Assembly (NCBI RefSeq): GCF_049554935.1
Contig: NZ_CP186926.1
Location: 544,001 to 608,000, forward strand
Source: Methanocaldococcus indicus
GTDB lineage: Archaea; AGJL01; Methanococci; Methanococcales; Methanocaldococcaceae
Length of the DNA stretch: 64,000 nucleotides
Reading direction: 5' to 3'
Shown here: one piece after another, positions 1-64,000 of the stretch
How the letters are laid out: each line of letters starts with the position of its first letter
How positions within the stretch are numbered: position 1 is the first letter of the stretch
The notes under the pieces: generated by a model
The model's database searches: none
The model's input: only the letters and a program-made list of their open reading frames with translations
What the model was told of the DNA's origin: nothing
Translations under genes and position numbers: made by a program

Positions 1-679
1 TTCCCAACTTCATAATAACATTTAAATCCATCTCTGAATAGCCTTTTTCATTTAAAGCTTTAATAAATATTTCTCTTGTTCCAGAACCTTCCTCTCTATC
101 TATAAAGTCCTCTTTTAAAATATCTTCAATAGTTGCATATCCTTTTTTAGCTAATTCATGGTTAGGAGGAACTATCAACACTAACCTATCCTTCCCAATT
201 ACTGTATATTCATAACTATCATCTAATAGATAACCAACAGCAGCTATATCAGCAAGACCTTCATTTAAAGCTTTAAAACATTTTTTAGAATCTTCAATAG
301 TTATCTCAAATTTTACATTAGGATATTTTTCAATATACTCCTTTATTAATGATGGTAAAATATGTTCTCCTGGTGTTGTTGAAGCATAAACTCTTATAAC
401 TCCTTCTGGATTTGAATACATTGATTTCATTAACATTTTAGCTTCATTTAACAATTCCAAAATTTTTTTACTTCTTTCATATAATATCTCTCCCTCTGGT
501 GTAAGCTCAACTCCTTCTGGAGTTCTTAAAAATAATTGAACATCAAAATATTTCTCTAAAGCAGATATATGATTACTTACAGTCCCTTGAGTAATGTTTA
601 GCTGTTTAGCAGCTTTTGAGAAACTTTTTGTTTCACTTGCTACGATAAATGTTTTAAAATAGCTAATCTTAGGGTCCAT
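1..679 (-). CDS. LysR-family transcriptional regulator (runs off the window start; not in the ORF track)
   Basis: Reverse strand from the ATG at 679 reads MDPKISYFKTFIVASETKSFSKAAKQLNITQGTVSNHISALEKYFDVQLFLRTPEGVELTPEG, a classic LysR HTH. It continues through ASTTPGEHILP and FIDREEGSGTR, resembling the methanococcal selenium-associated LysR (HrsM-like). RBS GGTGAG upstream. Confidence 0.9.
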   Translation of the reverse strand, partial: MDPKISYFKTFIVASETKSFSKAAKQLNITQGTVSNHISALEKYFDVQLFLRTPEGVELTPEGEILYERSKKILELLNEAKMLMKSMYSNPEGVIRVYASTTPGEHILPSLIKEYIEKYPNVKFEITIEDSKKCFKALNEGLADIAAVGYLLDDSYEYTVIGKDRLVLIVPPNHELAKKGYATIEDILKEDFIDREEGSGTREIFIKALNEKGYSEMDLNVIMKLG

Positions 680-904
680 AATTTCTCACCAAGAAAATTA
701 ATAACTATTAGGAAATTTAATAGAGCTTATATATAAAATTAATTGTCACATTTGTTATCCTATTTTAAAATTATGACGATTTTAGTATTCCTTCATCAAT
801 AAGGATTACAAAAATCAAACCGATATTATAATATACCAATCAACTTAAGAATATATTAACGTAAATTTTAAAAAAGAAAAAAATTGTAATTAAAAGGTGA
901 AAAT

Positions 905-2143
905 ATGAAAGCAGATGCAATAAAAATAGCTGACAGAGTATATTGGGTTGGAGTTTTAGATTGGGATATAAGAAAGTACCATGGATATACATTAAAAGGA
1001 ACTACCTACAACGCATACTTAGTATTTGGAGATGACAAAGTTGCTATTATTGACAATACATATCCAGGAACATCTGCACAAATGTGGGGAAGAATAAAAG
1101 ATGCATTTGAAAAAGAAGGTAGAGATTTAAAAATTGATGTTATAGTACAAAACCATGTTGAAAAAGACCACTCAGGAGCTTTACCAGAGTTACACAAAAA
1201 ATTCCCAGATGCTCCAATATACTGTACAGAAGTAGCTGTTGAAGGTTTGAAAAAGCACTATCCATCATTAGCAAATGCACCATTTAAAGTAGTTAAAAGC
1301 TTAGATAGTGTAGATTTAGGAGGAGCTACATTAACATTCTTAGAAGCTCCATTATTACACTGGCCAGATTCAATGTTCACCTTCTATGCAGAAGAAGGAA
1401 TTTTATTCTCAAATGATGCATTTGGACAACACTTATGTTTCCCAGCTCACATGAGATTTGATAAAGATATTCCAGAATATGTCTTAATGGATGCTAATAA
1501 AAAGTTCTATGCAAACTTAATAACTCCATTATCCAAATTAGTATTAAAGAAATTTGAAGAAGTTACTAACTTAGGATTATTAGAAAAAATAAAAATGATA
1601 GCTCCATCACATGGACAAATCTGGACAGACCCAATGAAAGTTATTAAAGCATATCAAGACTTTGCTACTGGAAAAGCTGCTAAGGATAAAGCAGTTATCA
1701 TCTATGACACAATGCACTACTCAACACAAAAAATGGCACATGCTTATGCAGAAGGTTTAATGAGTGAAGGAATAGAAGTAGTAATGTACTTCTTACACTA
1801 TGATGAAAGAAGTGAAATAGTTAAAGATATATTAGATGCAAAAGCTGTCTTATTTGGAACACCAACAATCTATGATGAACCATATCCATCATTAGGAGAT
1901 ATTATCTACTATTTAAGAGGATTGAAATTTAACAGAACAGGATTCAAGAGATTAGCATTAGTCTTTGGTTCAATGGGAGGTAATGGAGGAGGAGTTGATA
2001 TATTAGCAGAAGAAGTTGCAAAATGTGGATTTGAAGTAGTTGATAAAAATGAGTTATACTATGTCCCAACAGAAGATGAATTAACAAACTGCTACATGCA
2101 AGGTAAAGAATTAGGTAAAAAAATTAAAGAAATGAAAATCTAA
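905..2143 (+). CDS. fprA: Flavodiiron protein / F420H2 oxidase
   Basis: Metallo-beta-lactamase di-iron motifs [19 protein letters not shown] and PSHG, plus a C-terminal flavodoxin domain (YDTMHYST). RBS AGGTGA. Confidence 0.92.
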
Positions 2144-2385
2144 ATTATTTTAATTTTCAAGAAAATTATTCATAAATTTTTTTAACTATCTATTTTTTTA
2201 TCTATTTTTATTTCTAATAAAATTAAAATTCAGTATTATTATATCTTATTTTTACTGTCCATTACTTATTACAAATTATACAATACAGTATTAACACTTA
2301 TTAAGATTTATAAAGTTTAGTATTATTTATTATATCATTCTCATACTTAAACTCAATAAATAGTTTTATATACTATATTTATAAT

Positions 2386-2407
2386 TATAGGTAATAGCTT
2401 TCCTATA
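2386..2407. promoter_or_regulatory. Putative NrpR operator 1
   Basis: TATA-GGTA-ATAGCT-TTCC-TATA: one mismatch to the GGAA-N6-TTCC nitrogen operator of Methanococcales, with palindromic TATA flanks. Lies just downstream of a TATA-box-like TTTTATATA (2364-2372). Confidence 0.65.
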
Positions 2408-2482
2408 TCCTTATGTTATATGTTTTAAATTTTTACAAAATTGTAGGAAATGGGTATCCTATAACATAGGAAATAGGAAGGT
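2397..2482 (+). repeat. Long imperfect inverted repeat in the narK leader
   Basis: gctttcctat-a-tcc-t-tatgttata (2397-2420) pairs with tataacata-gga-a-ataggaaggt (2460-2482). The 3' arm overlaps the RBS. Confidence 0.7.
2444..2461. promoter_or_regulatory. Putative NrpR operator 2
   Basis: TA-GGAA-ATGGGT-ATCC-TA: one mismatch to GGAA-N6-TTCC, 56 bp downstream of operator 1 and upstream of the nitrate transporter. Confidence 0.65.
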
Positions 2483-2488
2483 GGTAAT

Positions 2489-3949
2489 ATGAATTTAAAA
2501 AATCAAAAAAAAGAAAAAGAAAAAAAAGTTAAAAAAGTAGATATAATTAAGGCTTTAAAAAGTGGAGATATAAAAACACTAATAGCTTCTTTATTATACT
2601 TTGATACAGGATTTATGGTGTGGTTGCTATTTGGACCAGCTTTGGGGTTATTCATAGCTCAAGAGCTTGGATTATCTCCAGCTGAAAAAGGGTTTATGGT
2701 TGCTGTTCCTATCTTAGCAGCTGCTTTATTTAGAATTCCATTTGGGTATATGTATCAAGCAATTGATGGAAAATATATAGCCCTAGCAGGAATTTTGTTA
2801 TCTGCTTTACCAATTTTATATGTTAATTTATTCCCAATTGACTATACCACACTACTTGTATTAGGTGCTTTTTTAGGAATTGGTGGAGCAAGTTTTGCAA
2901 TTGCTTTACCTATGGCTGGAAGTAATTATCCAAAACAGTATCAAGGTTTAGTTTTAGGACTTGCAGCTGCTGGTAATTTAGGAGCAATGATGGATGGTAT
3001 GGTTTTTCCACCATTAGCAGAGATGTATGGATGGAGAAAAGCAGCTTTAGTTGCATTATTGTTTTTAGCTATTTCATTTATTCTATGTTGGAAATGGATT
3101 AAAGACAGTTCTCCAAAAAAACCAGAATTAAAAATAAAATCAATTTTAAACTTTGTAATAACTTTTGTATCATTTATTGTTGTTACATTACTGTTGTATA
3201 GTGGTGTAATTGGTATAAGTGGAAAGTTTGGACTCTTACTCCTTCCAATAATAGTTTGGATTATTTCAATAGCACTATTGTCCTCAGATTATAGAAATGC
3301 ACTTAAAAAGAAAGACCCTTGGGTATTTATGCTATTCTATGCCCTAACATTTGGAGGATTCGTAGGGATGTCTGGTTCAGTTGCATTTATAATAAATAGT
3401 CAGTATGGTTTTGACCCTGTATTAGCAGGATTAACTATGGCATTACTTTCATTTACAGGTGCATTAATTAGACCTATTGGTGGATGGATTTCAGATATAA
3501 TAGGAGGAGTTAGAGTTTTATTAGCAGTATTTTTAACAATAGCATTTTGTGATTTAGTTTTAGGAATATTTATTCCTCCTGCAATTATTGGAATACCATT
3601 ATTATGGTTATTATTTGCAGCATTTGGTTTAGGTAATGGAGCAGTATTCCAATTAGTTCCACTAAGATGGCCAAGAGCAACAGGTATGGCAACAGGATTA
3701 ATTGGAGCTGCAGGAGGAATAGGAGGATTTTACTTATCTTCAACTATGGGATTAGCTAAAGAATTAACAGGTAGTTATGGGCCAGGATATATAATCTTTG
3801 GAATATTAGCATTATTAGCATTTGGAATACTCTATTTACTTAGAAATGAATATATGGAGTGGGGATTTGTTAAACATCATGAAGAAGAAATTTTTGAGTC
3901 TAATAAGTTAGATACAAATGTAGTTTTACAATATCAATCTAAAAGATAA
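2489..3949 (+). CDS. narK: NarK/NasA-family nitrate/nitrite MFS transporter
   Basis: Multi-TM MFS protein with nitrate-signature motifs GIGGASFAIALP, GLVLGLAAAGNLG, GLGNGAVFQLVP and GLIGAAGGIGGF. Conserved Arg residues in ALFRIPFG and ALIRPIGG. Confidence 0.9.
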   Translation: MNLKNQKKEKEKKVKKVDIIKALKSGDIKTLIASLLYFDTGFMVWLLFGPALGLFIAQELGLSPAEKGFMVAVPILAAALFRIPFGYMYQAIDGKYIALAGILLSALPILYVNLFPIDYTTLLVLGAFLGIGGASFAIALPMAGSNYPKQYQGLVLGLAAAGNLGAMMDGMVFPPLAEMYGWRKAALVALLFLAISFILCWKWIKDSSPKKPELKIKSILNFVITFVSFIVVTLLLYSGVIGISGKFGLLLLPIIVWIISIALLSSDYRNALKKKDPWVFMLFYALTFGGFVGMSGSVAFIINSQYGFDPVLAGLTMALLSFTGALIRPIGGWISDIIGGVRVLLAVFLTIAFCDLVLGIFIPPAIIGIPLLWLLFAAFGLGNGAVFQLVPLRWPRATGMATGLIGAAGGIGGFYLSSTMGLAKELTGSYGPGYIIFGILALLAFGILYLLRNEYMEWGFVKHHEEEIFESNKLDTNVVLQYQSKR

Positions 3950-4037
3950 CTCTAAATTCATATAACTCATTTTTCATAATATCTTTTTTATTTAAATTAT
4001 TATTTTGAGAAGAATAAATTTTTAAGGTGATGTTTTT

Positions 4038-6041
4038 ATGATAAAAACACAATGTCCTTACTGTGGATGTGGCTGTGGATTAATTATTGAGAAAAAAAAT
4101 GGAGAAATAAAAATTAAAGGAAATAGAGAACATCCTGCAAGTAAAGGTAGTATATGTATAAAAGCTGTTAAATTACCTAAAACCTTAGATAAGAATAGAT
4201 TAGATAAGGTATTATATAGAGAGTCAAAAAATGAAGATTTTAGAGAAATTAGTTGGGATTCAGCTTATGAAATATTAAAAGAAAAACTAACTAATCTATC
4301 TCCTAATGAAATCTATTTTTATATCTCTGGCCAGTTATTGACAGAAGAAATGTATGTTATAAACAAGTTTGTAAAAGGATTCTTAAAAACTAACAATATT
4401 GATTCTAATTCAAGATTGTGTGTTGCAAGTGCAGTAACAGCATACAAAATGGCTTTTGGTTCTGATGGACTACCAGGATGTAATGATGACATAGATGATG
4501 CAGATTGTTTTATCTTTGTTGGTTCTAATGCTGCTATTGCTCATCCAGGAATTTTTAGAAGAATTATAAAAAAGAAAGATAAAGAAATTGTTGTTATTGA
4601 TTTTAGATATACTGAAACGGCCAAATATGCTGACAAATGGATTCCAATAAAAGCAGGAACAGATGTAGCTCTTTTTAATTCAATACTCTATATTCTATAT
4701 AAAGAGAACAAAATATACTGGAATTTTATAAAAAAATATACTGATGGATTTGACAAAGTTTTGGAAGTCATAAAAAATTATCCACCTGAAAAAGTTGCCA
4801 AGTTGTGTGAAATTTCTGAGGAAGACATATACTATTTAGCTAATCTTTATGCAAATAAAAAGAAAGTTCTTACTTTTTGGAGTATGGGTATTAATCAATC
4901 TACAAATGGAACAATGAAAGCTCTTTCAATAATCAATGTGCATCTTGCAACAGGAAGATTAAATGATAGAGGTTGTCCTTTTTCTCTAACTGGACAATCT
5001 AATGCAATGGGAGGTAGGGAAGTAGGATATCTATCTAATGGACTACCAGGTTTTAGAGATGTTAGGAACAAAGAGGATAGAGAATTTGTAGAAAAATTTT
5101 GGGGTATTGAAGCTGGCTCAATCAAAGATAAACCTGGATTATCAATAACAGAAGCAGTAGATAAAATTTTAGATGGAGAAATAAAATTTATTTGGATTGT
5201 TTGCACAAATCCAGCAGTTTCTATGGCTAATTTAAATAAATTTATAAAGGCCTTAAAAAAAGAGGATGTATTTGTTGTAGTTCAGGATGCATACTTTACA
5301 GATACTGTTAAGTTGGCCAATCTTGCTCTTCCAGCTGCTCAATGGGGAGAAAAAGATGGTGTTATGACAGGAGGAGATAGAGTAGTTACATACTGCCAAA
5401 AATTTAGAGAAACAAAATATAAGCCTGATTGGAAAATTTTTGCTGAATTAGCTAAAAAAATGGGATTTGAAAAATACTTTAACTATAAATCTGCAAGAGA
5501 CATTTTTGAAGAATTCAAAAAACTTACAAAAGGTAGAATGTGTGACATATCTAATTTTAGTTATGAAGATTTACCTAAAAGATGGGGAAATAAACACCTA
5601 TATAAAGATTTAAAGTTTAAAACAGAAAATAAAAAAGCCAAATTTATACCAACTGAATTTAAAGAGCCAGAAGACTGGAATAAAGAAGGATTTATAATCT
5701 CAACAGGTAGGTTAAAAAAGCATTGGCACACTATGACAAGGACTATCCATATTAAAGAATTTTTAGATGAAATAGAGCCAATAGTTGAAATAAATAAAAA
5801 AGATGCCAAAGAATTAGGACTAAATGAAGGAGATATAGTTAAATTGGTGTCTGAAAGAGGAGAAATAATAAGAAAAGTGAAATTTGCAAATATAAAACCG
5901 AAACATTTATTTACCCCATTTGGATATAATAGGAACGTAACAAAGTATCAAACAAACCAGATAACAACTGATAAGTCAGACCCATATTCAAAAGAACCAG
6001 AGTTGAAATTTAGTAAGGTGAAAATATGGAATGGAAATTAA
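4038..6041 (+). CDS. narB: Assimilatory nitrate reductase catalytic subunit (NarB/NasA type, Mo/W-bisPGD)
   Basis: N-terminal CPYCGCGC...GSIC [4Fe-4S] motif and no Tat signal. FYISGQLLTEE, Mo-ligand NSRLCVASA and SLTGQSNAMGGREVG are signatures of NasA/NarB. Lies next to narK. Confidence 0.88.
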   Translation: MIKTQCPYCGCGCGLIIEKKNGEIKIKGNREHPASKGSICIKAVKLPKTLDKNRLDKVLYRESKNEDFREISWDSAYEILKEKLTNLSPNEIYFYISGQLLTEEMYVINKFVKGFLKTNNIDSNSRLCVASAVTAYKMAFGSDGLPGCNDDIDDADCFIFVGSNAAIAHPGIFRRIIKKKDKEIVVIDFRYTETAKYADKWIPIKAGTDVALFNSILYILYKENKIYWNFIKKYTDGFDKVLEVIKNYPPEKVAKLCEISEEDIYYLANLYANKKKVLTFWSMGINQSTNGTMKALSIINVHLATGRLNDRGCPFSLTGQSNAMGGREVGYLSNGLPGFRDVRNKEDREFVEKFWGIEAGSIKDKPGLSITEAVDKILDGEIKFIWIVCTNPAVSMANLNKFIKALKKEDVFVVVQDAYFTDTVKLANLALPAAQWGEKDGVMTGGDRVVTYCQKFRETKYKPDWKIFAELAKKMGFEKYFNYKSARDIFEEFKKLTKGRMCDISNFSYEDLPKRWGNKHLYKDLKFKTENKKAKFIPTEFKEPEDWNKEGFIISTGRLKKHWHTMTRTIHIKEFLDEIEPIVEINKKDAKELGLNEGDIVKLVSERGEIIRKVKFANIKPKHLFTPFGYNRNVTKYQTNQITTDKSDPYSKEPELKFSKVKIWNGN

Positions 6042-7873
6042 ATGAAATTGTAAATAATGGATTCTGTGCAGCTTGTTCAATATGTTCTGTTGTATGTCCT
6101 AATAATTTAATAGATTTTGATAACAAACCATTTTTAAAAGATGAATGTTTAAGAAAAGGGCATGGAATGTGTTATGAAGTTTGTCCAAGAGTCTCATCTG
6201 GAAAGTATCAAATTAAAATTAGAGAAGGATTTAAAGAGGAGTATTATTATGGAAAAGGAGATATAGAAGGACAAGATGGGGGTGTTGTAACTACTTTTTT
6301 AAAATATTTAATTGAAAATAAAAAGATTGATGGAGCTATTATTGTAGCAAGAGATGAGTATTGGAAACCTATTTCAATGATAGTTCAGACAGCTGATGAC
6401 ATAATAAAAGGAGCAAAATCAAAATACACAATATCAACTATGGAAGCTTTAAGAAAAGCAGGGGAGTTAGGTTTAAAAAAGGTTGCAGTTGTTGGATTAC
6501 CTTGCCAAGTTAATGCATTAAGAAAAATTAAATATTTCCCATATCTCTCCAAGCATGATTTTGAATTGGGAAGAGATGGTAAGCCCACAAAATTACCAAA
6601 AATTGAGTATTTAATTGGATTATTCTGTATGGAGAAGTTTGAATACAACAACTTTAAAGAAGTTTTAGAAAAACATAATATAAATATAAAAGATGTTAAG
6701 AAGTTTGACATTAAAAAAGGAAAGTTGTTAGTCTATTTAGATAATGAAGTTAAAGAGATTAAATTAAGTGAATTTAAAGTATTAGATGGATGTAAAGTTT
6801 GTAGAGACTTTACAGCTGAGTTGGCAGATATTTCAGTAGGTTCTGTTGGTTCTCCTGATGGATATTCAACTATCATTATAAGAACTGAGAAAGGAGAAGA
6901 AATTAAAAAGGCTATTGAATTAAAAGAAGGAGTTGATATTGAAAAAATAGAAAAATTAAAAGAGAAAAAACTAAAAAGATTTAAAGAAGAAATAAATAGA
7001 AGAAAAGAAAATAATGAATTCATCTCATACTATTGGGCTACTGATTATGGAGGAGTTAAAAAAAGAGGAGATGGAAAATTCTTTATAAGAGTTAGAGCTA
7101 AGCCAGCAGGATTTTATACAATTGATGAAATAGAAGGAATTTTAAAAGTAGCCAAAAAATACAATGCTGAAATAAAAACAACTGATAGAGGTGGATTTGA
7201 GCTTCATAAAGTAGATGGTTATTATATTGATGATATTATAAAAGAATTAAAAGAACTAAACATAACAACTGGCTCTGAAGGTCCATTGGTTAGAGCTGTC
7301 TTAGCATGTCCAGGATATTTAAATTGTGGAAATGGTTTAATTGAAACTAAAAAAATAGCTGAAATTATAGAAGAAAAATTTAAAGAGTATCCATCTGAAA
7401 ATAAATTTAAAATTTCTATAAGTGGATGCCCAAGTATGTGTGTTAGAGCAAATATCCATGATATTGGAATTGTAGGGGTAAAAATTCCAAAAGTAAATGA
7501 TAAATGTGTTGGATGTGGCAGATGTTATGAAACTTGCCCTGTAGAGGCAATTTATATAAGAGGAGAAACTTCATACACTAACTATAACATCTGTGTTGGA
7601 TGTGGAAAATGTATTAAAAACTGTCCAAATGAAGGTAGAGAGGCAAAATTTGAAGGATTTAGAATATATATTGGTGGAAAATCCGGAAGAACAGTTTATG
7701 AAGGATTCAGTTATTTAATTGAGAGAGATGTAGATAAAGTTTTAAAAATTATTGAAAATACACTAAAAACATATAAGAAATATACAGATAAAGTCCAAAG
7801 AGAAAGATTAGCTCATGTCATTAGAAAAGTAGGAGTAGAAAACTTCTTAAAAGAAGTTTTTGATAATATTTAA
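6026..7873 (+). CDS. fsr: F420-dependent sulfite/nitrite reductase (Fsr-like fusion: FrhB/FqoF F420H2-oxidising domain plus siroheme reductase domain)
   Basis: N-terminal ferredoxin motif CAACSICSVVCP. FrhB-type motifs GQDGGVVT, VGLPCQ, IGLFC and GCKVCRDFTAELADISVGSVGS. C-terminal siroheme/[4Fe-4S] motifs ACPGYLNC and KFKISISGCPSMC with an inserted 2x[4Fe-4S] domain. Confidence 0.9.
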   Translation: MEWKLNEIVNNGFCAACSICSVVCPNNLIDFDNKPFLKDECLRKGHGMCYEVCPRVSSGKYQIKIREGFKEEYYYGKGDIEGQDGGVVTTFLKYLIENKKIDGAIIVARDEYWKPISMIVQTADDIIKGAKSKYTISTMEALRKAGELGLKKVAVVGLPCQVNALRKIKYFPYLSKHDFELGRDGKPTKLPKIEYLIGLFCMEKFEYNNFKEVLEKHNINIKDVKKFDIKKGKLLVYLDNEVKEIKLSEFKVLDGCKVCRDFTAELADISVGSVGSPDGYSTIIIRTEKGEEIKKAIELKEGVDIEKIEKLKEKKLKRFKEEINRRKENNEFISYYWATDYGGVKKRGDGKFFIRVRAKPAGFYTIDEIEGILKVAKKYNAEIKTTDRGGFELHKVDGYYIDDIIKELKELNITTGSEGPLVRAVLACPGYLNCGNGLIETKKIAEIIEEKFKEYPSENKFKISISGCPSMCVRANIHDIGIVGVKIPKVNDKCVGCGRCYETCPVEAIYIRGETSYTNYNICVGCGKCIKNCPNEGREAKFEGFRIYIGGKSGRTVYEGFSYLIERDVDKVLKIIENTLKTYKKYTDKVQRERLAHVIRKVGVENFLKEVFDNI

Positions 7874-7886
7874 AAATAAATTTTTT

Positions 7887-8747
7887 TTATTGAATTTTAA
7901 TTCCTCTCTTTGTTCTTATTTCTTTAAATTTCTCTCTTAATTTTTTTGTTATTTCTCCAACTTTTTTGTTGTTAATTACTCTACCATCTACTTCAAAAAC
8001 TGGAACTATCTCAGCTGCTGTTCCAGTTATAAATAATTCATCAGCTGTATATAAATCATGTAGTGTTAAAGGAACTTCTCTAACTTCTATACCTTCCTCC
8101 TTAGCCAATTCAATAACAACATCTCTTGTAATTCCTTTTAAAATACTTTGATATTCTGGAGGTGTCTTTAAAACTCCATTTTTAACAACAAATATATTAT
8201 CTCCTGTTCCTTCAACAACAAAACCTTTATCATCCAATAAAAAAGCTTCATCTACATTTGCATAGTTTGCCTGAATCTTAGCTAATATACTATTTAAATA
8301 ATTCAAAGATTTAACAGCTGGATTTAAAACATCTACTGGCAATCTTCTAACAGAAACAGTTATAGCTCTAATTCCATCCTCCCCCAACAATGGCTCCATT
8401 GGAACAGCTATACAGAAGATAGTTGGTTCTTTACATTTTCTTGGGTCTAATCCTAAATCACCTACACCTCTTGTTACTACTAACCTAATATAAGCATCTT
8501 TTAAATTGTTCTCTTTTAGAGTGTTTATAACAACATCAATCATCTCCTCTTTTGTTAGAGGTATATCTAAGCAAATAGATTTTGCAGAATCATACAACCT
8601 ATCTATATGCTCCTTCAACATAAAAACTACTCCATCATAAGCCCTAATTCCTTCAAATACCCCATCCCCATATAGAAGTCCATGGTCAAAAACAGATATT
8701 TTAGCTTCTTCCTTACTAACAAATTTTCCATTTAAATAAATTTTCAA
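7887..8747 (-). CDS. ilvE: Branched-chain amino acid aminotransferase
   Basis: [37 protein letters not shown] and TGTAAEI. TTG start after GAGGTGA. Confidence 0.95.
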
Positions 8748-8882
8748 AATTATCACCTCAAATAATTAAATTTGAAAATTATAAATTTAAGAATTACTAT
8801 TTTAAAAAGTTGAAAGTTAAATATAAAATTAATTGTTTTATTGAATTTATAATAATTTATTTAATTATGATGAGGTGAAAAT

Positions 8883-10823
8883 ATGAGATACTTGATAACA
8901 ACAGCTTTGGCTTATACTAATGGACCATTACATTTAGGGCATGTTAGAAGTACCTACATTCCAGCAGATATTCTATATAAATATTTAAAATTGAAGGGAG
9001 AAGATGTTATACATGTTGGAGGAACTGATAACCATGGTGTCCCAATTTTATTAAAAGCTGAAAAAGAAGGTAAAAATCCTGAGGAAATTGTTGAAAAGTA
9101 TCATAATGAAATAAAAAGGGATTTAGATAGCTTAAATATTGAGTTTGATGCCTTTGGGAAGACACACAGTCCTATACATATAAAAACTGCCCAAGAATTC
9201 TTTTTAAAACTTTTAGAAAATGGATATATTTATGAGAAAGAGATAGAGCAGTTTTACTGTGAAAGTTGTAAAAAGTTCCTACCTGATAGATATGTTGAAG
9301 GTATATGCCCATACTGTGGTGGAGAAGCAAGAGGAGACCATTGTGAAAGTTGTGGAAGACACTTAGAACCTTATGAATTAAAAGAAGTTAGATGTGTTTT
9401 ATGTGGAAATAAACCAGTAATAAAGAGAACAAAACACTACTTCTTTAAGTTATCTGCTTTAAAAGAGGAATTAGAGAATTATATAAAAAATTCCAAAGAA
9501 ATGCCAGAGCATGTAAAAAACTTAGCTTTAAATTGGATTAAAGAATTAAGAGATTGGGACGTTTCAAGAGATATTAGTTGGGGAGTTCCTATCCCAGGAA
9601 GTAATCAAGTTATGTATGTTTGGTTAGAAGCTCCAATAGGATATATAAGCTTTACAAAGATGTTGGGAGATATTTGGAAAAAGTATTGGTTAGAGGATTG
9701 TAAGATTTACCACTTTATTGGAAAAGATATAACTGTCCATCATGCTGTCTTTTGGCCAGGGATGTTAATAGCTCATGGCTCTTACAACTTACCAACAGCA
9801 GTAGTAAGTGGAGGATATTTAACATTAGAAGGAAAAAAGATGAGCACAAGTAAAAACTGGGTTATTTGGGTAAATGATTTTGTTAAATATATTGAGGGAG
9901 ATTATTTAAGATACTATTTAGTTATGGCAGCTCCTCTCTTTAAAGATTGTGACTTTTCATTTGATGATTTTAAAGCTAAAATAAACAATGAACTAATAAA
10001 CATTATTGGAAACTTTACACATAGAGTTTTAACATTCACACATAGAAAGTTTAAAGAGATTCCTATTGTTAATGAGGAAGAGTTAAAAGAAGAGGATAAG
10101 GGGTTTTTAAAGTTAATAAATAAGACAGTTGAAGATGTAGATAATTTAATTAGAACATTTAAATTTAGAGATGCATTAGTAAAAATCTTACATTTAGCAA
10201 GTGAAGGTAATACATACTTCCAAAAGATGGAGCCATGGAATATTAAAGATGATGAAAGATTAAAGCAAATACTATACTGCTGTTGTAAAGCTGTTAAAAC
10301 TATATCTTATCTACTATATTCCTACATGCCAAACAAATCTAAACAACTTTTAGAGTTAATGAATGAAGAATTAGATTTAAATTTGAGAGGAAATAAATTA
10401 AAAAAACCTAAAATTATATTTAAAAAGGTAGATGAAGAGGTTGAAAAATTAAAAAATCTCTTATACTCTAATAAAGATAATAATGGTGAAAAAATGGATT
10501 TAATAAGTATAGATGACTTTGCTAAGATTGATTTAAGAGTTGGAAAAATTATAGAAGCAGAAGATATTCCAAAATCTAAAAAATTGTTAAAAGTTATAGT
10601 TGATTTGGGTAATGAAAAGAGGCAAATTGTTGCTGGAATTAAAAACTACTATAAACCAGAGGAATTAATTGGAAAAAAAGTTATTATTGTTGCTAATTTA
10701 AAACCAGCTAAGTTGTGTGGAGTAAAATCTGAAGGAATGATTTTAGCAGCTGAAGATGATGAAGGTAATGTGAGCTTATTAACATTAGATAGAGATTTAA
10801 AAGAAGGTAGTAAAGTTAGATAA
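8883..10823 (+). CDS. metG: Methionine--tRNA ligase
   Basis: HLGH and KMSTS class I motifs, Zn knuckle, C-terminal tRNA-binding domain (SEGMILAA). Confidence 0.97.
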
Positions 10824-10835
10824 TTTTTAATTATT

Positions 10836-12122
10836 TTATTCTTTTAATAGTTCTAACTCATCTTCATTTGGAATATACCTTATTATTTTGCTTCCTGGTT
10901 TTAGTGTATATAGAAGAGCTCTATCAGTATAGTTTAATATTAAATGCATTAATTCATCTCCTCTTATTCTCAAATGTCCTAATGAGCATGCTACTTCATT
11001 AAATTCATTAACTTCATCAACTCTCACATTCTTTCCATAAAACAGTATTGGGACAGATTCACCAGAATGGATTAAATTACCTCCTGAAGGTGTTGAGTGG
11101 TCAGCAGTAATTATTAGCAAGTCATCATCTCTTAATTTTAAATTTTTAAGAGATTTATCAATTTTTTCAATAACTTTAACTTTATTTATTGGATTTTTTG
11201 TATGTGCTGCCTCATCTGTCTCTTTTGTATGCAGATGTATAAAATCATAATTTAAATTAGGTATCATCTTCAATCCTTCCTCAAAACTACTAATCTTTAT
11301 AAAATCAAAGCCCAAATATTTTGCTAAACCCCTAAATAATGAGCTTTCAGCTAATATAACACCTTTCATCCCCCATTTTTCTTTAAAACTTTCAACTTTT
11401 TTATATCTTGATGACCATTTTGTTAATAAAAAATTGGCTGGCATTTTATTACTCCTAATTCTTAAAACATTAATTCTATGATTTTTTAGAATTTTATAAA
11501 CTTTAATTAGATATTTATTTAAGACTTTTGCTGTTTCTTTTGCTTTTTTTAGTTCATCTACATTTTTACATAGTTCCTTAATTGGCTGAACTTTTAAAAC
11601 ATGTCTATTTTTATAAAACGGGTCTGAATCAGAAATTTTTTCAGAGATAAAATTATTTTTTTCAGATATTTTTAAAATAAAATGCACATCAAAAGAATAG
11701 TATAATTCAAATTTATATCCATCTAAGTATGTAGGAAAATCATTTATTAACTTCTCAATTTCCTCCTTCTCTATATTTTTTGTTCTTCTATCTAAAACAA
11801 GAAATCCTTTTTCATCTTCTTTAACATAGCCTAATGAAGCTCTCAAATATATTGCATTCTCATCAATATCGATATCCTCTCCCAAAGCTTCAATAACTCC
11901 TCTACCAGGAAAATCCTCTATTTTATAGCCCCAAAGTAAAAAATGAGCAATCTCTGTTCCTAAAGGAACTCCTTCTTTGTAAGGTATGTATAAGCCACAC
12001 ATACCTTTTTTAGCTAAGTTATCTAAATTTGGAGTTTTTGCATATTGTAGAGGTGTCTTATTATCTAAAATTTCAAATGCTCTATCCCCTAATCCATCCA
12101 ATAAAATTACTATTGCTCTCAT
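10836..12122 (-). CDS. apgM: Cofactor-independent phosphoglycerate mutase (archaeal ApgM family)
   Basis: LDGLGD, KTPLQYAKTPNLD, DEAAH, ITADHSTP and HSGESVP alkaline-phosphatase-superfamily metal ligands. Confidence 0.85.
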   Translation of the reverse strand: MRAIVILLDGLGDRAFEILDNKTPLQYAKTPNLDNLAKKGMCGLYIPYKEGVPLGTEIAHFLLWGYKIEDFPGRGVIEALGEDIDIDENAIYLRASLGYVKEDEKGFLVLDRRTKNIEKEEIEKLINDFPTYLDGYKFELYYSFDVHFILKISEKNNFISEKISDSDPFYKNRHVLKVQPIKELCKNVDELKKAKETAKVLNKYLIKVYKILKNHRINVLRIRSNKMPANFLLTKWSSRYKKVESFKEKWGMKGVILAESSLFRGLAKYLGFDFIKISSFEEGLKMIPNLNYDFIHLHTKETDEAAHTKNPINKVKVIEKIDKSLKNLKLRDDDLLIITADHSTPSGGNLIHSGESVPILFYGKNVRVDEVNEFNEVACSLGHLRIRGDELMHLILNYTDRALLYTLKPGSKIIRYIPNEDELELLKE

Positions 12123-12163
12123 TATTATCTTACATATAATTATTTTTTTATAATTATATTTAA

Positions 12164-12997
12164 CTATATTATATAATTTTTTGTTATTTCAATATAGTTG
12201 AAGTTTCCTTTATATCCCTCTTTAACTATATCTATTGAGGAAGGTATTATATATTCATTTAAAAATTTAACAACTTTATCCTTCTCATAAATAACTTTTC
12301 CATCTACATCTCTATAATTCTTACTAAAAACACATGAAAACTGTTTTTTTCCTTGCTCCCAATCCTCACCAACTATCTCTTTTATTTTCTTACCTTCTTT
12401 AATATTAACTATTGGCATTAACAAATTGATATTAAATTCTTCACAAATCTTTTTATAAGCTGTTAAAACTTCTTCTGTTTGGTCAATTTTAAAATCATTG
12501 TCATGGAACAACCTTTCTCCACATATAATTTTATTACCTAACTGTCTTGCTAATGGAATTCTTAAAATTCTTAGATAAGAATGACAACCTATACATGGTG
12601 TATAAAATCCATATTTTTTTATTAAGAGAGCTATCCATCTACCATTTAATGCATGCCAGAGTTCTGGCTCAAACATAAAATGTAAAGGTAATAAAATACT
12701 ATCTTTGTTAATCTCTCTCATCCTTTTATATGTTGTCTCCCAATTTTTGTAGAATATATTTATATCTCCATAATCAGTCCCAGTAAATCCAACAATTGGT
12801 AAAACAACATCAATATTGTAGTTTTCAATTGCTTTTATAATAGCTGCTGCACTATCTCTTCCTGAAAATTCACCAATAGCTATTTCACTAAATTTTATAT
12901 TATGCTCTTCAATTATTTTAATAGTTTCATTAGATAGCTCTAAACTATTAAATGATTTTTTAAAATCAATAAAATTATCAATATCCATGTTTATCAA
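12164..12997 (-). CDS. Hypothetical protein with PP-loop-like (EFSGRDS) and PCIGCH motifs
   Basis: 277-aa ORF. SGxDS follows a hydrophobic strand, and a CxxC motif is present. Function unknown. Confidence 0.6.
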   Translation of the reverse strand: MINMDIDNFIDFKKSFNSLELSNETIKIIEEHNIKFSEIAIGEFSGRDSAAAIIKAIENYNIDVVLPIVGFTGTDYGDINIFYKNWETTYKRMREINKDSILLPLHFMFEPELWHALNGRWIALLIKKYGFYTPCIGCHSYLRILRIPLARQLGNKIICGERLFHDNDFKIDQTEEVLTAYKKICEEFNINLLMPIVNIKEGKKIKEIVGEDWEQGKKQFSCVFSKNYRDVDGKVIYEKDKVVKFLNEYIIPSSIDIVKEGYKGNFNYIEITKNYII

Positions 12998-13665
12998 ATT
13001 TTTTCACCAATAAATTGTTTTATGTATCCTCTAATCATTTTTTCTGTATTTAATATTTCATCTATGTTCATAAGCTCTATTAAAAATATATTACACTTAA
13101 TATCTAATAGAGCATCCAATATTTTTTTAAGATTATTGAGATTTTTAGGAGGTAGATGTTTTCCATCTTTTTCAATTTCATAAATATGTGTGTTATATAC
13201 CCTATCAGAGCATATCTCCAAAAATTCTAATCTATCTTTATAGGGAATATGCCCAACATCATAAGTTATATAACAATCAACAATGTCAGCAATCTCTATT
13301 AAATTGTTTGGATTTGATGAAAATCCTACTCTTAAATTTTCAATACATAGCTTAATATTGTTTTTTTTGGCATACTCATTAATAATTTGTAAATTTTCTA
13401 TTAAATTATCTATATTTATATTTTTAACTCTTCCATTATGCAAATGTATTGTTAAATAGTCAGAACCTCTAATATTCATAATTATATTTTTTAAGATACT
13501 GATACTTTCTTTCTTATCTATATTTAAAATTGGAGCATGATATCCAATAATATTGTTATCTTTTACTATCTTTTGAGAAAAATGTAAGCCCCAATCCATA
13601 TATTTATTCCTTAAAAAAAATTCTTTTTTAGAACGCATGCAAGTTCCAATAATCATATTCATCAA
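12994..13665 (-). CDS. Xylose isomerase-like TIM-barrel protein (AP endonuclease 2 / sugar-phosphate isomerase fold)
   Basis: YHAP, TIHLH, LCIENL, TYDVGH, NTHIYE and HLPP metal-binding pattern. Confidence 0.75.
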   Translation of the reverse strand: MMNMIIGTCMRSKKEFFLRNKYMDWGLHFSQKIVKDNNIIGYHAPILNIDKKESISILKNIIMNIRGSDYLTIHLHNGRVKNINIDNLIENLQIINEYAKKNNIKLCIENLRVGFSSNPNNLIEIADIVDCYITYDVGHIPYKDRLEFLEICSDRVYNTHIYEIEKDGKHLPPKNLNNLKKILDALLDIKCNIFLIELMNIDEILNTEKMIRGYIKQFIGEKI

Positions 13666-13791
13666 AAATATTAATAAAAATTAAGAAATATAAGTATTGA
13701 TATTAAAATTTTTAATAGCAAATTAAACAAGTAAAAAATTATTAATAATTCAAAAATTAAATAAGATTAAAGAAGATAAAGCAAAATTTAG

Positions 13792-15710
<1,919 letters not shown>

Positions 15711-15714
15711 ATTT

Positions 15715-16125
15715 TTACCTATTCCATTTTTTTATATTTTTTATGATTTTGTTAATGTTCTTTTCTTTTTCTTTGTATATGTTATTTAAACTAACTATTG
15801 CATTTGTTGGACAAACATCTTCACATACTTTTTTGTCTAAACTTATACAGTTATCACATTTTATTGCTACTTTTTCTATTCTAATAGCTCCAAATGGACA
15901 AGCAAATGCACATAATCCACATCCTATACATCTATCTTCTAAAATTAAAACTGTTTCATCTTTTTTTACAATTGCATTTATAGGACAAGCTTTTAAACAT
16001 GGTGGATTTTTACAATGAAAACATTTTATTGGATAAGAATAAAAGTATATTGCATTTTTTGGACAAGATTGCTCACAAACTCTACATCTTACACATCTAC
16101 TATAATCTATCATAGCTATCATCAT
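15715..16125 (-). CDS. 4Fe-4S dicluster (polyferredoxin-like) protein
   Basis: [38 protein letters not shown] and CDNC...CEDVCP. Confidence 0.85.
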
Positions 16126-16625
16126 TCTGAATTGATAAACTCTCTTAACTTATAAACAAGTCTTTTAAAATCTTCAAAATTATTTACTCTTAACTCTCTA
16201 TTTATAGGAAACTTTAAAATTATATCATCAAAAATATTAGTATTTTTTGGATATCTAATCATATAGTAGTATCTTGCTATACAGTTTATTCTATAATTTA
16301 TAATTTCACTTAAATAGTTTAAGCAAGTATTATCATTAACTAAACTCATGAAATTGCTCTTATCATCCTTTAAAAAAGCTATTCCCACCAATACTTTAAT
16401 TATATCAAAACTAATTAACTCATTACTTTCTTTCTGTTTTTTACTAATTTCATATAAGTAGATAGCTAACTCTCTAATATTTTCCCAAGGTAAATTTAAA
16501 TCAACTTCATCAATGTTAATATTCTCTTCTTTAACCTTCCATAATGGAAGTTTTCTGTCCTTATATTTTACTTCATACTCTAAACATAAGTTAAATAAAA
16601 TATCATAAACATCCATAATCTTCAC
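16122..16625 (-). CDS. Hypothetical protein
   Basis: 167-aa ORF overlapping both neighbours in a same-strand run. Confidence 0.65.
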   Translation of the reverse strand: MKIMDVYDILFNLCLEYEVKYKDRKLPLWKVKEENINIDEVDLNLPWENIRELAIYLYEISKKQKESNELISFDIIKVLVGIAFLKDDKSNFMSLVNDNTCLNYLSEIINYRINCIARYYYMIRYPKNTNIFDDIILKFPINRELRVNNFEDFKRLVYKLREFINSE

Positions 16626-17196
16626 TTAAAAAATTACTAATCATCTTTAATCCAAATTTTGGAAAGTCCATATTTTTAGATTTTGTTAAAATACTCTCTG
16701 GATGATATTGAACTCCCTCTATTGGAAGTTTTTTATGCCTAACACCCATAATATAGTTATCATCCAAACTTTTAGCAGTTATTTTTAACTCTTTTGGAAC
16801 TTCCTTAGCTATTAAAGAATGATATCTTCCCCCAAAAAATGGATTATCTAAATCTTTATATATCCCCTTTCCATCATGCTCTATTAAAGAAGATTTACCA
16901 TGCATTACTCTATCAGCTCTTCCAACAACTCCTCCAAAAGCTTCAACAATACATTGATGCCCTAAACATACTCCTAATATGGGTATATCTATTTCCTGTA
17001 TAATTCTTATACAATTTCCAGCCTCTTTTGGAGTTTTTGGTCCAGGGCTAATAATTATCCTATCAGGATTTATCTTTTTTATCTCTGAGAGAGTTATCTT
17101 ATTATCAACTAACTTAACCTTATGTCCTAATGTCCCAACATATTGAACTAAATTCCACACAAATGAATCAATATTATCAATAATTAATACTTTCAT
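16603..17196 (-). CDS. trpG: Anthranilate synthase component II (glutamine amidotransferase)
   Basis: IDNIDSFVWNL, ISPGP, LGVCLGHQ, RYHSL and QYHPES. Confidence 0.92.
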   Translation of the reverse strand: MKVLIIDNIDSFVWNLVQYVGTLGHKVKLVDNKITLSEIKKINPDRIIISPGPKTPKEAGNCIRIIQEIDIPILGVCLGHQCIVEAFGGVVGRADRVMHGKSSLIEHDGKGIYKDLDNPFFGGRYHSLIAKEVPKELKITAKSLDDNYIMGVRHKKLPIEGVQYHPESILTKSKNMDFPKFGLKMISNFLSEDYGCL

Positions 17197-17200
17197 AATT

Positions 17201-18322
17201 TCACATAAATAAATCTTTTATTATTTCCATAGCTTTTTCAATATCTTCATACTTTGTAGCATAACTAAACCTTATATATTTATCATCTCCAAAAGCTCTT
17301 CCTGGGACACATAATACACCATTTTGAATAATTTTTTTAGCTACTTCTTTTCCCTCACCATATTCAGAAACATCTGGGAAGATATAGAAAGTTCCTTCTG
17401 GCTTATAAACTTTAAATATTTCTTTTAAATTTTTATATATTAGGTTTCTTCTTCTCTCAAATTCCTTAACCATATCTTTAACACATTCTTGACTACATCT
17501 TAAAGCAGCTAATGCACCATACTGGGCAAAAGTAGTACAACAAGCAAAACCATACTGATGGATTTTTAGCATATTCTCAATTAAATTAAGCTCTTTATTG
17601 AGATTATCACTAACTGCTAAGTATCCTATTCTCCAACCAGTCATGGCATAAGTTTTTGAGAAACTATTTATTAAAATAGCTCTATCAGTAAATTGTAAAG
17701 GTGAATAGTGTTTTTTTTCATAAACTATTTTATCATAAACTTCATCAGATAAAATAATTAAATTATAATCCTCAGCTAAGTCACATAATGCCTTTATATC
17801 TTTCTTATCATAAACTTTACCAGTAGGATTTGTTGGAGAATTAAAAATAATTAATTTAGTTTTTTTGTCTATTTTTTCTTTTATATCTTCTATATCAAAA
17901 TTAAAGTTGTTATCTAAACCTATCTTTATAGGAATTCCCTCAGCTAATTTAATAAGTGAGAGATAAGAGACAAAATAAGGATTGAAGATGATAGCTTTCT
18001 CTCCTCTATCTAATAATGATAATATAGATAAAAGTAAAGATTCAGAAGCTCCACAAGTAACTATAATATTTTCTCTATCAATATCTAAGTTATAATCTAA
18101 CTTCAATTTTTTGCTAATCTCTTCTCTCAATTCTAAAATTCCTTTATTATGTGAATAATGTGTTTCTCCCCTATCTAAAGCTTTTTTTGCTTCCTCTACA
18201 ATATGTTTAGGTGTAGAAAAATCAGGCTCACCAATTCCCAAATTTATACTATCTGATTTAGCCAAATTAAAAATTTCCCTTATCTCAGATGGTTCTATAT
18301 TTTTTACCCTGTTAGCTATCAA
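17201..18322 (-). CDS. PLP-dependent class I/II aminotransferase (aspartate aminotransferase-like)
   Basis: LGIGEPDF, NSPTNPTG, SDEVY and SFSKTYAMTGWRIG. Confidence 0.92.
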   Translation of the reverse strand: MIANRVKNIEPSEIREIFNLAKSDSINLGIGEPDFSTPKHIVEEAKKALDRGETHYSHNKGILELREEISKKLKLDYNLDIDRENIIVTCGASESLLLSILSLLDRGEKAIIFNPYFVSYLSLIKLAEGIPIKIGLDNNFNFDIEDIKEKIDKKTKLIIFNSPTNPTGKVYDKKDIKALCDLAEDYNLIILSDEVYDKIVYEKKHYSPLQFTDRAILINSFSKTYAMTGWRIGYLAVSDNLNKELNLIENMLKIHQYGFACCTTFAQYGALAALRCSQECVKDMVKEFERRRNLIYKNLKEIFKVYKPEGTFYIFPDVSEYGEGKEVAKKIIQNGVLCVPGRAFGDDKYIRFSYATKYEDIEKAMEIIKDLFM

Positions 18323-18332
18323 TATATACCAC

Positions 18333-18896
18333 CTAAAAGATTAATCTCAATGAGATTATTAAATTTATAAACAGCAGAGTTAATGTAATATAGAGGACTA
18401 ACTTTATATTTTTAAGATTCTGTTTAATTTCAATTTGAGACTTAATAATATTTTTTATTTCATCAGATAATTTTTTAATATTTTCTTCATGTTCTTTTAA
18501 TTTTTGCTCTATTTGTGCCTGTTGTGCATTTATTGCATTTGAAGATTCTTTAAATGAACTTTTAATATTGTCTAGTTCATCCTTTAACTTTAAAAGGGAT
18601 TTATAAACATCTTCAAATGATTCATTTATGTTTTTAGATACTTTTAAGTAATCTTCAAGTTTTCTTTGTAGTTCAGCAAGTTCTTTTAATGATTTTGAAA
18701 TATTTTCATTAGTAATATTAAGTCCATAATGAGTTTCTGCAATGTAGCTATTTATCTCAGATATTAATGTGTTTATTTTATCTAAAATTTCCTCTACAAC
18801 CAAATCAAAATCTCTAATATTTTTATAATTTTTATCAAGTTCTAAAATTATCTGTTCAATCCAATTGTAATTGTCATTTTTTTTCATCATAACCAC
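18333..18896 (-). CDS. Hypothetical coiled-coil protein with a C-terminal transmembrane anchor
   Basis: Heptad-rich helical body; ends in the hydrophobic LVLYITLTLLFINLIISLRLIF. Confidence 0.7.
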   Translation of the reverse strand: MVMMKKNDNYNWIEQIILELDKNYKNIRDFDLVVEEILDKINTLISEINSYIAETHYGLNITNENISKSLKELAELQRKLEDYLKVSKNINESFEDVYKSLLKLKDELDNIKSSFKESSNAINAQQAQIEQKLKEHEENIKKLSDEIKNIIKSQIEIKQNLKNIKLVLYITLTLLFINLIISLRLIF

Positions 18897-19038
18897 TGGT
18901 TTTTATATTATTCAATAAACTAAAACTAATGGATAATATTTAAAAGCATATTTTATTTTTACTGATAATTTATAAATTCAAATTAGTTTAGAGGTAAAAT
19001 ATATATATTACTACTGTAAATTTTAATTTTTGTCTTTT

Positions 19039-19155
19039 GGGGGTGTGGTGTAGCCTGGCCTATCATCGGGGACTCCAGTTACCTACAGGGTGCTGGACCA
19101 CCCCGTTGGTAGGAGAAATCCCCGGACCTGGGTTCAAATCCCAGCACCCCCACCA
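19039..19155 (+). tRNA. tRNA-Trp(CCA) with a 39-nt intron (19079-19117) at position 37/38
   Basis: Acceptor stem GGGGGTG/CACCCCC, encoded CCA, T-loop GTTCAAATC, anticodon stem GGGGA/TCCCC, anticodon CCA at 19075-19077. Bulge-helix-bulge motif: AGT bulge, CTCC/GGAG helix, AAA bulge. Confidence 0.95.
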
Positions 19156-19217
19156 ATTATTTATTTTTATACTACCATATATTAATCTATTTGCATAAAT
19201 TATAATTGGTGTTTATT

Positions 19218-19727
19218 TTGGAACTGGACATAATATTAAAAAATATCAAAAATCTTAAAAAAATTTTAGATTCTAAAGAAACAGATATCTTTATTAACAA
19301 AATATTATCTTCTAAAAGAATATTTATTTTTGGTATAGGTAGAAGTGGATACGTTGGAAGATGCTTTTTTATGAGATTAATGCATCTCAATTTTAATGTT
19401 TATTTTGTTTCTGAAGCTCCTGCTTTTAAAGAAGATGATTTATTGATAGTTATATCAAACACTGGAAAATGTGTAACAATAAAGACAATAATTGAAAAAG
19501 CTAAAAAAATTAGTAATAATATTGTTGTAATTACCTCCAAAAATAGTAAAATTAAAGATATATCCTTTTCTATTGTGTTAGATGTTGATAAAAATAATTA
19601 TCTTCCAATGGGTACAACTTTTGAACATACAGCTTTAATATACTTAGATTTGGTTATAGCTAAAATAATGAAAGTATTAAATAAGAGTGAGGAAGATATT
19701 ATAAAAGAGCATAACAATCTACTATAA
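19218..19727 (+). CDS. hxlB: 6-phospho-3-hexuloisomerase (SIS domain)
   Basis: IFGIGRSG, FFMRLMHL, DLLIVISNTG, PMGTTFE and C-terminal HNNL. Confidence 0.85.
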   Translation: MELDIILKNIKNLKKILDSKETDIFINKILSSKRIFIFGIGRSGYVGRCFFMRLMHLNFNVYFVSEAPAFKEDDLLIVISNTGKCVTIKTIIEKAKKISNNIVVITSKNSKIKDISFSIVLDVDKNNYLPMGTTFEHTALIYLDLVIAKIMKVLNKSEEDIIKEHNNLL

Positions 19728-19758
19728 ATGTAAGTTAATAAGTTTTTTGGTGTTAATT

Positions 19759-20844
19759 ATGAAATTTGGTTGGGTTTTAGTTGATGGTAAAAATTGGGAA
19801 GATAGGAAAGAGATTGTAAAGATGGCATTAGAAAGTTCAATTCCTGTTGTTGTTTGTAAGCCAGAAGATATAGAAAAAATAAAAGAACTTGGTAATATAA
19901 AAGTAGCTTCTCACAGTTTAGATGCTGATATTGTCTTAATTAATAAAAATGATAATATAGAATTTTTGAAAGAAGCAAAAGAGAAAGGTAAGGAGACAGC
20001 AGTATATATTCCAATTGAAGGGAAAGAAGATGAAGAACTTGCATCAGAAATTGCAAGATTTGGTTTTGTTGATTACATAATTATAGAGGGTAAGGATTGG
20101 ACAATAATTCCATTAGAGAACTTAATAGCTGATTTGTTCCATAGAGATGTTAAAATTGTTGCAAGTGTAAATAATATTGATGAAGCAAAAACAGCTTATG
20201 AAATCTTGGAGAAAGGAGTTGATGGAACTCTACTTTACCCTAAAAAATTGGAAGATATTAAAGAATTATCAAAACTAATTGATGACTTAAATAAAGAAAA
20301 AGTTCCATTAGATACAGCTACTATAACAAAAGTTGAACCAATAGGTAGTGGAGATAGAGTTTGTATTGACACCTGCTCATTAATGAAGATTGGAGAAGGT
20401 ATGTTAATAGGTTCTTATTCAAGAGCTTTATTCTTAGTGCATTCAGAAACTGTTGAAAATCCTTATGTTGAGACAAGACCATTTAGAGTAAATGCTGGAC
20501 CAGTTCATGCTTATATCTTAACTCCTGGAAATAAAACAAAGTATTTAAGTGAATTAAAAGCAGGAGATAAGGTTTTAATTGTAGATAAAGATGGAAATGC
20601 AAGAGAGGCAATAGTTGGAAGAGTAAAAATAGAAAGAAGACCTTTAATTTTAATTGAAGCAGATTATAAAGGAGATAAAATAAGAACTATTTTACAAAAT
20701 GCTGAAACAATTAGATTAGTTAATGAAAAAGGAGAGCCAGTTTCAGTTGTAGATTTAAAACCAGGAGATAAAGTTTTAGTAAAAATAGATGAAAATGCCA
20801 GACATTTTGGGATGGCTATCAAAGAGACAATTATAGAAAAATAA
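19759..20844 (+). CDS. aroB': 3-dehydroquinate synthase II (archaeal AroB')
   Basis: DWTIIPLENLIA, GDRVCIDTC, RPFRVNAG, ILQNAETI and ARHFG. Confidence 0.93.
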   Translation: MKFGWVLVDGKNWEDRKEIVKMALESSIPVVVCKPEDIEKIKELGNIKVASHSLDADIVLINKNDNIEFLKEAKEKGKETAVYIPIEGKEDEELASEIARFGFVDYIIIEGKDWTIIPLENLIADLFHRDVKIVASVNNIDEAKTAYEILEKGVDGTLLYPKKLEDIKELSKLIDDLNKEKVPLDTATITKVEPIGSGDRVCIDTCSLMKIGEGMLIGSYSRALFLVHSETVENPYVETRPFRVNAGPVHAYILTPGNKTKYLSELKAGDKVLIVDKDGNAREAIVGRVKIERRPLILIEADYKGDKIRTILQNAETIRLVNEKGEPVSVVDLKPGDKVLVKIDENARHFGMAIKETIIEK

Positions 20845-20863
20845 ATAAAAAAGGGGATATTAA

Positions 20864-21235
20864 ATGTTCAGAGTTTTTGGTAGATTAAAAGAGATTAAAG
20901 TTAAAAAGGAAGATATAAAAAAACATTTAAAGATAACAGGAGATGTTATAGTTGAGCCTATAATTGCAGATGAATCCAAGGAGATTAAAAAAGGAGACAT
21001 TATCCCAATAAAAATTAGAAAAATTAAGATACCTCCAAAATCTGTCATTATATTATGTCCTTATGCACTTAATAGACATGGACATGTCTTAGCTGTTGGT
21101 GAAGAGATTCCTCTACCTATAGATGTTGAAAGATGTGTTGATTTGGCTACATTTGTATGTGTATTAGATGGAGAGATAAAAGAAGGTGATGTATTAGGAA
21201 CTCTTTTAATATCCTCTGGAGATATTAAGGAGTAG
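20864..21235 (+). CDS. DUF22-like conserved archaeal protein
   Basis: IKIRKIKIPP...CPYALNRHGHV...DGEIKEGDVLG pattern. Confidence 0.6.
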   Translation: MFRVFGRLKEIKVKKEDIKKHLKITGDVIVEPIIADESKEIKKGDIIPIKIRKIKIPPKSVIILCPYALNRHGHVLAVGEEIPLPIDVERCVDLATFVCVLDGEIKEGDVLGTLLISSGDIKE

Positions 21236-21294
21236 CTTTTAATATAATAATTCAATACAATTTTTAAGTTATAAGAAGATGTAGGGAGATAGCA

Positions 21295-22341
21295 ATGAAG
21301 ATAAAAGTTGGAGTTTTAGGAGCTACTGGTAGTGTTGGGCAGAGATTTGTTCAGTTGTTGGCTGAGCATCCAATATTTGAGTTAGAAGTTTTAGCAGCAT
21401 CTGAGAGAAGTGCTGGAAAGAAGTATAAAGATGCATGTTATTGGACACAAGATACAGATATTCCTGAAAAAATAAAAGATATGGTAGTTGTTCCAACAGA
21501 TGCAAAGCATGAAGCTTTTAAAGATGTAGATATTGTTTTTTCAGCTTTACCATCTGATTTAGCAAAGATTTATGAGAAAGAATTTGCAAAAGAAGGAAAA
21601 ATAGTATTTTCTAATGCATCAGCTCATAGAATGGAGGAAGATGTTCCTTTAGTTGTTCCAGAAGTTAATGCAAATCATATGGAAATAATTGATATACAAA
21701 GAGAAAAAAGAGGATGGGATGGAGCAATAATAACCAATCCTAACTGTTCAACTATTTGCTGTGTAATAACTCTAAAACCAATTATGGACAAGTTTGGATT
21801 GGATTCAGTTATTGTAACAACTTTACAAGCTGTTTCAGGAGCTGGATGGAATGGAGTTCCTTCAATGGCTATCTTAGATAACCTAATTCCATATATAAAA
21901 AATGAAGAAGAAAAGATGCAAACAGAAAGTTTAAAAATCTTAGGAGATTTAGAGGATAACAAATTTAAATTTGCAGATTTCAAATTATCAGCTTCATGTA
22001 ATAGAGTAGCTGTTATAGATGGACATACTGAATGTATATTTGTTAAAACTAAGGAGAAAGTTGAGCCAGATGAGATAAAAGAAGTTATGGATAAATTTGA
22101 CCCACTAAAAGACCTAAATCTCCCAACCTATGCAAAGCCAATAGTAATAAGAGAAGAAGTAGATAGACCACAACCAAGATTAGATAGAAATACTGGAAAA
22201 GGAATGAGTATAGTTGTTGGTAGAATTAGAAAAGATAATATCTTTGATGTTAAATATGTTGCATTGGAGCATAATACAATAAGAGGAGCAGCAGGAGCAA
22301 GTGTGTTAAATGCAGAATACTTCATAAAAAAATACTGGTGA
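21295..22341 (+). CDS. asd: Aspartate-semialdehyde dehydrogenase
   Basis: [28 protein letters not shown] and HNTIRGAAG. Confidence 0.97.
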
Positions 22342-22347
22342 TATTAA

Positions 22348-22596
22348 ATGCCATCAGAAAAATTAACTGAATTATTAAATGAATTAGAAACTTTAATGAA
22401 CAAAGAAAAAAAGTATATAGAGTTAATCACTACTGTTGAATATCTTTTAAATTTAATTGAGCCATCTAAAAGAGATAAATTTAGAGAAGCTTTAAATGAT
22501 GCTGAAACAATAGAGGATGTTTATGAATTAATAAAAGCTATAAAATTACAATTAGGAATACAAGGAGCAAAGAAATATATTTTAACAATTGAATAA
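22348..22596 (+). CDS. Small hypothetical protein
   Basis: 82-aa helical ORF with RBS GGTGA, immediately after asd. Confidence 0.7.
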   Translation: MPSEKLTELLNELETLMNKEKKYIELITTVEYLLNLIEPSKRDKFREALNDAETIEDVYELIKAIKLQLGIQGAKKYILTIE

Positions 22597-22634
22597 ATGA
22601 ATACTTTTTTTAATAAATTAAAAATAAAAAAATT

Positions 22635-23690
22635 TTATGTGGTAGAGCTTTCAGAGTCATTATATAACTCATCTCCTATATTAACCTCTTCTTCAAATCC
22701 TTTACTATCTTTTAATGTCTCTATCCTAAACATATATGACTTATACCAAATCTTTTCAGGTTTCTTTTTTACAGGAGATAGTTTCCAAGCTCTTGTTTCT
22801 TCTTCATAACCCCAATTAATGTAATGGTTAAAATCTTTTATTAAATCTGTTATAACTACATTAAACTCATTTAATAATATTTTTTGAATTTCTCTCCATT
22901 TGTCTAATGAACTCTCTCTTCTTGTAATTCCAAAATAACCAGCACATCTCTCTCCTTTTAAGGAAGATATTCCTCTACCAATAAATGTTCTTATAGCATA
23001 GACAGTTTCTGGAGGGTCAGTTATAAAAGTATCAAATTTTTTAGCATAACTTTCTGGAAGAGGTTTTCTTAAATCTAAGGTTATAACTTCTATATTTTTA
23101 TAGTTCAATTTTTCAGCAGTCTCTTTTATAAAGTTCATTAACCTTTCATCAATATCAACAGCTACAATTCTTTTTGGTAAGTTTGTGAGCATTAAGGCAA
23201 TTGATGTTAAGTCATCATCTCCTAAAACTAAAACCTCTTTATTAAATAAATCTCCTCTTGAATGCATTAAAGCAACTCTTGCAATTGTACATTCAGGAGT
23301 AACAAAACCTTGGTCATATTCATGTTTTGGTAGAGGTCTATCTTTTGTTATTTCTTTAAATTTCTCTAAAATATCTGAAAATTGCTTTATACTAACTCCT
23401 CTACCTTCACAACAACCACAAACTAACTCCTCTCTCTTGCTTATTCCATATTTTTTAGTAAGTTCTAAACCTTTCTCTGTTAATTTTATTGTGTTATTTT
23501 CTATTTTAACTAAACCTTCTTCCTCTAAAACTTTTATTATCTCAGCAACCAATGGTAATGGCTCTTCACTCAAAGCTACTATATTCCAAAAGTCTCCATT
23601 TGCTAAAATAGCTGATAAAACATTTTCAATACTTCTCTTATATACTGGAATATCTATCCTTTTTTTTACTTTTTCTAATATATTTTCCAT
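22635..23690 (-). CDS. bpsA: Branched-chain polyamine synthase (N4-bis(aminopropyl)spermidine synthase)
   Basis: N-terminal wHTH, CxxCxGRG, YDQG, LGDDDLTSIA and TDPPET (DUF43 family). Confidence 0.9.
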   Translation of the reverse strand: MENILEKVKKRIDIPVYKRSIENVLSAILANGDFWNIVALSEEPLPLVAEIIKVLEEEGLVKIENNTIKLTEKGLELTKKYGISKREELVCGCCEGRGVSIKQFSDILEKFKEITKDRPLPKHEYDQGFVTPECTIARVALMHSRGDLFNKEVLVLGDDDLTSIALMLTNLPKRIVAVDIDERLMNFIKETAEKLNYKNIEVITLDLRKPLPESYAKKFDTFITDPPETVYAIRTFIGRGISSLKGERCAGYFGITRRESSLDKWREIQKILLNEFNVVITDLIKDFNHYINWGYEEETRAWKLSPVKKKPEKIWYKSYMFRIETLKDSKGFEEEVNIGDELYNDSESSTT

Positions 23691-24157
23691 TATCTCACCA
23701 ATCTATAAACTGCTTTTTGTCCTAAACCTTCATAAATAGATGTTTCAATCCACTTAATATTATCTAAATTTAGCTCTTTGTTTATTTTATTTGCAATATA
23801 GATAGCTAAATCTTCTGCTGATGTTGATGGTATAGGAAGAAGTATAACATCTTCAACAGGAATTAAATACTCTTTCTCTTTATATTTAAAATATATGCTC
23901 TTATCTCTCAGTTCATAAATCAGGTGTTTATGATACTTAGGAAGTAGAAGTTTGTGGTCTAACTCCTTACAGATATTTTTAGCTATTTTTTTAACAATTT
24001 TAAAGTCACATAAAAACTCATCTTTTTTTTCTCCAAATAGTTTAACATCTAAATAGTATGTGTGCCCATGAATTCCTCCACAGGTTTTATGTCCAAATAC
24101 AATATGTGAAGAAGAAAATTTTAAATTTGAATATAGCCCATTAATTTCTATAATCAT
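23690..24157 (-). CDS. queD: 6-carboxytetrahydropterin synthase / PTPS-family protein
   Basis: FSSSH, CGGIHGHTY, LDHKLLLP, TSAEDLA and EGLGQ. Confidence 0.8.
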   Translation of the reverse strand: MIIEINGLYSNLKFSSSHIVFGHKTCGGIHGHTYYLDVKLFGEKKDEFLCDFKIVKKIAKNICKELDHKLLLPKYHKHLIYELRDKSIYFKYKEKEYLIPVEDVILLPIPSTSAEDLAIYIANKINKELNLDNIKWIETSIYEGLGQKAVYRLVR

Positions 24158-24648
24158 TATGTTTTCACCTTTTTTTCTTTGAAATAGTAAATTAGCCCAC
24201 CAGCATTAAGAATCTCTCTTTCAATGCCCTTAGGAGCTGAGCATTTAATGGTTTTATTTTTATTTAAAATCTTTATTTCCTCTTTATCTAAATCTATCTC
24301 AATAATATCTCCTTCCCCTATCTCATCAGTATTTGCCAATATTGGAATTAATCCGTTATTTATTGCGTTTCTATAAAAGATTCTTGCAAAACTTTTAGCT
24401 ACAACCGCTTGAATTCCTAAGTATTTTATAGACAGAACAGCTTGCTCTCTTGAAGAACCACATCCAAAATTTTCTCCTGCAACTATTATATCTCCTTCTT
24501 TAACTTTCTTTGAAAAATCTTTGTCTATTCCATACATACAATACTTAGCCAACTCATAAGGATTTGTTGTCCTCAAATAAGCTCCTGGAATTATTATATC
24601 TGTATCTATGTCATCCCCAAATTTCCAAACTCTTCCTTTTATTTTCAC
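24157..24648 (-). CDS. hacB: Homoaconitase small subunit (LeuD family)
   Basis: FGDDIDTDIIIPG, YLRT loop typical of homoaconitase, NFGCGSSRE and SFARIFYRN. Confidence 0.8.
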   Translation of the reverse strand: MKIKGRVWKFGDDIDTDIIIPGAYLRTTNPYELAKYCMYGIDKDFSKKVKEGDIIVAGENFGCGSSREQAVLSIKYLGIQAVVAKSFARIFYRNAINNGLIPILANTDEIGEGDIIEIDLDKEEIKILNKNKTIKCSAPKGIEREILNAGGLIYYFKEKKVKT

Positions 24649-24652
24649 AATT

Positions 24653-25315
24653 TCACCTAAATCTTTCAATAATTTCTTTTAATCTTAGAGTTCCATTATG
24701 GATAGCTGTTCCTATTAAAACTCCATCTATTCCTAAATTGTAGCATTTTTCTAAATCTTCTAAATCTTTAATACCTCCTCCAACATAAATAGGATTGTTG
24801 GTTTTGTCTAAAACCTCTTTTATAAGAGGAAGGTTTAACCCTCTCTTAGTTCCAACTGCTGAAATATCTAAAATAATTAAAGGAACATTTTTATTTACAA
24901 TACTTAATATAAAATCTAAATCATAGTTTAATAATTTACCATTTTTAAAATCTAAGCTCACTATAATATCTTTCTCTTTAAGAAGAGTTAAATCTCTTAA
25001 AGTTTCTAATCCCAATATTGGAGTAAATAAATCTTTGACTTTTTCATAATCTTCTCTCTTTCTTATACCACAATCGACAATCTTATTTATATCTAAATTA
25101 ACAATAATATCAAGATTATTCCCTTTTCTTTCTATAGCATCTAAGTCTGCTATATACACAGTATTGGCTAATTCTTCTTTATATTTATCTACAATCTCTA
25201 TAGGATTTGAAGAATTAACAAGAACTGACTTTAATGGTTTATAGTTCTCTCTATCCCCAGATTTCCCTGAAACAGCAATTCCATTTTTTATATCTAAGAC
25301 AGGAATTATTTCCAT
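24653..25315 (-). CDS. HisA/HisF-related TIM-barrel protein
   Basis: IIPVLD, YIADLDAI, SLDF, LDISAVGT, YVGGGI and GTAIH. Confidence 0.8.
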   Translation of the reverse strand: MEIIPVLDIKNGIAVSGKSGDRENYKPLKSVLVNSSNPIEIVDKYKEELANTVYIADLDAIERKGNNLDIIVNLDINKIVDCGIRKREDYEKVKDLFTPILGLETLRDLTLLKEKDIIVSLDFKNGKLLNYDLDFILSIVNKNVPLIILDISAVGTKRGLNLPLIKEVLDKTNNPIYVGGGIKDLEDLEKCYNLGIDGVLIGTAIHNGTLRLKEIIERFR

Positions 25316-25342
25316 AAAATCCCTCTAATTTGTTGTGATACA

Positions 25343-26245
25343 ATGAAATGCTCCTGTGGAAATGAAGCTATATATTATCAAAAATATTCAAACAAATATT
25401 TATGTAAAGAGTGCTTTATTAAAGATGTTGAAAGAAGAGTAAAAAAAACATTAGGAAAAGATATCTTAAGAAGAAATGTAAAGATAGCTATTGGTATTAG
25501 TGGTGGAAAAGATAGCTTAGTAATGGCACATATATTAAAAAAATTATTTAAAAATATTCCTAATGTTGAACTAACAGCTGTATTTATTGATGAGGGTATA
25601 AAAAATTTTAGAGATAAAGCAAAAGAGATAATTGTTGATTTTTGTAAAAAAAATAGTTTAGATTTAAAAATTGTCAAGTTTAAAGATGAGATTAAATTCT
25701 CATTAGATGAAATTGTTAAAAACAACTATTTAGAAAAATTAAATATTGGGAAACCATGCTCATTCTGTGGAGTTGTTAGAAGATACCTATTAAATAAACA
25801 TGCAAAAGGTTATGACTTTTTAGCTATTGGACATAATTTAGATGATTTTGCTCAAACTATTTTAATGAACTATATTGAAGGAAATATAAAAAATCTTATT
25901 CAATTTGGAAAATCCACAGAAGGATTTGTTAAAAGAATTAAACCACTAAAATTAATCCCTGAGGAAGAAGTTAAGTTATATGCAAACTTGTTAAATATAA
26001 GATATCAAAGTACTCCATGTCCTTATTCATCATTATCATATAGACATAGAATTAAAGACATACTAAATAACTTAGAAAGTTTTAAACCAGGTGTTAGATA
26101 CAGTATATTAAGAGGATATGAAAAATTAATAAGCTTAGTTGATTACAAAGAAAAAGTAAATAGATGTAAAATTTGTGGTTATCCTTGTAGCGGAGAAGTA
26201 TGTAAGGTTTGTGAATGGTTAAAAAAATTGAATGTGATAGAATGA
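25343..26245 (+). CDS. TtuA/Ncs6-family tRNA 2-thiolation protein (PP-loop)
   Basis: N-terminal Zn finger, SGGKDS, PCSFCGVVRR, GHNLDD, CPY and C-terminal CKICG...CKVC. Confidence 0.88.
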   Translation: MKCSCGNEAIYYQKYSNKYLCKECFIKDVERRVKKTLGKDILRRNVKIAIGISGGKDSLVMAHILKKLFKNIPNVELTAVFIDEGIKNFRDKAKEIIVDFCKKNSLDLKIVKFKDEIKFSLDEIVKNNYLEKLNIGKPCSFCGVVRRYLLNKHAKGYDFLAIGHNLDDFAQTILMNYIEGNIKNLIQFGKSTEGFVKRIKPLKLIPEEEVKLYANLLNIRYQSTPCPYSSLSYRHRIKDILNNLESFKPGVRYSILRGYEKLISLVDYKEKVNRCKICGYPCSGEVCKVCEWLKKLNVIE

Positions 26246-26610
26246 TTGAATTAGCTAAAAATCATTTTAAAAAAGTTATATTGTTAAATATAAATAGAAA
26301 ATGTCAATACTACCCATGTCATTTTGATGGACAAACTTGCTTATGGTGCTTTTGCCCATTTTATCCATGTGAAGATGAAGATTTAGGGGAGTATATTGAA
26401 AGAAAAGATGGAACTAAAATATGGAGTTGTATGAATTGTTTATGGATACATAGAGTAGATGTATCAACAGAAATCCTAAAAGAAATTTTATACCTAATTA
26501 AAGATAAAGATTTAGATACTGCAATAAATATTTTTGAAGATAGAGAGCTGTTGTTAAAAATAAAAGAAAAAGTTAAAGAGAAGTATCCTAACAATGTGGT
26601 GGAAGGTTGA
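26242..26610 (+). CDS. Cysteine-rich small domain protein
   Basis: CQYYPCH...CLWCFCPFYPC...WSCMNCLWIH. Confidence 0.8.
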   Translation: MIELAKNHFKKVILLNINRKCQYYPCHFDGQTCLWCFCPFYPCEDEDLGEYIERKDGTKIWSCMNCLWIHRVDVSTEILKEILYLIKDKDLDTAINIFEDRELLLKIKEKVKEKYPNNVVEG

Positions 26611-27602
26611 ATTTATTAGATGTTGCATATATAATAAATCTTATTATATTAATTTTAGCTTCAATTGAAGATATTAAATATAAAATAATCCCTCATAAGT
26701 ATGTCATTTTAATGTTTTTAATAAATCTTTCAATTGGATATTTTTATTTTGGAGTTGATGCTATTATTGCTCTATTTTCAACATTTATTTTATGTTTAAT
26801 TTTAAGTATTGGTATGGGAGGAGGGGATGTAAAGGTTTTTACTGCTTTATCTCCTATATTTGCTTATGATTTTATCTATTATATCCCAAAACCTATTTTA
26901 ATCATAATCTCTCTAAGTATGATTTTGGTAGCCATCTTTCCTCTCTATAAAATCTTTATAAAAAATTATAAGGATATTTTACTCTCATCTGGATATTTAG
27001 CAACAGTTATGGGAGTATTAACATATTTAGTTAATTCTTACAATATAAAGTTTGGAAGTTTAATAATTTGGGGTTATATAATTCTTTCAATATTTATCTC
27101 AAGAAAATACAAAAAATATAAGGAAATTATGAAAAAATTAGGGTTTATTTTTCCTATTTATTTAATAATTATTTTTTTATTAAATCATGAGTATGCCAAA
27201 CTTTCAATAATCTATTTTTTAGAATTAATAATGATATCAGTTGTTATATATGCACTAACTGGTGAAGAAATATCTGAAAAGAAAAAGATTGATGAGTTGG
27301 AGGAAGGGGATATTTTAAAAGATGTTATTATATATAATGATGACAAAGTTGAAATAAAAAATCTTAATATATTTGGTAGAATAAAGTTTTTAATTGATAA
27401 TGAACTAAAAAAGATAAATAAAGAGGATATTAATTATATTTTATGTGATGGAGAAGGTTTAAGTAAAGAAAATATTAAGAAAATCAAAGATTTATATAAA
27501 AAAGGGAAAATTCCTGAAACTCTTAATGTAATTAAAGTTTATCCTTTCTTACCATTTGTCACTGTAAGTTATGCTTTATATTTATTGTATGTGAAACTAT
27601 GA
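26607..27602 (+). CDS. eppA: EppA-type class III (type IV prepilin) signal peptidase
   Basis: ASIED and GMGGGD aspartate motifs, extra TM helices, C-terminal PFLPF. Adjacent to Q+1/E+5 pilins. Confidence 0.88.
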   Translation: MNLLDVAYIINLIILILASIEDIKYKIIPHKYVILMFLINLSIGYFYFGVDAIIALFSTFILCLILSIGMGGGDVKVFTALSPIFAYDFIYYIPKPILIIISLSMILVAIFPLYKIFIKNYKDILLSSGYLATVMGVLTYLVNSYNIKFGSLIIWGYIILSIFISRKYKKYKEIMKKLGFIFPIYLIIIFLLNHEYAKLSIIYFLELIMISVVIYALTGEEISEKKKIDELEEGDILKDVIIYNDDKVEIKNLNIFGRIKFLIDNELKKINKEDINYILCDGEGLSKENIKKIKDLYKKGKIPETLNVIKVYPFLPFVTVSYALYLLYVKL

Positions 27603-27952
27603 GAGGACAGCTATCCTTAGAGTTTGCTATTATATTTTTAGGAATTTTAGTTTTATCTATTGTAACAATATACAACTTTTTAAATATCACTTTATTTCCA
27701 AATGATTCTTTATCTACAATAGATATTGAAAAAATTTCATCAACTGCAAGAACAGCCATAAACTTGGTAAATTCTGGATATAGAGGTTTTAATGAAACTG
27801 TTTATTATGTTGGAATAACTTATGAAGGATACAATGTTACTGTTTATATAACTCCAAATGTTTCAGAAGATGTTAAAAATTTTATTGTATCATATATTAA
27901 GAATAACTCTAATATTAATAAAAATTATTCATTGATTATAGCTGCATATTGA
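27599..27952 (+). CDS. Type IV pilin-like protein (class III signal peptide, EpdA-like)
   Basis: MRG/QLSLEF followed by a hydrophobic helix; several N-x-S/T sequons. Confidence 0.85.
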   Translation: MRGQLSLEFAIIFLGILVLSIVTIYNFLNITLFPNDSLSTIDIEKISSTARTAINLVNSGYRGFNETVYYVGITYEGYNVTVYITPNVSEDVKNFIVSYIKNNSNINKNYSLIIAAY

Positions 27953-27962
27953 GGAGGTATTT

Positions 27963-29129
27963 ATGGTTGATATTTCAAAGATTAAATCTCTAAAAGAAAA
28001 AAGTAAAGGAAGAAGACCAAAAAGTAATATTAAACTGTTAATATTTGTTCTTGTTGTTATTATTGTTGCTGGTGTTTTGGCCATAATTGTTCCTGACATA
28101 ATTAAAACTATCCAGTTGGAGAAAGAAACTAAATTAAAGTTAGAAATTGAAACTTTAAATAAAGCTAAAGAATCTGCTAAACAAACTATAAATAATCTTT
28201 TTAAAAATTTCCCAAATGACCCAATGAAAAATGTATTTTTAAGTAAAATAGACAGTGCTAAATCTGTTGATGAAATTAATAAAATTATTGATGAAGCTAA
28301 AAAATATGTTGAGCTTAAACAACTAAAAGAAAAGTTAATTAATAATATAAAAAATATTTATGGTAAGTATTACCAAATTAGTCCATTAGCTCAAGAAGTA
28401 ATAATAAAAATACAAAATGCTCAAACATCTGAAGAAGCAAGTAAGATATTTGAAAGATATATAAATGAGATGTATAATGATGCAAAAACATATTATATAA
28501 ATGATTTAAAAAATCAAGTTTCTGGAGCTAAGTATGTAAGAGTTGATATTAATGGTATTAAAGAGTTATATACCTATAATGAATTTATTAGTGTGCTAAA
28601 TACTTATGGTTTAGAGACATTAAAGTCAATAAAAGTATATAAAGTAACATTGGTTGAAATTCCTTTATTAATTAAAGCAGACAAATGTGGTTTATTGCCA
28701 AAAGATGGAGAAAAAATAATTATTGTAGATAAAAACAATAAAAACACTACAATTTATGGATTTGTTAAAGAAGCTTTTGTAGTAACTCCTAAATCAATAT
28801 CATACAGTGAATCAAAATCAGTATCTTCAGAGGTTAATTATGATGGAACTACATTAAACTCACAAAGTAAAAATGAGCAAATATCTTATTCATTGAATAA
28901 TTTAGATAATATCTTACAAGCAGCAATAATTGGGAAAGTTAATTACAATTTAGTAATATCAAAATTAAGAGATTATGGATATAGATTAAATAGGATTTCA
29001 GAAAGCACACAACTATTTAACAAAGATACTGAGTATTTATTGATAGTTTCAGTACCTAATGATGAAATAAACAATATTCTAAAAATACCATCAGATAATT
29101 TATACATAATAAAACCTGAAAGTGAGTAG
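27963..29129 (+). CDS. DUF515-like Epd pilus accessory membrane protein
   Basis: Basic N-terminus, single TM, helical repeats (FPNDP), ISYSESKS motif; lies within the pilus operon. Confidence 0.7.
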   Translation: MVDISKIKSLKEKSKGRRPKSNIKLLIFVLVVIIVAGVLAIIVPDIIKTIQLEKETKLKLEIETLNKAKESAKQTINNLFKNFPNDPMKNVFLSKIDSAKSVDEINKIIDEAKKYVELKQLKEKLINNIKNIYGKYYQISPLAQEVIIKIQNAQTSEEASKIFERYINEMYNDAKTYYINDLKNQVSGAKYVRVDINGIKELYTYNEFISVLNTYGLETLKSIKVYKVTLVEIPLLIKADKCGLLPKDGEKIIIVDKNNKNTTIYGFVKEAFVVTPKSISYSESKSVSSEVNYDGTTLNSQSKNEQISYSLNNLDNILQAAIIGKVNYNLVISKLRDYGYRLNRISESTQLFNKDTEYLLIVSVPNDEINNILKIPSDNLYIIKPESE

Positions 29130-29131
29130 CT

Positions 29132-30049
29132 ATGAAAAAATTAATGATATTACTTATCTTTTTTTCTTTAACTTTTGTTAATTCAGAAGATTTTGGTTAT
29201 TTGGATATTGATTATACAATATCAGGAGATATAACTAATTTAAATCCCTATCCTGTCTTTATAGCTATACCAATTATAGAGAACAATGAAAGTATGGACT
29301 ATAGTTATGTGAAATCTTTGCCAATTCCAAATGTTGATGTTGTTGAAATTAATGTTGAGTATCCAAATACAACAATAATATATATATACAAACCAGATAA
29401 AATAGTTAAATTTAATGGAAAATATGGTTTTTGGCTGCCACCATATACAACAGCTAAGCTAATATTCAGAACAAACTATACTTTAAATCTAAATTTTAAC
29501 TATAACAATGAAAATACTTTTAGAGTATTAGGTCCAGCAGTTTTGGACAAATATGAAGTCATTGATTTGAACAAATTATTTTCAAATAAAAATATTGACA
29601 ATATAAAGTTAGATAACTTTAAATTAACAGTTTTTTGTACTTTGAGATTTAATGAAAATACTGTTTCTTATAAGTTGTTTAATGTTTATGACAATAATTC
29701 AATTAATATAGAAGGTGTTAGCTTAATTATTCCAGCTCCAATAATTTTAAATGACTACTCTGAGATATATACATCCACTCCATCAAACACACCAGATATA
29801 TGGATAAATTATTATGATTGGTATAATAGATTTATAGAATCAAAATATAACAATATATATAATATATATAATGAAAATAATGATGATTGGTTAGACAGTG
29901 GAAGCTTATTGTTAGATGATGAAGCTAATGAAGATATAAATTTATACTACCCAGCAGTTGCCTTTACTACTACAACACTAAAACCAATTGATTTTTACTA
30001 TACTGTCTATTGGAAAGCACCAAAACCTAAATTTCCAAATATTATTTAA
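29132..30049 (+). CDS. Secreted pilus-operon protein
   Basis: Signal peptide MKKLMILLIFFSLTFVNS, GFWLPPY motif; lies between the DUF515-like gene and a pilin. Confidence 0.7.
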   Translation: MKKLMILLIFFSLTFVNSEDFGYLDIDYTISGDITNLNPYPVFIAIPIIENNESMDYSYVKSLPIPNVDVVEINVEYPNTTIIYIYKPDKIVKFNGKYGFWLPPYTTAKLIFRTNYTLNLNFNYNNENTFRVLGPAVLDKYEVIDLNKLFSNKNIDNIKLDNFKLTVFCTLRFNENTVSYKLFNVYDNNSINIEGVSLIIPAPIILNDYSEIYTSTPSNTPDIWINYYDWYNRFIESKYNNIYNIYNENNDDWLDSGSLLLDDEANEDINLYYPAVAFTTTTLKPIDFYYTVYWKAPKPKFPNII

Positions 30050-30058
30050 GTGATAATT

Positions 30059-30475
30059 ATGAGAGCACAACTTTCCTTAGAACTTTCTATACTTATATTA
30101 GCTTTTTTAGTAATTATATTACTAACTTCTGGATATATAGGGATTTATGGATTAAATAAGGTTTCTAAGATATCAGTTATGGGTATGTCCAATGCAGCAC
30201 TATCTAAGATAAAGAATGGAGTTGAGTTAGTTTCATCAGCAGATGTTAATACAACTATATCAATAAAAGTAAGATGTCCTCCTGGATATATTGAAAGTAA
30301 AGGAAAAGAGCTATTATATTTTAGAAATGATACTTTAAAATATACTATCTCAACAAATTGCTCTGTTAATGTTGAACTATCAGAAAATCCTTATGTTGTT
30401 AATGAACCAAGAATATTAAACTTTGTTATCACAAAAATAAATGATACAACTGTAAAAATAGATATAACAAGTTAG
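30059..30475 (+). CDS. Type IV pilin-like protein (class III signal peptide, EpdB-like)
   Basis: MRA/QLSLEL followed by a hydrophobic helix. Confidence 0.85.
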   Translation: MRAQLSLELSILILAFLVIILLTSGYIGIYGLNKVSKISVMGMSNAALSKIKNGVELVSSADVNTTISIKVRCPPGYIESKGKELLYFRNDTLKYTISTNCSVNVELSENPYVVNEPRILNFVITKINDTTVKIDITS

Positions 30476-30479
30476 GTAA

Positions 30480-32771
30480 TTAAGGTTTTAAAAATCTTCT
30501 ATCTTTTAACTCTTCTATTTTTGCTCTATTCCAGTTGGAGATATTTTGTAGATATCCAGTTATTCTACTAAACTTTGCTATATTGTTAGATGAACAGTTA
30601 GGACATCTATTTAATAATCCTCCTGTTCCATATCTACAATCATTACATATACTTAGATTTTTTGTATATGTCCAATATCCTATATTTGTTTTAGTTATTT
30701 TCTTTGTTAATTCATATAAAACCTCTGGGTCTGAAGCTTTTTCCATATTCCATATATGTAAGATGTGCCCTCCATTACAAATAGGATGGAACACTTCTTC
30801 AATTCTAACTTTTTCTCCAATAGATATTGGAGCATCTACTCTAACATGTGAGGAATTTGTGTAATATAAACTACTTGGCTCATCTGGATTACCTCTAACA
30901 ACTGATAGAGTTTCTTCTTTGTAGTGTTTATAGTCCAATCTTGCAAATCTTCCAGCACAACTCTCAGCAGGAGTTTGAGTTATTGTCCATCTTAATCCAG
31001 TCTCACTTTTTAATTCATCAGCATAATCTCTCATAAATGAAATAACTTTCTCACCAAACCTGACAGCTTCTTTATCTTCATGCAACTCTTTCCCAATATG
31101 GAACTTTAACATTTCATTTAATCCAACAAATCCAAAGGTTTTGGTTGTATTCTCATATCTGTAATAATCTTCTCCATCAAACTTCTGAGTTAAGAAGGGT
31201 AGCATTTTATCTTCATATAATCTTTCTAATGTTATATTGTGCTTAATTAATAAAGCCTCTTTTAATACTTCTAATCTTTCTCTTAGAATTTCAAAGAGCT
31301 TATTATCATCTCCTCTTGCTTCATAGGCAATTCTTGGGAGATTTACAGTGTACCACTGCATATTTCCAGTTCTTAGAGTATCTACTTCTGGATTTCCTGT
31401 CCAATTGTTTGATAATCTTGTTCTACAACCCATTGAATTAGTATTCTCTCCCTGCCAATCTGGGAACATATTTATAAAGTAAGGAATACCATATTTAGCA
31501 GATAATTTATGGATTTTTTCCATTAATTCTTTATTTTCATCTTTAAATGCTTTTTCTCTCAGTTTAATTATAAAGTTTGGGAAAATAAAAGGTTTTCCCA
31601 TTGCATCTCCTTCCATCATAACATCAACTAATGCCTCTAAAATAAGCTTTGCTTCTTCTTCATACTCTTCATAAGTCCCTCTTTCAGTTCCTGCTATTAT
31701 AGCAGGTTTATCTTTTAGATAGTTAGGAATCTCTAATTCTAAATTTATTGAGGAGAAAACACACTGTCCTCCTCTACTAACATACATCTGATTCATTTCA
31801 TATATAAACATCTGCATAAGTTGTTTTATTCTTTTATAATCTAAACCTTTGACATAAGGAGCCAACCAAATATTAAATTCATCTATACTTTGCCCACCAC
31901 TCATGTTTGTTTGGGCAGCCATCATAACCTTAGCTGCATGTTGTATAGCCACTTCTGGATGTTTTGCTGGTTTTGAAACACAAGTATGTTGTCCATGTCC
32001 ATCTACTTTTAATCCATACTTAAAGAAAGGTCTTAAATCATGTTGCAAACAGACAGGTCTTGAATAAGCATATTCTAAATCATGTAAATGGATATCTCCC
32101 TTTAAATGAGCATCTGCTATGTATTTTGGGAATATAGCTAATAAAGCATATTGTTTCATTACTTCATCAGCTATCCATTTGTGAATTGATTCAGGATTAT
32201 ACATTAGATTAGCGTTTTCTCTACTTCCAGATTTTATAAGTTTAGTTATATCATAAATTGGCAGTCCAACTCTTGTATATTTATGTCTTTCTTCTTCATA
32301 TCCATACTCTATAAGTTTATAATTAACAATTTCCCTAATCATTGGAGCAGTTAAATACTTAACTTTTAATTTTTTTAATTCTCTCTCAACATCATCAGCT
32401 ATCTTTTTAGCTATATCTTTTGGTATGTTAGTTTCTTTTATTAATGATTTATAGATTTTTTCCTTATTAAATGGCTCAAATTCCTTCTCAGATGTTCTAA
32501 CCTTTAAAATAATTTCATTATTGTATTTTTCAGCAAGTTCTTTATTAATCTTTTTTAAAGTATTATAAACTATATTTTTAATCTCCTCTGTTGTAATACC
32601 ATTGTAAATTTTAGATAAGACTTCACTAACAATATAATCTAAATCTTTATATTCAACTCCACAATTAACAAGAGATTTAACTAACTTATTAATATTAAAC
32701 TTCTCTTTAATGCCATTTTTTTTAATTATTATAATGTTTGCTTTACTCTCAACATCTTTTAAACTAATCAT
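30480..32771 (-). CDS. nrdD: Anaerobic (class III) ribonucleoside-triphosphate reductase, intein-free
   Basis: Two N-terminal ATP cones, GDIHLHDL, SGGQ, SMGCRT, TPAES, YTNS, CxxC/CxxC Zn site and RITGYL glycyl-radical loop. Confidence 0.96.
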   Translation of the reverse strand: MISLKDVESKANIIIIKKNGIKEKFNINKLVKSLVNCGVEYKDLDYIVSEVLSKIYNGITTEEIKNIVYNTLKKINKELAEKYNNEIILKVRTSEKEFEPFNKEKIYKSLIKETNIPKDIAKKIADDVERELKKLKVKYLTAPMIREIVNYKLIEYGYEEERHKYTRVGLPIYDITKLIKSGSRENANLMYNPESIHKWIADEVMKQYALLAIFPKYIADAHLKGDIHLHDLEYAYSRPVCLQHDLRPFFKYGLKVDGHGQHTCVSKPAKHPEVAIQHAAKVMMAAQTNMSGGQSIDEFNIWLAPYVKGLDYKRIKQLMQMFIYEMNQMYVSRGGQCVFSSINLELEIPNYLKDKPAIIAGTERGTYEEYEEEAKLILEALVDVMMEGDAMGKPFIFPNFIIKLREKAFKDENKELMEKIHKLSAKYGIPYFINMFPDWQGENTNSMGCRTRLSNNWTGNPEVDTLRTGNMQWYTVNLPRIAYEARGDDNKLFEILRERLEVLKEALLIKHNITLERLYEDKMLPFLTQKFDGEDYYRYENTTKTFGFVGLNEMLKFHIGKELHEDKEAVRFGEKVISFMRDYADELKSETGLRWTITQTPAESCAGRFARLDYKHYKEETLSVVRGNPDEPSSLYYTNSSHVRVDAPISIGEKVRIEEVFHPICNGGHILHIWNMEKASDPEVLYELTKKITKTNIGYWTYTKNLSICNDCRYGTGGLLNRCPNCSSNNIAKFSRITGYLQNISNWNRAKIEELKDRRFLKP

Positions 32772-33048
32772 TAAAATCACCAAATATTTAAATTAATATT
32801 TTATAAACCACATACATAATTTTATCATCAACCATATAAAAAGATATTCATCCCTTTTTAGAGCCAATAATTTTATATTTAAACTTATTTAGGATAAAAG
32901 AATATAAATAATAACTTTAACAAAATAAAGCATAAGAAATTATTTATTTTTATATAATGTAAAAATATTTTTATATGTTTCAATATTTGCAATTATAATA
33001 GAAAATTTTAAATAACTTTTTAATAAATTATAATTTTGTTTCTTTTGT

Positions 33049-33125
<77 letters not shown>

Positions 33126-33145
33126 TTTTATTTTTAAGGATAATT

Positions 33146-33724
33146 ATGGAGTATATGTTGGTGGCTATAATTGGTTTTATTGCTGCTTTAACTCCTGGGC
33201 CAGATATATTTTTTGTTATTAGATGTGGATTAATATATGGATTAAAAAAATCATTATTAGCTGTTTTAGGAATTTTAACTGGAAATATTGTTTATCTTTC
33301 TTTGGTGTATTTAGGTTTAGGATATATTGGAAAATTGGATATTTTTCAAATAATAGTTGGTATTTTTGGAGGAATATATTTAATGATATTGGCTTTTAAA
33401 ATTTTTAAAGAAGACATTTCAGATATTTCTCAAAAAATAGACTCAAACAATATTTATTTATCAGCTCTTATGCTAAATTTAAGTAATCCAAAAGCTATGC
33501 TTTTTTTCTCTATAATTATTACACCATTTATAAATGGAAATTTAATAAATTGTTTATTTAGTTTATTTATTGGAATTGCTTTAGCATTTTTATTAGCATC
33601 AATATTATCCTCCAAAATAAGTTTAGAAATAAATATATTGAGAATATTTAACAAATTAGCAGCAGTTATATTTTTTATTTTTTCTATAAAGTTGTTTCAA
33701 ACAGCATTATTCCATCTTTTTTAA
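33146..33724 (+). CDS. LysE/RhtB-family amino acid exporter
   Basis: TPGPD and NLSNPKAMLFF motifs; about 6 TM helices. Confidence 0.88.
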   Translation: MEYMLVAIIGFIAALTPGPDIFFVIRCGLIYGLKKSLLAVLGILTGNIVYLSLVYLGLGYIGKLDIFQIIVGIFGGIYLMILAFKIFKEDISDISQKIDSNNIYLSALMLNLSNPKAMLFFSIIITPFINGNLINCLFSLFIGIALAFLLASILSSKISLEINILRIFNKLAAVIFFIFSIKLFQTALFHLF

Positions 33725-34288
33725 TTTTTTTAAATAGTATTTGCTATAAATAACACCTGCTGGATTATGAGATAAAACTCTATCTTTAACTATAAATGTG
33801 GTTGTTGGAGCTTTTGAATATTTTTGAAAAAGAATATCATGCCCAATACATAAACCAACCAATATATTTAAGTCAGTTTTTAGATTGTTTAATATCTCTG
33901 CTTGTCCTATTGGATTGCACATAGCTTCTTTATTTTTTGGATTTATCTTATCTAAATTTAGTTTGTCTTTATCAATTCCACAAACCTTACAACAAACAGA
34001 AAAAACTTTAAAATATTGAGATAATATTTCATCCAAAATCTTTGCTTCATTTTCCAAACCTATACAAAAAGCTATACCAATTCTTTTATAATCCATTAGC
34101 TCACAAAATTCAATAATTTCCTCTAACCTTGTTTTTTTCATATAGTATTTAGCTTCAATATATGAAGATATTTTAGCAATTTTTAAATTCTCCTTTTTAT
34201 TGTATTCCTCTAAAATCTTTTTGATTATTTCTTCTTTACAATTTTTTCCAGTATAACACAACTTATCTTTACATTTAGCACATCTCAT
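33707..34288 (-). CDS. DUF1847-family Cys-rich metal-binding protein
   Basis: CAKC...C, TRLEE, GIAFCIGL, CCK, MCNPIGQA, GLCIGHD and KDRVLSHNP. Confidence 0.85.
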   Translation of the reverse strand: MRCAKCKDKLCYTGKNCKEEIIKKILEEYNKKENLKIAKISSYIEAKYYMKKTRLEEIIEFCELMDYKRIGIAFCIGLENEAKILDEILSQYFKVFSVCCKVCGIDKDKLNLDKINPKNKEAMCNPIGQAEILNNLKTDLNILVGLCIGHDILFQKYSKAPTTTFIVKDRVLSHNPAGVIYSKYYLKKLKKME

Positions 34289-34422
34289 AGATATATCTCC
34301 TCAAAATTAATTTTTATGAAAAAACATAATAAAAAATAAATTTCAGTAAATATGTGAGAAAAAATATTTAGAAAATAAAAATATACAATTTATTTAATTT
34401 AAGTATTATTAATTTAACTTAT

Positions 34423-35466
34423 TTAATGTCCTTTAAACACCTCTCCAGTATATACCTTACTAATTGTTTTTATTAAAGTTATAATCCAGAAGAAAAACAA
34501 GAGCCAATACAATGCAAATCCAATATAATCAACTATCTGAAATCCAAATATTTTATAAACTAAGTGAGTTGAAGCTACATAAGCTCCCAAGGGAAAGATG
34601 AACGCCCACCATGACATTGCATAAGGCAATTTTAGTTTTTTAACATAGTATAGGGTCATAATTATAGCCATCAAACTCCACCACAATCCAAACCCCCAGA
34701 ATATAAATGAAAATATATAAAATGGCTCTTTTATTGTTATAAATGAAGAGTTATTAACCATATTCAATAAAGCTACGATTCCAGCTCCTATCGGCCCTAA
34801 GTTAATCCATACTGTCGGAGCCATTGCTGATGGTAAAGGATGATGCAATATAAACCTATAAATTATAACAGCCAATAAAGCTAAGTATAAGAAGAATCCA
34901 GCACCCCAACCAAAATAATTAATAAGAACTGTTAATTCATGCCAGATACCACTTAGATGAGGCATTATCAAACTCCCAGCAATTGGTATAACTATTAACC
35001 CCACTGGTGGAATATACCATCCGGGATTAACATGGTCTAACTTTATGCTCTCAGACTTAAACATATAGAACGGAACTATCAAACTAAACAAAAACATACC
35101 TATAGCTCCAAGAGACCAGAATACTTCACCCCAGAACATATCATGCCCTATATTTATAAAATCTATCCCTAAAACCAAACATCCAACAGCAATAGTTGGA
35201 TAAAATGCACTTAATACAGGATGCTTTAAATCAGCTAAGGCATTTTCTTTAAACATAATCCATCTTAAAATCCATGGAACTAAGAAGATAAAGAACAACA
35301 AAATATTAAAATAAAATAATCCAACTGCTATATCCTTTAAAATTGGCAAATAACCTGAGTAGAGCAAGCTATCAATTGCTAAAATTCCAGTTCCCATCAC
35401 TACAGCAAACCATGACGGAACAAAATTTTTTATTACATCTAATTTTGATTCACATGCTTTCAACAT
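34423..35466 (-). CDS. TDT-family (tellurite-resistance/dicarboxylate, SLAC1/TehA/Ssu1-like) anion channel
   Basis: PSWFAVVMGTG, PGWYIPPV, WINLGP and WWAFIFPLG; about 10 TM helices. Confidence 0.9.
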   Translation of the reverse strand: MLKACESKLDVIKNFVPSWFAVVMGTGILAIDSLLYSGYLPILKDIAVGLFYFNILLFFIFLVPWILRWIMFKENALADLKHPVLSAFYPTIAVGCLVLGIDFINIGHDMFWGEVFWSLGAIGMFLFSLIVPFYMFKSESIKLDHVNPGWYIPPVGLIVIPIAGSLIMPHLSGIWHELTVLINYFGWGAGFFLYLALLAVIIYRFILHHPLPSAMAPTVWINLGPIGAGIVALLNMVNNSSFITIKEPFYIFSFIFWGFGLWWSLMAIIMTLYYVKKLKLPYAMSWWAFIFPLGAYVASTHLVYKIFGFQIVDYIGFALYWLLFFFWIITLIKTISKVYTGEVFKGH

Positions 35467-35757
35467 ACTCCCCCTTATAAAATTTCTATGTGTATATTGT
35501 GTAATGAATATTTATACCTTTTGATTAATTGATGCATTTTAATACTTTTGAAAAAGATTTAAATTTTTAAATTATTAGATAAAATTTCAGAAAATGATAT
35601 AATTAAACTAAAAAAATAAAAGAAGTTAAAATAGAAGATATGTTTAAAAAGGACTTCAACAAAAATAAAACTAAATCAAGGACTATTAACGGAAAAAAGG
35701 TTCATAGTAGTAAAAAACTAATAAAGAACGGGTTATCGTAATCACACTGTCAATAAA

Positions 35758-36048
35758 TTAATCTAAAACTTCACAAGTTAAAGTGTATATTATTTCATCC
35801 TTAAATAGTTCCTCTATTTTTCTTTTAATATTCTCAATTTCTTCCTTAGAAGGTTTTTCTTTGAGAGGTTTATCAAACATAAAACCACATCTATAATAAT
35901 ATCCAAACTCAGATATTAAAGCTAATTCAGGATATTCAACAGATAGTATTTTTGTATCTTCTCCTAAAATCTTTAATATCTCTTTTAAAACTTTTTCAAA
36001 ATTAAAGCCCTCTTTAACATAAAAAACTCCATCTATTGCTAATTTCAT
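35758..36048 (-). CDS. Hypothetical protein
   Basis: 96-aa ORF coupled by an ATGA overlap to the helicase gene. Confidence 0.7.
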   Translation of the reverse strand: MKLAIDGVFYVKEGFNFEKVLKEILKILGEDTKILSVEYPELALISEFGYYYRCGFMFDKPLKEKPSKEEIENIKRKIEELFKDEIIYTLTCEVLD

Positions 36049-37946
36049 CCTTTCACTCTAAATTTATTTAAAAAATTCTTTATTTCTCTTATAGATTCAT
36101 CTAAACTTAATATTTTGTAGTTATCTTTTAAATATCCTTCTTTTTTTAATGTTCTTCCAACCCATTCAGAAAATCTCTTATCTTGAATTACTACAACTCC
36201 ATAATCATTTTCAGTCCTTATCAACCTACCTATCATTTGAATCAATGTTCTTGCCATTCTGTCAAAGGATGTCATTAAAAAAGCTTTCCATTGTCCATAT
36301 TTTTCTTCTAAAATTTTTTGCTCTTTAATTATTAGTGGAGTAGGAATAGGAAATGGTAAGGAATCTATAATAACCCCAATTAATGCCTCTCCAGGAATAT
36401 CTACACCTTCAGCAAATCTTCCAGTAGCTAATAAAATTCCTCCTTCTCTTATAAATCTATCTTTTAGCTCTTTTGCTTCTTTTCCATCCATACTCTGCTC
36501 ATAAACATGTATATTCTTATTTTCTATATTTAAATTATTAATTTCTTTTTTTAAATATTTGTAAAAGTTATCTAAATCCTCAAAACTTCTGAATAATACC
36601 AATATATTTCCATTTATTGCCTCTATAATTTTTATTAGATTTTTATTTGCTTCATCTCTATTTTTTAGTTCATATTTCATATTTACTCCATCTTCCAGTC
36701 CAATAATCATTTTCCTATCTTTTGGAAATGGGCTATCTAAAACTAAAAAATCAGAATTCTCCATTCCAGTTTTAATAGCATGCATCTTTAAATTTCCAAT
36801 TGTTGCAGAGCAATGAATAACTACACTATCTCCATAAAGTTCTTTTAAAGCAGAATTTACAAATATTGGCTCACATATTAAACTCTCCTTACTTCTATAT
36901 CTTACAAAATTTATATTTGCAAATTTTAAATAATCTAAATTTTCTATAAATTCTGCTAAAACAGGGTCTAAATTTTTCTTTTCTATAAAATCTAATTCAA
37001 TATCTATAATCTCCTTACAGTCAAAATAGAAGTTTATTGGAGGAAGTTCTTCATTTTCATTTAACTCTAATATTTTATTTTTTATCTCCAAAATTTGAGT
37101 GTAGCAATTAAATATTATTCCCAGTATATAGTTTTTATTAAAATTATCTAAATCTCTTTTTAATGTATAATCCAATCCAATATTATTTAAATATCTCTCT
37201 ATCATTTCCCAAAACTTCTCATCCTCTAAATCTAACCTTCTTTTAAAAGCTGTTGGAGCATAATAATATGCCATATATTTTAATCTATTAATTACTTTAT
37301 TTGGATTTATCTCAATTGAATAGGCTCTCCTTATACTATCCTCCAACTTATGAGCTTCATCAACAATAATAACATCAAATTTTTTTAAACTCTCTAATTC
37401 CTCTTTTGCATAGAAAAATATATGGTTGTTCATAACAACAATATCAGCAAAAATACTGTTAATTTTTGAGAGTTGATAATCACAACAACAGAGAGGACAT
37501 AAATAGACAGTTTTATCTCCTAAGTTTATCTCTTTTTTTGGAGAGTTGCAAATACTACAAATCTTCTTTTTATTTGGTCTAAATTTACATTTTCTATTTA
37601 GCTGGCAGTATATTCTATTTGCTTTACTTCCCTTAGCTTTACAAAAATAGTTACCTTTTCCCATAAAAAAAGAAACTTTTAAATTATGTTTTAATGAGTT
37701 GAGCTCTTCATATATTCTTAATTGTTGGTCTATTGTCTCTGTTAATATAGCTACCCTCTTTCCTCTTTCAGCAAAATATATAGAAGGAATTAAATATCCT
37801 AATGTTTTTCCCACACCAGTAGGAGCTTCTATTATTAGATTTCTATTATTTAATATAGAAAAATAGATTTTCAACATCATTCTTTTTTGCTGTTCTCTAA
37901 TACTTGGATATGGAAACCTCTCCTCAATAAAATTTAAGAATTCCAT
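36045..37946 (-). CDS. Rad3/XPD/DinG-family ATP-dependent helicase
   Basis: Q motif REQQ, APTGVGKT, DEAH, SAT, EGVDIPG and QMIGRLIR; Cys-rich FeS region. Confidence 0.9.
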   Translation of the reverse strand: MEFLNFIEERFPYPSIREQQKRMMLKIYFSILNNRNLIIEAPTGVGKTLGYLIPSIYFAERGKRVAILTETIDQQLRIYEELNSLKHNLKVSFFMGKGNYFCKAKGSKANRIYCQLNRKCKFRPNKKKICSICNSPKKEINLGDKTVYLCPLCCCDYQLSKINSIFADIVVMNNHIFFYAKEELESLKKFDVIIVDEAHKLEDSIRRAYSIEINPNKVINRLKYMAYYYAPTAFKRRLDLEDEKFWEMIERYLNNIGLDYTLKRDLDNFNKNYILGIIFNCYTQILEIKNKILELNENEELPPINFYFDCKEIIDIELDFIEKKNLDPVLAEFIENLDYLKFANINFVRYRSKESLICEPIFVNSALKELYGDSVVIHCSATIGNLKMHAIKTGMENSDFLVLDSPFPKDRKMIIGLEDGVNMKYELKNRDEANKNLIKIIEAINGNILVLFRSFEDLDNFYKYLKKEINNLNIENKNIHVYEQSMDGKEAKELKDRFIREGGILLATGRFAEGVDIPGEALIGVIIDSLPFPIPTPLIIKEQKILEEKYGQWKAFLMTSFDRMARTLIQMIGRLIRTENDYGVVVIQDKRFSEWVGRTLKKEGYLKDNYKILSLDESIREIKNFLNKFRVKG

Positions 37947-37962
37947 AATGCATCAAAAAAAG

Positions 37963-38907
37963 TTATTTGTTGAGTTTATTGTAATATTCTATTGCTTCAT
38001 TTAATTTACCTAATCTTTCATAGATATTTGCTATTCTTAAAATAGCCTTTAAATAATTAGGGTCTAATTTCAGAATCTTTTTAAAGTATTTTAAAGCTTC
38101 TTCTAACTCATTCTTATACATTAATATTATACCTTTCTGATATAATAACTCAATATCATCATCTCTAATTTTTAAAGCTCTATCTATATATTTCTCAGCA
38201 GTTTCATAGTCTCCAATAATTGTCATAACCTCTGCTCCATATTTTAATGTCTCTAACCAATATGCTCCTAATTTATCAATAAGTGTTTTAAATGTTTCTG
38301 CACTTTCTTTGAAATGGCCTAATCTGAATAATAATAATCCCTTTAAAAACAATAAGGATTTATGATATGGATATATCTTTAGACCTCTATTAACAGTATC
38401 TAAAGCATCTTCATATTTACCCATTCTCTTTAAAATCTCAGCTTTTTTTAGATATAATGGTACAGAATTTGATGCTTTAACTAATAATTTATCAATCTCA
38501 TCTAAAACCTTCTCATATTCCCCTAAATTTTCTAAACATAGTATCTTTAGGATATACCCCGATAAGAAGTTACTACTAACCTCTAATGACTTATCATAAC
38601 ATTTAAGAGCTGAAGAACAATCTCCAGACATTGCATAACATTGTCCTAAAAACATCCAATCAATAGGATTTTTAGATTCTTTACATAACAACTCAAAGCA
38701 TTCCTTAGCTTTTTCTATTTCCCCTAATGCTTGTAGTATTAATCCTTTTAGAAATAATGCTAATTTAAAATCTTCTTCCAACTCTAAAGCTTCATTTATG
38801 TAGTATAAAGCTTCCAATAACTTACCTTCATATAGCATTCTGTAAGCCCTTAAAACATAAGTCGTAGCTTCTAATGACGATATTCTTGGGTATTTTTTCA
38901 TATCCAC
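37963..38907 (-). CDS. Tetratricopeptide repeat protein
   Basis: Repeated KG.IL..LG.YE.A...Y.KAL...P units. Confidence 0.88.
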   Translation of the reverse strand: MDMKKYPRISSLEATTYVLRAYRMLYEGKLLEALYYINEALELEEDFKLALFLKGLILQALGEIEKAKECFELLCKESKNPIDWMFLGQCYAMSGDCSSALKCYDKSLEVSSNFLSGYILKILCLENLGEYEKVLDEIDKLLVKASNSVPLYLKKAEILKRMGKYEDALDTVNRGLKIYPYHKSLLFLKGLLLFRLGHFKESAETFKTLIDKLGAYWLETLKYGAEVMTIIGDYETAEKYIDRALKIRDDDIELLYQKGIILMYKNELEEALKYFKKILKLDPNYLKAILRIANIYERLGKLNEAIEYYNKLNK

Positions 38908-38910
38908 CCA

Positions 38911-39726
38911 CTATTTAAGTTGTTTGCATAAAAATAGCTTTTTATCCATATATTTCTCTCCTTCAAGAGGATTTTTAAAATTTTTTAAAATATAAATACC
39001 AATATCTAATATTTTAACAACTTCATCAAATAAAGATAATTTTCTAAAATGTTCTCTTTTATTGATTTCTCCTAAATATTCTACTAATATTGTTTTGTTT
39101 ATTAGTCTATCCTCATAGTAATATATAAACTTATTGTAAATTTTTTGAAAGTTTTTACCAAAAATTTCATAACATTTATTTAAAACTTCAGAAAAATTGT
39201 TACTATTGAATATATACCTTCCTAATTCTTCTCTTTCTTCCCAGCTGATAAATTCTCCATTGTAGAGTTCTGTCTTACTACTTTTCTCAGAGTATAATTC
39301 TAAAAATTCTTCAAAACTATCAAAATATAACTCTTTAATATATTCTTTAACTTTTTTTATCTCATTTTTGTTAGGTTTTTCTCTAACTATTCCATTACAG
39401 TAGTGTTTAATTATCAATAAAGGAGTTCCATCCCATTTAACCATTAAACTGTATGGAAATATCTTACACATTAATGGCTTATATTCATAACCTTTTTCTA
39501 AATGAACTCTACAAAGATTATTTTTTAAGAGAGAACATCCACTTTCATTAATTTTTAGCATATATCTAAAAAAGCTATTTTCAGTCTTCTCTATATAATC
39601 TTTATAATCCTTTAATCTTAACAAATCAAAATAATTTAAATATATCCTCCAACTTTCACATGAGCAACAATAGCCACAATTATTACATATATAACTCCTA
39701 TTATTGAATGTAATTTCCCACTTCAT
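38911..39726 (-). CDS. YkgJ-family (CxxCxxCC) cysteine-cluster protein
   Basis: CNNCGYCC...CSLL...CRVH...KPLMCKIFPY. Confidence 0.85.
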   Translation of the reverse strand: MKWEITFNNRSYICNNCGYCCSCESWRIYLNYFDLLRLKDYKDYIEKTENSFFRYMLKINESGCSLLKNNLCRVHLEKGYEYKPLMCKIFPYSLMVKWDGTPLLIIKHYCNGIVREKPNKNEIKKVKEYIKELYFDSFEEFLELYSEKSSKTELYNGEFISWEEREELGRYIFNSNNFSEVLNKCYEIFGKNFQKIYNKFIYYYEDRLINKTILVEYLGEINKREHFRKLSLFDEVVKILDIGIYILKNFKNPLEGEKYMDKKLFLCKQLK

Positions 39727-40163
39727 GAATGTAATAATAACATTAAAAAATTATATACTTAACGGTATTAATAAGTAATATCTAATTTTATAAATCTATT
39801 AGTTAATTTTTATAATTGTAATACTTTACTTTACCATAATTTTTTGTGGTATTACTATTTACTACCAATTTATTTTAATATTTCAGTTATGTTAATATTC
39901 AATTTAAATAGATAATTAAATTTAGTAAGAAAAATTGTTACTTTTATCAAAATAAAAAGCTAAAAAATAATAAATAATACATTTAAATTAATTTTGTTAT
40001 TATATAAAATAGTAATAATTAACCTCAGTAAAATTTTTAATAAGTATTATTTTTTATTATCATAAAATTTAAATTATTTTATAATATCATATTAAATATA
40101 ATTAAAATTAATTATCAACTATATAAGGTTATATTATTATAATACTAAAATTTAAAGTGATAG

Positions 40164-40889
40164 ATGATGATAAAATTAATAATTGCATTTGTTTTTGTTT
40201 TAATATCAATTATTATATCCTATATTGTAGAATTAAATTTAGAGAAAAAAATTTTTATTGTTTGCATTTTAGCTTTAATACAACTGATTCTTTTAGGTTA
40301 TGTTCTATTTTATATTTTCTCTTTTGGAGTATTAGGAATAATTATTGTTGTTTCATTTATGATTTTTATGGCCTCTTACTTAGTTACAAAAGAAATAGAT
40401 AAAATAGGTAAAACAAAATTATTCCTTTCTTTACTATTAACTTTTATTGTTACAACATCTATAACAATGTTTATTTTGATTTTTGGAGTAATTGAGTTGA
40501 AACCAGAATATGTAATTCCCTTAGCTGGAATGGTTGTTGGGAATACTATGAACACTACTCAACTAACATTAGAGAACATCATTGAAATGATTAAAAATGA
40601 TAAGAATACATTACTTGGATACTTTGCCTTAGGTGCTACTGAACTTATTGCTCTAAAACCTTACATAAAAAAAGCTGTTAAATTAGCTATCATACCACAA
40701 ATGAATAGAACTAAATCAGTAGGGATAATATTTATCCCAGGAGCTATGGTAGGAATGATTTTAGCCGGAGCTAATCCCATAAAAGCTGCTGAGATACAAA
40801 TAGTTATAATGTGGATGATTTTAAGCTCTTCTATAATTTCTGGTGTTTTAATCTGTTATCTATTAAATAAAGAATTAGTTAGGATTTAA
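40164..40889 (+). CDS. FetB/UPF0014-family ABC permease
   Basis: [24 protein letters not shown] and [15 protein letters not shown]. Confidence 0.85.
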
Positions 40890-42117
40890 TCTTTTTATGT
40901 CTAAATCCAGAAGATAATAAAGCAGCTCCAACAGCTCCAATCATTTGAGAGTATCTTGGAACTATTATCTCTCTACCTAAAACTTCTTCCATAGCTAAAA
41001 CCAATCCCTTCAATAAACTACTACCCCCAACTAATATAACAGGGTCTCTAACATCAACCTCTTGAAGTTGTTGCTCAAATACTTGCTCTGCAACTGAATG
41101 AGCAGCTGCAGCTGCTACATCTTCTGGTTTAGCTCCCTCTGCTAATGCTGTAACTAAATCCTGAATACCAAAGACAATACAATAACTGTTCATTTTAATT
41201 TTTCTCCAATCTCCTTTTGCTGCTAACTCTCCCAACTCTTGGAGAGATACTCCTAATCTTCTTGCTGTTAGCTCAAAGAATCTACCACTTGCTCCTGCAC
41301 AAATACCTCCCATTGTAAATCCATCTGGAATAGCATCATATAGGGAGATAGCTTTGTTGTCCATTCCACCAATATCTATAACAGTTGCTTCACCCTCTTG
41401 TCTATCTGCTAAATATGCTGCTCCTTTTGAATTAACTGTTAGCTCTTCTTGAATTAAATCTGCTTTAAAGTATCTTCCAACTGTATATCTACCATAACCA
41501 GTAGTCCCAATAGTTTCAACTTCATCTAATGTTATCCCTGCTTCTTTTAAGGCTAAATCAACAGCTTCTTTAGCAGTTCCTATAACATCCTTTGTATATA
41601 ACCAACCAGTTCCAGCAATTTCATCGTCAATCATTACAACAGCTTTTGTAGTTGTTGAACCACTATCAATTCCTAAACTAATTCCTTCTTGTTTCTTTCT
41701 TGCTAACAATGCCTTTCTCTCAACTATTGTAACTAATGCTTCCATTCTTGTTAATAACTCAGATGCCTTAGTTCTTTCTGTAAATGAATACATAACTACT
41801 GGAAGATTGGTATTTTGCTGAATAAGTTTTCTAACTTCATTCCTAACTAATGCTCCTTCTGCACATCTAAAACAAGTAGCAACAAACACAGCCTCAGCAT
41901 CAGTATTGCCTTCAATAATAGACATAGCCCTTGCAAACATTAATTTTAGATTTGCAGAAGCTACTTTAAATCCTAATCTTTCCTCAACTTCTTCAATATA
42001 GTTAAAATCTACTTCAGGAAAAATTAATTCACCACCAACTGATTGAGCAGCTTTTTCTATTTCTTTATAAACTCCACTCCATTCTGCTCCGCATGTTAAT
42101 AGAGCTATTTTTACCAT
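40879..42117 (-). CDS. Methanogenesis marker protein 15 (BadF/BcrAD ASKHA-ATPase activase family)
   Basis: [43 protein letters not shown] and YCIVFG. Confidence 0.92.
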
Positions 42118-42248
42118 GACGAATTCCTCCCTTAAACTTAATATTTTTGACTAATTATAACCTTTAATTTTTTAATAATTTTTATAATAATTTAGTCATA
42201 ATATAATTAGTTAATAGATTAGTTAATAGTTACTATTAGGGATTTATC

Positions 42249-43109
42249 ATGAATTTATTCAAATATTTGAGAGAGAATAAAAGATTTTTGCTACTGTCTT
42301 TTATTTGGTGTATTATATTTATGTTTTCAATTATAAAATTCATTAAATTCAAGATGATTGGCTCATCTTCATGTATCAATTTATATCCTTCACTTACACC
42401 AATGTTAGGATTAGTTTTAGGACCCATATATGGTAGTTTAGTTATTATTATACTATTTATATATTACTGTATTTTTCATCCTAAGGCATTATATTTTGGA
42501 ATTTTTTCAATTGTTCCTCCAATATTGTCTGTTATAGTAGCAAGCTATCTTTCAGAGGGAAAATGGAAAATTCCAGCAATAATTTTTGGAGTAGGATTAT
42601 TAATATTTTATTTTACTGATGTTGGAAAGATTGTGTGGTATCATCCAATATTTTCAATTATTTCATTCTTATTAATACTAACTTTAAAAGATGAAATATC
42701 AAAAAATCTATTTTCTAAAAATACACCTAAATTTTTAGTTTCTGTGTTAGTTTTCTGTTTTATAACAGTTATGACAGACCATCTATATGGCTCTATTTTA
42801 GGGATAATATATTTACATTTACCACCAGATATGTATAAGAAAGCTATCCATGATTATATTTTAGAGAGAACAATTATGACAATTATTGGTTCAATTTTTG
42901 TAATATTTAACATTGAAATAATGAAATTTATAATATCTAATTATGAAGGCTTCAAAAGAGAGATAATTTTAAAATTTGTAGATATTAAAAGTAATGAAAT
43001 AGAGATAGACAAAGAGTTATTAAAGAAATATAATATAAAATTATTAGATAAAGAAGAAAAAGAAAGAATTATAGTAGAGACCTTAAAAATTTTGAGTGGT
43101 AAAAAATGA
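42249..43109 (+). CDS. Membrane protein, ECF S-component-like
   Basis: Multi-TM protein; PMLGLVLGPIYG and DHLYGS...ER patterns seen in archaeal ECF substrate-binding-like proteins. Confidence 0.6.
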   Translation: MNLFKYLRENKRFLLLSFIWCIIFMFSIIKFIKFKMIGSSSCINLYPSLTPMLGLVLGPIYGSLVIIILFIYYCIFHPKALYFGIFSIVPPILSVIVASYLSEGKWKIPAIIFGVGLLIFYFTDVGKIVWYHPIFSIISFLLILTLKDEISKNLFSKNTPKFLVSVLVFCFITVMTDHLYGSILGIIYLHLPPDMYKKAIHDYILERTIMTIIGSIFVIFNIEIMKFIISNYEGFKREIILKFVDIKSNEIEIDKELLKKYNIKLLDKEEKERIIVETLKILSGKK

Positions 43110-43846
43110 TTATAAAAAATAAGAGAGTTAAATTTATTTTTATTTTTTGGACTATTTTTATATTTTTTGTAAGTATTAATTTTTTTATAACTATAAAAAA
43201 TATGTTTCATTTCTATAATACTCCAGGAATTTGTTTGTCTCCTGTTCTAATACTATTTTTAGGATTATTTTATTCAATTTTAGTTTGGATAATTTTAATG
43301 ATATTACATGTATTAATATTTAAACTAAGCATTTTTAAATTATTACCTTCTTTTTTATCTATATTTATATCTGGACTTATATATGAAAATAAAAAAAAAT
43401 ATGTATTATATATTCTAATTTTAGAATTAATAATTAGCTTATTTTTAAAATTAGAGCTATTTCCACTATTTGTTTTAGCAATTATATTAGTTTATAAATT
43501 TGATAACATAAAAATAAATTTATTCAATAAAAATTTAATTAAAAGAGTAATATATATTTTTGTTTTTGTATATCCTGCTATTCTAAGTTTTTATTTGTTT
43601 GAAAATTTTTCAAGTATATTAGAGATATTTGTCTATTCATTGCTATCCTTAGTTTTAATATTTATGATAACTGAGACAATTGTAATCTTTGTTAATAACA
43701 TTGACACCTTAAGAGAAAAGGTTATTAAATATAACAATAAAAATAAAGAAATAAAAATTGATGAAAATTTAGCAGAGAAATATAATGTTAAAGTTCCAAC
43801 TGAAGAAGAAATTTTAAAACAATTTAAAAATTTTAAGAAAAAATGA
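43106..43846 (+). CDS. Membrane protein, divergent tandem paralog of the preceding gene
   Basis: Multi-TM protein; C-terminal EIKIDENLAEKYNVKVPTEEE matches the neighbour's EIEIDKELLKKYNIKLLDKEE. Confidence 0.6.
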   Translation: MIIKNKRVKFIFIFWTIFIFFVSINFFITIKNMFHFYNTPGICLSPVLILFLGLFYSILVWIILMILHVLIFKLSIFKLLPSFLSIFISGLIYENKKKYVLYILILELIISLFLKLELFPLFVLAIILVYKFDNIKINLFNKNLIKRVIYIFVFVYPAILSFYLFENFSSILEIFVYSLLSLVLIFMITETIVIFVNNIDTLREKVIKYNNKNKEIKIDENLAEKYNVKVPTEEEILKQFKNFKKK

Positions 43847-44012
43847 AAAAAATAAAATAACATTTATTAAATTTTATATTTCAATTTATTTCAGATTTTA
43901 TTTTATATGGGCTTAATCTAATATCTAATTTAATTTTATTTATGAGTTATTATTTTATTTAATTTTTCACATTCAATGAACCTATTTAAATTAACATATA
44001 TGAGTGATTTTT

Positions 44013-46475
44013 ATGTCATTAACACCAATGATGAGACAATACTACAAAATTAAAGAGAGGTATAAAGATTGTCTATTATTTTTTAGAGTTGGAGATTTTT
44101 ATGAATTGTTTGATGAAGATGCTAAAATAGCATCTAAGGAATTAGGAATAGTTCTAACATCAAGAGATAAAAAACATCCAATGGCAGGAGTTCCTTATCA
44201 TGCAGTTATCCCTTATATTAGAAGGTTAATTGAGAAAGGTTATAAAGTAGCAATTTGTGAGCAAGTTGAGAATCCATCAACAGCTAAGGGTTTAGTTAAG
44301 AGGGAAGTTGTTAGGGTTATAACTCCTGGGACTTTAATAGAAGAGGAGTTTTTAACAAGAGAAAGTAATTATTTAATGTCAATATATAAAGATAAGAAGT
44401 ATGGAATTTCACTTATTGATATCTCAACTGGTGAGTTTTTAACAACAACAGTAAATACTTTTGATGAGTTAGTTGCTGAGATATTGAAGTTTTCTCCTGT
44501 TGAAGTTATATTACCAAGAGATTTTGATAATATAGATGAGATTAAAAAGTTAGTAGATGTTGTCCATCCATTAGTTGAGAACTATTATAATTTAGATGAA
44601 GCTAAATTTTTAATTGAAGAATTTATAAATAACAATAAAGAGTTGAATTTATCAAAGGAGAGCTTATTATCTGTTGGAGCAGCATTGAAATATATAAGTG
44701 AATCATTGAAAGTTAAGCATCTAAAACTATATCTTCAAACATACATAGCAAAGGAGTATATGCTCTTAGATTCCACTACTCTAAAAAATTTGGAAATATT
44801 TAAAAATTTAGTTGATAACTCTAAAAGAGGTTCTTTATTGGAGGTTTTAGATAAAACTAAAACACCGATGGGTTCAAGATTACTAAAAAAATGGTTACAG
44901 AGACCATTATTAAATGTTGAGCAAATAGAAAGAAGGTTAGAAAGTGTTGAAGAACTATACAACAAATCATTTTTAAGAGAAAATCTAAGAGAAATTTTAA
45001 AGGATATTTATGACATTGAAAGAATTGCAAGTAGAATAGAGTATGAAAGGGCATCTCCAAAGGATTTGGTTGCATTAAAAGATTCCTTAAAATTCATCAA
45101 AGAAATTAAAAAATTTAAATTTAATTCCAAAATGTTGAATAACATTGTTGAAAGTATAGAAAGTTTAGAGGATGTAGAAGAGTTAATAGAGAAAGCTATT
45201 GTAGATGACCCACCTATTAATATAAAAGATGGAGGAATAATAAAAGATAACTTCTCCAAAGAATTGGATGAATTAAGAGAATTAAAAAATAACTTAGAGA
45301 AGATTTTAAAAGATATTGAAGAAAGAGAAAGAGCTAAGACAGGAATAGAAAAATTAAAAATTGGATACAACTCAGTTATTGGATTTTATATAGAAGTGCC
45401 AAAATCTAAAATAAAGTTAGTGCCAAAATACTACAAAAGAAAACAAACATTGGCAAACTCAGAAAGATATAAGATAGATGAGTTAGATGAGTTAGAAGAG
45501 AAGTTATTGGCAAATGATGAAAAAATAAAAAATTTAGAGTATGAACTCTTTATTTATGTTAGAGATAAGGTTAAAGAAAAAGTAGAGGATATTAGAGAAG
45601 TAGCAAAAAAAATAGCTGAATTGGATGTTTTATCTACTTTTGCAGAAGTTTCTGTTCTTTACAACTATACTAAACCAAAGGTGTATAATGGATATACAAT
45701 AAATATTAAAGATGCAAGACATCCAACTGTTGAGCTAAATACTAAATTTGTCCCTAATGATATCATTTTAAAAAAAGATAGTAGGATTATTTTAATAACT
45801 GGCCCAAATATGGCTGGAAAATCAACATATTTAAGAACATCTGCATTAATAACAATTATGGCACAAATTGGATGCTTTGTCCCTGCTAAATCTGCTGTTA
45901 TTGGAGTTGTAGATAGAATATTTACAAGGATTGGGACAGTTGATGACATAACCAGAGGATACAGTAGTTTTATGGTTGAAATTTCAGAAGTAGCTCAAAT
46001 ACTCAAAAATGCTACAAGTAAAAGTTTAATTTTATTGGATGAGGTAGGTAAATCAACAGCCAATAAAGATGGTGTGAGCTTAGCTTGGGGAATTGTTGAG
46101 TATCTCCATAAATTGGGGGCAAAAACTTTATTTGCAACACACTATCATGAACTTTCAGAGTTAGAGGGAATCTTAGAAGGTGTTAAAAATTATCACTTTG
46201 GAATTATTGAAAAAGATGGCTTAATAGAGTTTGATAGAAAAATTAAGAGAGGAGCAAGTACTGAGAGTTATGGTATTAAAATAGCTGAATTAGTTTTACC
46301 AAAAGAAGTGATAGAGAGAGCTTATGAAATCTACAACAAATTAGAGAAATCCTCAGGAGATAATGAAATAGTTAGATATTTAGCACACTTAGATATAAAC
46401 AATTTAACTCCAATCCAGGCATTGGTTGAGTTAGATAAGTTAGTGAAAAAATGCAAGAAACTATTAAGAGAATAG
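44013..46475 (+). CDS. mutS: DNA mismatch repair protein MutS (MutS1)
   Basis: TPMMRQY, mismatch-binding GDFYELF, PMAGVP, TPGT, clamp region QTLANSERY, RHP, Walker A GPNMAGKST, FMVE, Walker B LLDE, ATHYHEL, SYGI and C-terminal NLTPIQAL. Confidence 0.96.
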   Translation: MSLTPMMRQYYKIKERYKDCLLFFRVGDFYELFDEDAKIASKELGIVLTSRDKKHPMAGVPYHAVIPYIRRLIEKGYKVAICEQVENPSTAKGLVKREVVRVITPGTLIEEEFLTRESNYLMSIYKDKKYGISLIDISTGEFLTTTVNTFDELVAEILKFSPVEVILPRDFDNIDEIKKLVDVVHPLVENYYNLDEAKFLIEEFINNNKELNLSKESLLSVGAALKYISESLKVKHLKLYLQTYIAKEYMLLDSTTLKNLEIFKNLVDNSKRGSLLEVLDKTKTPMGSRLLKKWLQRPLLNVEQIERRLESVEELYNKSFLRENLREILKDIYDIERIASRIEYERASPKDLVALKDSLKFIKEIKKFKFNSKMLNNIVESIESLEDVEELIEKAIVDDPPINIKDGGIIKDNFSKELDELRELKNNLEKILKDIEERERAKTGIEKLKIGYNSVIGFYIEVPKSKIKLVPKYYKRKQTLANSERYKIDELDELEEKLLANDEKIKNLEYELFIYVRDKVKEKVEDIREVAKKIAELDVLSTFAEVSVLYNYTKPKVYNGYTINIKDARHPTVELNTKFVPNDIILKKDSRIILITGPNMAGKSTYLRTSALITIMAQIGCFVPAKSAVIGVVDRIFTRIGTVDDITRGYSSFMVEISEVAQILKNATSKSLILLDEVGKSTANKDGVSLAWGIVEYLHKLGAKTLFATHYHELSELEGILEGVKNYHFGIIEKDGLIEFDRKIKRGASTESYGIKIAELVLPKEVIERAYEIYNKLEKSSGDNEIVRYLAHLDINNLTPIQALVELDKLVKKCKKLLRE

Positions 46476-46927
46476 AAAAAATAATTTATGAGTTGGAAGA
46501 AATAAACAAAAATTTAGATAGTAGAGAGATAAGAGATGCAATAGAAAATTTAAAAATCTTTTTATATTCTAAAAAAATAGGTAATGAGAGCTTTTTACAT
46601 AGCTATGTTAGAGATAAATTATTAAAAAAATTTAAAGGAAGTGCATATATAGAAAGTAAAGAACTTAAACTAAATTTAAATTTTAGACCAGATATTGTTT
46701 TTTTAAATAAAGATGAGTTAATAATTGTAGAGATTGAAACAGATAAAAGAAGATGCCTAAAAAAGATGGAAAAAATATTTAAAAATTTAGACAAGGTTTA
46801 TTCTCTTCCAATATCAACAAATAGAAAAGTTAGAATTATTTTTGTAACTGAAAGAGATGAAAAAATTTTAAGAAAAGCTAAATTTTACAACTTTGAGGTT
46901 TTGGATATATATGAGGAAGGAAAATAA
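46451..46927 (+). CDS. Putative PD-(D/E)xK-fold nuclease
   Basis: N-terminal coiled helix, then ESFLH...E...RPDIVF...LIIVEIETDK, the restriction-endonuclease-like core order. Overlaps the mutS 3' end by 25 nt. Confidence 0.65.
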   Translation: MQETIKRIEKIIYELEEINKNLDSREIRDAIENLKIFLYSKKIGNESFLHSYVRDKLLKKFKGSAYIESKELKLNLNFRPDIVFLNKDELIIVEIETDKRRCLKKMEKIFKNLDKVYSLPISTNRKVRIIFVTERDEKILRKAKFYNFEVLDIYEEGK

Positions 46928-47276
46928 AAAAATAAAAAAGATTGCTAAGGAAAGAATTGACATTTTAATGAGTTTAGCTGAGAAAGAGGCAAAAAGAGGA
47001 AACTGGGAGAGAGCTAAAAGATATGTGTATTTAGCAAGAAAAATAGCTATGAAAGTTAGAATAAAAATGCCTAAAAAATGGAAAAGAAGATTTTGCAAAA
47101 AATGTTTAACTTTCTGGATTCCTGGGAAGAATGTAAGAATTAGGATAAAATCTAAGAGGTATCCTCATGTTGTAATAACTTGTTTAGAGTGTGGTAAGAT
47201 TTATAGAATTCCATACATAAGAGAGAAAAAAGAAAAAAGAAATAAAAAGTTGGTAGAAGATAATAATATAGATTAA
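46911..47276 (+). CDS. rnp4: Ribonuclease P protein component 4 (Rpp21)
   Basis: IAKERI, RYVYLARKI, KRRFCKKC and TCLECG. Confidence 0.93.
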   Translation: MRKENKKIKKIAKERIDILMSLAEKEAKRGNWERAKRYVYLARKIAMKVRIKMPKKWKRRFCKKCLTFWIPGKNVRIRIKSKRYPHVVITCLECGKIYRIPYIREKKEKRNKKLVEDNNID

Positions 47277-47332
47277 AGATTAAAGTTATAATAAATAATA
47301 TAAATTAAAGTATAAATTAAAGTTGATGTGTT

Positions 47333-47665
47333 ATGGCATGTATTGATAAATTGAACTATGAAATATTATATAAAGGTGGATTTAAAGATTGTGCAGAATA
47401 TATAAGAAAAAACTTTAAGAATATTGTAGAAAAGAAAGCTGGAGATGAAATAATAGAAGGAATATTTTTGATTGGAATATCTCCAATTCCAGTAGCTTAT
47501 GAAGATAACTATATTATATTTCCATACACAAAACCATGTTATGGAACCTTTGTTCTAAAAATTAATTTAGATGAACTAAATAAAAATATTAAAGAAGAAA
47601 ATAATGAAAATAAAAAAAGAAAAAAAGACAAAAAAAGTTTATTAGATATAATTAAATTTTGGTGA
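47333..47665 (+). CDS. DUF1894-family protein
   Basis: MACID...YEIL...FKDCAEYI...IGISPIP...PYTKPCYGTFV. Confidence 0.75.
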   Translation: MACIDKLNYEILYKGGFKDCAEYIRKNFKNIVEKKAGDEIIEGIFLIGISPIPVAYEDNYIIFPYTKPCYGTFVLKINLDELNKNIKEENNENKKRKKDKKSLLDIIKFW

Positions 47666-47671
47666 TGTATC

Positions 47672-48118
47672 TTGATTTTAGTTATAGTAGGATGTCCAGA
47701 GCCACCTTTGTTAATTCCTTCAACATTATATTTAATTTCCCAATTAAAAAAAGAGAATAAAGAGATAGTAATAGCTGCTAATTTTTCAGCTATTAAACTG
47801 TTAGATATTGCTGATATTGATAAATACTATCTATCCAATGTAGGTGTTGTAAATATAGATAAAGGTCTAAAAATTATAAAAGAGCTAAATATTGATAAAA
47901 TTATAAGTTTTGTAAATAAAGATAGTGAAGTTTCATACACAATAACATATAAAGAATTGTTAAATGTTGATACTTATGCTATTGTATTTGGAAAATCCAT
48001 CAATGAAGATTTTATAAAAACTTTGGAAGAACATAACATTAAAGTATATTCTGCAAGAGCATATCATAATCCTATGCCAATTGTTAATATAATTGATAAA
48101 ATTGTTTTAGAGCTATAA
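47672..48118 (+). CDS. DUF1890-family protein
   Basis: VGCPEPP, AAN, D..KYY and AYHNPMP. Confidence 0.75.
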   Translation: MILVIVGCPEPPLLIPSTLYLISQLKKENKEIVIAANFSAIKLLDIADIDKYYLSNVGVVNIDKGLKIIKELNIDKIISFVNKDSEVSYTITYKELLNVDTYAIVFGKSINEDFIKTLEEHNIKVYSARAYHNPMPIVNIIDKIVLEL

Positions 48119-48120
48119 GT

Positions 48121-49446
48121 ATGAACATTGAAAATATAATTAAAAACATAAAAAATAATGAATATTTGAATAAAGAGCTTCTAACAAAAAATAATAAAAA
48201 TAAAGTATATTATGCTGTTAAACAACCTGATGGCAATTTAAAGGTTGTTATTCCTACTGTTTTCCAAAATAAAAACTTTTTAAAGTTAAAAAAGTACATA
48301 GATGGAATAGAAGGAGCAACACAAAGAGTTATTGAAGAGATAAAAAAAGAGATTATTAGTAAAAAAAGATTTATTAACTTAGCTGGATATTTTAGTAGGA
48401 GATATAGAGAGCTGTATGAACCTCTAACTGTTGTTAATTGTGATTTAAATATAGGCTATAATTTATGGAGAGTTGATAAATACAACTACATTAAGGAAGA
48501 TAAAATTTATCTCCTTTTAAGAATGATTTTTAAAGAAAAGGATGAGAAAGAAATAGCCAAAAAGATAGATTCTCTTTTGTTAGAGTTAAATCAATTCATT
48601 AAGAATATAGATATAAATATTTTAATTGAAGAAGCTAAGAATATCATTAATCAGAAGTATATTAGAGAAAATTTAGACAAATTGGGATTAGTTTGTTTTA
48701 TTGGAAATAACTCAAAACCTGCAAGAAAATATACAGAAGTGAGAAAACATTACAGAATAGCTGGACCTAAGGAAATAAATATTCCCTTTGTATGCCCAGA
48801 AGAATTAAATCCAATTGAAATAACTCCAAAATATGGAAAGGAAATAAAAGGGTTGGGAATAAAAAAGAAGGAAATTTTTATTATAACTGGGAGGAATGCA
48901 CAAGGAAAAACAACACTATTAAATGCTATTTACTCTGGACAAGATGACCATTTAATTGGGGATGGAAGAGAGTTTATAATTACAACAAAATCATTGGCAA
49001 GAGCTACAACTGGAAGTATGGAGATGACTGGACAAGATATTTCTTTATTTTTTGATAAACTACCTCCTGGTGTTAGAGGAACTCCAAAGTCAGTTTATGG
49101 AACAGCTTCTGGCTCTATGTATATGGCTTATCAAATACAGAGAGCTATAAAAAACAAAACAAAATTAATATTGATTGATGAAGATAACTCAGCTGTTAAT
49201 TTGTTGGTTTCAGGAGTTTTAAGTAAGTGGTTTGAAGGTGTAAGGAGTTTATCTGATATAATTATGGAAAATAGAGAGCTATTAGGAGAAAGTGCTTTTA
49301 TTATAGTTACAAGCTCTTTAGATTTCTTAACAGCTTTAGGAGATAGAGCAATATATCTTCAAGAGCATAAACCTTATTATTTAGATTTAGACAAATTTAA
49401 AAAAGAAGTTAAATCTTATTATTTAAAAAAGATTGAGAGGTTATAA
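48121..49446 (+). CDS. Soluble ABC-class ATPase domain protein (COG3044-like)
   Basis: Walker A ITGRNAQGKTTLL, HLIGDGREF, ASGS signature and Walker B LILIDEDNSA. Confidence 0.75.
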   Translation: MNIENIIKNIKNNEYLNKELLTKNNKNKVYYAVKQPDGNLKVVIPTVFQNKNFLKLKKYIDGIEGATQRVIEEIKKEIISKKRFINLAGYFSRRYRELYEPLTVVNCDLNIGYNLWRVDKYNYIKEDKIYLLLRMIFKEKDEKEIAKKIDSLLLELNQFIKNIDINILIEEAKNIINQKYIRENLDKLGLVCFIGNNSKPARKYTEVRKHYRIAGPKEINIPFVCPEELNPIEITPKYGKEIKGLGIKKKEIFIITGRNAQGKTTLLNAIYSGQDDHLIGDGREFIITTKSLARATTGSMEMTGQDISLFFDKLPPGVRGTPKSVYGTASGSMYMAYQIQRAIKNKTKLILIDEDNSAVNLLVSGVLSKWFEGVRSLSDIIMENRELLGESAFIIVTSSLDFLTALGDRAIYLQEHKPYYLDLDKFKKEVKSYYLKKIERL

Positions 49447-49447
49447 A

Positions 49448-49882
49448 ATGATTACACTTATTGGCAGTAAGTTGGCTAAAACAGGAGAAGAATTTTTATA
49501 TGTTGGAGAATTAGATGAATGTGAAAAATGTAGATTTAAAAAATTATGTCATGGTAATCTTGAAAAAGGTAGGATATATAAGATAGTTTCTGTTAGGTCT
49601 TCAAATCATCCATGTCCAATTTTTGATGAAGGTGTTAAAGTAGTTGAGGTTAAATTAGCAAATTTAACTATTATGGTTGATGCTAAGAAGGCATTGGAAG
49701 GGATGACTTTACATTTTGAGCCTATAAAATGTGACAACTATGAATGCCCATATTATAAATATTGTTCTCCATCTGGAATATATGAAGGAGAAAAATTTGA
49801 AATAATAAAAGTTTTTAATGAAAAAATAAACTGTAAGAATAATAGAACACTGAAAAAAGTATTAATTGAACTTAAATTATAA
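49448..49882 (+). CDS. UPF0179-family protein
   Basis: MITLIG..LA..G.EF.Y.G...C..C.....C..NLE.GR.Y...H.C pattern. Confidence 0.8.
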   Translation: MITLIGSKLAKTGEEFLYVGELDECEKCRFKKLCHGNLEKGRIYKIVSVRSSNHPCPIFDEGVKVVEVKLANLTIMVDAKKALEGMTLHFEPIKCDNYECPYYKYCSPSGIYEGEKFEIIKVFNEKINCKNNRTLKKVLIELKL

Positions 49883-50221
49883 CATTGCCTTAATTTTTTC
49901 AGCTGCTCTTCTAATTATAATTCTTATTAATCCTAAATTAACTTTTTCTTCTGTTAATACCACCAATATTGCTTCTCCAGCATCTACCATAAGTATTTTT
50001 CCATGTTCTCCTTCTATCATTGCTTGGTATAAATTACCCATTCCTACTTCTGATACTGTTCTTTCAGCTGCTCCATAAGCAGCTGATGTCATAGCTCCTA
50101 CTAATTCAGCATCAATATTTCCAGGTAGTTGTGAAGCAATAACTAATCCATCTTTTCCTACTACTAAACTACCATTAATACCTTCTGTTTTATTTACTTC
50201 TATTAGTATTTTTTCTATCAT
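49877..50221 (-). CDS. Roadblock/LC7 domain protein
   Basis: GSLVVGKDGLVIAS, LVGAMTS and NLGLIR. Confidence 0.9.
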   Translation of the reverse strand: MIEKILIEVNKTEGINGSLVVGKDGLVIASQLPGNIDAELVGAMTSAAYGAAERTVSEVGMGNLYQAMIEGEHGKILMVDAGEAILVVLTEEKVNLGLIRIIIRRAAEKIKAML

Positions 50222-50273
50222 TTATTACACCATTAGTATATTTAAATAATATAGACTTTTGTTTTGTAAATTA

Positions 50274-51041
50274 TTAATTTATATCATTTTTTAACTCATT
50301 TATATAATTATCTATTTTCTTGTTAAGATTGTCAATAATGTCAATAGCTCTATCAATATTTCCAGGAGACTGTTGCATAACTAATTCTTTTACTTCTTTA
50401 ATTCCATCATATATTTCTTTTATCATCTTTAAGAAATCAATAACTTTAATTCCTCCAATTTCTACTATTTCTTTGACTTTTTTATAGATAATATCTATAT
50501 GCTCAACAGTAATATCAACTTTTTTATCCAGTATATCTAATTTGTCATTGTACTGTTTAATTGCACTAATAACTTCATCAATTTTATTTATAATCTCTTC
50601 TTTGGCAGAATCATAGACAACTTTAACCTTTTCAACAATTTTATTTATATCTTCTTCAGGAATATGATTATTTTTAGTGATATTTTCTAATTTTTCTAAT
50701 ATTTTATTTAGTAGATTAATCATATCATTGAAATTTTTGTCTGTTTTTCCTAAGGATTCAATTAATTTATCAAGTTTCTCATTCAAATGTTTTAATTCAG
50801 AAATTACACTATCATCTAACTTTATCTGAAATTGTTCTTCTTTTGGATGTAGTGTTTTTTCACCCTCTTGTATGTCTAAAGTTTGTTCATTTTCTTCTTC
50901 TAATTTATTACTATCCAAGTCATTTTCATTATTTTCATTTTCAGTCTCTTCTTTATTTTCTTCTTTATTGTTATATTTTTTGTATAATTTTTGACTTAGT
51001 TCCTCAAGTTTTTTAGCTTTCTCTAATAGTCTTGTAGTCAT
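50274..51041 (-). CDS. Hypothetical coiled-coil protein
   Basis: Acidic E/N-rich linker followed by long heptad repeats. RBS GGGGGT. Confidence 0.7.
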   Translation of the reverse strand: MTTRLLEKAKKLEELSQKLYKKYNNKEENKEETENENNENDLDSNKLEEENEQTLDIQEGEKTLHPKEEQFQIKLDDSVISELKHLNEKLDKLIESLGKTDKNFNDMINLLNKILEKLENITKNNHIPEEDINKIVEKVKVVYDSAKEEIINKIDEVISAIKQYNDKLDILDKKVDITVEHIDIIYKKVKEIVEIGGIKVIDFLKMIKEIYDGIKEVKELVMQQSPGNIDRAIDIIDNLNKKIDNYINELKNDIN

Positions 51042-51155
51042 ACAACTACCCCCTATACATACATCATGTAGTAACCAATAACATATTATTATATAATTTC
51101 AGCATATATTAAATAAAATTTTGTGTTTGTATTTATGTATGTAATGATGATAACT

Positions 51156-51530
51156 ATGTTAAAAACACTACCACCAACACTAAGAGAAAAAAAAAGATAT
51201 ATTGCTTTTAAAATTATATATGAAGAAGAACTGTCAGAGGGGGAAGTTGTTAATCTTATTAGAAAAGCTGTTTTAGAGTACTATGGACAATGGGGAACAT
51301 CTAAATCAAATCCTTGGTTAGTTTTTTACAAATATCCTTATGGTATTGTTAGATGCCAAAGGGATAATGTTGATTTTGTAAAAACATCTTTAATTTTAGT
51401 TAATAAGTATAAAGATAAACCAATAAATATTATTTGTTTAGGAGTTTCTGGAACAATAAGGAAAGCTAAAATAAAGTTTTTAAAAATTAAACCTGTGAGA
51501 TGGTTTATTTTAAAAAGATTGAAAAAGTGA
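51156..51530 (+). CDS. rnp2: Ribonuclease P protein component 2 (Pop5)
   Basis: LPPTLREKKRYIAF, GIVRC and LGVSGTIRKA. Confidence 0.93.
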   Translation: MLKTLPPTLREKKRYIAFKIIYEEELSEGEVVNLIRKAVLEYYGQWGTSKSNPWLVFYKYPYGIVRCQRDNVDFVKTSLILVNKYKDKPINIICLGVSGTIRKAKIKFLKIKPVRWFILKRLKK

Positions 51531-51535
51531 TAACC

Positions 51536-52924
51536 ATGAATATAAATATTGGATTATTTGGTCATATAGACCATGGAAAAACAGAATTAGCCAAAAGATT
51601 AAGTGAAATTATTTCAACATCTGCATTAGATAAGCCAAAAGAATCAAGAGAAAGGGGAATAACAATAGATTTGGGATTTTCTTCTTTTATTTTGGATAAG
51701 TATAGAATAACATTGGTAGATGCTCCTGGACATTCAGAACTAATAAAAACTGCTGTTAATGCAGGAAAAATTATAGATTTAGCTTTATTAGTTGTAGATG
51801 CAAAAGAAGGACCAAAAACCCAAACAGGAGAACATTTAATTGTTTTAGATTTGTTGAATATTCCCACTATTGTAGTTATTAATAAGATAGATATAGCAAG
51901 TAAGGAAGAGATTGAAAGAACAAAAAAATTAATGAAAATTATTTTAGATTCAACAAATAATTTAAAAAACTCTAAAATTGTGGAGATATCTGCAAAAACA
52001 GGGGATGGAATAGATGAATTAAAAAAAATTATTAAGGAGACATTAGATAATTTAACAATTGTAAGGGATGTAAATAACTTTTTTAAAATGCCTATTGACC
52101 ATGCATTTAAAATAAAAGGTATTGGAACAGTAGTGACAGGAACAATTTTAAAGGGAAAAGTTAAAGTTGGAGATACATTAATTGTATATCCTACAAATTT
52201 AGAGGTTAAAGTTAAATCTATACAATGTTTTAAGGAGAATGTTGAAGAAGCTAAGGCAGGAAATAGAGTAGGAATGAACTTATCTGGAATAGAGCCAGAA
52301 CAGATATTTAGAGGTTGTGTATTATCAAGTTTAGAGAACAATCTTAAATTAACTGATAAATTTGTTGCAAAAATAAAAATTGTAGATATATTTAAATATA
52401 ATTTAACACCTAAAATGAAAGTGCATCTTAACATTGGTTTATTAACAATTTCAGCCAGGATATATCCATTTAAAAAATTAAATATAGATAATAAAGAGGA
52501 AAATATTGTTTTAAATGAAATAAAAGCAGGAGATGAATGTTATTGTTTATTTGAATTAGAAAAAAAAGTTATGATGGAAGAGGGAGATAAAATATTAATT
52601 TTAAGGTTAGATTTACCAGCAACAACTTTAAGAATTGCTGGAATTGGAGAAGTTATTGGATTTGACAATGTTGAATTAAAAAAATTGTCAGTTAAAAAAG
52701 GAAAAGTAGTTAAAAGAAAAAATAAATTAGTAGTAGAAGGATTAGCTACATCAAAAAAATCAGCTGAGAAACTTATTGGTGAGAGAGTATATATAAAAGA
52801 TAAAAATATTGTTGGAATAATTAAAGAAACATTTGGAACAAAAGGAGCCTTATTAGTTGATTTTAATGGAGATGTAGAAGGGGGGGAAGAGGTAGAACTT
52901 ATTAGAGTTAGGAAATGGGGGTGA
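51536..52924 (+). CDS. selB: Selenocysteine-specific translation elongation factor
   Basis: GHIDHGKT, RGITIDLGF, DAPGH, QTGEH and NKID; archaeal C-terminal domain (ETFGTKG). Confidence 0.93.
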   Translation: MNINIGLFGHIDHGKTELAKRLSEIISTSALDKPKESRERGITIDLGFSSFILDKYRITLVDAPGHSELIKTAVNAGKIIDLALLVVDAKEGPKTQTGEHLIVLDLLNIPTIVVINKIDIASKEEIERTKKLMKIILDSTNNLKNSKIVEISAKTGDGIDELKKIIKETLDNLTIVRDVNNFFKMPIDHAFKIKGIGTVVTGTILKGKVKVGDTLIVYPTNLEVKVKSIQCFKENVEEAKAGNRVGMNLSGIEPEQIFRGCVLSSLENNLKLTDKFVAKIKIVDIFKYNLTPKMKVHLNIGLLTISARIYPFKKLNIDNKEENIVLNEIKAGDECYCLFELEKKVMMEEGDKILILRLDLPATTLRIAGIGEVIGFDNVELKKLSVKKGKVVKRKNKLVVEGLATSKKSAEKLIGERVYIKDKNIVGIIKETFGTKGALLVDFNGDVEGGEEVELIRVRKWG

Positions 52925-53352
52925 AACTGTTGTATTATATTCTAAATAAAACAAACAAAAAATTAGGAGTTGCCTTAAAAAATAAAAAAATTTTATATCA
53001 TATGAAAAACAACAATGATGAGGTTTATATCTGGATGAATCTTGAATCTTCTGCACTTTTGAAGATACTACTTGAAGAGAGTGTAAAAACAGCTGAAAAA
53101 GTTAATAAAGAATATAGAGTTTTAGGAATAAAGAGGCACAAGATAATTGATATAGGGACAGTTTTTGGATATGATGGGAGGATATCTATTGGAGTTCTAC
53201 CAGCTGATGAGGAGAGAGTTGCATCTATTTTAGTAGGATTCCATAAAGATGATAATAAAATACATACATCAATAACTACAACTCCAAAAAAGATAGCTCT
53301 CTTATGTATAATTTTAAATAATTTAATAACAAAAGGGATATTTGAGGAATAA
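52915..53352 (+). CDS. Hypothetical protein
   Basis: 145-aa ORF coupled to selB and to the antiporter gene. Confidence 0.65.
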   Translation: MGVKLLYYILNKTNKKLGVALKNKKILYHMKNNNDEVYIWMNLESSALLKILLEESVKTAEKVNKEYRVLGIKRHKIIDIGTVFGYDGRISIGVLPADEERVASILVGFHKDDNKIHTSITTTPKKIALLCIILNNLITKGIFEE

Positions 53353-53354
53353 AG

Positions 53355-54254
53355 ATGCTAATATGGGATATTATTTATTTTGTTCTTGGACTAATTTTGT
53401 TGTATTATGGTAGTGATTGGTTTGTTTTAGGAGCTGAAAGATTAGCAAAATTTTTTAATGTATCAAATTTTGTTATTGGAGCTACTGTTGTAGCTATTGG
53501 AACATCTCTTCCAGAGATAGTAACATCTATTTATGCAGCTTTAACAAACTCCCCAGGAATAACTGTTGGAAATGCTATTGGTTCATGTGTATGCAATATA
53601 GGCCTAATTTTAGGAGTATCTGCAGTAATATCACCTATATTATTAAATAAAGAATTAAAAAAAAATATTACTTATTATATAATTTTGATAGTTATTTTAA
53701 CAATCCTGTCAATTAATGGATTTGATACTATTGATGGAATTATACTATTAATATTAACATTACTTTATTTAAAAAAGACAATATCTGATGGTAAGGTAGA
53801 AGAAAACAACAATAATAAAGATTTCTCATTACCATTCTCTATTATTATGTTGGTTATAGGATTAGGAGCTGTTTTGTCTGGCTCACAGTTTTTAGTTGAG
53901 GGAGCAAAAGGATTAGCTAAGGCTTTTGGAGTTCCAGACTTTATTATTGGATTTACACTTGTAGCTATTGGAACATCTCTTCCAGAGTTGATGGTTTCTA
54001 TAATATCTGCAAAAAGAAAATTAGGAGGATTAGTATTAGGTAATATCTTAGGAAGTAATATAATTGATGTAGGATTTGCATTAGGTTTGCCAGCAGTGTT
54101 TTATCATCTACCTTCCAACTACTTAGGGATATTATCATTATTTATACTATCAGCTTTAATTTATATATTTTCATTAAAAAACAAAATTAGTAGAGTTGAT
54201 GGGGCTATTATTTTAATAATATATTTAATTACAATATATTTCATATTTTTTTAG
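53355..54254 (+). CDS. Calcium/sodium antiporter (CaCA family, NCX_Mj-like)
   Basis: Two alpha repeats, both VAIGTSLPE; GNAIGS and GNILGSN. Confidence 0.93.
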   Translation: MLIWDIIYFVLGLILLYYGSDWFVLGAERLAKFFNVSNFVIGATVVAIGTSLPEIVTSIYAALTNSPGITVGNAIGSCVCNIGLILGVSAVISPILLNKELKKNITYYIILIVILTILSINGFDTIDGIILLILTLLYLKKTISDGKVEENNNNKDFSLPFSIIMLVIGLGAVLSGSQFLVEGAKGLAKAFGVPDFIIGFTLVAIGTSLPELMVSIISAKRKLGGLVLGNILGSNIIDVGFALGLPAVFYHLPSNYLGILSLFILSALIYIFSLKNKISRVDGAIILIIYLITIYFIFF

Positions 54255-54269
54255 ATTTTGGTGATTTTT

Positions 54270-56114
54270 ATGGATTTAAAAAAGATGTTGGCTGAGAAGA
54301 TAGGAATATCAGTAGAAGAATTAGATAAATTAATTAAAGAGAAAATTGATGAATATGGAGGAATTTTATTGGAGGAAGCTGCTTTAAATATAATTGCTAA
54401 AGAGTATGGGATAAATCTAAAAGAGGATGTAGAAGATTTTTTAATAAAAGATATCCAAGAAGGACAGATAAATGTTGAAGTTGTTGGAATTGTTAAAGAT
54501 GTATCTCCTTTAAAAACTTACAAAAAAAAGGATGGTAGTGAAGGACACTATAAAAAGGTAGTTATAGCAGACAAATCAGGAGAGATTACTATAACATTAT
54601 GGGATGATTTAGCTAAAAAAGATATAAAGGTTGGAGATATTTTAAAAATAAAAAGAGCAAGAGCAAAAAAATGGAGAGACAATTTAGAACTCACATCTTA
54701 CCAAGATACAACTATTAATATATTAGACAGTCATAAAAAAGAGCTCCCAGAAATTAAGGAAGTATATAATATAGAAGAACTAAAACCTGGGATGAGAGCA
54801 ACTATAATAGGAAATGTTATTTCAGCATATCCATTAAAAGAATTTAAAAGAAATGATAAAATTGGAAGATTTAAATCTTTCATATTGGATGATGGAACAG
54901 GAATTATAAGAGTTACCTTGTGGGATGACTTAGCTTTGAAAGTTGATGTAAGAAAAGGAGATAAAGTAAAAGTTAAGGGATTTATTAGAAAAAACTATTA
55001 CTTTGAAGATGCATTAGAATGCACAGCTGAGGAAGTAGAGATATTAGAGAAAGGTGAAGTCCCTGAAAGTCCATTAGTAAAAATAAATGAACTAAAAAAT
55101 TATGACAATGAAGTTGTAAGTGTTGAAGGAATTATAAAAGCGATTAGTGGTAAAAAATATAGATATATCAATGATGAAAAAAGAAGGTTTATATCTGTAT
55201 TGTTAGAAGATGAGACAGGAGAAGTAAATATAAATTTCTGGAGTTCAAGAGGATTTTTATTAGATGAAGTAAAAGAAGGAGACAAAGTAAAAATAAAGAA
55301 TTGTAAAGTTAATGTTTATTATACAGAGGATGGAGAAGAAATTATTAATTTAAATGCAACATCTGAGACAGAAATTGAAAAACTTGGAGAAACTGAGTTT
55401 AATATAGAGTTTTATAAAATTAGAGATATTTTAGAGGGAGATATTGATAATATAAATCTTATTGGGAAAGTTGTAGATATATATATAAATGAAGTTTTAA
55501 TTAATGATGATATAAGAACTGTAAAAAATATAATTGTTGAAGATGACACTGGAAGAATTAGATTGGTTGTGTGGGATGATAGAGAAGTAAATGTAAAAGA
55601 AGGAGATACAATAAAGATACTAAATGCAAAAATTAGAGAAAGAGACAATTATAAAGATTTAGTTTTAGGAAAATATGGAAGAGTAGATGTTATTGAAAAT
55701 GGAATATTTAGAAAGTTTATAGCTGATTTAGTAGAAGGAGAAAATGCTGAGATAAGAGGAGCAATAGTCAAACTTTTATCAGGCCCTGTTGTAAAGATAT
55801 GTCCAAACTGTAAAAAAAGAGTTGATAATTACTGTGAGGAATGTGGAATTGAGGGAAAAGATGTTTTAACATTATCTTTTATATTGGATGATGGAACAGA
55901 CAATGTAATATGTAGAGCTTATGATAACAAAGTTGAAAAACTACTAAAAGATATTAAAGAAAATATCATTAACAAATCTTTGGAAGAATTAAATACCATC
56001 TTAGGAGAAGAGTTTGTTTTATTTGGTAATTATTCAAATGATACTTTTAATGTTAGATTGGTGAAAAATGTTGATATAAAAAAAGAAATTAAAATATTAA
56101 AAGATTTATTGTAA
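54270..56114 (+). CDS. rpa: Replication protein A (multi-OB-fold ssDNA-binding protein)
   Basis: Repeated D.TG.I...LWD OB folds; C-terminal Zn finger CPNC...CEEC and LDDGTD. Confidence 0.92.
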   Translation: MDLKKMLAEKIGISVEELDKLIKEKIDEYGGILLEEAALNIIAKEYGINLKEDVEDFLIKDIQEGQINVEVVGIVKDVSPLKTYKKKDGSEGHYKKVVIADKSGEITITLWDDLAKKDIKVGDILKIKRARAKKWRDNLELTSYQDTTINILDSHKKELPEIKEVYNIEELKPGMRATIIGNVISAYPLKEFKRNDKIGRFKSFILDDGTGIIRVTLWDDLALKVDVRKGDKVKVKGFIRKNYYFEDALECTAEEVEILEKGEVPESPLVKINELKNYDNEVVSVEGIIKAISGKKYRYINDEKRRFISVLLEDETGEVNINFWSSRGFLLDEVKEGDKVKIKNCKVNVYYTEDGEEIINLNATSETEIEKLGETEFNIEFYKIRDILEGDIDNINLIGKVVDIYINEVLINDDIRTVKNIIVEDDTGRIRLVVWDDREVNVKEGDTIKILNAKIRERDNYKDLVLGKYGRVDVIENGIFRKFIADLVEGENAEIRGAIVKLLSGPVVKICPNCKKRVDNYCEECGIEGKDVLTLSFILDDGTDNVICRAYDNKVEKLLKDIKENIINKSLEELNTILGEEFVLFGNYSNDTFNVRLVKNVDIKKEIKILKDLL

Positions 56115-58877
56115 ATACTCTTTTCCATAATCAACTTCATATACTTTAAATCCTGGTTGAATTCCTGGATTTGTTGGGTCAAAGCTTTCTTTTACTAATC
56201 TTATATGTTTTAGTCCATATCCATCTAAGAAGTGTAATCTTGCATATATACTATCCTCCAAGTTTCTTGTTGCTAACCAACTCCAACCATATCCATTTTC
56301 TTTTAATCTAACAAATAAAGATAATTCTCCATCTTTATCAACTATTCTCTCAACAACTGTTCCATTTGGATACATTATATAAACTTTATGTAGCTTAAAT
56401 TTACCAACTGGTTGGTATTGACCATAATATTCTCTTAAAATATATGTTGAGACATTACTTCCATTTATAACTACAGAATACAATAGATTACCTAACCTTA
56501 TATTTGCTACAACTAAATTATTGCTGTACTCTTTTGATATACCTTTATAGAAAGCTCCTTTTTCTCTTTTTTCATTTGGAGTATTTGGTGGTAAAGAGAA
56601 GTTCCAGAATCCAAACATACTCCATACTGGGGCAATATCTGTCATTCTATTGTATGTTATTAGATAATCTGGATTTGGATGTTCTGGATGAGTGTAGTTA
56701 AGAAGTGTTTTAGCATCTTCTGGTTTTAGGTGATATTTATTTACTAGGATATCATAAGCTTTAGTTCTATCAACTGGAAGAATCTCATTTAATATTTTTA
56801 CTATCATTGAGACATTACCATGAGTATAGTTCCATAATATTCCATCTTTTTGATAAGCTTTATCTCCACTTGTAGCTATCATTCTAATTATTCCAACTGC
56901 TAAGCTTTCATTACTTGTTGCAAAGATTCTCCCTACCCAATAGGCTCTTGGAGTATTTTGACAACCTCCATCAAATGTAACCATCTTTCTTGTTGCCCAT
57001 GTATATATATGCCCATTATCCCACCAACAGGTTATAACTGAATTGTTAGGAGTATTTTCTTTAATCCATTCTAAACTTTCTTTCCATCCATTATTAAATG
57101 TAGGTGCTGTTGTAAATGGCACAACTGCTGCAACCATTGGCACAACTAATCCAATAGCCAATAATACAGATGATACTTTAATTATAGTTTCTTTCTTGTC
57201 CTTCAAAGTTGTATATATATCAACTATTTTATATACAAACAGTAATGCTAATGAAACCAATAATATGAACTCAGCTATAGGAACATACATACTTGGGACT
57301 AATAGATTTGGAAGTTTATTAGAATATTTAGCCAATATAAATAATCCAAATAGTACTATTGGAATTCCTATTCCATAAATAGATGATTCATATTTTCTTA
57401 AGATTCTATCAATTTGCCCAGCAATAATACCTAAACCTATTGCTAATGGAGGAGTTGCTAATGATGTAAATCTAATACCTTTTGTTGAAGCATACAATGT
57501 AATAGTCAACCAAATAGTTAATAAAATTGAATATTTTATATCTAAACTTATTTTTTCTCTTCTTAATATAATAAATGAAGATAAAATTCCTAAAATTCCT
57601 AATACTCCATAATCTACTCTTCCAATAGCATCTATAAATATCTCTCTGAAAGAGTTTGGTTTTTGTAACTCTGCAACTGTCTGGTAGACATTAGGCCAAC
57701 CTGATGGAAGAACATAAGTATTTGATGATAAAACTTTTTGCATTCCTATAGGAGACAATATTGGAGATAGAGCCATATTTGCTCCATAGATTATGGAAAT
57801 TAATGCTAAACTGCCAACTAAATATAATCCTGCTAATAAAAATGCATTTTTAATATTTGGAAGATTGATATAGCTTATTCTTACATTTTTTAATACTGAT
57901 ATTAAAATTAGATATACTACTAAAAATATAGCAACTACATCAAAACCATACCACCAAGCTCCCCACATTTTTGGAGCTAAAACTGTTGTTAAAACAGCTA
58001 AACCAATAAACATCTCAAATTCAATGTCTTGATTTTTAAAGTATTTATAAGCTATAATAATTAAACCAGCTAATATAGATAGTATAGAAAAGATGTAGAA
58101 GAATATTGCTGCTCTGACAATTTCAAAAGTTTGAGCAATATAACTTAGATAAACTCCAGTTATTAAAACAACTAAGAAAGAAATTCCTAAATATATTTTA
58201 GTTAAATCTATTTTTTTACTTTTAAATGCTGAACTATCTATAAAGTGTAATCCTTCCAAAATAAACCATATTATATAAAGAATAGGTAAAACTTCAAATA
58301 TAGGTGTATCTGCAAATCCTGCAACTGTCTTTGAGAACAAATTAGGAGCTGTTATTAAAGCTATAGCCCCAACTAATCCACCAATATTACTGTTTGTTAC
58401 TCTCCTAACTATGAAGAATATTGGTATCCCTAAAAGCACACTTAACAATGCTGGAAACCAAAATGCTGCATTCATTATTGTTACTGTATTATCAAAACTA
58501 TGCCAGATAATATATAAGAAATCTTCAACCAAACAGATTATTGGAGGTTCCCAACTTACAGGATGTCCTGGAGGAGCATATTGTATAGAATCATAAGGTA
58601 CTAACTTTCCATTTATTACTTTTAAAGTTTCTCCAATATACCCTTTATAATACAGATTTTCAGATAATCTTAAATAATAGTATGGGTCTAATGCTAAAAG
58701 ATACATTCTCCCATGTTCATCTGAAAACATCTTTTTTAAAATTTCATTATTTTGAGCAAATTTCATATCTGCTGTTTGAGCTCTTAATTGAAAACTTAAA
58801 AACATTAAAAAAATTATAATTAAGCATATCTTTAACCATTCTTTCTCTTTAAAAAATTTATTTATCTTTTCTATCAA
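56106..58877 (-). CDS. aglB: Oligosaccharyltransferase (STT3 family)
   Basis: DPYYY, FADT, TVAE, RF and WWDNG motif; many TM helices. TTG start after AGGTGA. Confidence 0.94.
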   Translation of the reverse strand: MIEKINKFFKEKEWLKICLIIIFLMFLSFQLRAQTADMKFAQNNEILKKMFSDEHGRMYLLALDPYYYLRLSENLYYKGYIGETLKVINGKLVPYDSIQYAPPGHPVSWEPPIICLVEDFLYIIWHSFDNTVTIMNAAFWFPALLSVLLGIPIFFIVRRVTNSNIGGLVGAIALITAPNLFSKTVAGFADTPIFEVLPILYIIWFILEGLHFIDSSAFKSKKIDLTKIYLGISFLVVLITGVYLSYIAQTFEIVRAAIFFYIFSILSILAGLIIIAYKYFKNQDIEFEMFIGLAVLTTVLAPKMWGAWWYGFDVVAIFLVVYLILISVLKNVRISYINLPNIKNAFLLAGLYLVGSLALISIIYGANMALSPILSPIGMQKVLSSNTYVLPSGWPNVYQTVAELQKPNSFREIFIDAIGRVDYGVLGILGILSSFIILRREKISLDIKYSILLTIWLTITLYASTKGIRFTSLATPPLAIGLGIIAGQIDRILRKYESSIYGIGIPIVLFGLFILAKYSNKLPNLLVPSMYVPIAEFILLVSLALLFVYKIVDIYTTLKDKKETIIKVSSVLLAIGLVVPMVAAVVPFTTAPTFNNGWKESLEWIKENTPNNSVITCWWDNGHIYTWATRKMVTFDGGCQNTPRAYWVGRIFATSNESLAVGIIRMIATSGDKAYQKDGILWNYTHGNVSMIVKILNEILPVDRTKAYDILVNKYHLKPEDAKTLLNYTHPEHPNPDYLITYNRMTDIAPVWSMFGFWNFSLPPNTPNEKREKGAFYKGISKEYSNNLVVANIRLGNLLYSVVINGSNVSTYILREYYGQYQPVGKFKLHKVYIMYPNGTVVERIVDKDGELSLFVRLKENGYGWSWLATRNLEDSIYARLHFLDGYGLKHIRLVKESFDPTNPGIQPGFKVYEVDYGKEYLQ

Positions 58878-58887
58878 GATTTCACCT

Positions 58888-59202
58888 TTATTTGTTTTTA
58901 TATACTTCTCCATCTTGTAAAACAATTAATCCATTTTCACCAACAACTTCATAAATCTTAGGTAGAACATTTTTTATATTTTCTTCAATATCAACACATT
59001 CAATAACAACTGGAAGATTTAAAGACAACCTTAAAATATCAAAAGTTGATATACCTCTAACTCCATATCCCATAATTCCTCTAAATACTGTTGCACCACT
59101 TATATTATTTTCTTTTAAAATCTCTATTATGTGTTTGTATGCTGGTTCTCCGTGATATTTGTCATCTTCTCTAAGATAAATTTTTAAGATTTTTACTTTC
59201 AT
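58888..59202 (-). CDS. DUF190 (PII-like) protein
   Basis: LKIYLREDD, GATVFRGIMGYG and LSLNLPVVIECVD; typical crcB neighbour. Confidence 0.88.
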   Translation of the reverse strand: MKVKILKIYLREDDKYHGEPAYKHIIEILKENNISGATVFRGIMGYGVRGISTFDILRLSLNLPVVIECVDIEENIKNVLPKIYEVVGENGLIVLQDGEVYKNK

Positions 59203-59570
59203 ACTCTCACAATATATAATGCTAATAATCTACCTAAGAATATCATAAATAAACATCCAACAACATTTATAAATATGTTTATTATTGCTAATAAAATTTC
59301 ATTCTCTTCTATTAAAGTAAATGTTTCATAAGAAAATGTAGAAAAAGTGGTTAGAGAACCACAAAAACCAACTGCTATAAAAAATCTATATTCTGAGGGA
59401 ATAGGTAAAAAAAGAGATGAATACATAAAAAATCCCAATATAAAGCTACCTATTAGATTAACTGCCAAAGTCCCTAATGGGAAGTTATATTTTGTAAAGA
59501 TTCCTGAAATAATGTATCTCAATATTGCTCCAAAAAATCCACCTAATCCAATTAGTATGAACTTGTTCAT
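59199..59570 (-). CDS. crcB: Fluoride channel Fluc/CrcB
   Basis: GGFFGAILRY, GTLAVNLIG and GFCGSLTTFSTF. Confidence 0.95.
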   Translation of the reverse strand: MNKFILIGLGGFFGAILRYIISGIFTKYNFPLGTLAVNLIGSFILGFFMYSSLFLPIPSEYRFFIAVGFCGSLTTFSTFSYETFTLIEENEILLAIINIFINVVGCLFMIFLGRLLALYIVRV

Positions 59571-60184
59571 TCTCTCACATATACACAAACTGTTAAATAA
59601 GAAAAATTATTTTTGGCTATATCTTTTAACTTCATCTTCCTTATTTTTTCATTTGGATATGTTAAATTTTCTAAAACATATATCTCTAAATCATCATTTA
59701 AACCAGAATTTATTAATATTTTAGCATCTTCTTTTAAATTGTTTGGTAAAAAAATAACATTTTCTTTATTTTTTAATAGATTTATTAATTTTTTTATATT
59801 TTCAGATTTTCCATGAAGAGTAACTATTGTAAAATCTTCCCAAGATATTTTTAACTTAGCAGCAGCTACTTGAATAGAAGATATTCCAGAAACAACTTCA
59901 ATATCTTTTTTATCTACTCCCAACTTTAATAGAGTTTTTAATAAACCACTAAAACATGGGTCTCCTGTGGAAAGAATAGCTATATTTTTATCTTTTATTT
60001 TTATAATATCTTTTAACTCATTTAATAAATTTTTAGATAACTCTATCTTTTTATTATTTTCTATATCAAAAAGATTTAAAGCTCTTCTACTTCCAACTAT
60101 TATATCACAACTATCCACAACTTTCTTAGCTTTATCTGTTAAATACTCCTTATCTCCTGGACCTATCCCCACAATATAAATCAT
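59567..60184 (-). CDS. cbiE: Cobalt-precorrin-7 C5-methyltransferase
   Basis: VGIGPG, STGDPCFSG, GISSIQ, TLHG and ENLTYPNE. Confidence 0.9.
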   Translation of the reverse strand: MIYIVGIGPGDKEYLTDKAKKVVDSCDIIVGSRRALNLFDIENNKKIELSKNLLNELKDIIKIKDKNIAILSTGDPCFSGLLKTLLKLGVDKKDIEVVSGISSIQVAAAKLKISWEDFTIVTLHGKSENIKKLINLLKNKENVIFLPNNLKEDAKILINSGLNDDLEIYVLENLTYPNEKIRKMKLKDIAKNNFSYLTVCVYVRE

Positions 60185-60193
60185 CTTTATTCC

Positions 60194-60604
60194 TCAATAG
60201 AATGATAATAATATAATTCCAATTAAAATTAAAATGACACCTATAGCTTGATTAATTGTGAGAGTTTCCTTTAAAAATATTATTGAGAGAATAACTGTTA
60301 TAGCTGGACCAATAGATGATATAGGAACAACAATACTTGCCTTGCCTTTATATAAAGCATAATATAAAACTAATGAACCTAAAACTACAAATATTCCTGC
60401 TATTATTGCATATAAAACTATTTTTGCATCATTAACAATTATGTTCTTATATTTGAATATTAAAAATAATGTTAAAATAATTCCAACAATATTAACAACT
60501 ATCCACTGAAAAAGAGGATTTTTTTCACATACTATTTTAGCAAAAAAAGTTCCAACACCATATAAAACAGCTACCAACAATCCCAAAATTATTGCAATAT
60601 CCAT
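60194..60604 (-). CDS. EamA/DMT-family transporter (single repeat)
   Basis: YYAL..GKASIVVPI and FLKETLT. Confidence 0.85.
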   Translation of the reverse strand: MDIAIILGLLVAVLYGVGTFFAKIVCEKNPLFQWIVVNIVGIILTLFLIFKYKNIIVNDAKIVLYAIIAGIFVVLGSLVLYYALYKGKASIVVPISSIGPAITVILSIIFLKETLTINQAIGVILILIGIILLSFY

Positions 60605-60625
60605 AATTTCACAAAAAAATATAAT

Positions 60626-61648
60626 TTATAATTTTTCAGCTCTTAAATCAATTGTCTGATTCATTCCTGGACCTGTTGAGATTATAGTAACAGGAACTTT
60701 TGTAACTTCTTCAATTTTTTCTATAAAATCTCTTGCTTTTTTTGTTAATTTATTATACTCTCTAACTCCATAACAACTTTTATCATACTTATCCAATCCT
60801 GTTATTGCTATTTGAGTAGCTCCATTTAATCTACAAGCTTTTTTAGCCATTTCAAAGTCAAAATAACCAACTCTTCTCCTTCTGCCTGTTACTGTTCCAT
60901 ATTCAACCAATCCTAATCTTTCTGCTTCTTCTTCACTCATCTCAGTAGGAAATGGGCCTGCTCCTACTCTTGTAGGATAACTTTTAAAAACAACTAAGAC
61001 ATCATCCACTTTTGTTGGGCCAATTCCAACATCAGCTGCAAAGCTTGAAGCTGTTGTATCTTTTGATGTTACATAAGGATATGTTCCATAGTATAAAGAT
61101 AAAAATGTCCCTTGTGTTCCTTCAATTAAAACATCTCCACCATTATCTAATGTATCATTTAACAATTCAGATACATCTCCTAAAAATTCTTTTAATTCTT
61201 CTATATCTTTAGCTTGTTTCAAAATTCTTAAAACTCTATCTACATTAGCTGGCCCACATCCACTGCCAGTAGTTCCAATTTCTTTTGATAGGTGTTCATC
61301 TTGTCTATCCATTAATTTATGCTTCTCCTCTATTATCCCAGCTCTATAATCTACAATTAATCTCTCTTTTACATTGAATTCCTTTAACATCTCAACCTCT
61401 TTTAGTAAAACTTCAGGGTCAACTAAAACACCTGCTCCAATAGCCAATTTTGCCTCTTTATGAGGAAATCCTGTTGGAACCATTCTTATTCCATAACTCT
61501 TTCCTTTAACATTTACAGTATGTCCTGCATTTGGTCCCACTCCTCCCCTTGCTATAACATCAGGCTTATCTTTACTACATATATAGCTGATAACTTTTCC
61601 TTTACCTTCATCTCCCCACTGTCCTCCAACTATAATTAGACATGACAA
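60626..61648 (-). CDS. purA: Adenylosuccinate synthetase (short archaeal type)
   Basis: [33 protein letters not shown] and GTVTGRRRR. Confidence 0.97.
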
Positions 61649-61739
61649 AAATAACACCAAATATTATTTTTTAATTATCCAAAGAATTATTTAGAATACT
61701 TAATAATATATAACATTTATCTTAATTATTATAATAAGG

Positions 61740-62585
61740 TTATCTTACAAGGTATCTTAATATCTTCTCAGCCCCATCTGTTGGTTCTAATGCTCCTTTA
61801 TAAACTTCTTCAACAATATCTTTGATAAATTTTTTATCTTTTGTATTTTTTAAATATTGAATAAATAAAGGGCAATATCCTAAATCTTCTCTACATTTGA
61901 TTGGAAATATCTTAATAAAATTAATGAATGTTTGAGATTTTTTTGTTACTATATCTGTTGATAAGCATGTTGTGAATATAGTTCCTTCTTCTTTTATGTA
62001 GTTAGATAGAAATCCACAAGGATAACTGTTTATAACTTCTTTAAAATTAATAGTTAGATTTATTGTTTTATAAGGTATTTTATTTTCTTCTAAATATTCA
62101 ATTATATTTTTTCTAACTTTTGGAGGAGTTATTGGATTATTATTCAATATTATTGCCTCAACACTAAAAATATCCTTTAAAATCTTTAAAACTTCTAAAT
62201 CTTTTTGGCATGAAATTAAAACTTTAACTTTTCTGTTACTCTTTTTATTTTCTAAAAAATAGTTTGAAATATCTAACACTTCCTGATTTTTATAAAATTT
62301 TTTTATTAATTTACATCTCTCCTTAAAAAGTATAAAATCAGAATAATCTTCAACTTTAATAACATCTACATCCAACAATTTTTTAAGTTTTCCTACTATC
62401 CAGCCTCCTGGTCCAATAATAGCAGATTTATCACTTCTATTTTTTGTATAAATATATAAAATATTATTTTCAAGTTTTATATCTACAATATCTATATCCA
62501 CTTTTTTTAATCCAATACTTTCTCTTATTTCATTTATATATCTAATTATTTCTGATGGCAATAATTGTCTTTCCTCCTTTGACAT
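61740..62585 (-). CDS. KH-domain protein with a degenerate PP-loop-like C-terminal domain
   Basis: RSDKSAIIGPGGW (KH GxxG), YPCG, GYCP and C-terminal GALEPTDGA. No SGGxDS. Confidence 0.6.
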   Translation of the reverse strand: MSKEERQLLPSEIIRYINEIRESIGLKKVDIDIVDIKLENNILYIYTKNRSDKSAIIGPGGWIVGKLKKLLDVDVIKVEDYSDFILFKERCKLIKKFYKNQEVLDISNYFLENKKSNRKVKVLISCQKDLEVLKILKDIFSVEAIILNNNPITPPKVRKNIIEYLEENKIPYKTINLTINFKEVINSYPCGFLSNYIKEEGTIFTTCLSTDIVTKKSQTFINFIKIFPIKCREDLGYCPLFIQYLKNTKDKKFIKDIVEEVYKGALEPTDGAEKILRYLVR

Positions 62586-63147
62586 GTTCCCCTACTTTAA
62601 CCAAAATTTTGTAGTTCTTTGGTAGAATTAAAGCTGTTTGTGAGCCAAGTTTTATTTTTCCAATTAGTTCTCCAACTTCAACAGTGTCATTAACATGAAC
62701 ATAATAAACACATCTTTTAGCAACTACTCCTGCAATTTGAACAACTCCTATATAATCTCCATTATTTGCTTTTATAATCATTATATTTCTTTCATTGTTC
62801 TTTTCAACATTGTTAAAGAATGCTGGATAAAAACTACCATCAATATGCTTCATATAAACTACTTTTCCACTTACAGGAGCTCTATTTACATGAACATCTA
62901 ATGGAGACATAAATATTCCAATAACATAAGCCCCTTCTGGAAAATACTTACTAATATTTAATTTATATGAATTCCCATCTTTAAATACTTCTATATCTTT
63001 ACTAAATGTTATATACTCAACAGTGCCATCAGCAGGAGATAAAACAACAGAATCATTAACATTAGGAATGTCAATATCTGGAACTCTATAAAAGTATGCT
63101 GTAAATAACATCAACACAACAACAGAAAAAGCAAACAACTTCTTCAT
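62542..63147 (-). CDS. psd: Archaetidylserine/phosphatidylserine decarboxylase proenzyme
   Basis: SPADG, IFMSPLDVHVNRAP, NER, QIAG and LGS autocleavage site. Confidence 0.92.
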   Translation of the reverse strand: MKKLFAFSVVVLMLFTAYFYRVPDIDIPNVNDSVVLSPADGTVEYITFSKDIEVFKDGNSYKLNISKYFPEGAYVIGIFMSPLDVHVNRAPVSGKVVYMKHIDGSFYPAFFNNVEKNNERNIMIIKANNGDYIGVVQIAGVVAKRCVYYVHVNDTVEVGELIGKIKLGSQTALILPKNYKILVKVGEHVKGGKTIIAIRNN

Positions 63148-63193
63148 GTTCTCACCTAAAAAGAAATTAGAGCTTAAAATTTATAAATTAAGG

Positions 63194-63252
63194 GGCATCA
63201 GACGGCTTGCTACTCATCACAATTCAGACGGGGATAAACATTATCATCTGCC
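63194..63252 (-). ncRNA. Box C/D 2'-O-methylation guide sRNA
   Basis: Minus strand reads GGCA-G-ATGATAA (C)-TGTTTATCCCCGT-CTGA (D')-ATT-GTGATGA (C')-GTAGCAAGCCGT-CTGA (D)-TGCC. Terminal GGCA/TGCC stem, 12-13 nt guides, and a GC-rich island in AT-rich DNA. Confidence 0.85.
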
Positions 63253-64000
63253 TATAAGATTTTTAATAATCTCTTTTATATTATTTATATCTTTATCTGT
63301 TTTACCTTTGGCAAGATAGTCTTTTCCACCACCTTTTCCAATAATCTTAATTAGTTCATTCATATCTATTTTTACATTGTCCCCTCTCTTGCACACAATA
63401 AAGTTATTTTCATTGATTAAGATAACTATTTTATTGTCTAAAGCTAAATTATCTACTAAACTTAGCATTTCATTTGGATTTAAATTAACTTTTTCTACTA
63501 ATATTTCATATTCTCCAATCTTCTCAAATTTATTCATTAATTCATATTTTTTAAGCTCACCAACTTTCTTCTCCAACTCCTCTACCTTTTTTCTTAGTTG
63601 TTTATATTCATCATATAGTTTTTCAACTCCTTTATCTATCTCCTCAGGATTTACTCTTAAAATTTCTGATGCTTTATTTATCTTATCCTCTAACTCTTGA
63701 ATATATTCTAAAGATTTCAATCCAGATGAAAAGATAACTCTCTCTACACCATCTTGAATTCTTTCTGTCTTTAATATCTTTATAAATCCTACCTCTCCGG
63801 TATTTTGGCAATGAGTTCCTCCACAAGCTTGCACATCTATAATATTGTTATTGTTATCTTTAATCATAACAATTCTCAATATATCTCCTGGAACTACTCC
63901 TCCTTGATATATTCTAAATCCAAATTTTTCCTCAGCTTCATTCCTATCCATAAATACACTTTCTATTTTATAGTTACTAAGAACTATTTTATTAGCTATC
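63244..64000 (-). CDS. alaS: Alanine--tRNA ligase, C-terminal part (continues beyond the window)
   Basis: [16 protein letters not shown] editing motif, RIQDGVER and DHHA1 GKGGG. Confidence 0.93.

Follow-up and report, generated by a model that had tools for sequence, protein, structure and literature searches.

Since nitrite is a poison of methanogenesis, methanogens were for a long time considered unable to use nitrate. A methanogen nitrate operon was first proposed and named by Maslac et al. in 2022 (PMC9765008), and nitrate-dependent growth of M. infernus was reported in July 2026 by Heidenreich, Gouveia and Wagner (PMC13381448). According to the latter paper, the Fsr of M. infernus catalyses the F420H2-dependent reduction of nitrite, which was found bound in the crystal, and narK-nas-fsr operons occur in three other Methanococcales, being intact in M. 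indicus and FS406-22. Growth and enzymology were thus studied in M. infernus, where fsr is unlinked; as to nitrate reductase, the activity reported for fractions of this species is only weak and was obtained with benzyl viologen (PMC13381448). The narK-nas-fsr nitrate system is already published, and the caveat of a first-pass annotation of the DNA studied here, that related clusters may have been described, was borne out by these papers of 2022 and 2026.

The window, i.e. the whole stretch of 64,000 nucleotides of Methanocaldococcus indicus DNA that was analysed, carries such a locus (Table 1), which very probably (about 0.87) is a nitrate assimilation ('salvage') operon of Methanococcales. 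The ORF listing confirms the three co-directional genes already proposed, including the overlap of the last two; the start codon of fsr (ATG, 6026) precedes the stop codon of nas (TAA, 6039–6041). A Shine-Dalgarno-like GGTG motif is found 4 to 13 nt 5' of each of the three start codons, with an AAGGTGA motif at 6015–6021, 5' of the fsr ATG, and the overlap suggests translational coupling. A search by eye for an internal fsr promoter in positions 5800–6040 revealed no obvious TATA box, which carries no weight at a G+C content of ~30%. An FprA-like flavodiiron gene (905–2143), co-directional with the operon, lies 345 nt from narK; it was rejected as a component of the system, being adjacent in 0 of the other three loci. 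On the downstream flank, ilvE (7887–8756) is convergent to the operon. Environmental contigs ~99% identical to the locus, from two further DNA runs of one study, span the narK-nas and nas-fsr junctions; among the matches listed, none covers the operator-like sites.

Table 1. Features of the narK-nas-fsr locus (positions in the window)
Feature	Coordinates	Strand	Basis or remark
TATA-box-like AT-rich stretch, presumed narK promoter	2364..2388	+	sequence reading; just 5' of operator-like site 1
NrpR-operator-like palindrome 1, GGTAATAGCTTTCC, 1 mismatch to GGAA-N6-TTCC	2390..2403	.	ends 85 nt before narK ATG
NrpR-operator-like palindrome 2, GGAAATGGGTATCC, 1 mismatch	2446..2459	.	ends 29 nt before narK ATG
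narK, divergent NarK/NNP-family nitrate transporter, 486 aa	2489..3949	+	ORF listing, Pfam, NCBIfam
nas (narB-type), cytoplasmic Mo/W-bis-pterin nitrate reductase, 667 aa	4038..6041	+	three-domain Pfam architecture, motifs, tree
nas 3' end / fsr 5' end overlap, 16 nt	6026..6041	+	ORF listing and sequence reading
fsr, group I F420H2-dependent sulfite/nitrite reductase, 615 aa, sole copy in the genome	6026..7873	+	PDB matches, residues, Pfam

The narK product (Pfam MFS_1) reaches 254.5 bits against the NarK family model TIGR00886 of NCBIfam, under its cut-off of 311.7, and belongs to a divergent subgroup, as PMC13381448 also states. Its matches to NarU/NarK in the PDB score 66 bits. Both R82 (AALFRIPFG) and R328 (GALIRPIGG) are conserved and align with E. 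coli NarU arginines, presumably the substrate arginines of NNP porters, and the glycine-rich NNP motifs GNLG (AAGNLG) and GLGNG (GLGNGAVFQ) are present. Among 40 genomes of the order, NarK orthologues (77–83% identity) are encoded by only three others, a fifth genome carrying a decayed narK relic, and Nas orthologues are found in the same four. The closest relatives outside methanogens belong to Aquificota and other bacteria for both proteins, with identities of 50–59% for NarK and 55–61% for Nas.

The nas product, which starts with MIKTQCPYCGCGCG, displays the domains Molybdop_Fe4S4 (PF04879, from residue 2), Molybdopterin (PF00384) and Molydop_binding (PF01568). The Cys-x2-Cys-x3-Cys motif of the N-terminal [4Fe-4S] cluster (C6, C9, C13) begins at residue 6 and therefore leaves no room for a Tat signal; a twin-arginine signal peptide is indeed absent, as in a cytoplasmic, assimilatory enzyme. 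The metal-ligand motif reads RLC128-V129-ASAV, compared with RLCMASAV in D. desulfuricans NapA and RL(Sec)HS in formate dehydrogenases, and LTGQSNAMGGR (LTGQSN) corresponds to LTGQPN of NapA and LRGQNN of formate dehydrogenases, Thr replacing the Arg of the latter. We take the Cys without His and the Thr for Arg to be, following the FdhH/NapA literature, the positions that distinguish Nap/Nas from formate dehydrogenases. Judged from these residues, the active site is of the Nap/Nas type and not that of a formate dehydrogenase. A tree of 33 rows unites the five methanogen sequences with a metagenomic one (P0004) in a single clade (100/100) among Aquificota, the FdhA outgroup being set apart by a branch of 2.5 substitutions per site.

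The fsr product combines FrhB_FdhB_N/C, NIR_SIR_ferr, NIR_SIR and Fer4 domains (Pfam), the NCBIfam models likewise recognizing an FrhB-type N-terminal half and a sulfite-reductase-type C-terminal half. It is collinear over residues 1–611 with PDB 9tn7, 7np8 and 7npa (989, 949 and 922 bits, respectively) and displays the architecture of group I, in which an F420H2 oxidase half resembling FrhB is joined to a siroheme sulfite/nitrite reductase half that contains inserted ferredoxin domains. The siroheme-cluster cysteines (Cys428/434/468/472) are present, as are R355, R423, K460 and K462, the counterparts of Arg356, Arg424, Lys461 and Lys463 that bind the substrate in the M. infernus enzyme (PMC13381448). 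All Fsr rows of the order but one (31 of 32) keep the second of these arginines, the exception being the operon copy of genome G037, which has Thr. The protein is 69% identical to the M. infernus-type Fsr and deviates at 11 of 195 positions that are invariant across the 31 other rows.

The first-pass annotation had proposed that an Fsr copy was recruited as a dedicated nitrite reductase and had called for its comparison with the other copies of the genome. This proposal fails, since the genome has a single full-length Fsr and a single NIR_SIR-domain gene, both being the operon fsr; in the tree, its product clusters with the single-copy Fsr of the closest species relatives (G008, G003 and G015). 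Two other genomes, G006 and G037, each carry an operon-linked and a stand-alone fsr.

The history of these copies has to be read through recombination. The Fsr trees, built from the 40 genomes of the order, were midpoint-rooted because a wider search returned the same 40 genomes and no outgroup. With the whole-gene alignment, AU tests posed after inspection of the tree rejected a clade of the three operon copies (p 0.0008) and a clade of the G006 and G037 operon copies (p 0.0005) and did not reject a clade of the operon and stand-alone copies of G006 (p 0.40). An independent recruitment of fsr, initially drawn from this tree and these tests, was dropped when recombination tracts were found, since such tracts make the alignment a mosaic. 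In both genomes with two copies, the operon-linked fsr is indeed a gene-conversion mosaic, its DNA being 100% identical to the stand-alone copy over ~450 nt in G006 and 96–100% identical over ~800 nt and ~270 nt in G037. In segments free of recent recombination, the G006 and G037 operon copies are sisters, allied with the single Fsr of the clade of the window's genome. These sequence relationships suggest that a resident fsr was captured once and that narK-nas-fsr then spread (or was anciently inherited) as a three-gene cassette, whose fsr appears to have undergone repeated gene conversion with the host's own copy as donor. A simple insertion beside a resident fsr was rejected: in G003, G008 and G015, the single-copy fsr has flanks unlike those in the window; gene order among these three genomes and that of the window is heavily scrambled.

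The nif and glnA operators of NrpR in Methanococcus maripaludis reportedly have the sequence GGAA-N6-TTCC, in work of Lie and Leigh from 2003 and 2005. The genome of the window encodes NrpR and carries exact copies of this palindrome 5' of glnA, nifH, both amtB genes, glnK and a ModA-like gene. The narK promoter region has no exact copy and instead carries the two one-mismatch sites of Table 1, the first of which aligns with exact sites 5' of narK in all three relatives (G006, G003 and G037); G006 also has a second, one-mismatch site at similar spacing (32 nt). One-mismatch sites are common (553 in the chromosome), but two sites with at most one mismatch in 345 nt exceed the 0.135 expected from the genome-wide density of 0.39 per kb (Poisson P ~0.008). 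In each of the three genomes with exact operators, fsr is either present in a second copy or unlinked; in the window, weakened operators may allow sufficient Fsr to be made for protection against sulfite even with ammonium in ample supply. The NikR-like gene considered as a regulator of the operon was set aside as a mere synteny marker; in the genome of the window, it lies far from the operon (C1:1374813-1375217). In M. thermolithotrophicus, narK/narB are upregulated ~5 log2-fold under N2 fixation (PMC9765008). The main text of PMC13381448 makes no mention of NrpR, operators or promoters, and neither the NrpR sites, the fsr gene conversion nor the narK relic were found in the main texts of the two papers, although Supplementary Figures S1/S5 of PMC13381448 may show Fsr relationships or promoter features. 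The joint proposal of an NrpR wiring of the operon together with fsr capture, gene conversion of the cassette and weakened operators is tentative, and we consider it more doubtful than probable.

How far the assignment to nitrate assimilation holds depends first on the Mo/W enzyme, which could in principle be a formate dehydrogenase or another oxidoreductase unrelated to nitrate, as would then be the cluster. Indeed, Nas passes the cut-off of no curated nitrate reductase model (NasC, 437 bits for a cut-off of 1100; NasA_Halo, 380 for 1000; NapA, 357 for 904), the best-scoring NCBIfam model is Fdh-alpha, itself under its cut-off (497 for 666), and the best PDB match by E-value is the F420-dependent formate dehydrogenase 9t1s, with 363.1 bits against 362.8 for NapA. 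However, where formate dehydrogenases have the Sec/Cys-His pair and the catalytic Arg, Nas has Cys-Val and Thr, like NapA; the genuine FdhA genes of the order, which contain a TGA codon, encode proteins just 33–40% identical to Nas and lie across the long outgroup branch; nas adjoins a gene of the NarK-family transporter in 4/4 genomes; and its closest named relatives are annotated as Aquificota nitrate reductases, all of which makes a formate dehydrogenase scarcely credible here. It is also very unlikely, if somewhat less so, that the cluster serves detoxification or dissimilatory reduction of nitrate and nitrite rather than nitrogen assimilation. Nitrite is toxic to methanogens and detoxified by Fsr (PMC13381448), and the top NCBIfam likeness of the upstream FprA-like protein is to the NO-reductase flavorubredoxin (338 bits, under the 635 cut-off). 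Nevertheless, that gene has no counterpart beside the other three loci, Nas has neither a signal peptide nor a membrane or quinol-linked partner, the operators of the NrpR type found 5' of narK in relatives speak for control by nitrogen status, and M. infernus grows with nitrate as sole nitrogen source, consuming ammonium first (PMC13381448).

Within nitrate assimilation, the linked fsr might still be a specialized nitrite reductase paralogue distinct from the Fsr that detoxifies sulfite, a possibility named in PMC13381448. The co-occurrence of operon-linked and stand-alone copies in G006 and G037 would fit such a division, as would the Thr at the R423 position of the G037 operon copy and the very long branch of its active-site module (0.8, the median being 0.033). 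However, this divergent copy adjoins a nas interrupted by a stop codon, so relaxed selection is an equal reading, and the active-site modules of the operon and stand-alone copies of G006 share the same DNA sequence (100% identity). As the genome of the window has a single Fsr, which keeps all four substrate-binding residues and groups with single-copy relatives, specialization is unlikely.

Under the preferred reading, nitrate assimilation, NarK would bring nitrate into the cell, where the cytoplasmic Cys-ligated Mo- or W-bis-pterin Nas would reduce it to nitrite with electrons probably supplied by ferredoxin, the operon containing no donor gene. Fsr would then reduce nitrite to ammonium with F420H2, also shielding methyl-coenzyme M reductase from nitrite; as the only Fsr of the organism, it is expected to act on sulfite as well as nitrite. 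Transcription most likely begins 5' of narK and, to judge from the operator-like sites, would be shut down by NrpR under an ample supply of fixed nitrogen; the 16-nt overlap would tie the synthesis of Fsr to that of Nas. The genes narK and nas were probably acquired once, from Aquificota-type bacteria, fsr being archaeal. The chimeric nitrate-to-ammonium pathway of the first-pass annotation is therefore retained for its bacterial-type narK/nas and archaeal Fsr at the nitrite step, and given up for the dedicated Fsr copy.

That two bacterial genes and a native F420 enzyme make nitrate use possible in a methanogen is a point now published. The window adds the probable translational coupling of the only Fsr of an organism to its nitrate reductase and a testable link to nitrogen control by NrpR. 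Moreover, gene conversion, by keeping the operon copy like the resident one, matters for Fsr phylogenies and for arguments about nitrite specialization.

Compared with the salvage pathway of other Methanococcales, the locus differs neither in its three gene families nor in their order. Identity to the G003, G006 and G037 copies is 77–83% for NarK, 68–71% for Nas and 63–69% for Fsr, the named homologues being from Methanocaldococcus sp. FS406-22 and M. infernus ME. A linked fsr without a second isoform agrees with the statement of PMC13381448 on M. indicus; by comparison, fsr is unlinked in M. infernus, and M. thermolithotrophicus and FS406-22 have a second one, whereas the sole fsr of the window overlaps nas. 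A NikR-like gene precedes the operon in G003 and G006 but is not adjacent in the window, whose narK sites are each one base off the consensus kept by these relatives. The NrpR regulon of M. maripaludis is matched by the NrpR gene, by exact palindromes at nifH, glnA, amtB and glnK, and at narK in three relatives; the mismatched narK sites of the window are putative operators.

Outside methanogens, the nearest Nas (55–61%) belong to narK-narB(-nirA/NAD(P)H nitrite reductase) clusters of Aquificota (Aquifex, Persephonella, Hydrogenothermaceae, Sulfurihydrogenibium), whose NarK are among the nearest non-methanogen relatives (50–55%); in at least 10 pairs, a NarK match and a Nas match come from contigs of equal length, which suggests that the two genes are linked. 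However, the bacterial clusters end with an NAD(P)H-linked nitrite reductase instead of an F420-dependent Fsr (PMC13381448), and some Persephonella-type Nas (~820 aa) have at their C-terminus a globin domain, which the Nas of the window lacks. The periplasmic NapA of D. desulfuricans (PDB 2jim/2jio/2nap; 363 bits) shares with Nas the Fe4S4 motif, the Cys ligand in RLC(M/V)ASAV and LTGQxNAxGG(x)R, but Nas lacks a signal peptide and a NapC-type partner and its C-terminal domain aligns weakly (29 bits); being cytoplasmic, it is of the NC-type in the nomenclature of PMC13381448. Finally, Fsr is collinear over its full length with the group I structures (9tn7/9tn9, MtFsr 7np8, MjFsr 7npa) and shares their four substrate Arg/Lys and siroheme-cluster cysteines, differing by its changes at invariant positions (11/195) and by a gene embedded in a nitrate operon.

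The three co-directional genes and the 16-nt nas/fsr overlap (6026-6041) described in the first-pass annotation match the ORF listing exactly, the fsr ATG at 6026 lying within the end of nas, whose TAA stands at 6039-6041. The narK product scores 254.5 bits against the NCBIfam NarK family TIGR00886 (cut-off 311.7), and its alignment to E. coli NarU/NarK is weak, at 66 bits. The two substrate arginines (R82, R328) and the glycine-rich motifs are conserved, and its closest non-methanogen relatives (50-59% identity) come from Campylobacteraceae, Hydrogenothermaceae, Aquificaceae, Burkholderiaceae and contigs without taxon name. The Fsr (F420-dependent sulfite/nitrite reductase) is collinear end to end with the solved structures 9tn7/9tn9, 7np8 and 7npa (989, 949 and 922 bits); the four siroheme-cluster cysteines are present, as are R355, R423, K460 and K462, counterparts of R356, R424, K461 and K463 of the M. 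infernus enzyme (MiFsr). The FprA-like gene probably lies beside narK by chance, since it is non-adjacent in the other three operon loci; the top NCBIfam likeness of its product is NO-reductase flavorubredoxin (338 bits, below cut-off). Environmental DNA runs X2 and X3 of one other study contain contigs that match the operon (2144-7900) at about 99% identity and span both the narK-nas and nas-fsr junctions; therefore, close relatives with the same arrangement are present in other samples.

Features of the nitrate operon, its predicted operators and related loci (locations without prefix are window positions; G, genomes of the order, G000 carrying the window; C1, chromosome; L, extracted loci of relatives; domain names of the narK, nas and fsr products from Pfam)
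Feature	Location	Strand	Remarks
FprA-like flavodiiron gene	905-2143	+	metallo-beta-lactamase and flavodoxin domains; 345 nt upstream of narK, co-directional
Operator-like site 1	2390-2403		GGTAATAGCTTTCC; one mismatch; aligned with relatives' palindrome
Operator-like site 2	2446-2459		GGAAATGGGTATCC; one mismatch
narK	2489-3949	+	486 aa; MFS_1
nas	4038-6041	+	667 aa; Molybdop_Fe4S4, Molybdopterin, Molydop_binding
fsr	6026-7873	+	615 aa; FrhB_FdhB_N/C, NIR_SIR_ferr, NIR_SIR, 4Fe-4S ferredoxin domains
ilvE	7887-8756		convergent to fsr; begins 13 nt past it
ModA-like solute-binding gene	G000:C1:472296-473063		outside window, near nif cluster; exact upstream site
Peripla_BP_6 binding-protein gene	G000:C1:818167-819423		outside window; exact upstream site
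PF00384 frame	G000:C1:1018284-1019420		outside window; 441 aa; one in-frame TGA
NikR-like gene of G013	L071:4490-4900		
narK relic of G013	L071:5072-5389 (G013:C1:651104-651373)		about 89-105 residues, 82-86% identical to intact NarK
G006 fsr	L030:8221-10089		compared with L042/L070
G006 fsr, operon vs stand-alone	codons 361-510		DNA identity 100%
G006 fsr, operon vs stand-alone	remaining codons		DNA identity 65-87%
G037 fsr	L032:8208-10109		compared with L051
G037 fsr, operon vs stand-alone	codons ~61-330 and 481-570		DNA identity 96-100%
G037 fsr, operon vs stand-alone	codons 361-480		DNA identity 54-68%

Against NCBIfam, the nas product scores 497 bits with Fdh-alpha and 437 bits with NasC, both below their cut-offs, and these scores by themselves leave its class ambiguous. 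Residue-level alignments settle the predicted enzyme as Nap-like rather than as a formate dehydrogenase (FDH). Indeed, it carries RLC128-V-ASAV, like RLCMASAV of D. desulfuricans NapA, where the F420-dependent FDH (9t1s) has RL-(Sec)-H-S, and LTGQSNAMGGR, like LTGQPNACGGVR of the same NapA, where FDH has LRGQNN; the residues compared have catalytic roles in FDH and Nap. The N-terminus, MIKTQCPYCGCGCG, leaves no space for a Tat signal, which points to a cytoplasmic enzyme. In a 33-row tree, built from 29 of the 120 matches listed and the G037 gene with its internal stop replaced by X, and with three FdhA as outgroups, the sequences of G000, G003, G006 and G037 and the database matches P0005 and P0004 form one clade (100/100). 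This methanogen clade sits among Aquificota sequences, beside a Persephonella/Hydrogenothermaceae group (84/85), and FdhA is separated from Nas by a branch of 2.5 substitutions per site. The grouping with formate dehydrogenases that the first-pass annotation had named as fatal to its reading is thus contradicted by both the NapA-like residues and this distance. Furthermore, PF00384 matches only two loci in G000, nas and a 441-aa frame that is presumably a selenocysteine-containing formylmethanofuran dehydrogenase subunit B; therefore, FdhA is absent from this genome. Nas homologues of about 820 aa in Persephonella/Aquificota (P0011, P0014, P0020, P0027, P0032 and others) bear a C-terminal globin domain (PF00042).

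The proposal that an Fsr copy was recruited as a dedicated nitrite reductase is wrong for G000, which encodes one Fsr and one NIR_SIR-domain gene. This Fsr clusters with the single-copy Fsr of G008, G003 and G015 (100/98 and 100/99), and a 24-row MetRS tree likewise groups G000 with these three genomes (100/99); the operon fsr is therefore the ordinary Fsr of the lineage, with no extra dedicated copy. By analogy with M. infernus Fsr, for which a dual role has been argued (PMC13381448), it is expected to act on both nitrite and sulfite.

Whole-gene Fsr trees and AU tests pointed to separate origins of the three operon-linked fsr copies, which is misleading. Sliding-window comparison reveals stretches of high identity between operon and stand-alone copies in G006 and G037 that read as gene-conversion tracts, so that the whole-gene trees are mosaics. 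Over the 139 columns free of both conversions, the G006 and G037 operon copies are sisters (95/87), and together with the Fsr of G000, G003, G008 and G015 they split from the other 26 rows (95/90), a split to be taken with caution given the long branches in the clade. In the G037 operon copy, the active-site module, which escaped conversion, sits on a branch of 0.8 (median 0.033) and has Thr at the R423 position, matching the substitution given in PMC13381448; decay and specialisation are indistinguishable here because the neighbouring nas is broken. This apparent recombination is a modest new lead.

Another modest lead concerns regulation. Although the sequences ahead of narK average only 56% identity across the four operon-bearing genomes, they share a palindrome. 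Its forms in the relatives, GGAAATAGGCTTCC (G006, G003) and GGAATAAAGCTTCC (G037), fit GGAA-N6-TTCC exactly; these sites are positional homologues, not independent observations. GGAA-N6-TTCC is the consensus operator of the archaeal nitrogen regulator NrpR in Methanococcus. G000 encodes NrpR, and its chromosome holds 56 exact sites (9.3 expected from base composition), the intergenic ones lying upstream of glnA, nifH, both amtB, glnK and genes for ModA-like and Peripla_BP_6 binding proteins, the last two being candidate regulon members. With up to one mismatch allowed, the density of sites in G000 is 0.39 per kb, giving a Poisson probability of about 0.008 for the two predicted operators in 345 nt. 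NrpR sites at narK are not mentioned in the main text of PMC13381448 or in the accessible part of that of PMC9765008, supplements aside. Elsewhere, an identical 14-mer, GGAACATCTCTTCC, occurs twice in coding sequence, 471 nt apart (53499-53512 and 53970-53983; G000:C1:597499 and 597970), with a similar pair at C1:653237 and 654701, a pattern that may reflect an internal repeat or tandem paralogues.

In G006 and G003 the gene immediately before narK is NikR-like; in G037 its counterpart stands about 3.4 kb upstream. On the downstream side, G006 and G037 also have three genes in common, one of them a CGGC-domain gene. In a fifth genome, G013, a narK relic (86.5% identical to G006 NarK over 89 residues) directly follows the NikR-like gene, as narK does in G006 and G003, so that the operon looks to have decayed there. 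The 830 kb separating the NikR-like gene of G000 from the operon mean that one or the other has moved.

The operon finding is real and well read, yet already known from PMC13381448 and PMC9765008. According to the latter (mBio 2022), narK and narB are strongly induced during diazotrophy in M. thermolithotrophicus, and the co-occurring Fsr isoform was put forward as nitrite reductase. PMC13381448 (Front Microbiol, July 2026) reports growth of M. infernus with nitrate as sole N source, phylogenies in which Nas groups with Aquificales sequences and NarK with those of Aquificaceae and Burkholderiaceae, purification of Fsr as the nitrite reductase, with F420H2 oxidised in the presence of nitrite or sulfite, and its nitrite-bound structure. 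In that paper, the carriers of narK-nas-fsr are M. thermolithotrophicus (nas stop-broken), M. indicus and Methanocaldococcus sp. FS406-22; for M. infernus it gives narK-nas with no fsr attached. The scan of 40 genomes of the order agrees with this distribution: Nas orthologues (68-71% identity) occur in four (G000, G003, G006 and G037, the last interrupted by one TAA), NarK orthologues in the same four, and fsr after nas in all of these except G003, Fsr itself being widespread (32/40 at E 1e-100 or better).

Follow-up and report, generated by a model that had tools for sequence, protein, structure and literature searches.

In the MutS-MutL-MutH system of Escherichia coli, MutH is a PD-(D/E)xK nuclease that requires MutL, and its gene is unlinked to mutS. 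Bacterial MutS and endonuclease-type MutL rely on clamp coupling. In MutS2-Smr and MutS7-HNH (octocoral mitochondria, giant viruses), an Smr or HNH domain is covalently fused to a divergent MutS paralogue. NucS/EndoMS of Thermococcales and Actinobacteria is a PD-(D/E)xK nuclease that acts on mismatches in MutL-less organisms, and its N-terminal domain recognizes the mismatch itself. Passages in two reviews (PMC7343888; PMC8358315) describe hyperthermophilic archaea as lacking MutS and MutL and present the fidelity of their replication as a lasting mystery.

Herein, we analyzed a window of 64 kb (the whole stretch of DNA under study) from Methanocaldococcus indicus, in which mutS overlaps the gene of a small predicted nuclease. 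The features of the locus are as follows.

44013..46475, + strand: mutS, encoding a complete five-domain MutS1 of 820 aa from ATG (Pfam, NCBIfam and structure matches)
44091..44105, + strand: mismatch-binding motif G27-D-F-Y-E31 in MutS domain I (alignment A4)
45801..45827, + strand: Walker A loop GPNMAGKST, residues 597-605, in the MutS ATPase domain (alignment A4)
46278..46406, + strand: short MutS C-terminal linker, residues ~756-798, without a QxxhF clamp-type motif
46443..46475, + strand: junction, with GTGA at 46443-46446, the nuclease-gene ATG at 46451-46453 and the mutS stop codon TAG at 46473-46475
46451..46927, + strand: gene of the MutS-linked candidate nuclease of PD-(D/E)xK fold, 158 aa (AF2, Foldseek, alignment)
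46586..46600, + strand: E46...H50, opening core helix alpha1 (48-60 in the model); both residues the same in all 14 sequences
46685..46693, + strand: R79-P80-D81, the 'PD' element at the start of core strand beta2 (82-85), codons AGA CCA GAT; invariant in 14 of 14 sequences
46730..46738, + strand: E94-I-E96, the ExE variant of (D/E)xK at the end of core strand beta3 (89-95), codons GAG ATT GAA
46763..46765, + strand: K105, in the helix after beta3 (99-111), possibly a relocated catalytic lysine; the same in all 14 sequences
46911..47276, + strand: rnp4, RNase P component 4 with an Rpr2 domain, the downstream neighbor and boundary outside the cassette

Like the E. coli system, this locus combines a MutS1 sensor carrying GDFYE and Walker A with a small stand-alone protein of predicted restriction-endonuclease fold, which is proposed to incise. 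Unlike in E. coli, the nuclease gene overlaps mutS, the small protein has no MutH similarity, MutH is not among its listed Foldseek matches, no MutL was seen nearby, and nothing points to a methyl-directed signal. The proposed role resembles that of NucS/EndoMS, an archaeal PD-(D/E)xK nuclease acting on mismatches without MutL, but here recognition would fall to MutS, and the small protein has an N-terminal helical hairpin instead of the NucS N-domain and no Pfam NucS match. As in MutS2-Smr and MutS7-HNH, a MutS-family ATPase would be coupled to a nuclease without MutL, whereas here the partners are an orthodox MutS1 and a separate PD-(D/E)xK protein.

The listed mutS ORF begins at GTG 44004, so ATG 44013 is the likely start, and it was taken as such. 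Pfam MutS_I, II, III, IV and V were all matched at full length and in order (E 1e-19 to 1e-74), two NCBIfam MutS equivalogs scored 968.9 and 923.8 bits, both above their cut-offs, and the E. coli and Taq MutS structures matched residues 4-781 (E ~1e-172). The G27-D-F-Y-E31 motif lined up with GDFYE of E. coli MutS, and its G27, D28, F29 and E31 were invariant in the 75-sequence MutS alignment A4, as were G597, P598, N599, G602, K603, S604 and T605 of the Walker A loop. Judged by these sequence features, the window MutS is a bona fide, orthodox MutS1 and not a divergent paralogue. Separately, Q211/Q212 of E. coli MutS, residues from MutL-contact mapping, aligned to F-L in the window MutS; this contact site is not known to be conserved outside the gamma-proteobacteria.

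The preliminary description had placed the start of the small ORF inside mutS, and the coordinates confirmed this. ORF 46451-46927 (+, 158 aa, ATG) overlaps the mutS frame, which ends at TAG 46473-46475, by 25 nt, and the RBS-like GTGA motif that had been noted occupies 46443-46446 and is separated from the ATG by 4 nt. At the related loci described below, the overlap was 19-22 nt in five loci measured and ~22 nt by coordinates in L001, and AGTGA-N4-5-ATGCA was invariant at the junction in all seven loci. The nuclease-gene ATG is formed from K-C codons of MutS. Within the MutS clade tied to the small nuclease, which comprises 43 clusters, 37 members had a Cys among the last 12 residues, versus 3 of 77 other MutS proteins; the K-C codon pair behind the overlapping ATG is missing in one sub-branch (P0044, P0048-P0052). 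At its other end, the small ORF overlaps rnp4, as had been reported, by 17 nt when counted from the probable rnp4 ATG 46911. The rnp4 product scored 75.2 bits with Pfam Rpr2 and 150.9 bits with NCBIfam rnp4, below the cut-off of 162, and the latter match starts at residue 7 of the TTG-46893 ORF.

A word-index search with the 158-aa protein returned the protein itself alone, and its relatives came from an exhaustive search, in which the family had about 8 representatives in 1.84 billion proteins. Homologues with 32-58% identity to the window protein were obtained from 6 genomic loci and 7 other cluster representatives, and 17 columns were invariant in the resulting 14-sequence alignment, including E46, H50, E68, R79, P80, D81, E94, E96 and K105. 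Because of these homologues and invariant columns, the 158-aa ORF is no chance ORF but, on comparative grounds, a real conserved gene. The window copy has the shortest C-terminus, without the tail of 3-5 residues found in the other 13 sequences. One candidate, P0009 (939 aa, 7 short matches), was rejected as spurious, as it is a repeat protein in which the unit 'YLPDVVF.EEDTLL' recurs. Among 7999 candidates there were no longer fused forms of the small protein, which is weak evidence, and no MutS-nuclease fusion was found.

No Pfam family match of the window protein reached its curated cut-off; AHJR-like (PF18743) scored 16.7 bits against a cut-off of 26.1. Across the family, AHJR-like weakly matched 6 of 8 members (best E 5.4e-5) and PDDEXK_10 (PF07788) 2 of 8, in both cases over the PD...ExE segment. 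Searches of PDB sequences, using either the protein or the family profile, gave nothing significant; the best relevant match, at E 1.2, was to the endonuclease region of the R2 retrotransposon. Pfam MutH, Vsr and NucS matched neither the window protein (MutH at E up to 10) nor the 8 members (E up to 1).

With the 14-sequence alignment as input, the AF2 model reached a pLDDT of 85.7 and a pTM of 0.70, with all five models at pLDDT 84-85.7. Its core, residues 48-152, was arranged as alpha-beta-beta-beta-alpha-beta (helix 48-60, strands 64-67, 82-85 and 89-95, helix 99-111 and strand 126-133), and at the N-terminus, which had been described as helical, the model has a hairpin (residues 2-39) of two long helices, 2-22 and 25-39. 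Foldseek against the PDB returned restriction-endonuclease-fold nucleases only, the best matches being Cdn1 (E 5.6e-4), Card1, Can2, Nt.BspD6I and the C-terminal domain of NucS (2vld, 5gke), with probabilities of 0.98-1.0 and TMq of 0.37-0.50; the E-values were modest, with one match at ≤1e-3. McrC was also among the top fold matches. For NucS, where only the nuclease core aligns, TMq was 0.47-0.48 with 2vld and 0.40-0.50 with 5gke. A single-sequence AF2 model gave a similar picture, and MutH and Vsr were not among the listed Foldseek matches of either model. The Atlas's own model of the protein matched NERD, Card1_endonuc and RE_AlwI clusters at TM 0.52-0.61. These models and neighbors, together with the weak AHJR-like and PDDEXK_10 matches, agree with the nuclease fold read earlier from the letters alone, and membership of the predicted structure in the restriction-endonuclease (PD-(D/E)xK) fold is supported.

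The motifs quoted in the preliminary description, E46-S-F-L-H50, R79-P80-D81 and V93-E-I-E-T-D-K99, are all present, and the order of catalytic elements that it had assigned to them, with an ExE variant, recurred throughout the family as an invariant E...PD...ExE...K constellation (14/14). With respect to the D...(D/E)xK motif, P80-D81 and E94 are invariant, but the Lys position holds E96, which is likewise found in every one of the 14 sequences. Because the canonical (D/E)xK lysine is replaced by Glu, activity or chemistry could differ. In the model, the invariant K105 on the next helix may act as its substitute. The active site of the BamHI type (Asp...Glu-x-Glu) also carries a glutamate in place of this lysine and is still catalytically active, so that ExE need not mean inactivity, although no sequence relationship or specific fold relationship between the small protein and BamHI was detected.

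The absence of the canonical lysine would also fit an unrelated passenger, that is, a structure-specific nuclease (an Hjc/AHJR-like resolvase or a flap nuclease) or a non-catalytic DNA binder, co-transcribed after joint transfer with mutS. The best sequence-level similarity, to the AHJR-like (archaeal Holliday-junction-resolvase-like) profiles, points in the same direction. The small-protein family differs from AHJR-like and PDDEXK_10 in its extra N-terminal hairpin and in having ExE rather than ExK, and the window protein stays below the AHJR-like cut-off.

Linkage across genomes bears directly on this possibility. A contig search with a 4-sequence alignment found 6 related loci, of which up to 20 kb was seen per locus, in Methanocaldococcus strains and in Methanocaldococcaceae and Archaeoglobaceae MAGs. 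The co-occurrence with mutS that had been anticipated was complete: a five-domain mutS lay directly upstream, always overlapping, in 6 of 6 loci, and no family member without mutS was found among them. Pairwise identities of MutS and of the small protein were correlated (r = 0.94 over 15 non-independent pairs), with MutS identities of 70-98% across loci. The coding overlap of 19-25 nt, kept in all seven loci, and this co-divergence argue for selection on joint expression, and both speak against a passenger, as does the constant company of mutS in the 6 loci. We consider a passenger very unlikely.

The pair occurs in three different flanking contexts. Only in the window is it followed by rnp4, which is absent downstream in the five other loci extending past the pair; at the other loci, thermosome or fae-hps comes next. 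No homologue linked to rnp4 in a genome lacking mutS was encountered, and the position at the head of a housekeeping run, to which the preliminary description had drawn attention, turned out to be incidental. Since the flanking genes vary and rnp4 is found in the window only, mutS and the nuclease gene are best regarded as a mobile two-gene cassette, with an incidental link to rnp4.

Between loci of Methanocaldococcus and of Archaeoglobaceae, with GC contents of 0.30 and 0.45, MutS identity is 78%, and IS elements adjoin the cassette in L003. Such horizontal mobility between archaeal classes and the adjacent IS elements could be expected of heteroduplex rejection or foreign-DNA surveillance, in which mismatched recombination intermediates with diverged incoming DNA are sensed by MutS and then degraded by the nuclease; this would keep homeologous recombination or invading elements in check and would not correct replication errors. 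Anti-recombination is an established function of MutS, and Card1, Can2, Cdn1 and McrC, all among the top fold matches, are defence nucleases. However, the neighbors of the pair in the window and the six loci are housekeeping genes rather than defence islands, tblastn against plasmids and phages found no homologue of the small protein, and the MutS is an orthodox MutS1 rather than a divergent paralogue. PADLOC assigned no family to the window protein and 2 other members; P0007 had one weak, unconfirmed match (PDC-S19, E 7.5e-5), and MutS had one weak P-loop match. A role in surveillance is thus judged quite unlikely.

The MutS proteins of the cassette also differ from others in their C-terminal linker, which is 43 aa long in the window MutS, with a median of 44.5 aa in the clade versus 77 aa in other MutS proteins. 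The QxxhF clamp-type motif was found in the linker of 0 of 40 parsed clade members versus 50 of 62 parsed non-clade MutS proteins. As far as aligned sequences can tell, these counts show that the linker of the cassette-associated clade has been shortened and its clamp-type motif lost. Clade-specific substitutions occupy 11 positions of MutS, and after Walker B, DEIGRGT is changed to DEVGKST.

MutL-type domains were absent from the 65 ORFs scanned in the 64-kb window (of a genome of ~1.41 Mb), and at the 6 loci no MutL turned up at distances of up to 10 kb from the pair (65 of 76 ORFs of at least 100 aa plus one open-ended ORF). The MutL of Aquifex aeolicus is biochemically characterized. In the supplementary table of Castaneda-Garcia 2017, Ferroglobus placidus and Archaeoglobus profundus are given as 'idMutS-undefMutL, noNucS', and Methanosarcinales, Haloferax and Aciduliprofundum as 'idMutS-idMutL', whereas Methanococcus maripaludis is listed with none of NucS, MutS and MutL; the label 'undefMutL' is weak evidence, because it is also given to 233 species, including Aquifex aeolicus. 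The closest non-clade relatives of the cassette MutS come from lineages listed as idMutS-idMutL, e.g., Aciduliprofundum.

These relatives, the unreliable label and a view of MutL limited to the window and 10 kb around the loci leave room for a canonical pathway with MutL encoded elsewhere, in which the small protein would be a MutH-like, MutS/MutL-activated nicking or excision helper; MutH itself, a nuclease of the same fold class, needs MutL. We regard such an accessory nuclease as unlikely. The window and the 10-kb surroundings of the pair at the 6 loci yielded no MutL domain, and no similarity to MutH showed up to E 10. In addition, the two genes of the cassette move together into differing contexts, and the MutS clade has lost the clamp-type linker motif. 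MutL-independence of the module is plausible.

The recurrence of the pair in other hyperthermophilic archaea suggests a compact mismatch-cutting module. The MutS-linked nuclease module proposed at the outset held in its fold, its invariant motif and its linkage to mutS, but no sequence link to MutH, Vsr or NucS was found. In the reading that we prefer, and whose chances we consider evenly balanced, the locus is an overlapping, mobile mutS-nuclease cassette of hyperthermophilic Euryarchaeota, in which mismatch-activated MutS licenses the small predicted nuclease. The cassette is hosted by Methanocaldococcaceae and Archaeoglobaceae and would be passed on horizontally as two genes. MutS would serve as a fully equipped mismatch sensor and the small protein as a metal-dependent endonuclease with the putative active site E46/H50...P80-D81...E94-x-E96...K105, its N-terminal helical hairpin being probably used for dimerization or docking. 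Upon recognition of a mismatch, ATP-activated MutS would license the nuclease to cut near the mismatch, and the nuclease would provide the incision step for which MutL or MutH is responsible in bacteria. Predicted complexes of the small protein with MutS (from alignments A4 and A3), run without control pairs, scored 0.35, 0.29 and 0.26, with a median of 0.29 against a mark of 0.32, and speak neither for nor against binding. No strand-discrimination signal was evident. A more far-reaching form, namely a MutL-independent module in which MutS1 directly licenses a dimeric predicted PD-(D/E)xK endonuclease to cut at mismatches or close to them and which spreads among hyperthermophilic archaea without MutL and NucS, is possible but doubtful. 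The literature, searched mostly outside subscription journals, held no paper on a MutS-adjacent small nuclease in archaea.

The occurrence of a bona fide MutS1 in Methanocaldococcus and Archaeoglobaceae runs contrary to what the cited passages of the reviews state about hyperthermophilic archaea. The mutS-nuclease pair, small and thermostable, lends itself to direct tests in vitro. Should the nuclease be the effector of MutS, mismatch repair would be reducible to two proteins without MutL, which would bear on MutS-to-nuclease signalling and on strand choice without a clamp, and would shed light on how solutions of the MutH, MutL and NucS types evolved. The module, if real, would add a third way of correcting mismatches after replication and would account for the replication fidelity of some hyperthermophiles that have no NucS.

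The window is a segment of low-GC archaeal chromosome (GC 0.20-0.31 per 2 kb), and its genes fit a hydrogenotrophic methanogen of the Methanococcales type (archaeal SelB, an Fsr-like F420-dependent sulfite reductase, DUF1894, DUF1890 and UPF0179). The two-gene layout of the preliminary description was recovered in full, namely the ORF coordinates, the 25-nt coding overlap between mutS and the small gene, the GTGA 4 nt 5' of the small-gene ATG, and the overlap of the small gene's 3' end with rnp4 (Rpr2 domain). The latter overlap is 17 nt long if rnp4 starts at its probable ATG, 46911.

Features of the window
6026-7873, plus strand: Fsr-type fusion of F420 dehydrogenase beta subunit and sulfite reductase domains
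36045-37946, minus strand: XPD/Rad3-type helicase (DEAD_2, Helicase_C_2), ~6 kb upstream of mutS and on the opposite strand
42249-43109 and 43106-43846, plus strand: overlapping tandem paralogous membrane-protein ORFs directly 5' of mutS
44013-46475, plus strand: mutS reading frame, listed from GTG 44004, probable start ATG 44013, stop TAG 46473-46475
46451-46927, plus strand: small gene, ORF of 158 aa from ATG 46451
48121-49446, plus strand: predicted ABC-class ATPase (Pfam ABC_ATPase and ABC_N), between DUF1890 and UPF0179 within the plus-strand run of the cassette
51500-52924, plus strand: archaeal SelB

The tandem membrane proteins are 27% identical (E 1e-11), share the C-terminal tail 'I.ID..L..KYN.K' and belong to no Pfam family. 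GC reaches its window minimum (0.203) in the 2-kb block 42001-44000. The other loci gave no sign of a link between the ABC-class ATPase and the cassette. The Fsr-type fusion and SelB fit a selenoprotein-using, sulfite-tolerant Methanococcales organism.

A word-index search with the small protein returned the self-match alone. Exhaustive phmmer against 1.84 billion cluster representatives gave 9 matches at E <= 1e-3, comprising the query, seven relatives of 163-176 aa (E 5.6e-37 to 2.1e-7) and a 939-aa repeat protein, which was rejected as spurious. The 8 family representatives and six copies from genomic loci were aligned; these 14 sequences showed 32-58% identity to the window protein and 17 invariant columns (M1, L15, A30, I31, E46, H50, Y66, E68, R79, P80, D81, V83, E94, E96, K105, R125 and F131). 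Judged by this conservation, the ORF is a real gene of a small family. The window protein has the shortest C-terminus (46913-46927), ending in ...IYEEGK; the other 13 reach 3-5 residues further, mostly as L-x-K/R-hydrophobic-hydrophobic, and the missing tail coincides with the rnp4 overlap.

A genome scan with a 4-sequence alignment of the small protein yielded six loci, in all of which mutS lies immediately 5' of the small gene and overlaps it.

The six loci and the window, with flanking genes
L003: Methanocaldococcus sp. 28A, complete chromosome; upstream IS transposases, downstream thermosome
L005: Methanocaldococcus sp. 16A, complete chromosome; upstream hisS, downstream thermosome
L001: Methanocaldococcaceae MAG
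L006: Archaeoglobaceae MAG; flank with an Archaeoglobus-type damage-control phosphatase equivalog (523 bits); upstream GNAT acetyltransferase, downstream fae-hps
L002 and L004: uncultured-archaeon MAGs; flanks as in L006
Window: upstream two membrane ORFs, downstream rnp4

The overlap measured 19-22 nt in five loci and ~22 nt by coordinates in L001, where mutS runs off the contig end and domains III-V remain; mutS of the other five encodes all five domains. The junction AGTGA-N4-5-ATGCA was invariant in 7/7 sequences. The flanks differ among the loci, indicating that the conserved, moving unit is mutS plus the small gene. Thus the proposed linkage to mutS held across 6/6 related loci; the proposed link to rnp4 did not, as L002-L006 have thermosome or fae-hps downstream, and the rnp4 overlap is peculiar to the window's genome. 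A rival reading, in which the small gene is an unrelated passenger nuclease, has to be set against this shared arrangement and against the pairwise identities of MutS and the small protein, which are correlated (r = 0.94 over 15 non-independent pairs), with faster divergence in the small protein (46-70% vs 70-84% identity between groups). MutS is 77-79% identical between the Methanocaldococcus loci and the Archaeoglobaceae-type loci despite GC of 0.30 and 0.41-0.45, respectively, which may reflect horizontal transfer among hyperthermophiles, as read from MutS identity and GC. Two DDE transposase ORFs (L003, 4983-5621 and 6306-6932) sit just 5' of mutS in strain 28A, and hisS on that side in L005. 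In the Archaeoglobaceae-type loci L006 (2912-6007), L002 (1-1146) and L004 (1-510), the region upstream of the cassette carries a gene for the tetraether lipid synthase Tes with an intein (LAGLIDADG).

The small-protein motifs ESFLH, RPD and VEIETDK were all found in the sequence, and the nuclease fold claimed for it was borne out by AF2 models and their matches to restriction-endonuclease-fold nucleases. From the single sequence, one model reached pLDDT 75 and the remaining four 43-48, a mediocre result. With the 14-sequence alignment, five models agreed (pLDDT 84-85.7, pTM 0.70), giving an N-terminal two-helix hairpin (residues 2-22 and 25-39) and then helix 48-60, strands 64-67, 82-85 and 89-95, helix 99-111, strand 126-133, and one more helix and strand. 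When both models were searched against PDB with Foldseek, the lists were topped by nucleases of the restriction-endonuclease fold. The alignment-based model matched Cdn1 (E 5.6e-4), Card1, Can2, Nt.BspD6I, NucS/EndoMS (2vld, 5gke), R2 retrotransposon endonuclease and SfsA, with probabilities of 0.98-1.0 and TMq of 0.37-0.50; the single-sequence model matched McrC, Cdn1, R2 retrotransposon endonuclease, N.BspD6I, NucS/EndoMS, Card1 and Can2. E-values were modest, one alone being <= 1e-3. Structural neighbours of the ESM Atlas's own model were NERD, Card1_endonuc and RE_AlwI clusters (TM 0.52-0.61). Pfam AHJR-like matched weakly in 6/8 family members (best E 5.4e-5), the window protein scoring 16.7 bits, under the 26.1-bit cut-off, and PDDEXK_10 in 2/8.

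In the model, E46 and H50 open core helix alpha1, E68 is directly past beta1, P80-D81 head beta2, E94-x-E96 close beta3, and K105 is on the following helix. So placed, the invariant residues are the putative catalytic elements in canonical order, with Glu at the usual Lys position. The same Asp...Glu-x-Glu arrangement occurs in BamHI, an active enzyme.

The window's MutS matched all five Pfam MutS domains end to end and two NCBIfam MutS equivalog models above their cut-offs (969 and 924 bits). Structures of E. coli and Thermus MutS matched residues 4-781 (E ~1e-172), and the mismatch-binding GDFYE and the Walker A loop were invariant among 75 aligned MutS. By sequence, it is an orthodox MutS1 rather than a MutS2- or MutS5-type paralogue. 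It belongs to a tight clade of 43 clusters (58-76% identity to it; mostly 806-846 aa, one 769 aa), in which the sources named are Methanocaldococcus sp. 10A, 16A and 28A, Archaeoglobus sp. and Ferroglobus sp. Scores of full-length hits drop from 1004 to 829 bits between the clade and the remaining MutS, which were 45-52% identical and came from Asgard archaea, Clostridia, Aciduliprofundum and Thermoplasmata.

In the C-terminal alignment, the linker that joins domain V to the terminal helix-turn-helix is mostly missing from the clade. Linker length was measured between the SYGI and TPxxAL landmarks. Motifs of the QxxhF type mediate binding of bacterial MutS to the sliding clamp.

Linker of MutS
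Clade: parsed 40/43; median 44.5 aa; QxxhF in 0
Other MutS: parsed 62/77; median 77 aa; QxxhF in 50

Eleven positions were clade-specific, including DEIGRGT to DEVGKST directly after Walker B, where Gly in 76/76 non-clade MutS is Ser in 95% of the clade. The DEVGKST stretch (residues 676-684, window ~46038-46064) replaces a near-universal sequence. The small-gene ATG arises from a Lys-Cys codon pair near the MutS C-terminus, and a Cys within the last 12 residues was present in 37/43 clade members vs 3/77 others, one of these three being a truncated clade-like fragment. This indirect proxy suggests that the overlapping small gene accompanies most of the clade, though not clusters P0044 or P0048-P0052. 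These lack the codon pair (P0048-P0052 being 58-59% identical, 840-845 aa, with a slightly longer linker), and in them the small gene may be absent or started differently.

Another rival gives the nuclease an accessory role like that of MutH and places MutL elsewhere in the genome. Pfam MutH, Vsr and NucS did not match the window protein at E <= 10 or any of the 8 members at E <= 1, and MutH and Vsr were not among the Foldseek matches listed. A MutL-type domain was found neither among the 65 window ORFs scanned (10 + 55) nor in the six loci, where 65/76 non-nested ORFs >= 100 aa and one open-ended ORF were scanned; the remaining 11 were five small-nuclease ORFs, one antisense shadow, four of 100-134 aa, and one of 451 aa with 95% identity to PmbA/TldD of L003, which was scanned. 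Aquifex aeolicus has a characterised MutL. In Supplementary Dataset 1 of Castaneda-Garcia et al. 2017, 'undefMutL' is given to 233 species, Aquifex aeolicus among them; Ferroglobus placidus and Archaeoglobus profundus are 'idMutS-undefMutL' and 'noNucS', and the four other Archaeoglobi of the table have neither MutS nor MutL. The table also lists Methanosarcinales, Haloferax and Aciduliprofundum boonei as 'idMutS-idMutL', M. jannaschii with NucS present and MutS absent, and M. infernus and M. maripaludis with neither. Here the 'undefMutL' label counts as no more than a hint. Two reviews describe hyperthermophilic archaea as lacking MutS/MutL (PMC7343888, PMC8358315). No description of a MutS and small-nuclease pairing was found in the literature searched, which lay mostly outside subscription journals.

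Heteroduplex rejection or foreign-DNA surveillance is a further rival; against it, known defence families gave no convincing match, and the collections searched held no plasmid or phage homologues of the small protein.

The evidence best fits a two-gene cassette of translationally coupled MutS and nuclease, in which the small PD-(D/E)xK protein is a predicted MutS effector nuclease. We favour this reading because the overlap is strict and ancient, the two proteins co-diverge, the genes move as a unit, the putative active site is invariant and looks intact, and the clade MutS has shed its clamp-type linker. Acting for MutS, the small protein might nick DNA or, as NucS does, make double-strand breaks. 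The earlier MutS-nuclease interpretation is thus partly supported: its fold and mutS linkage are kept, its rnp4 link is dropped, and the pair may work independently of MutL through recruitment of the nuclease by MutS.
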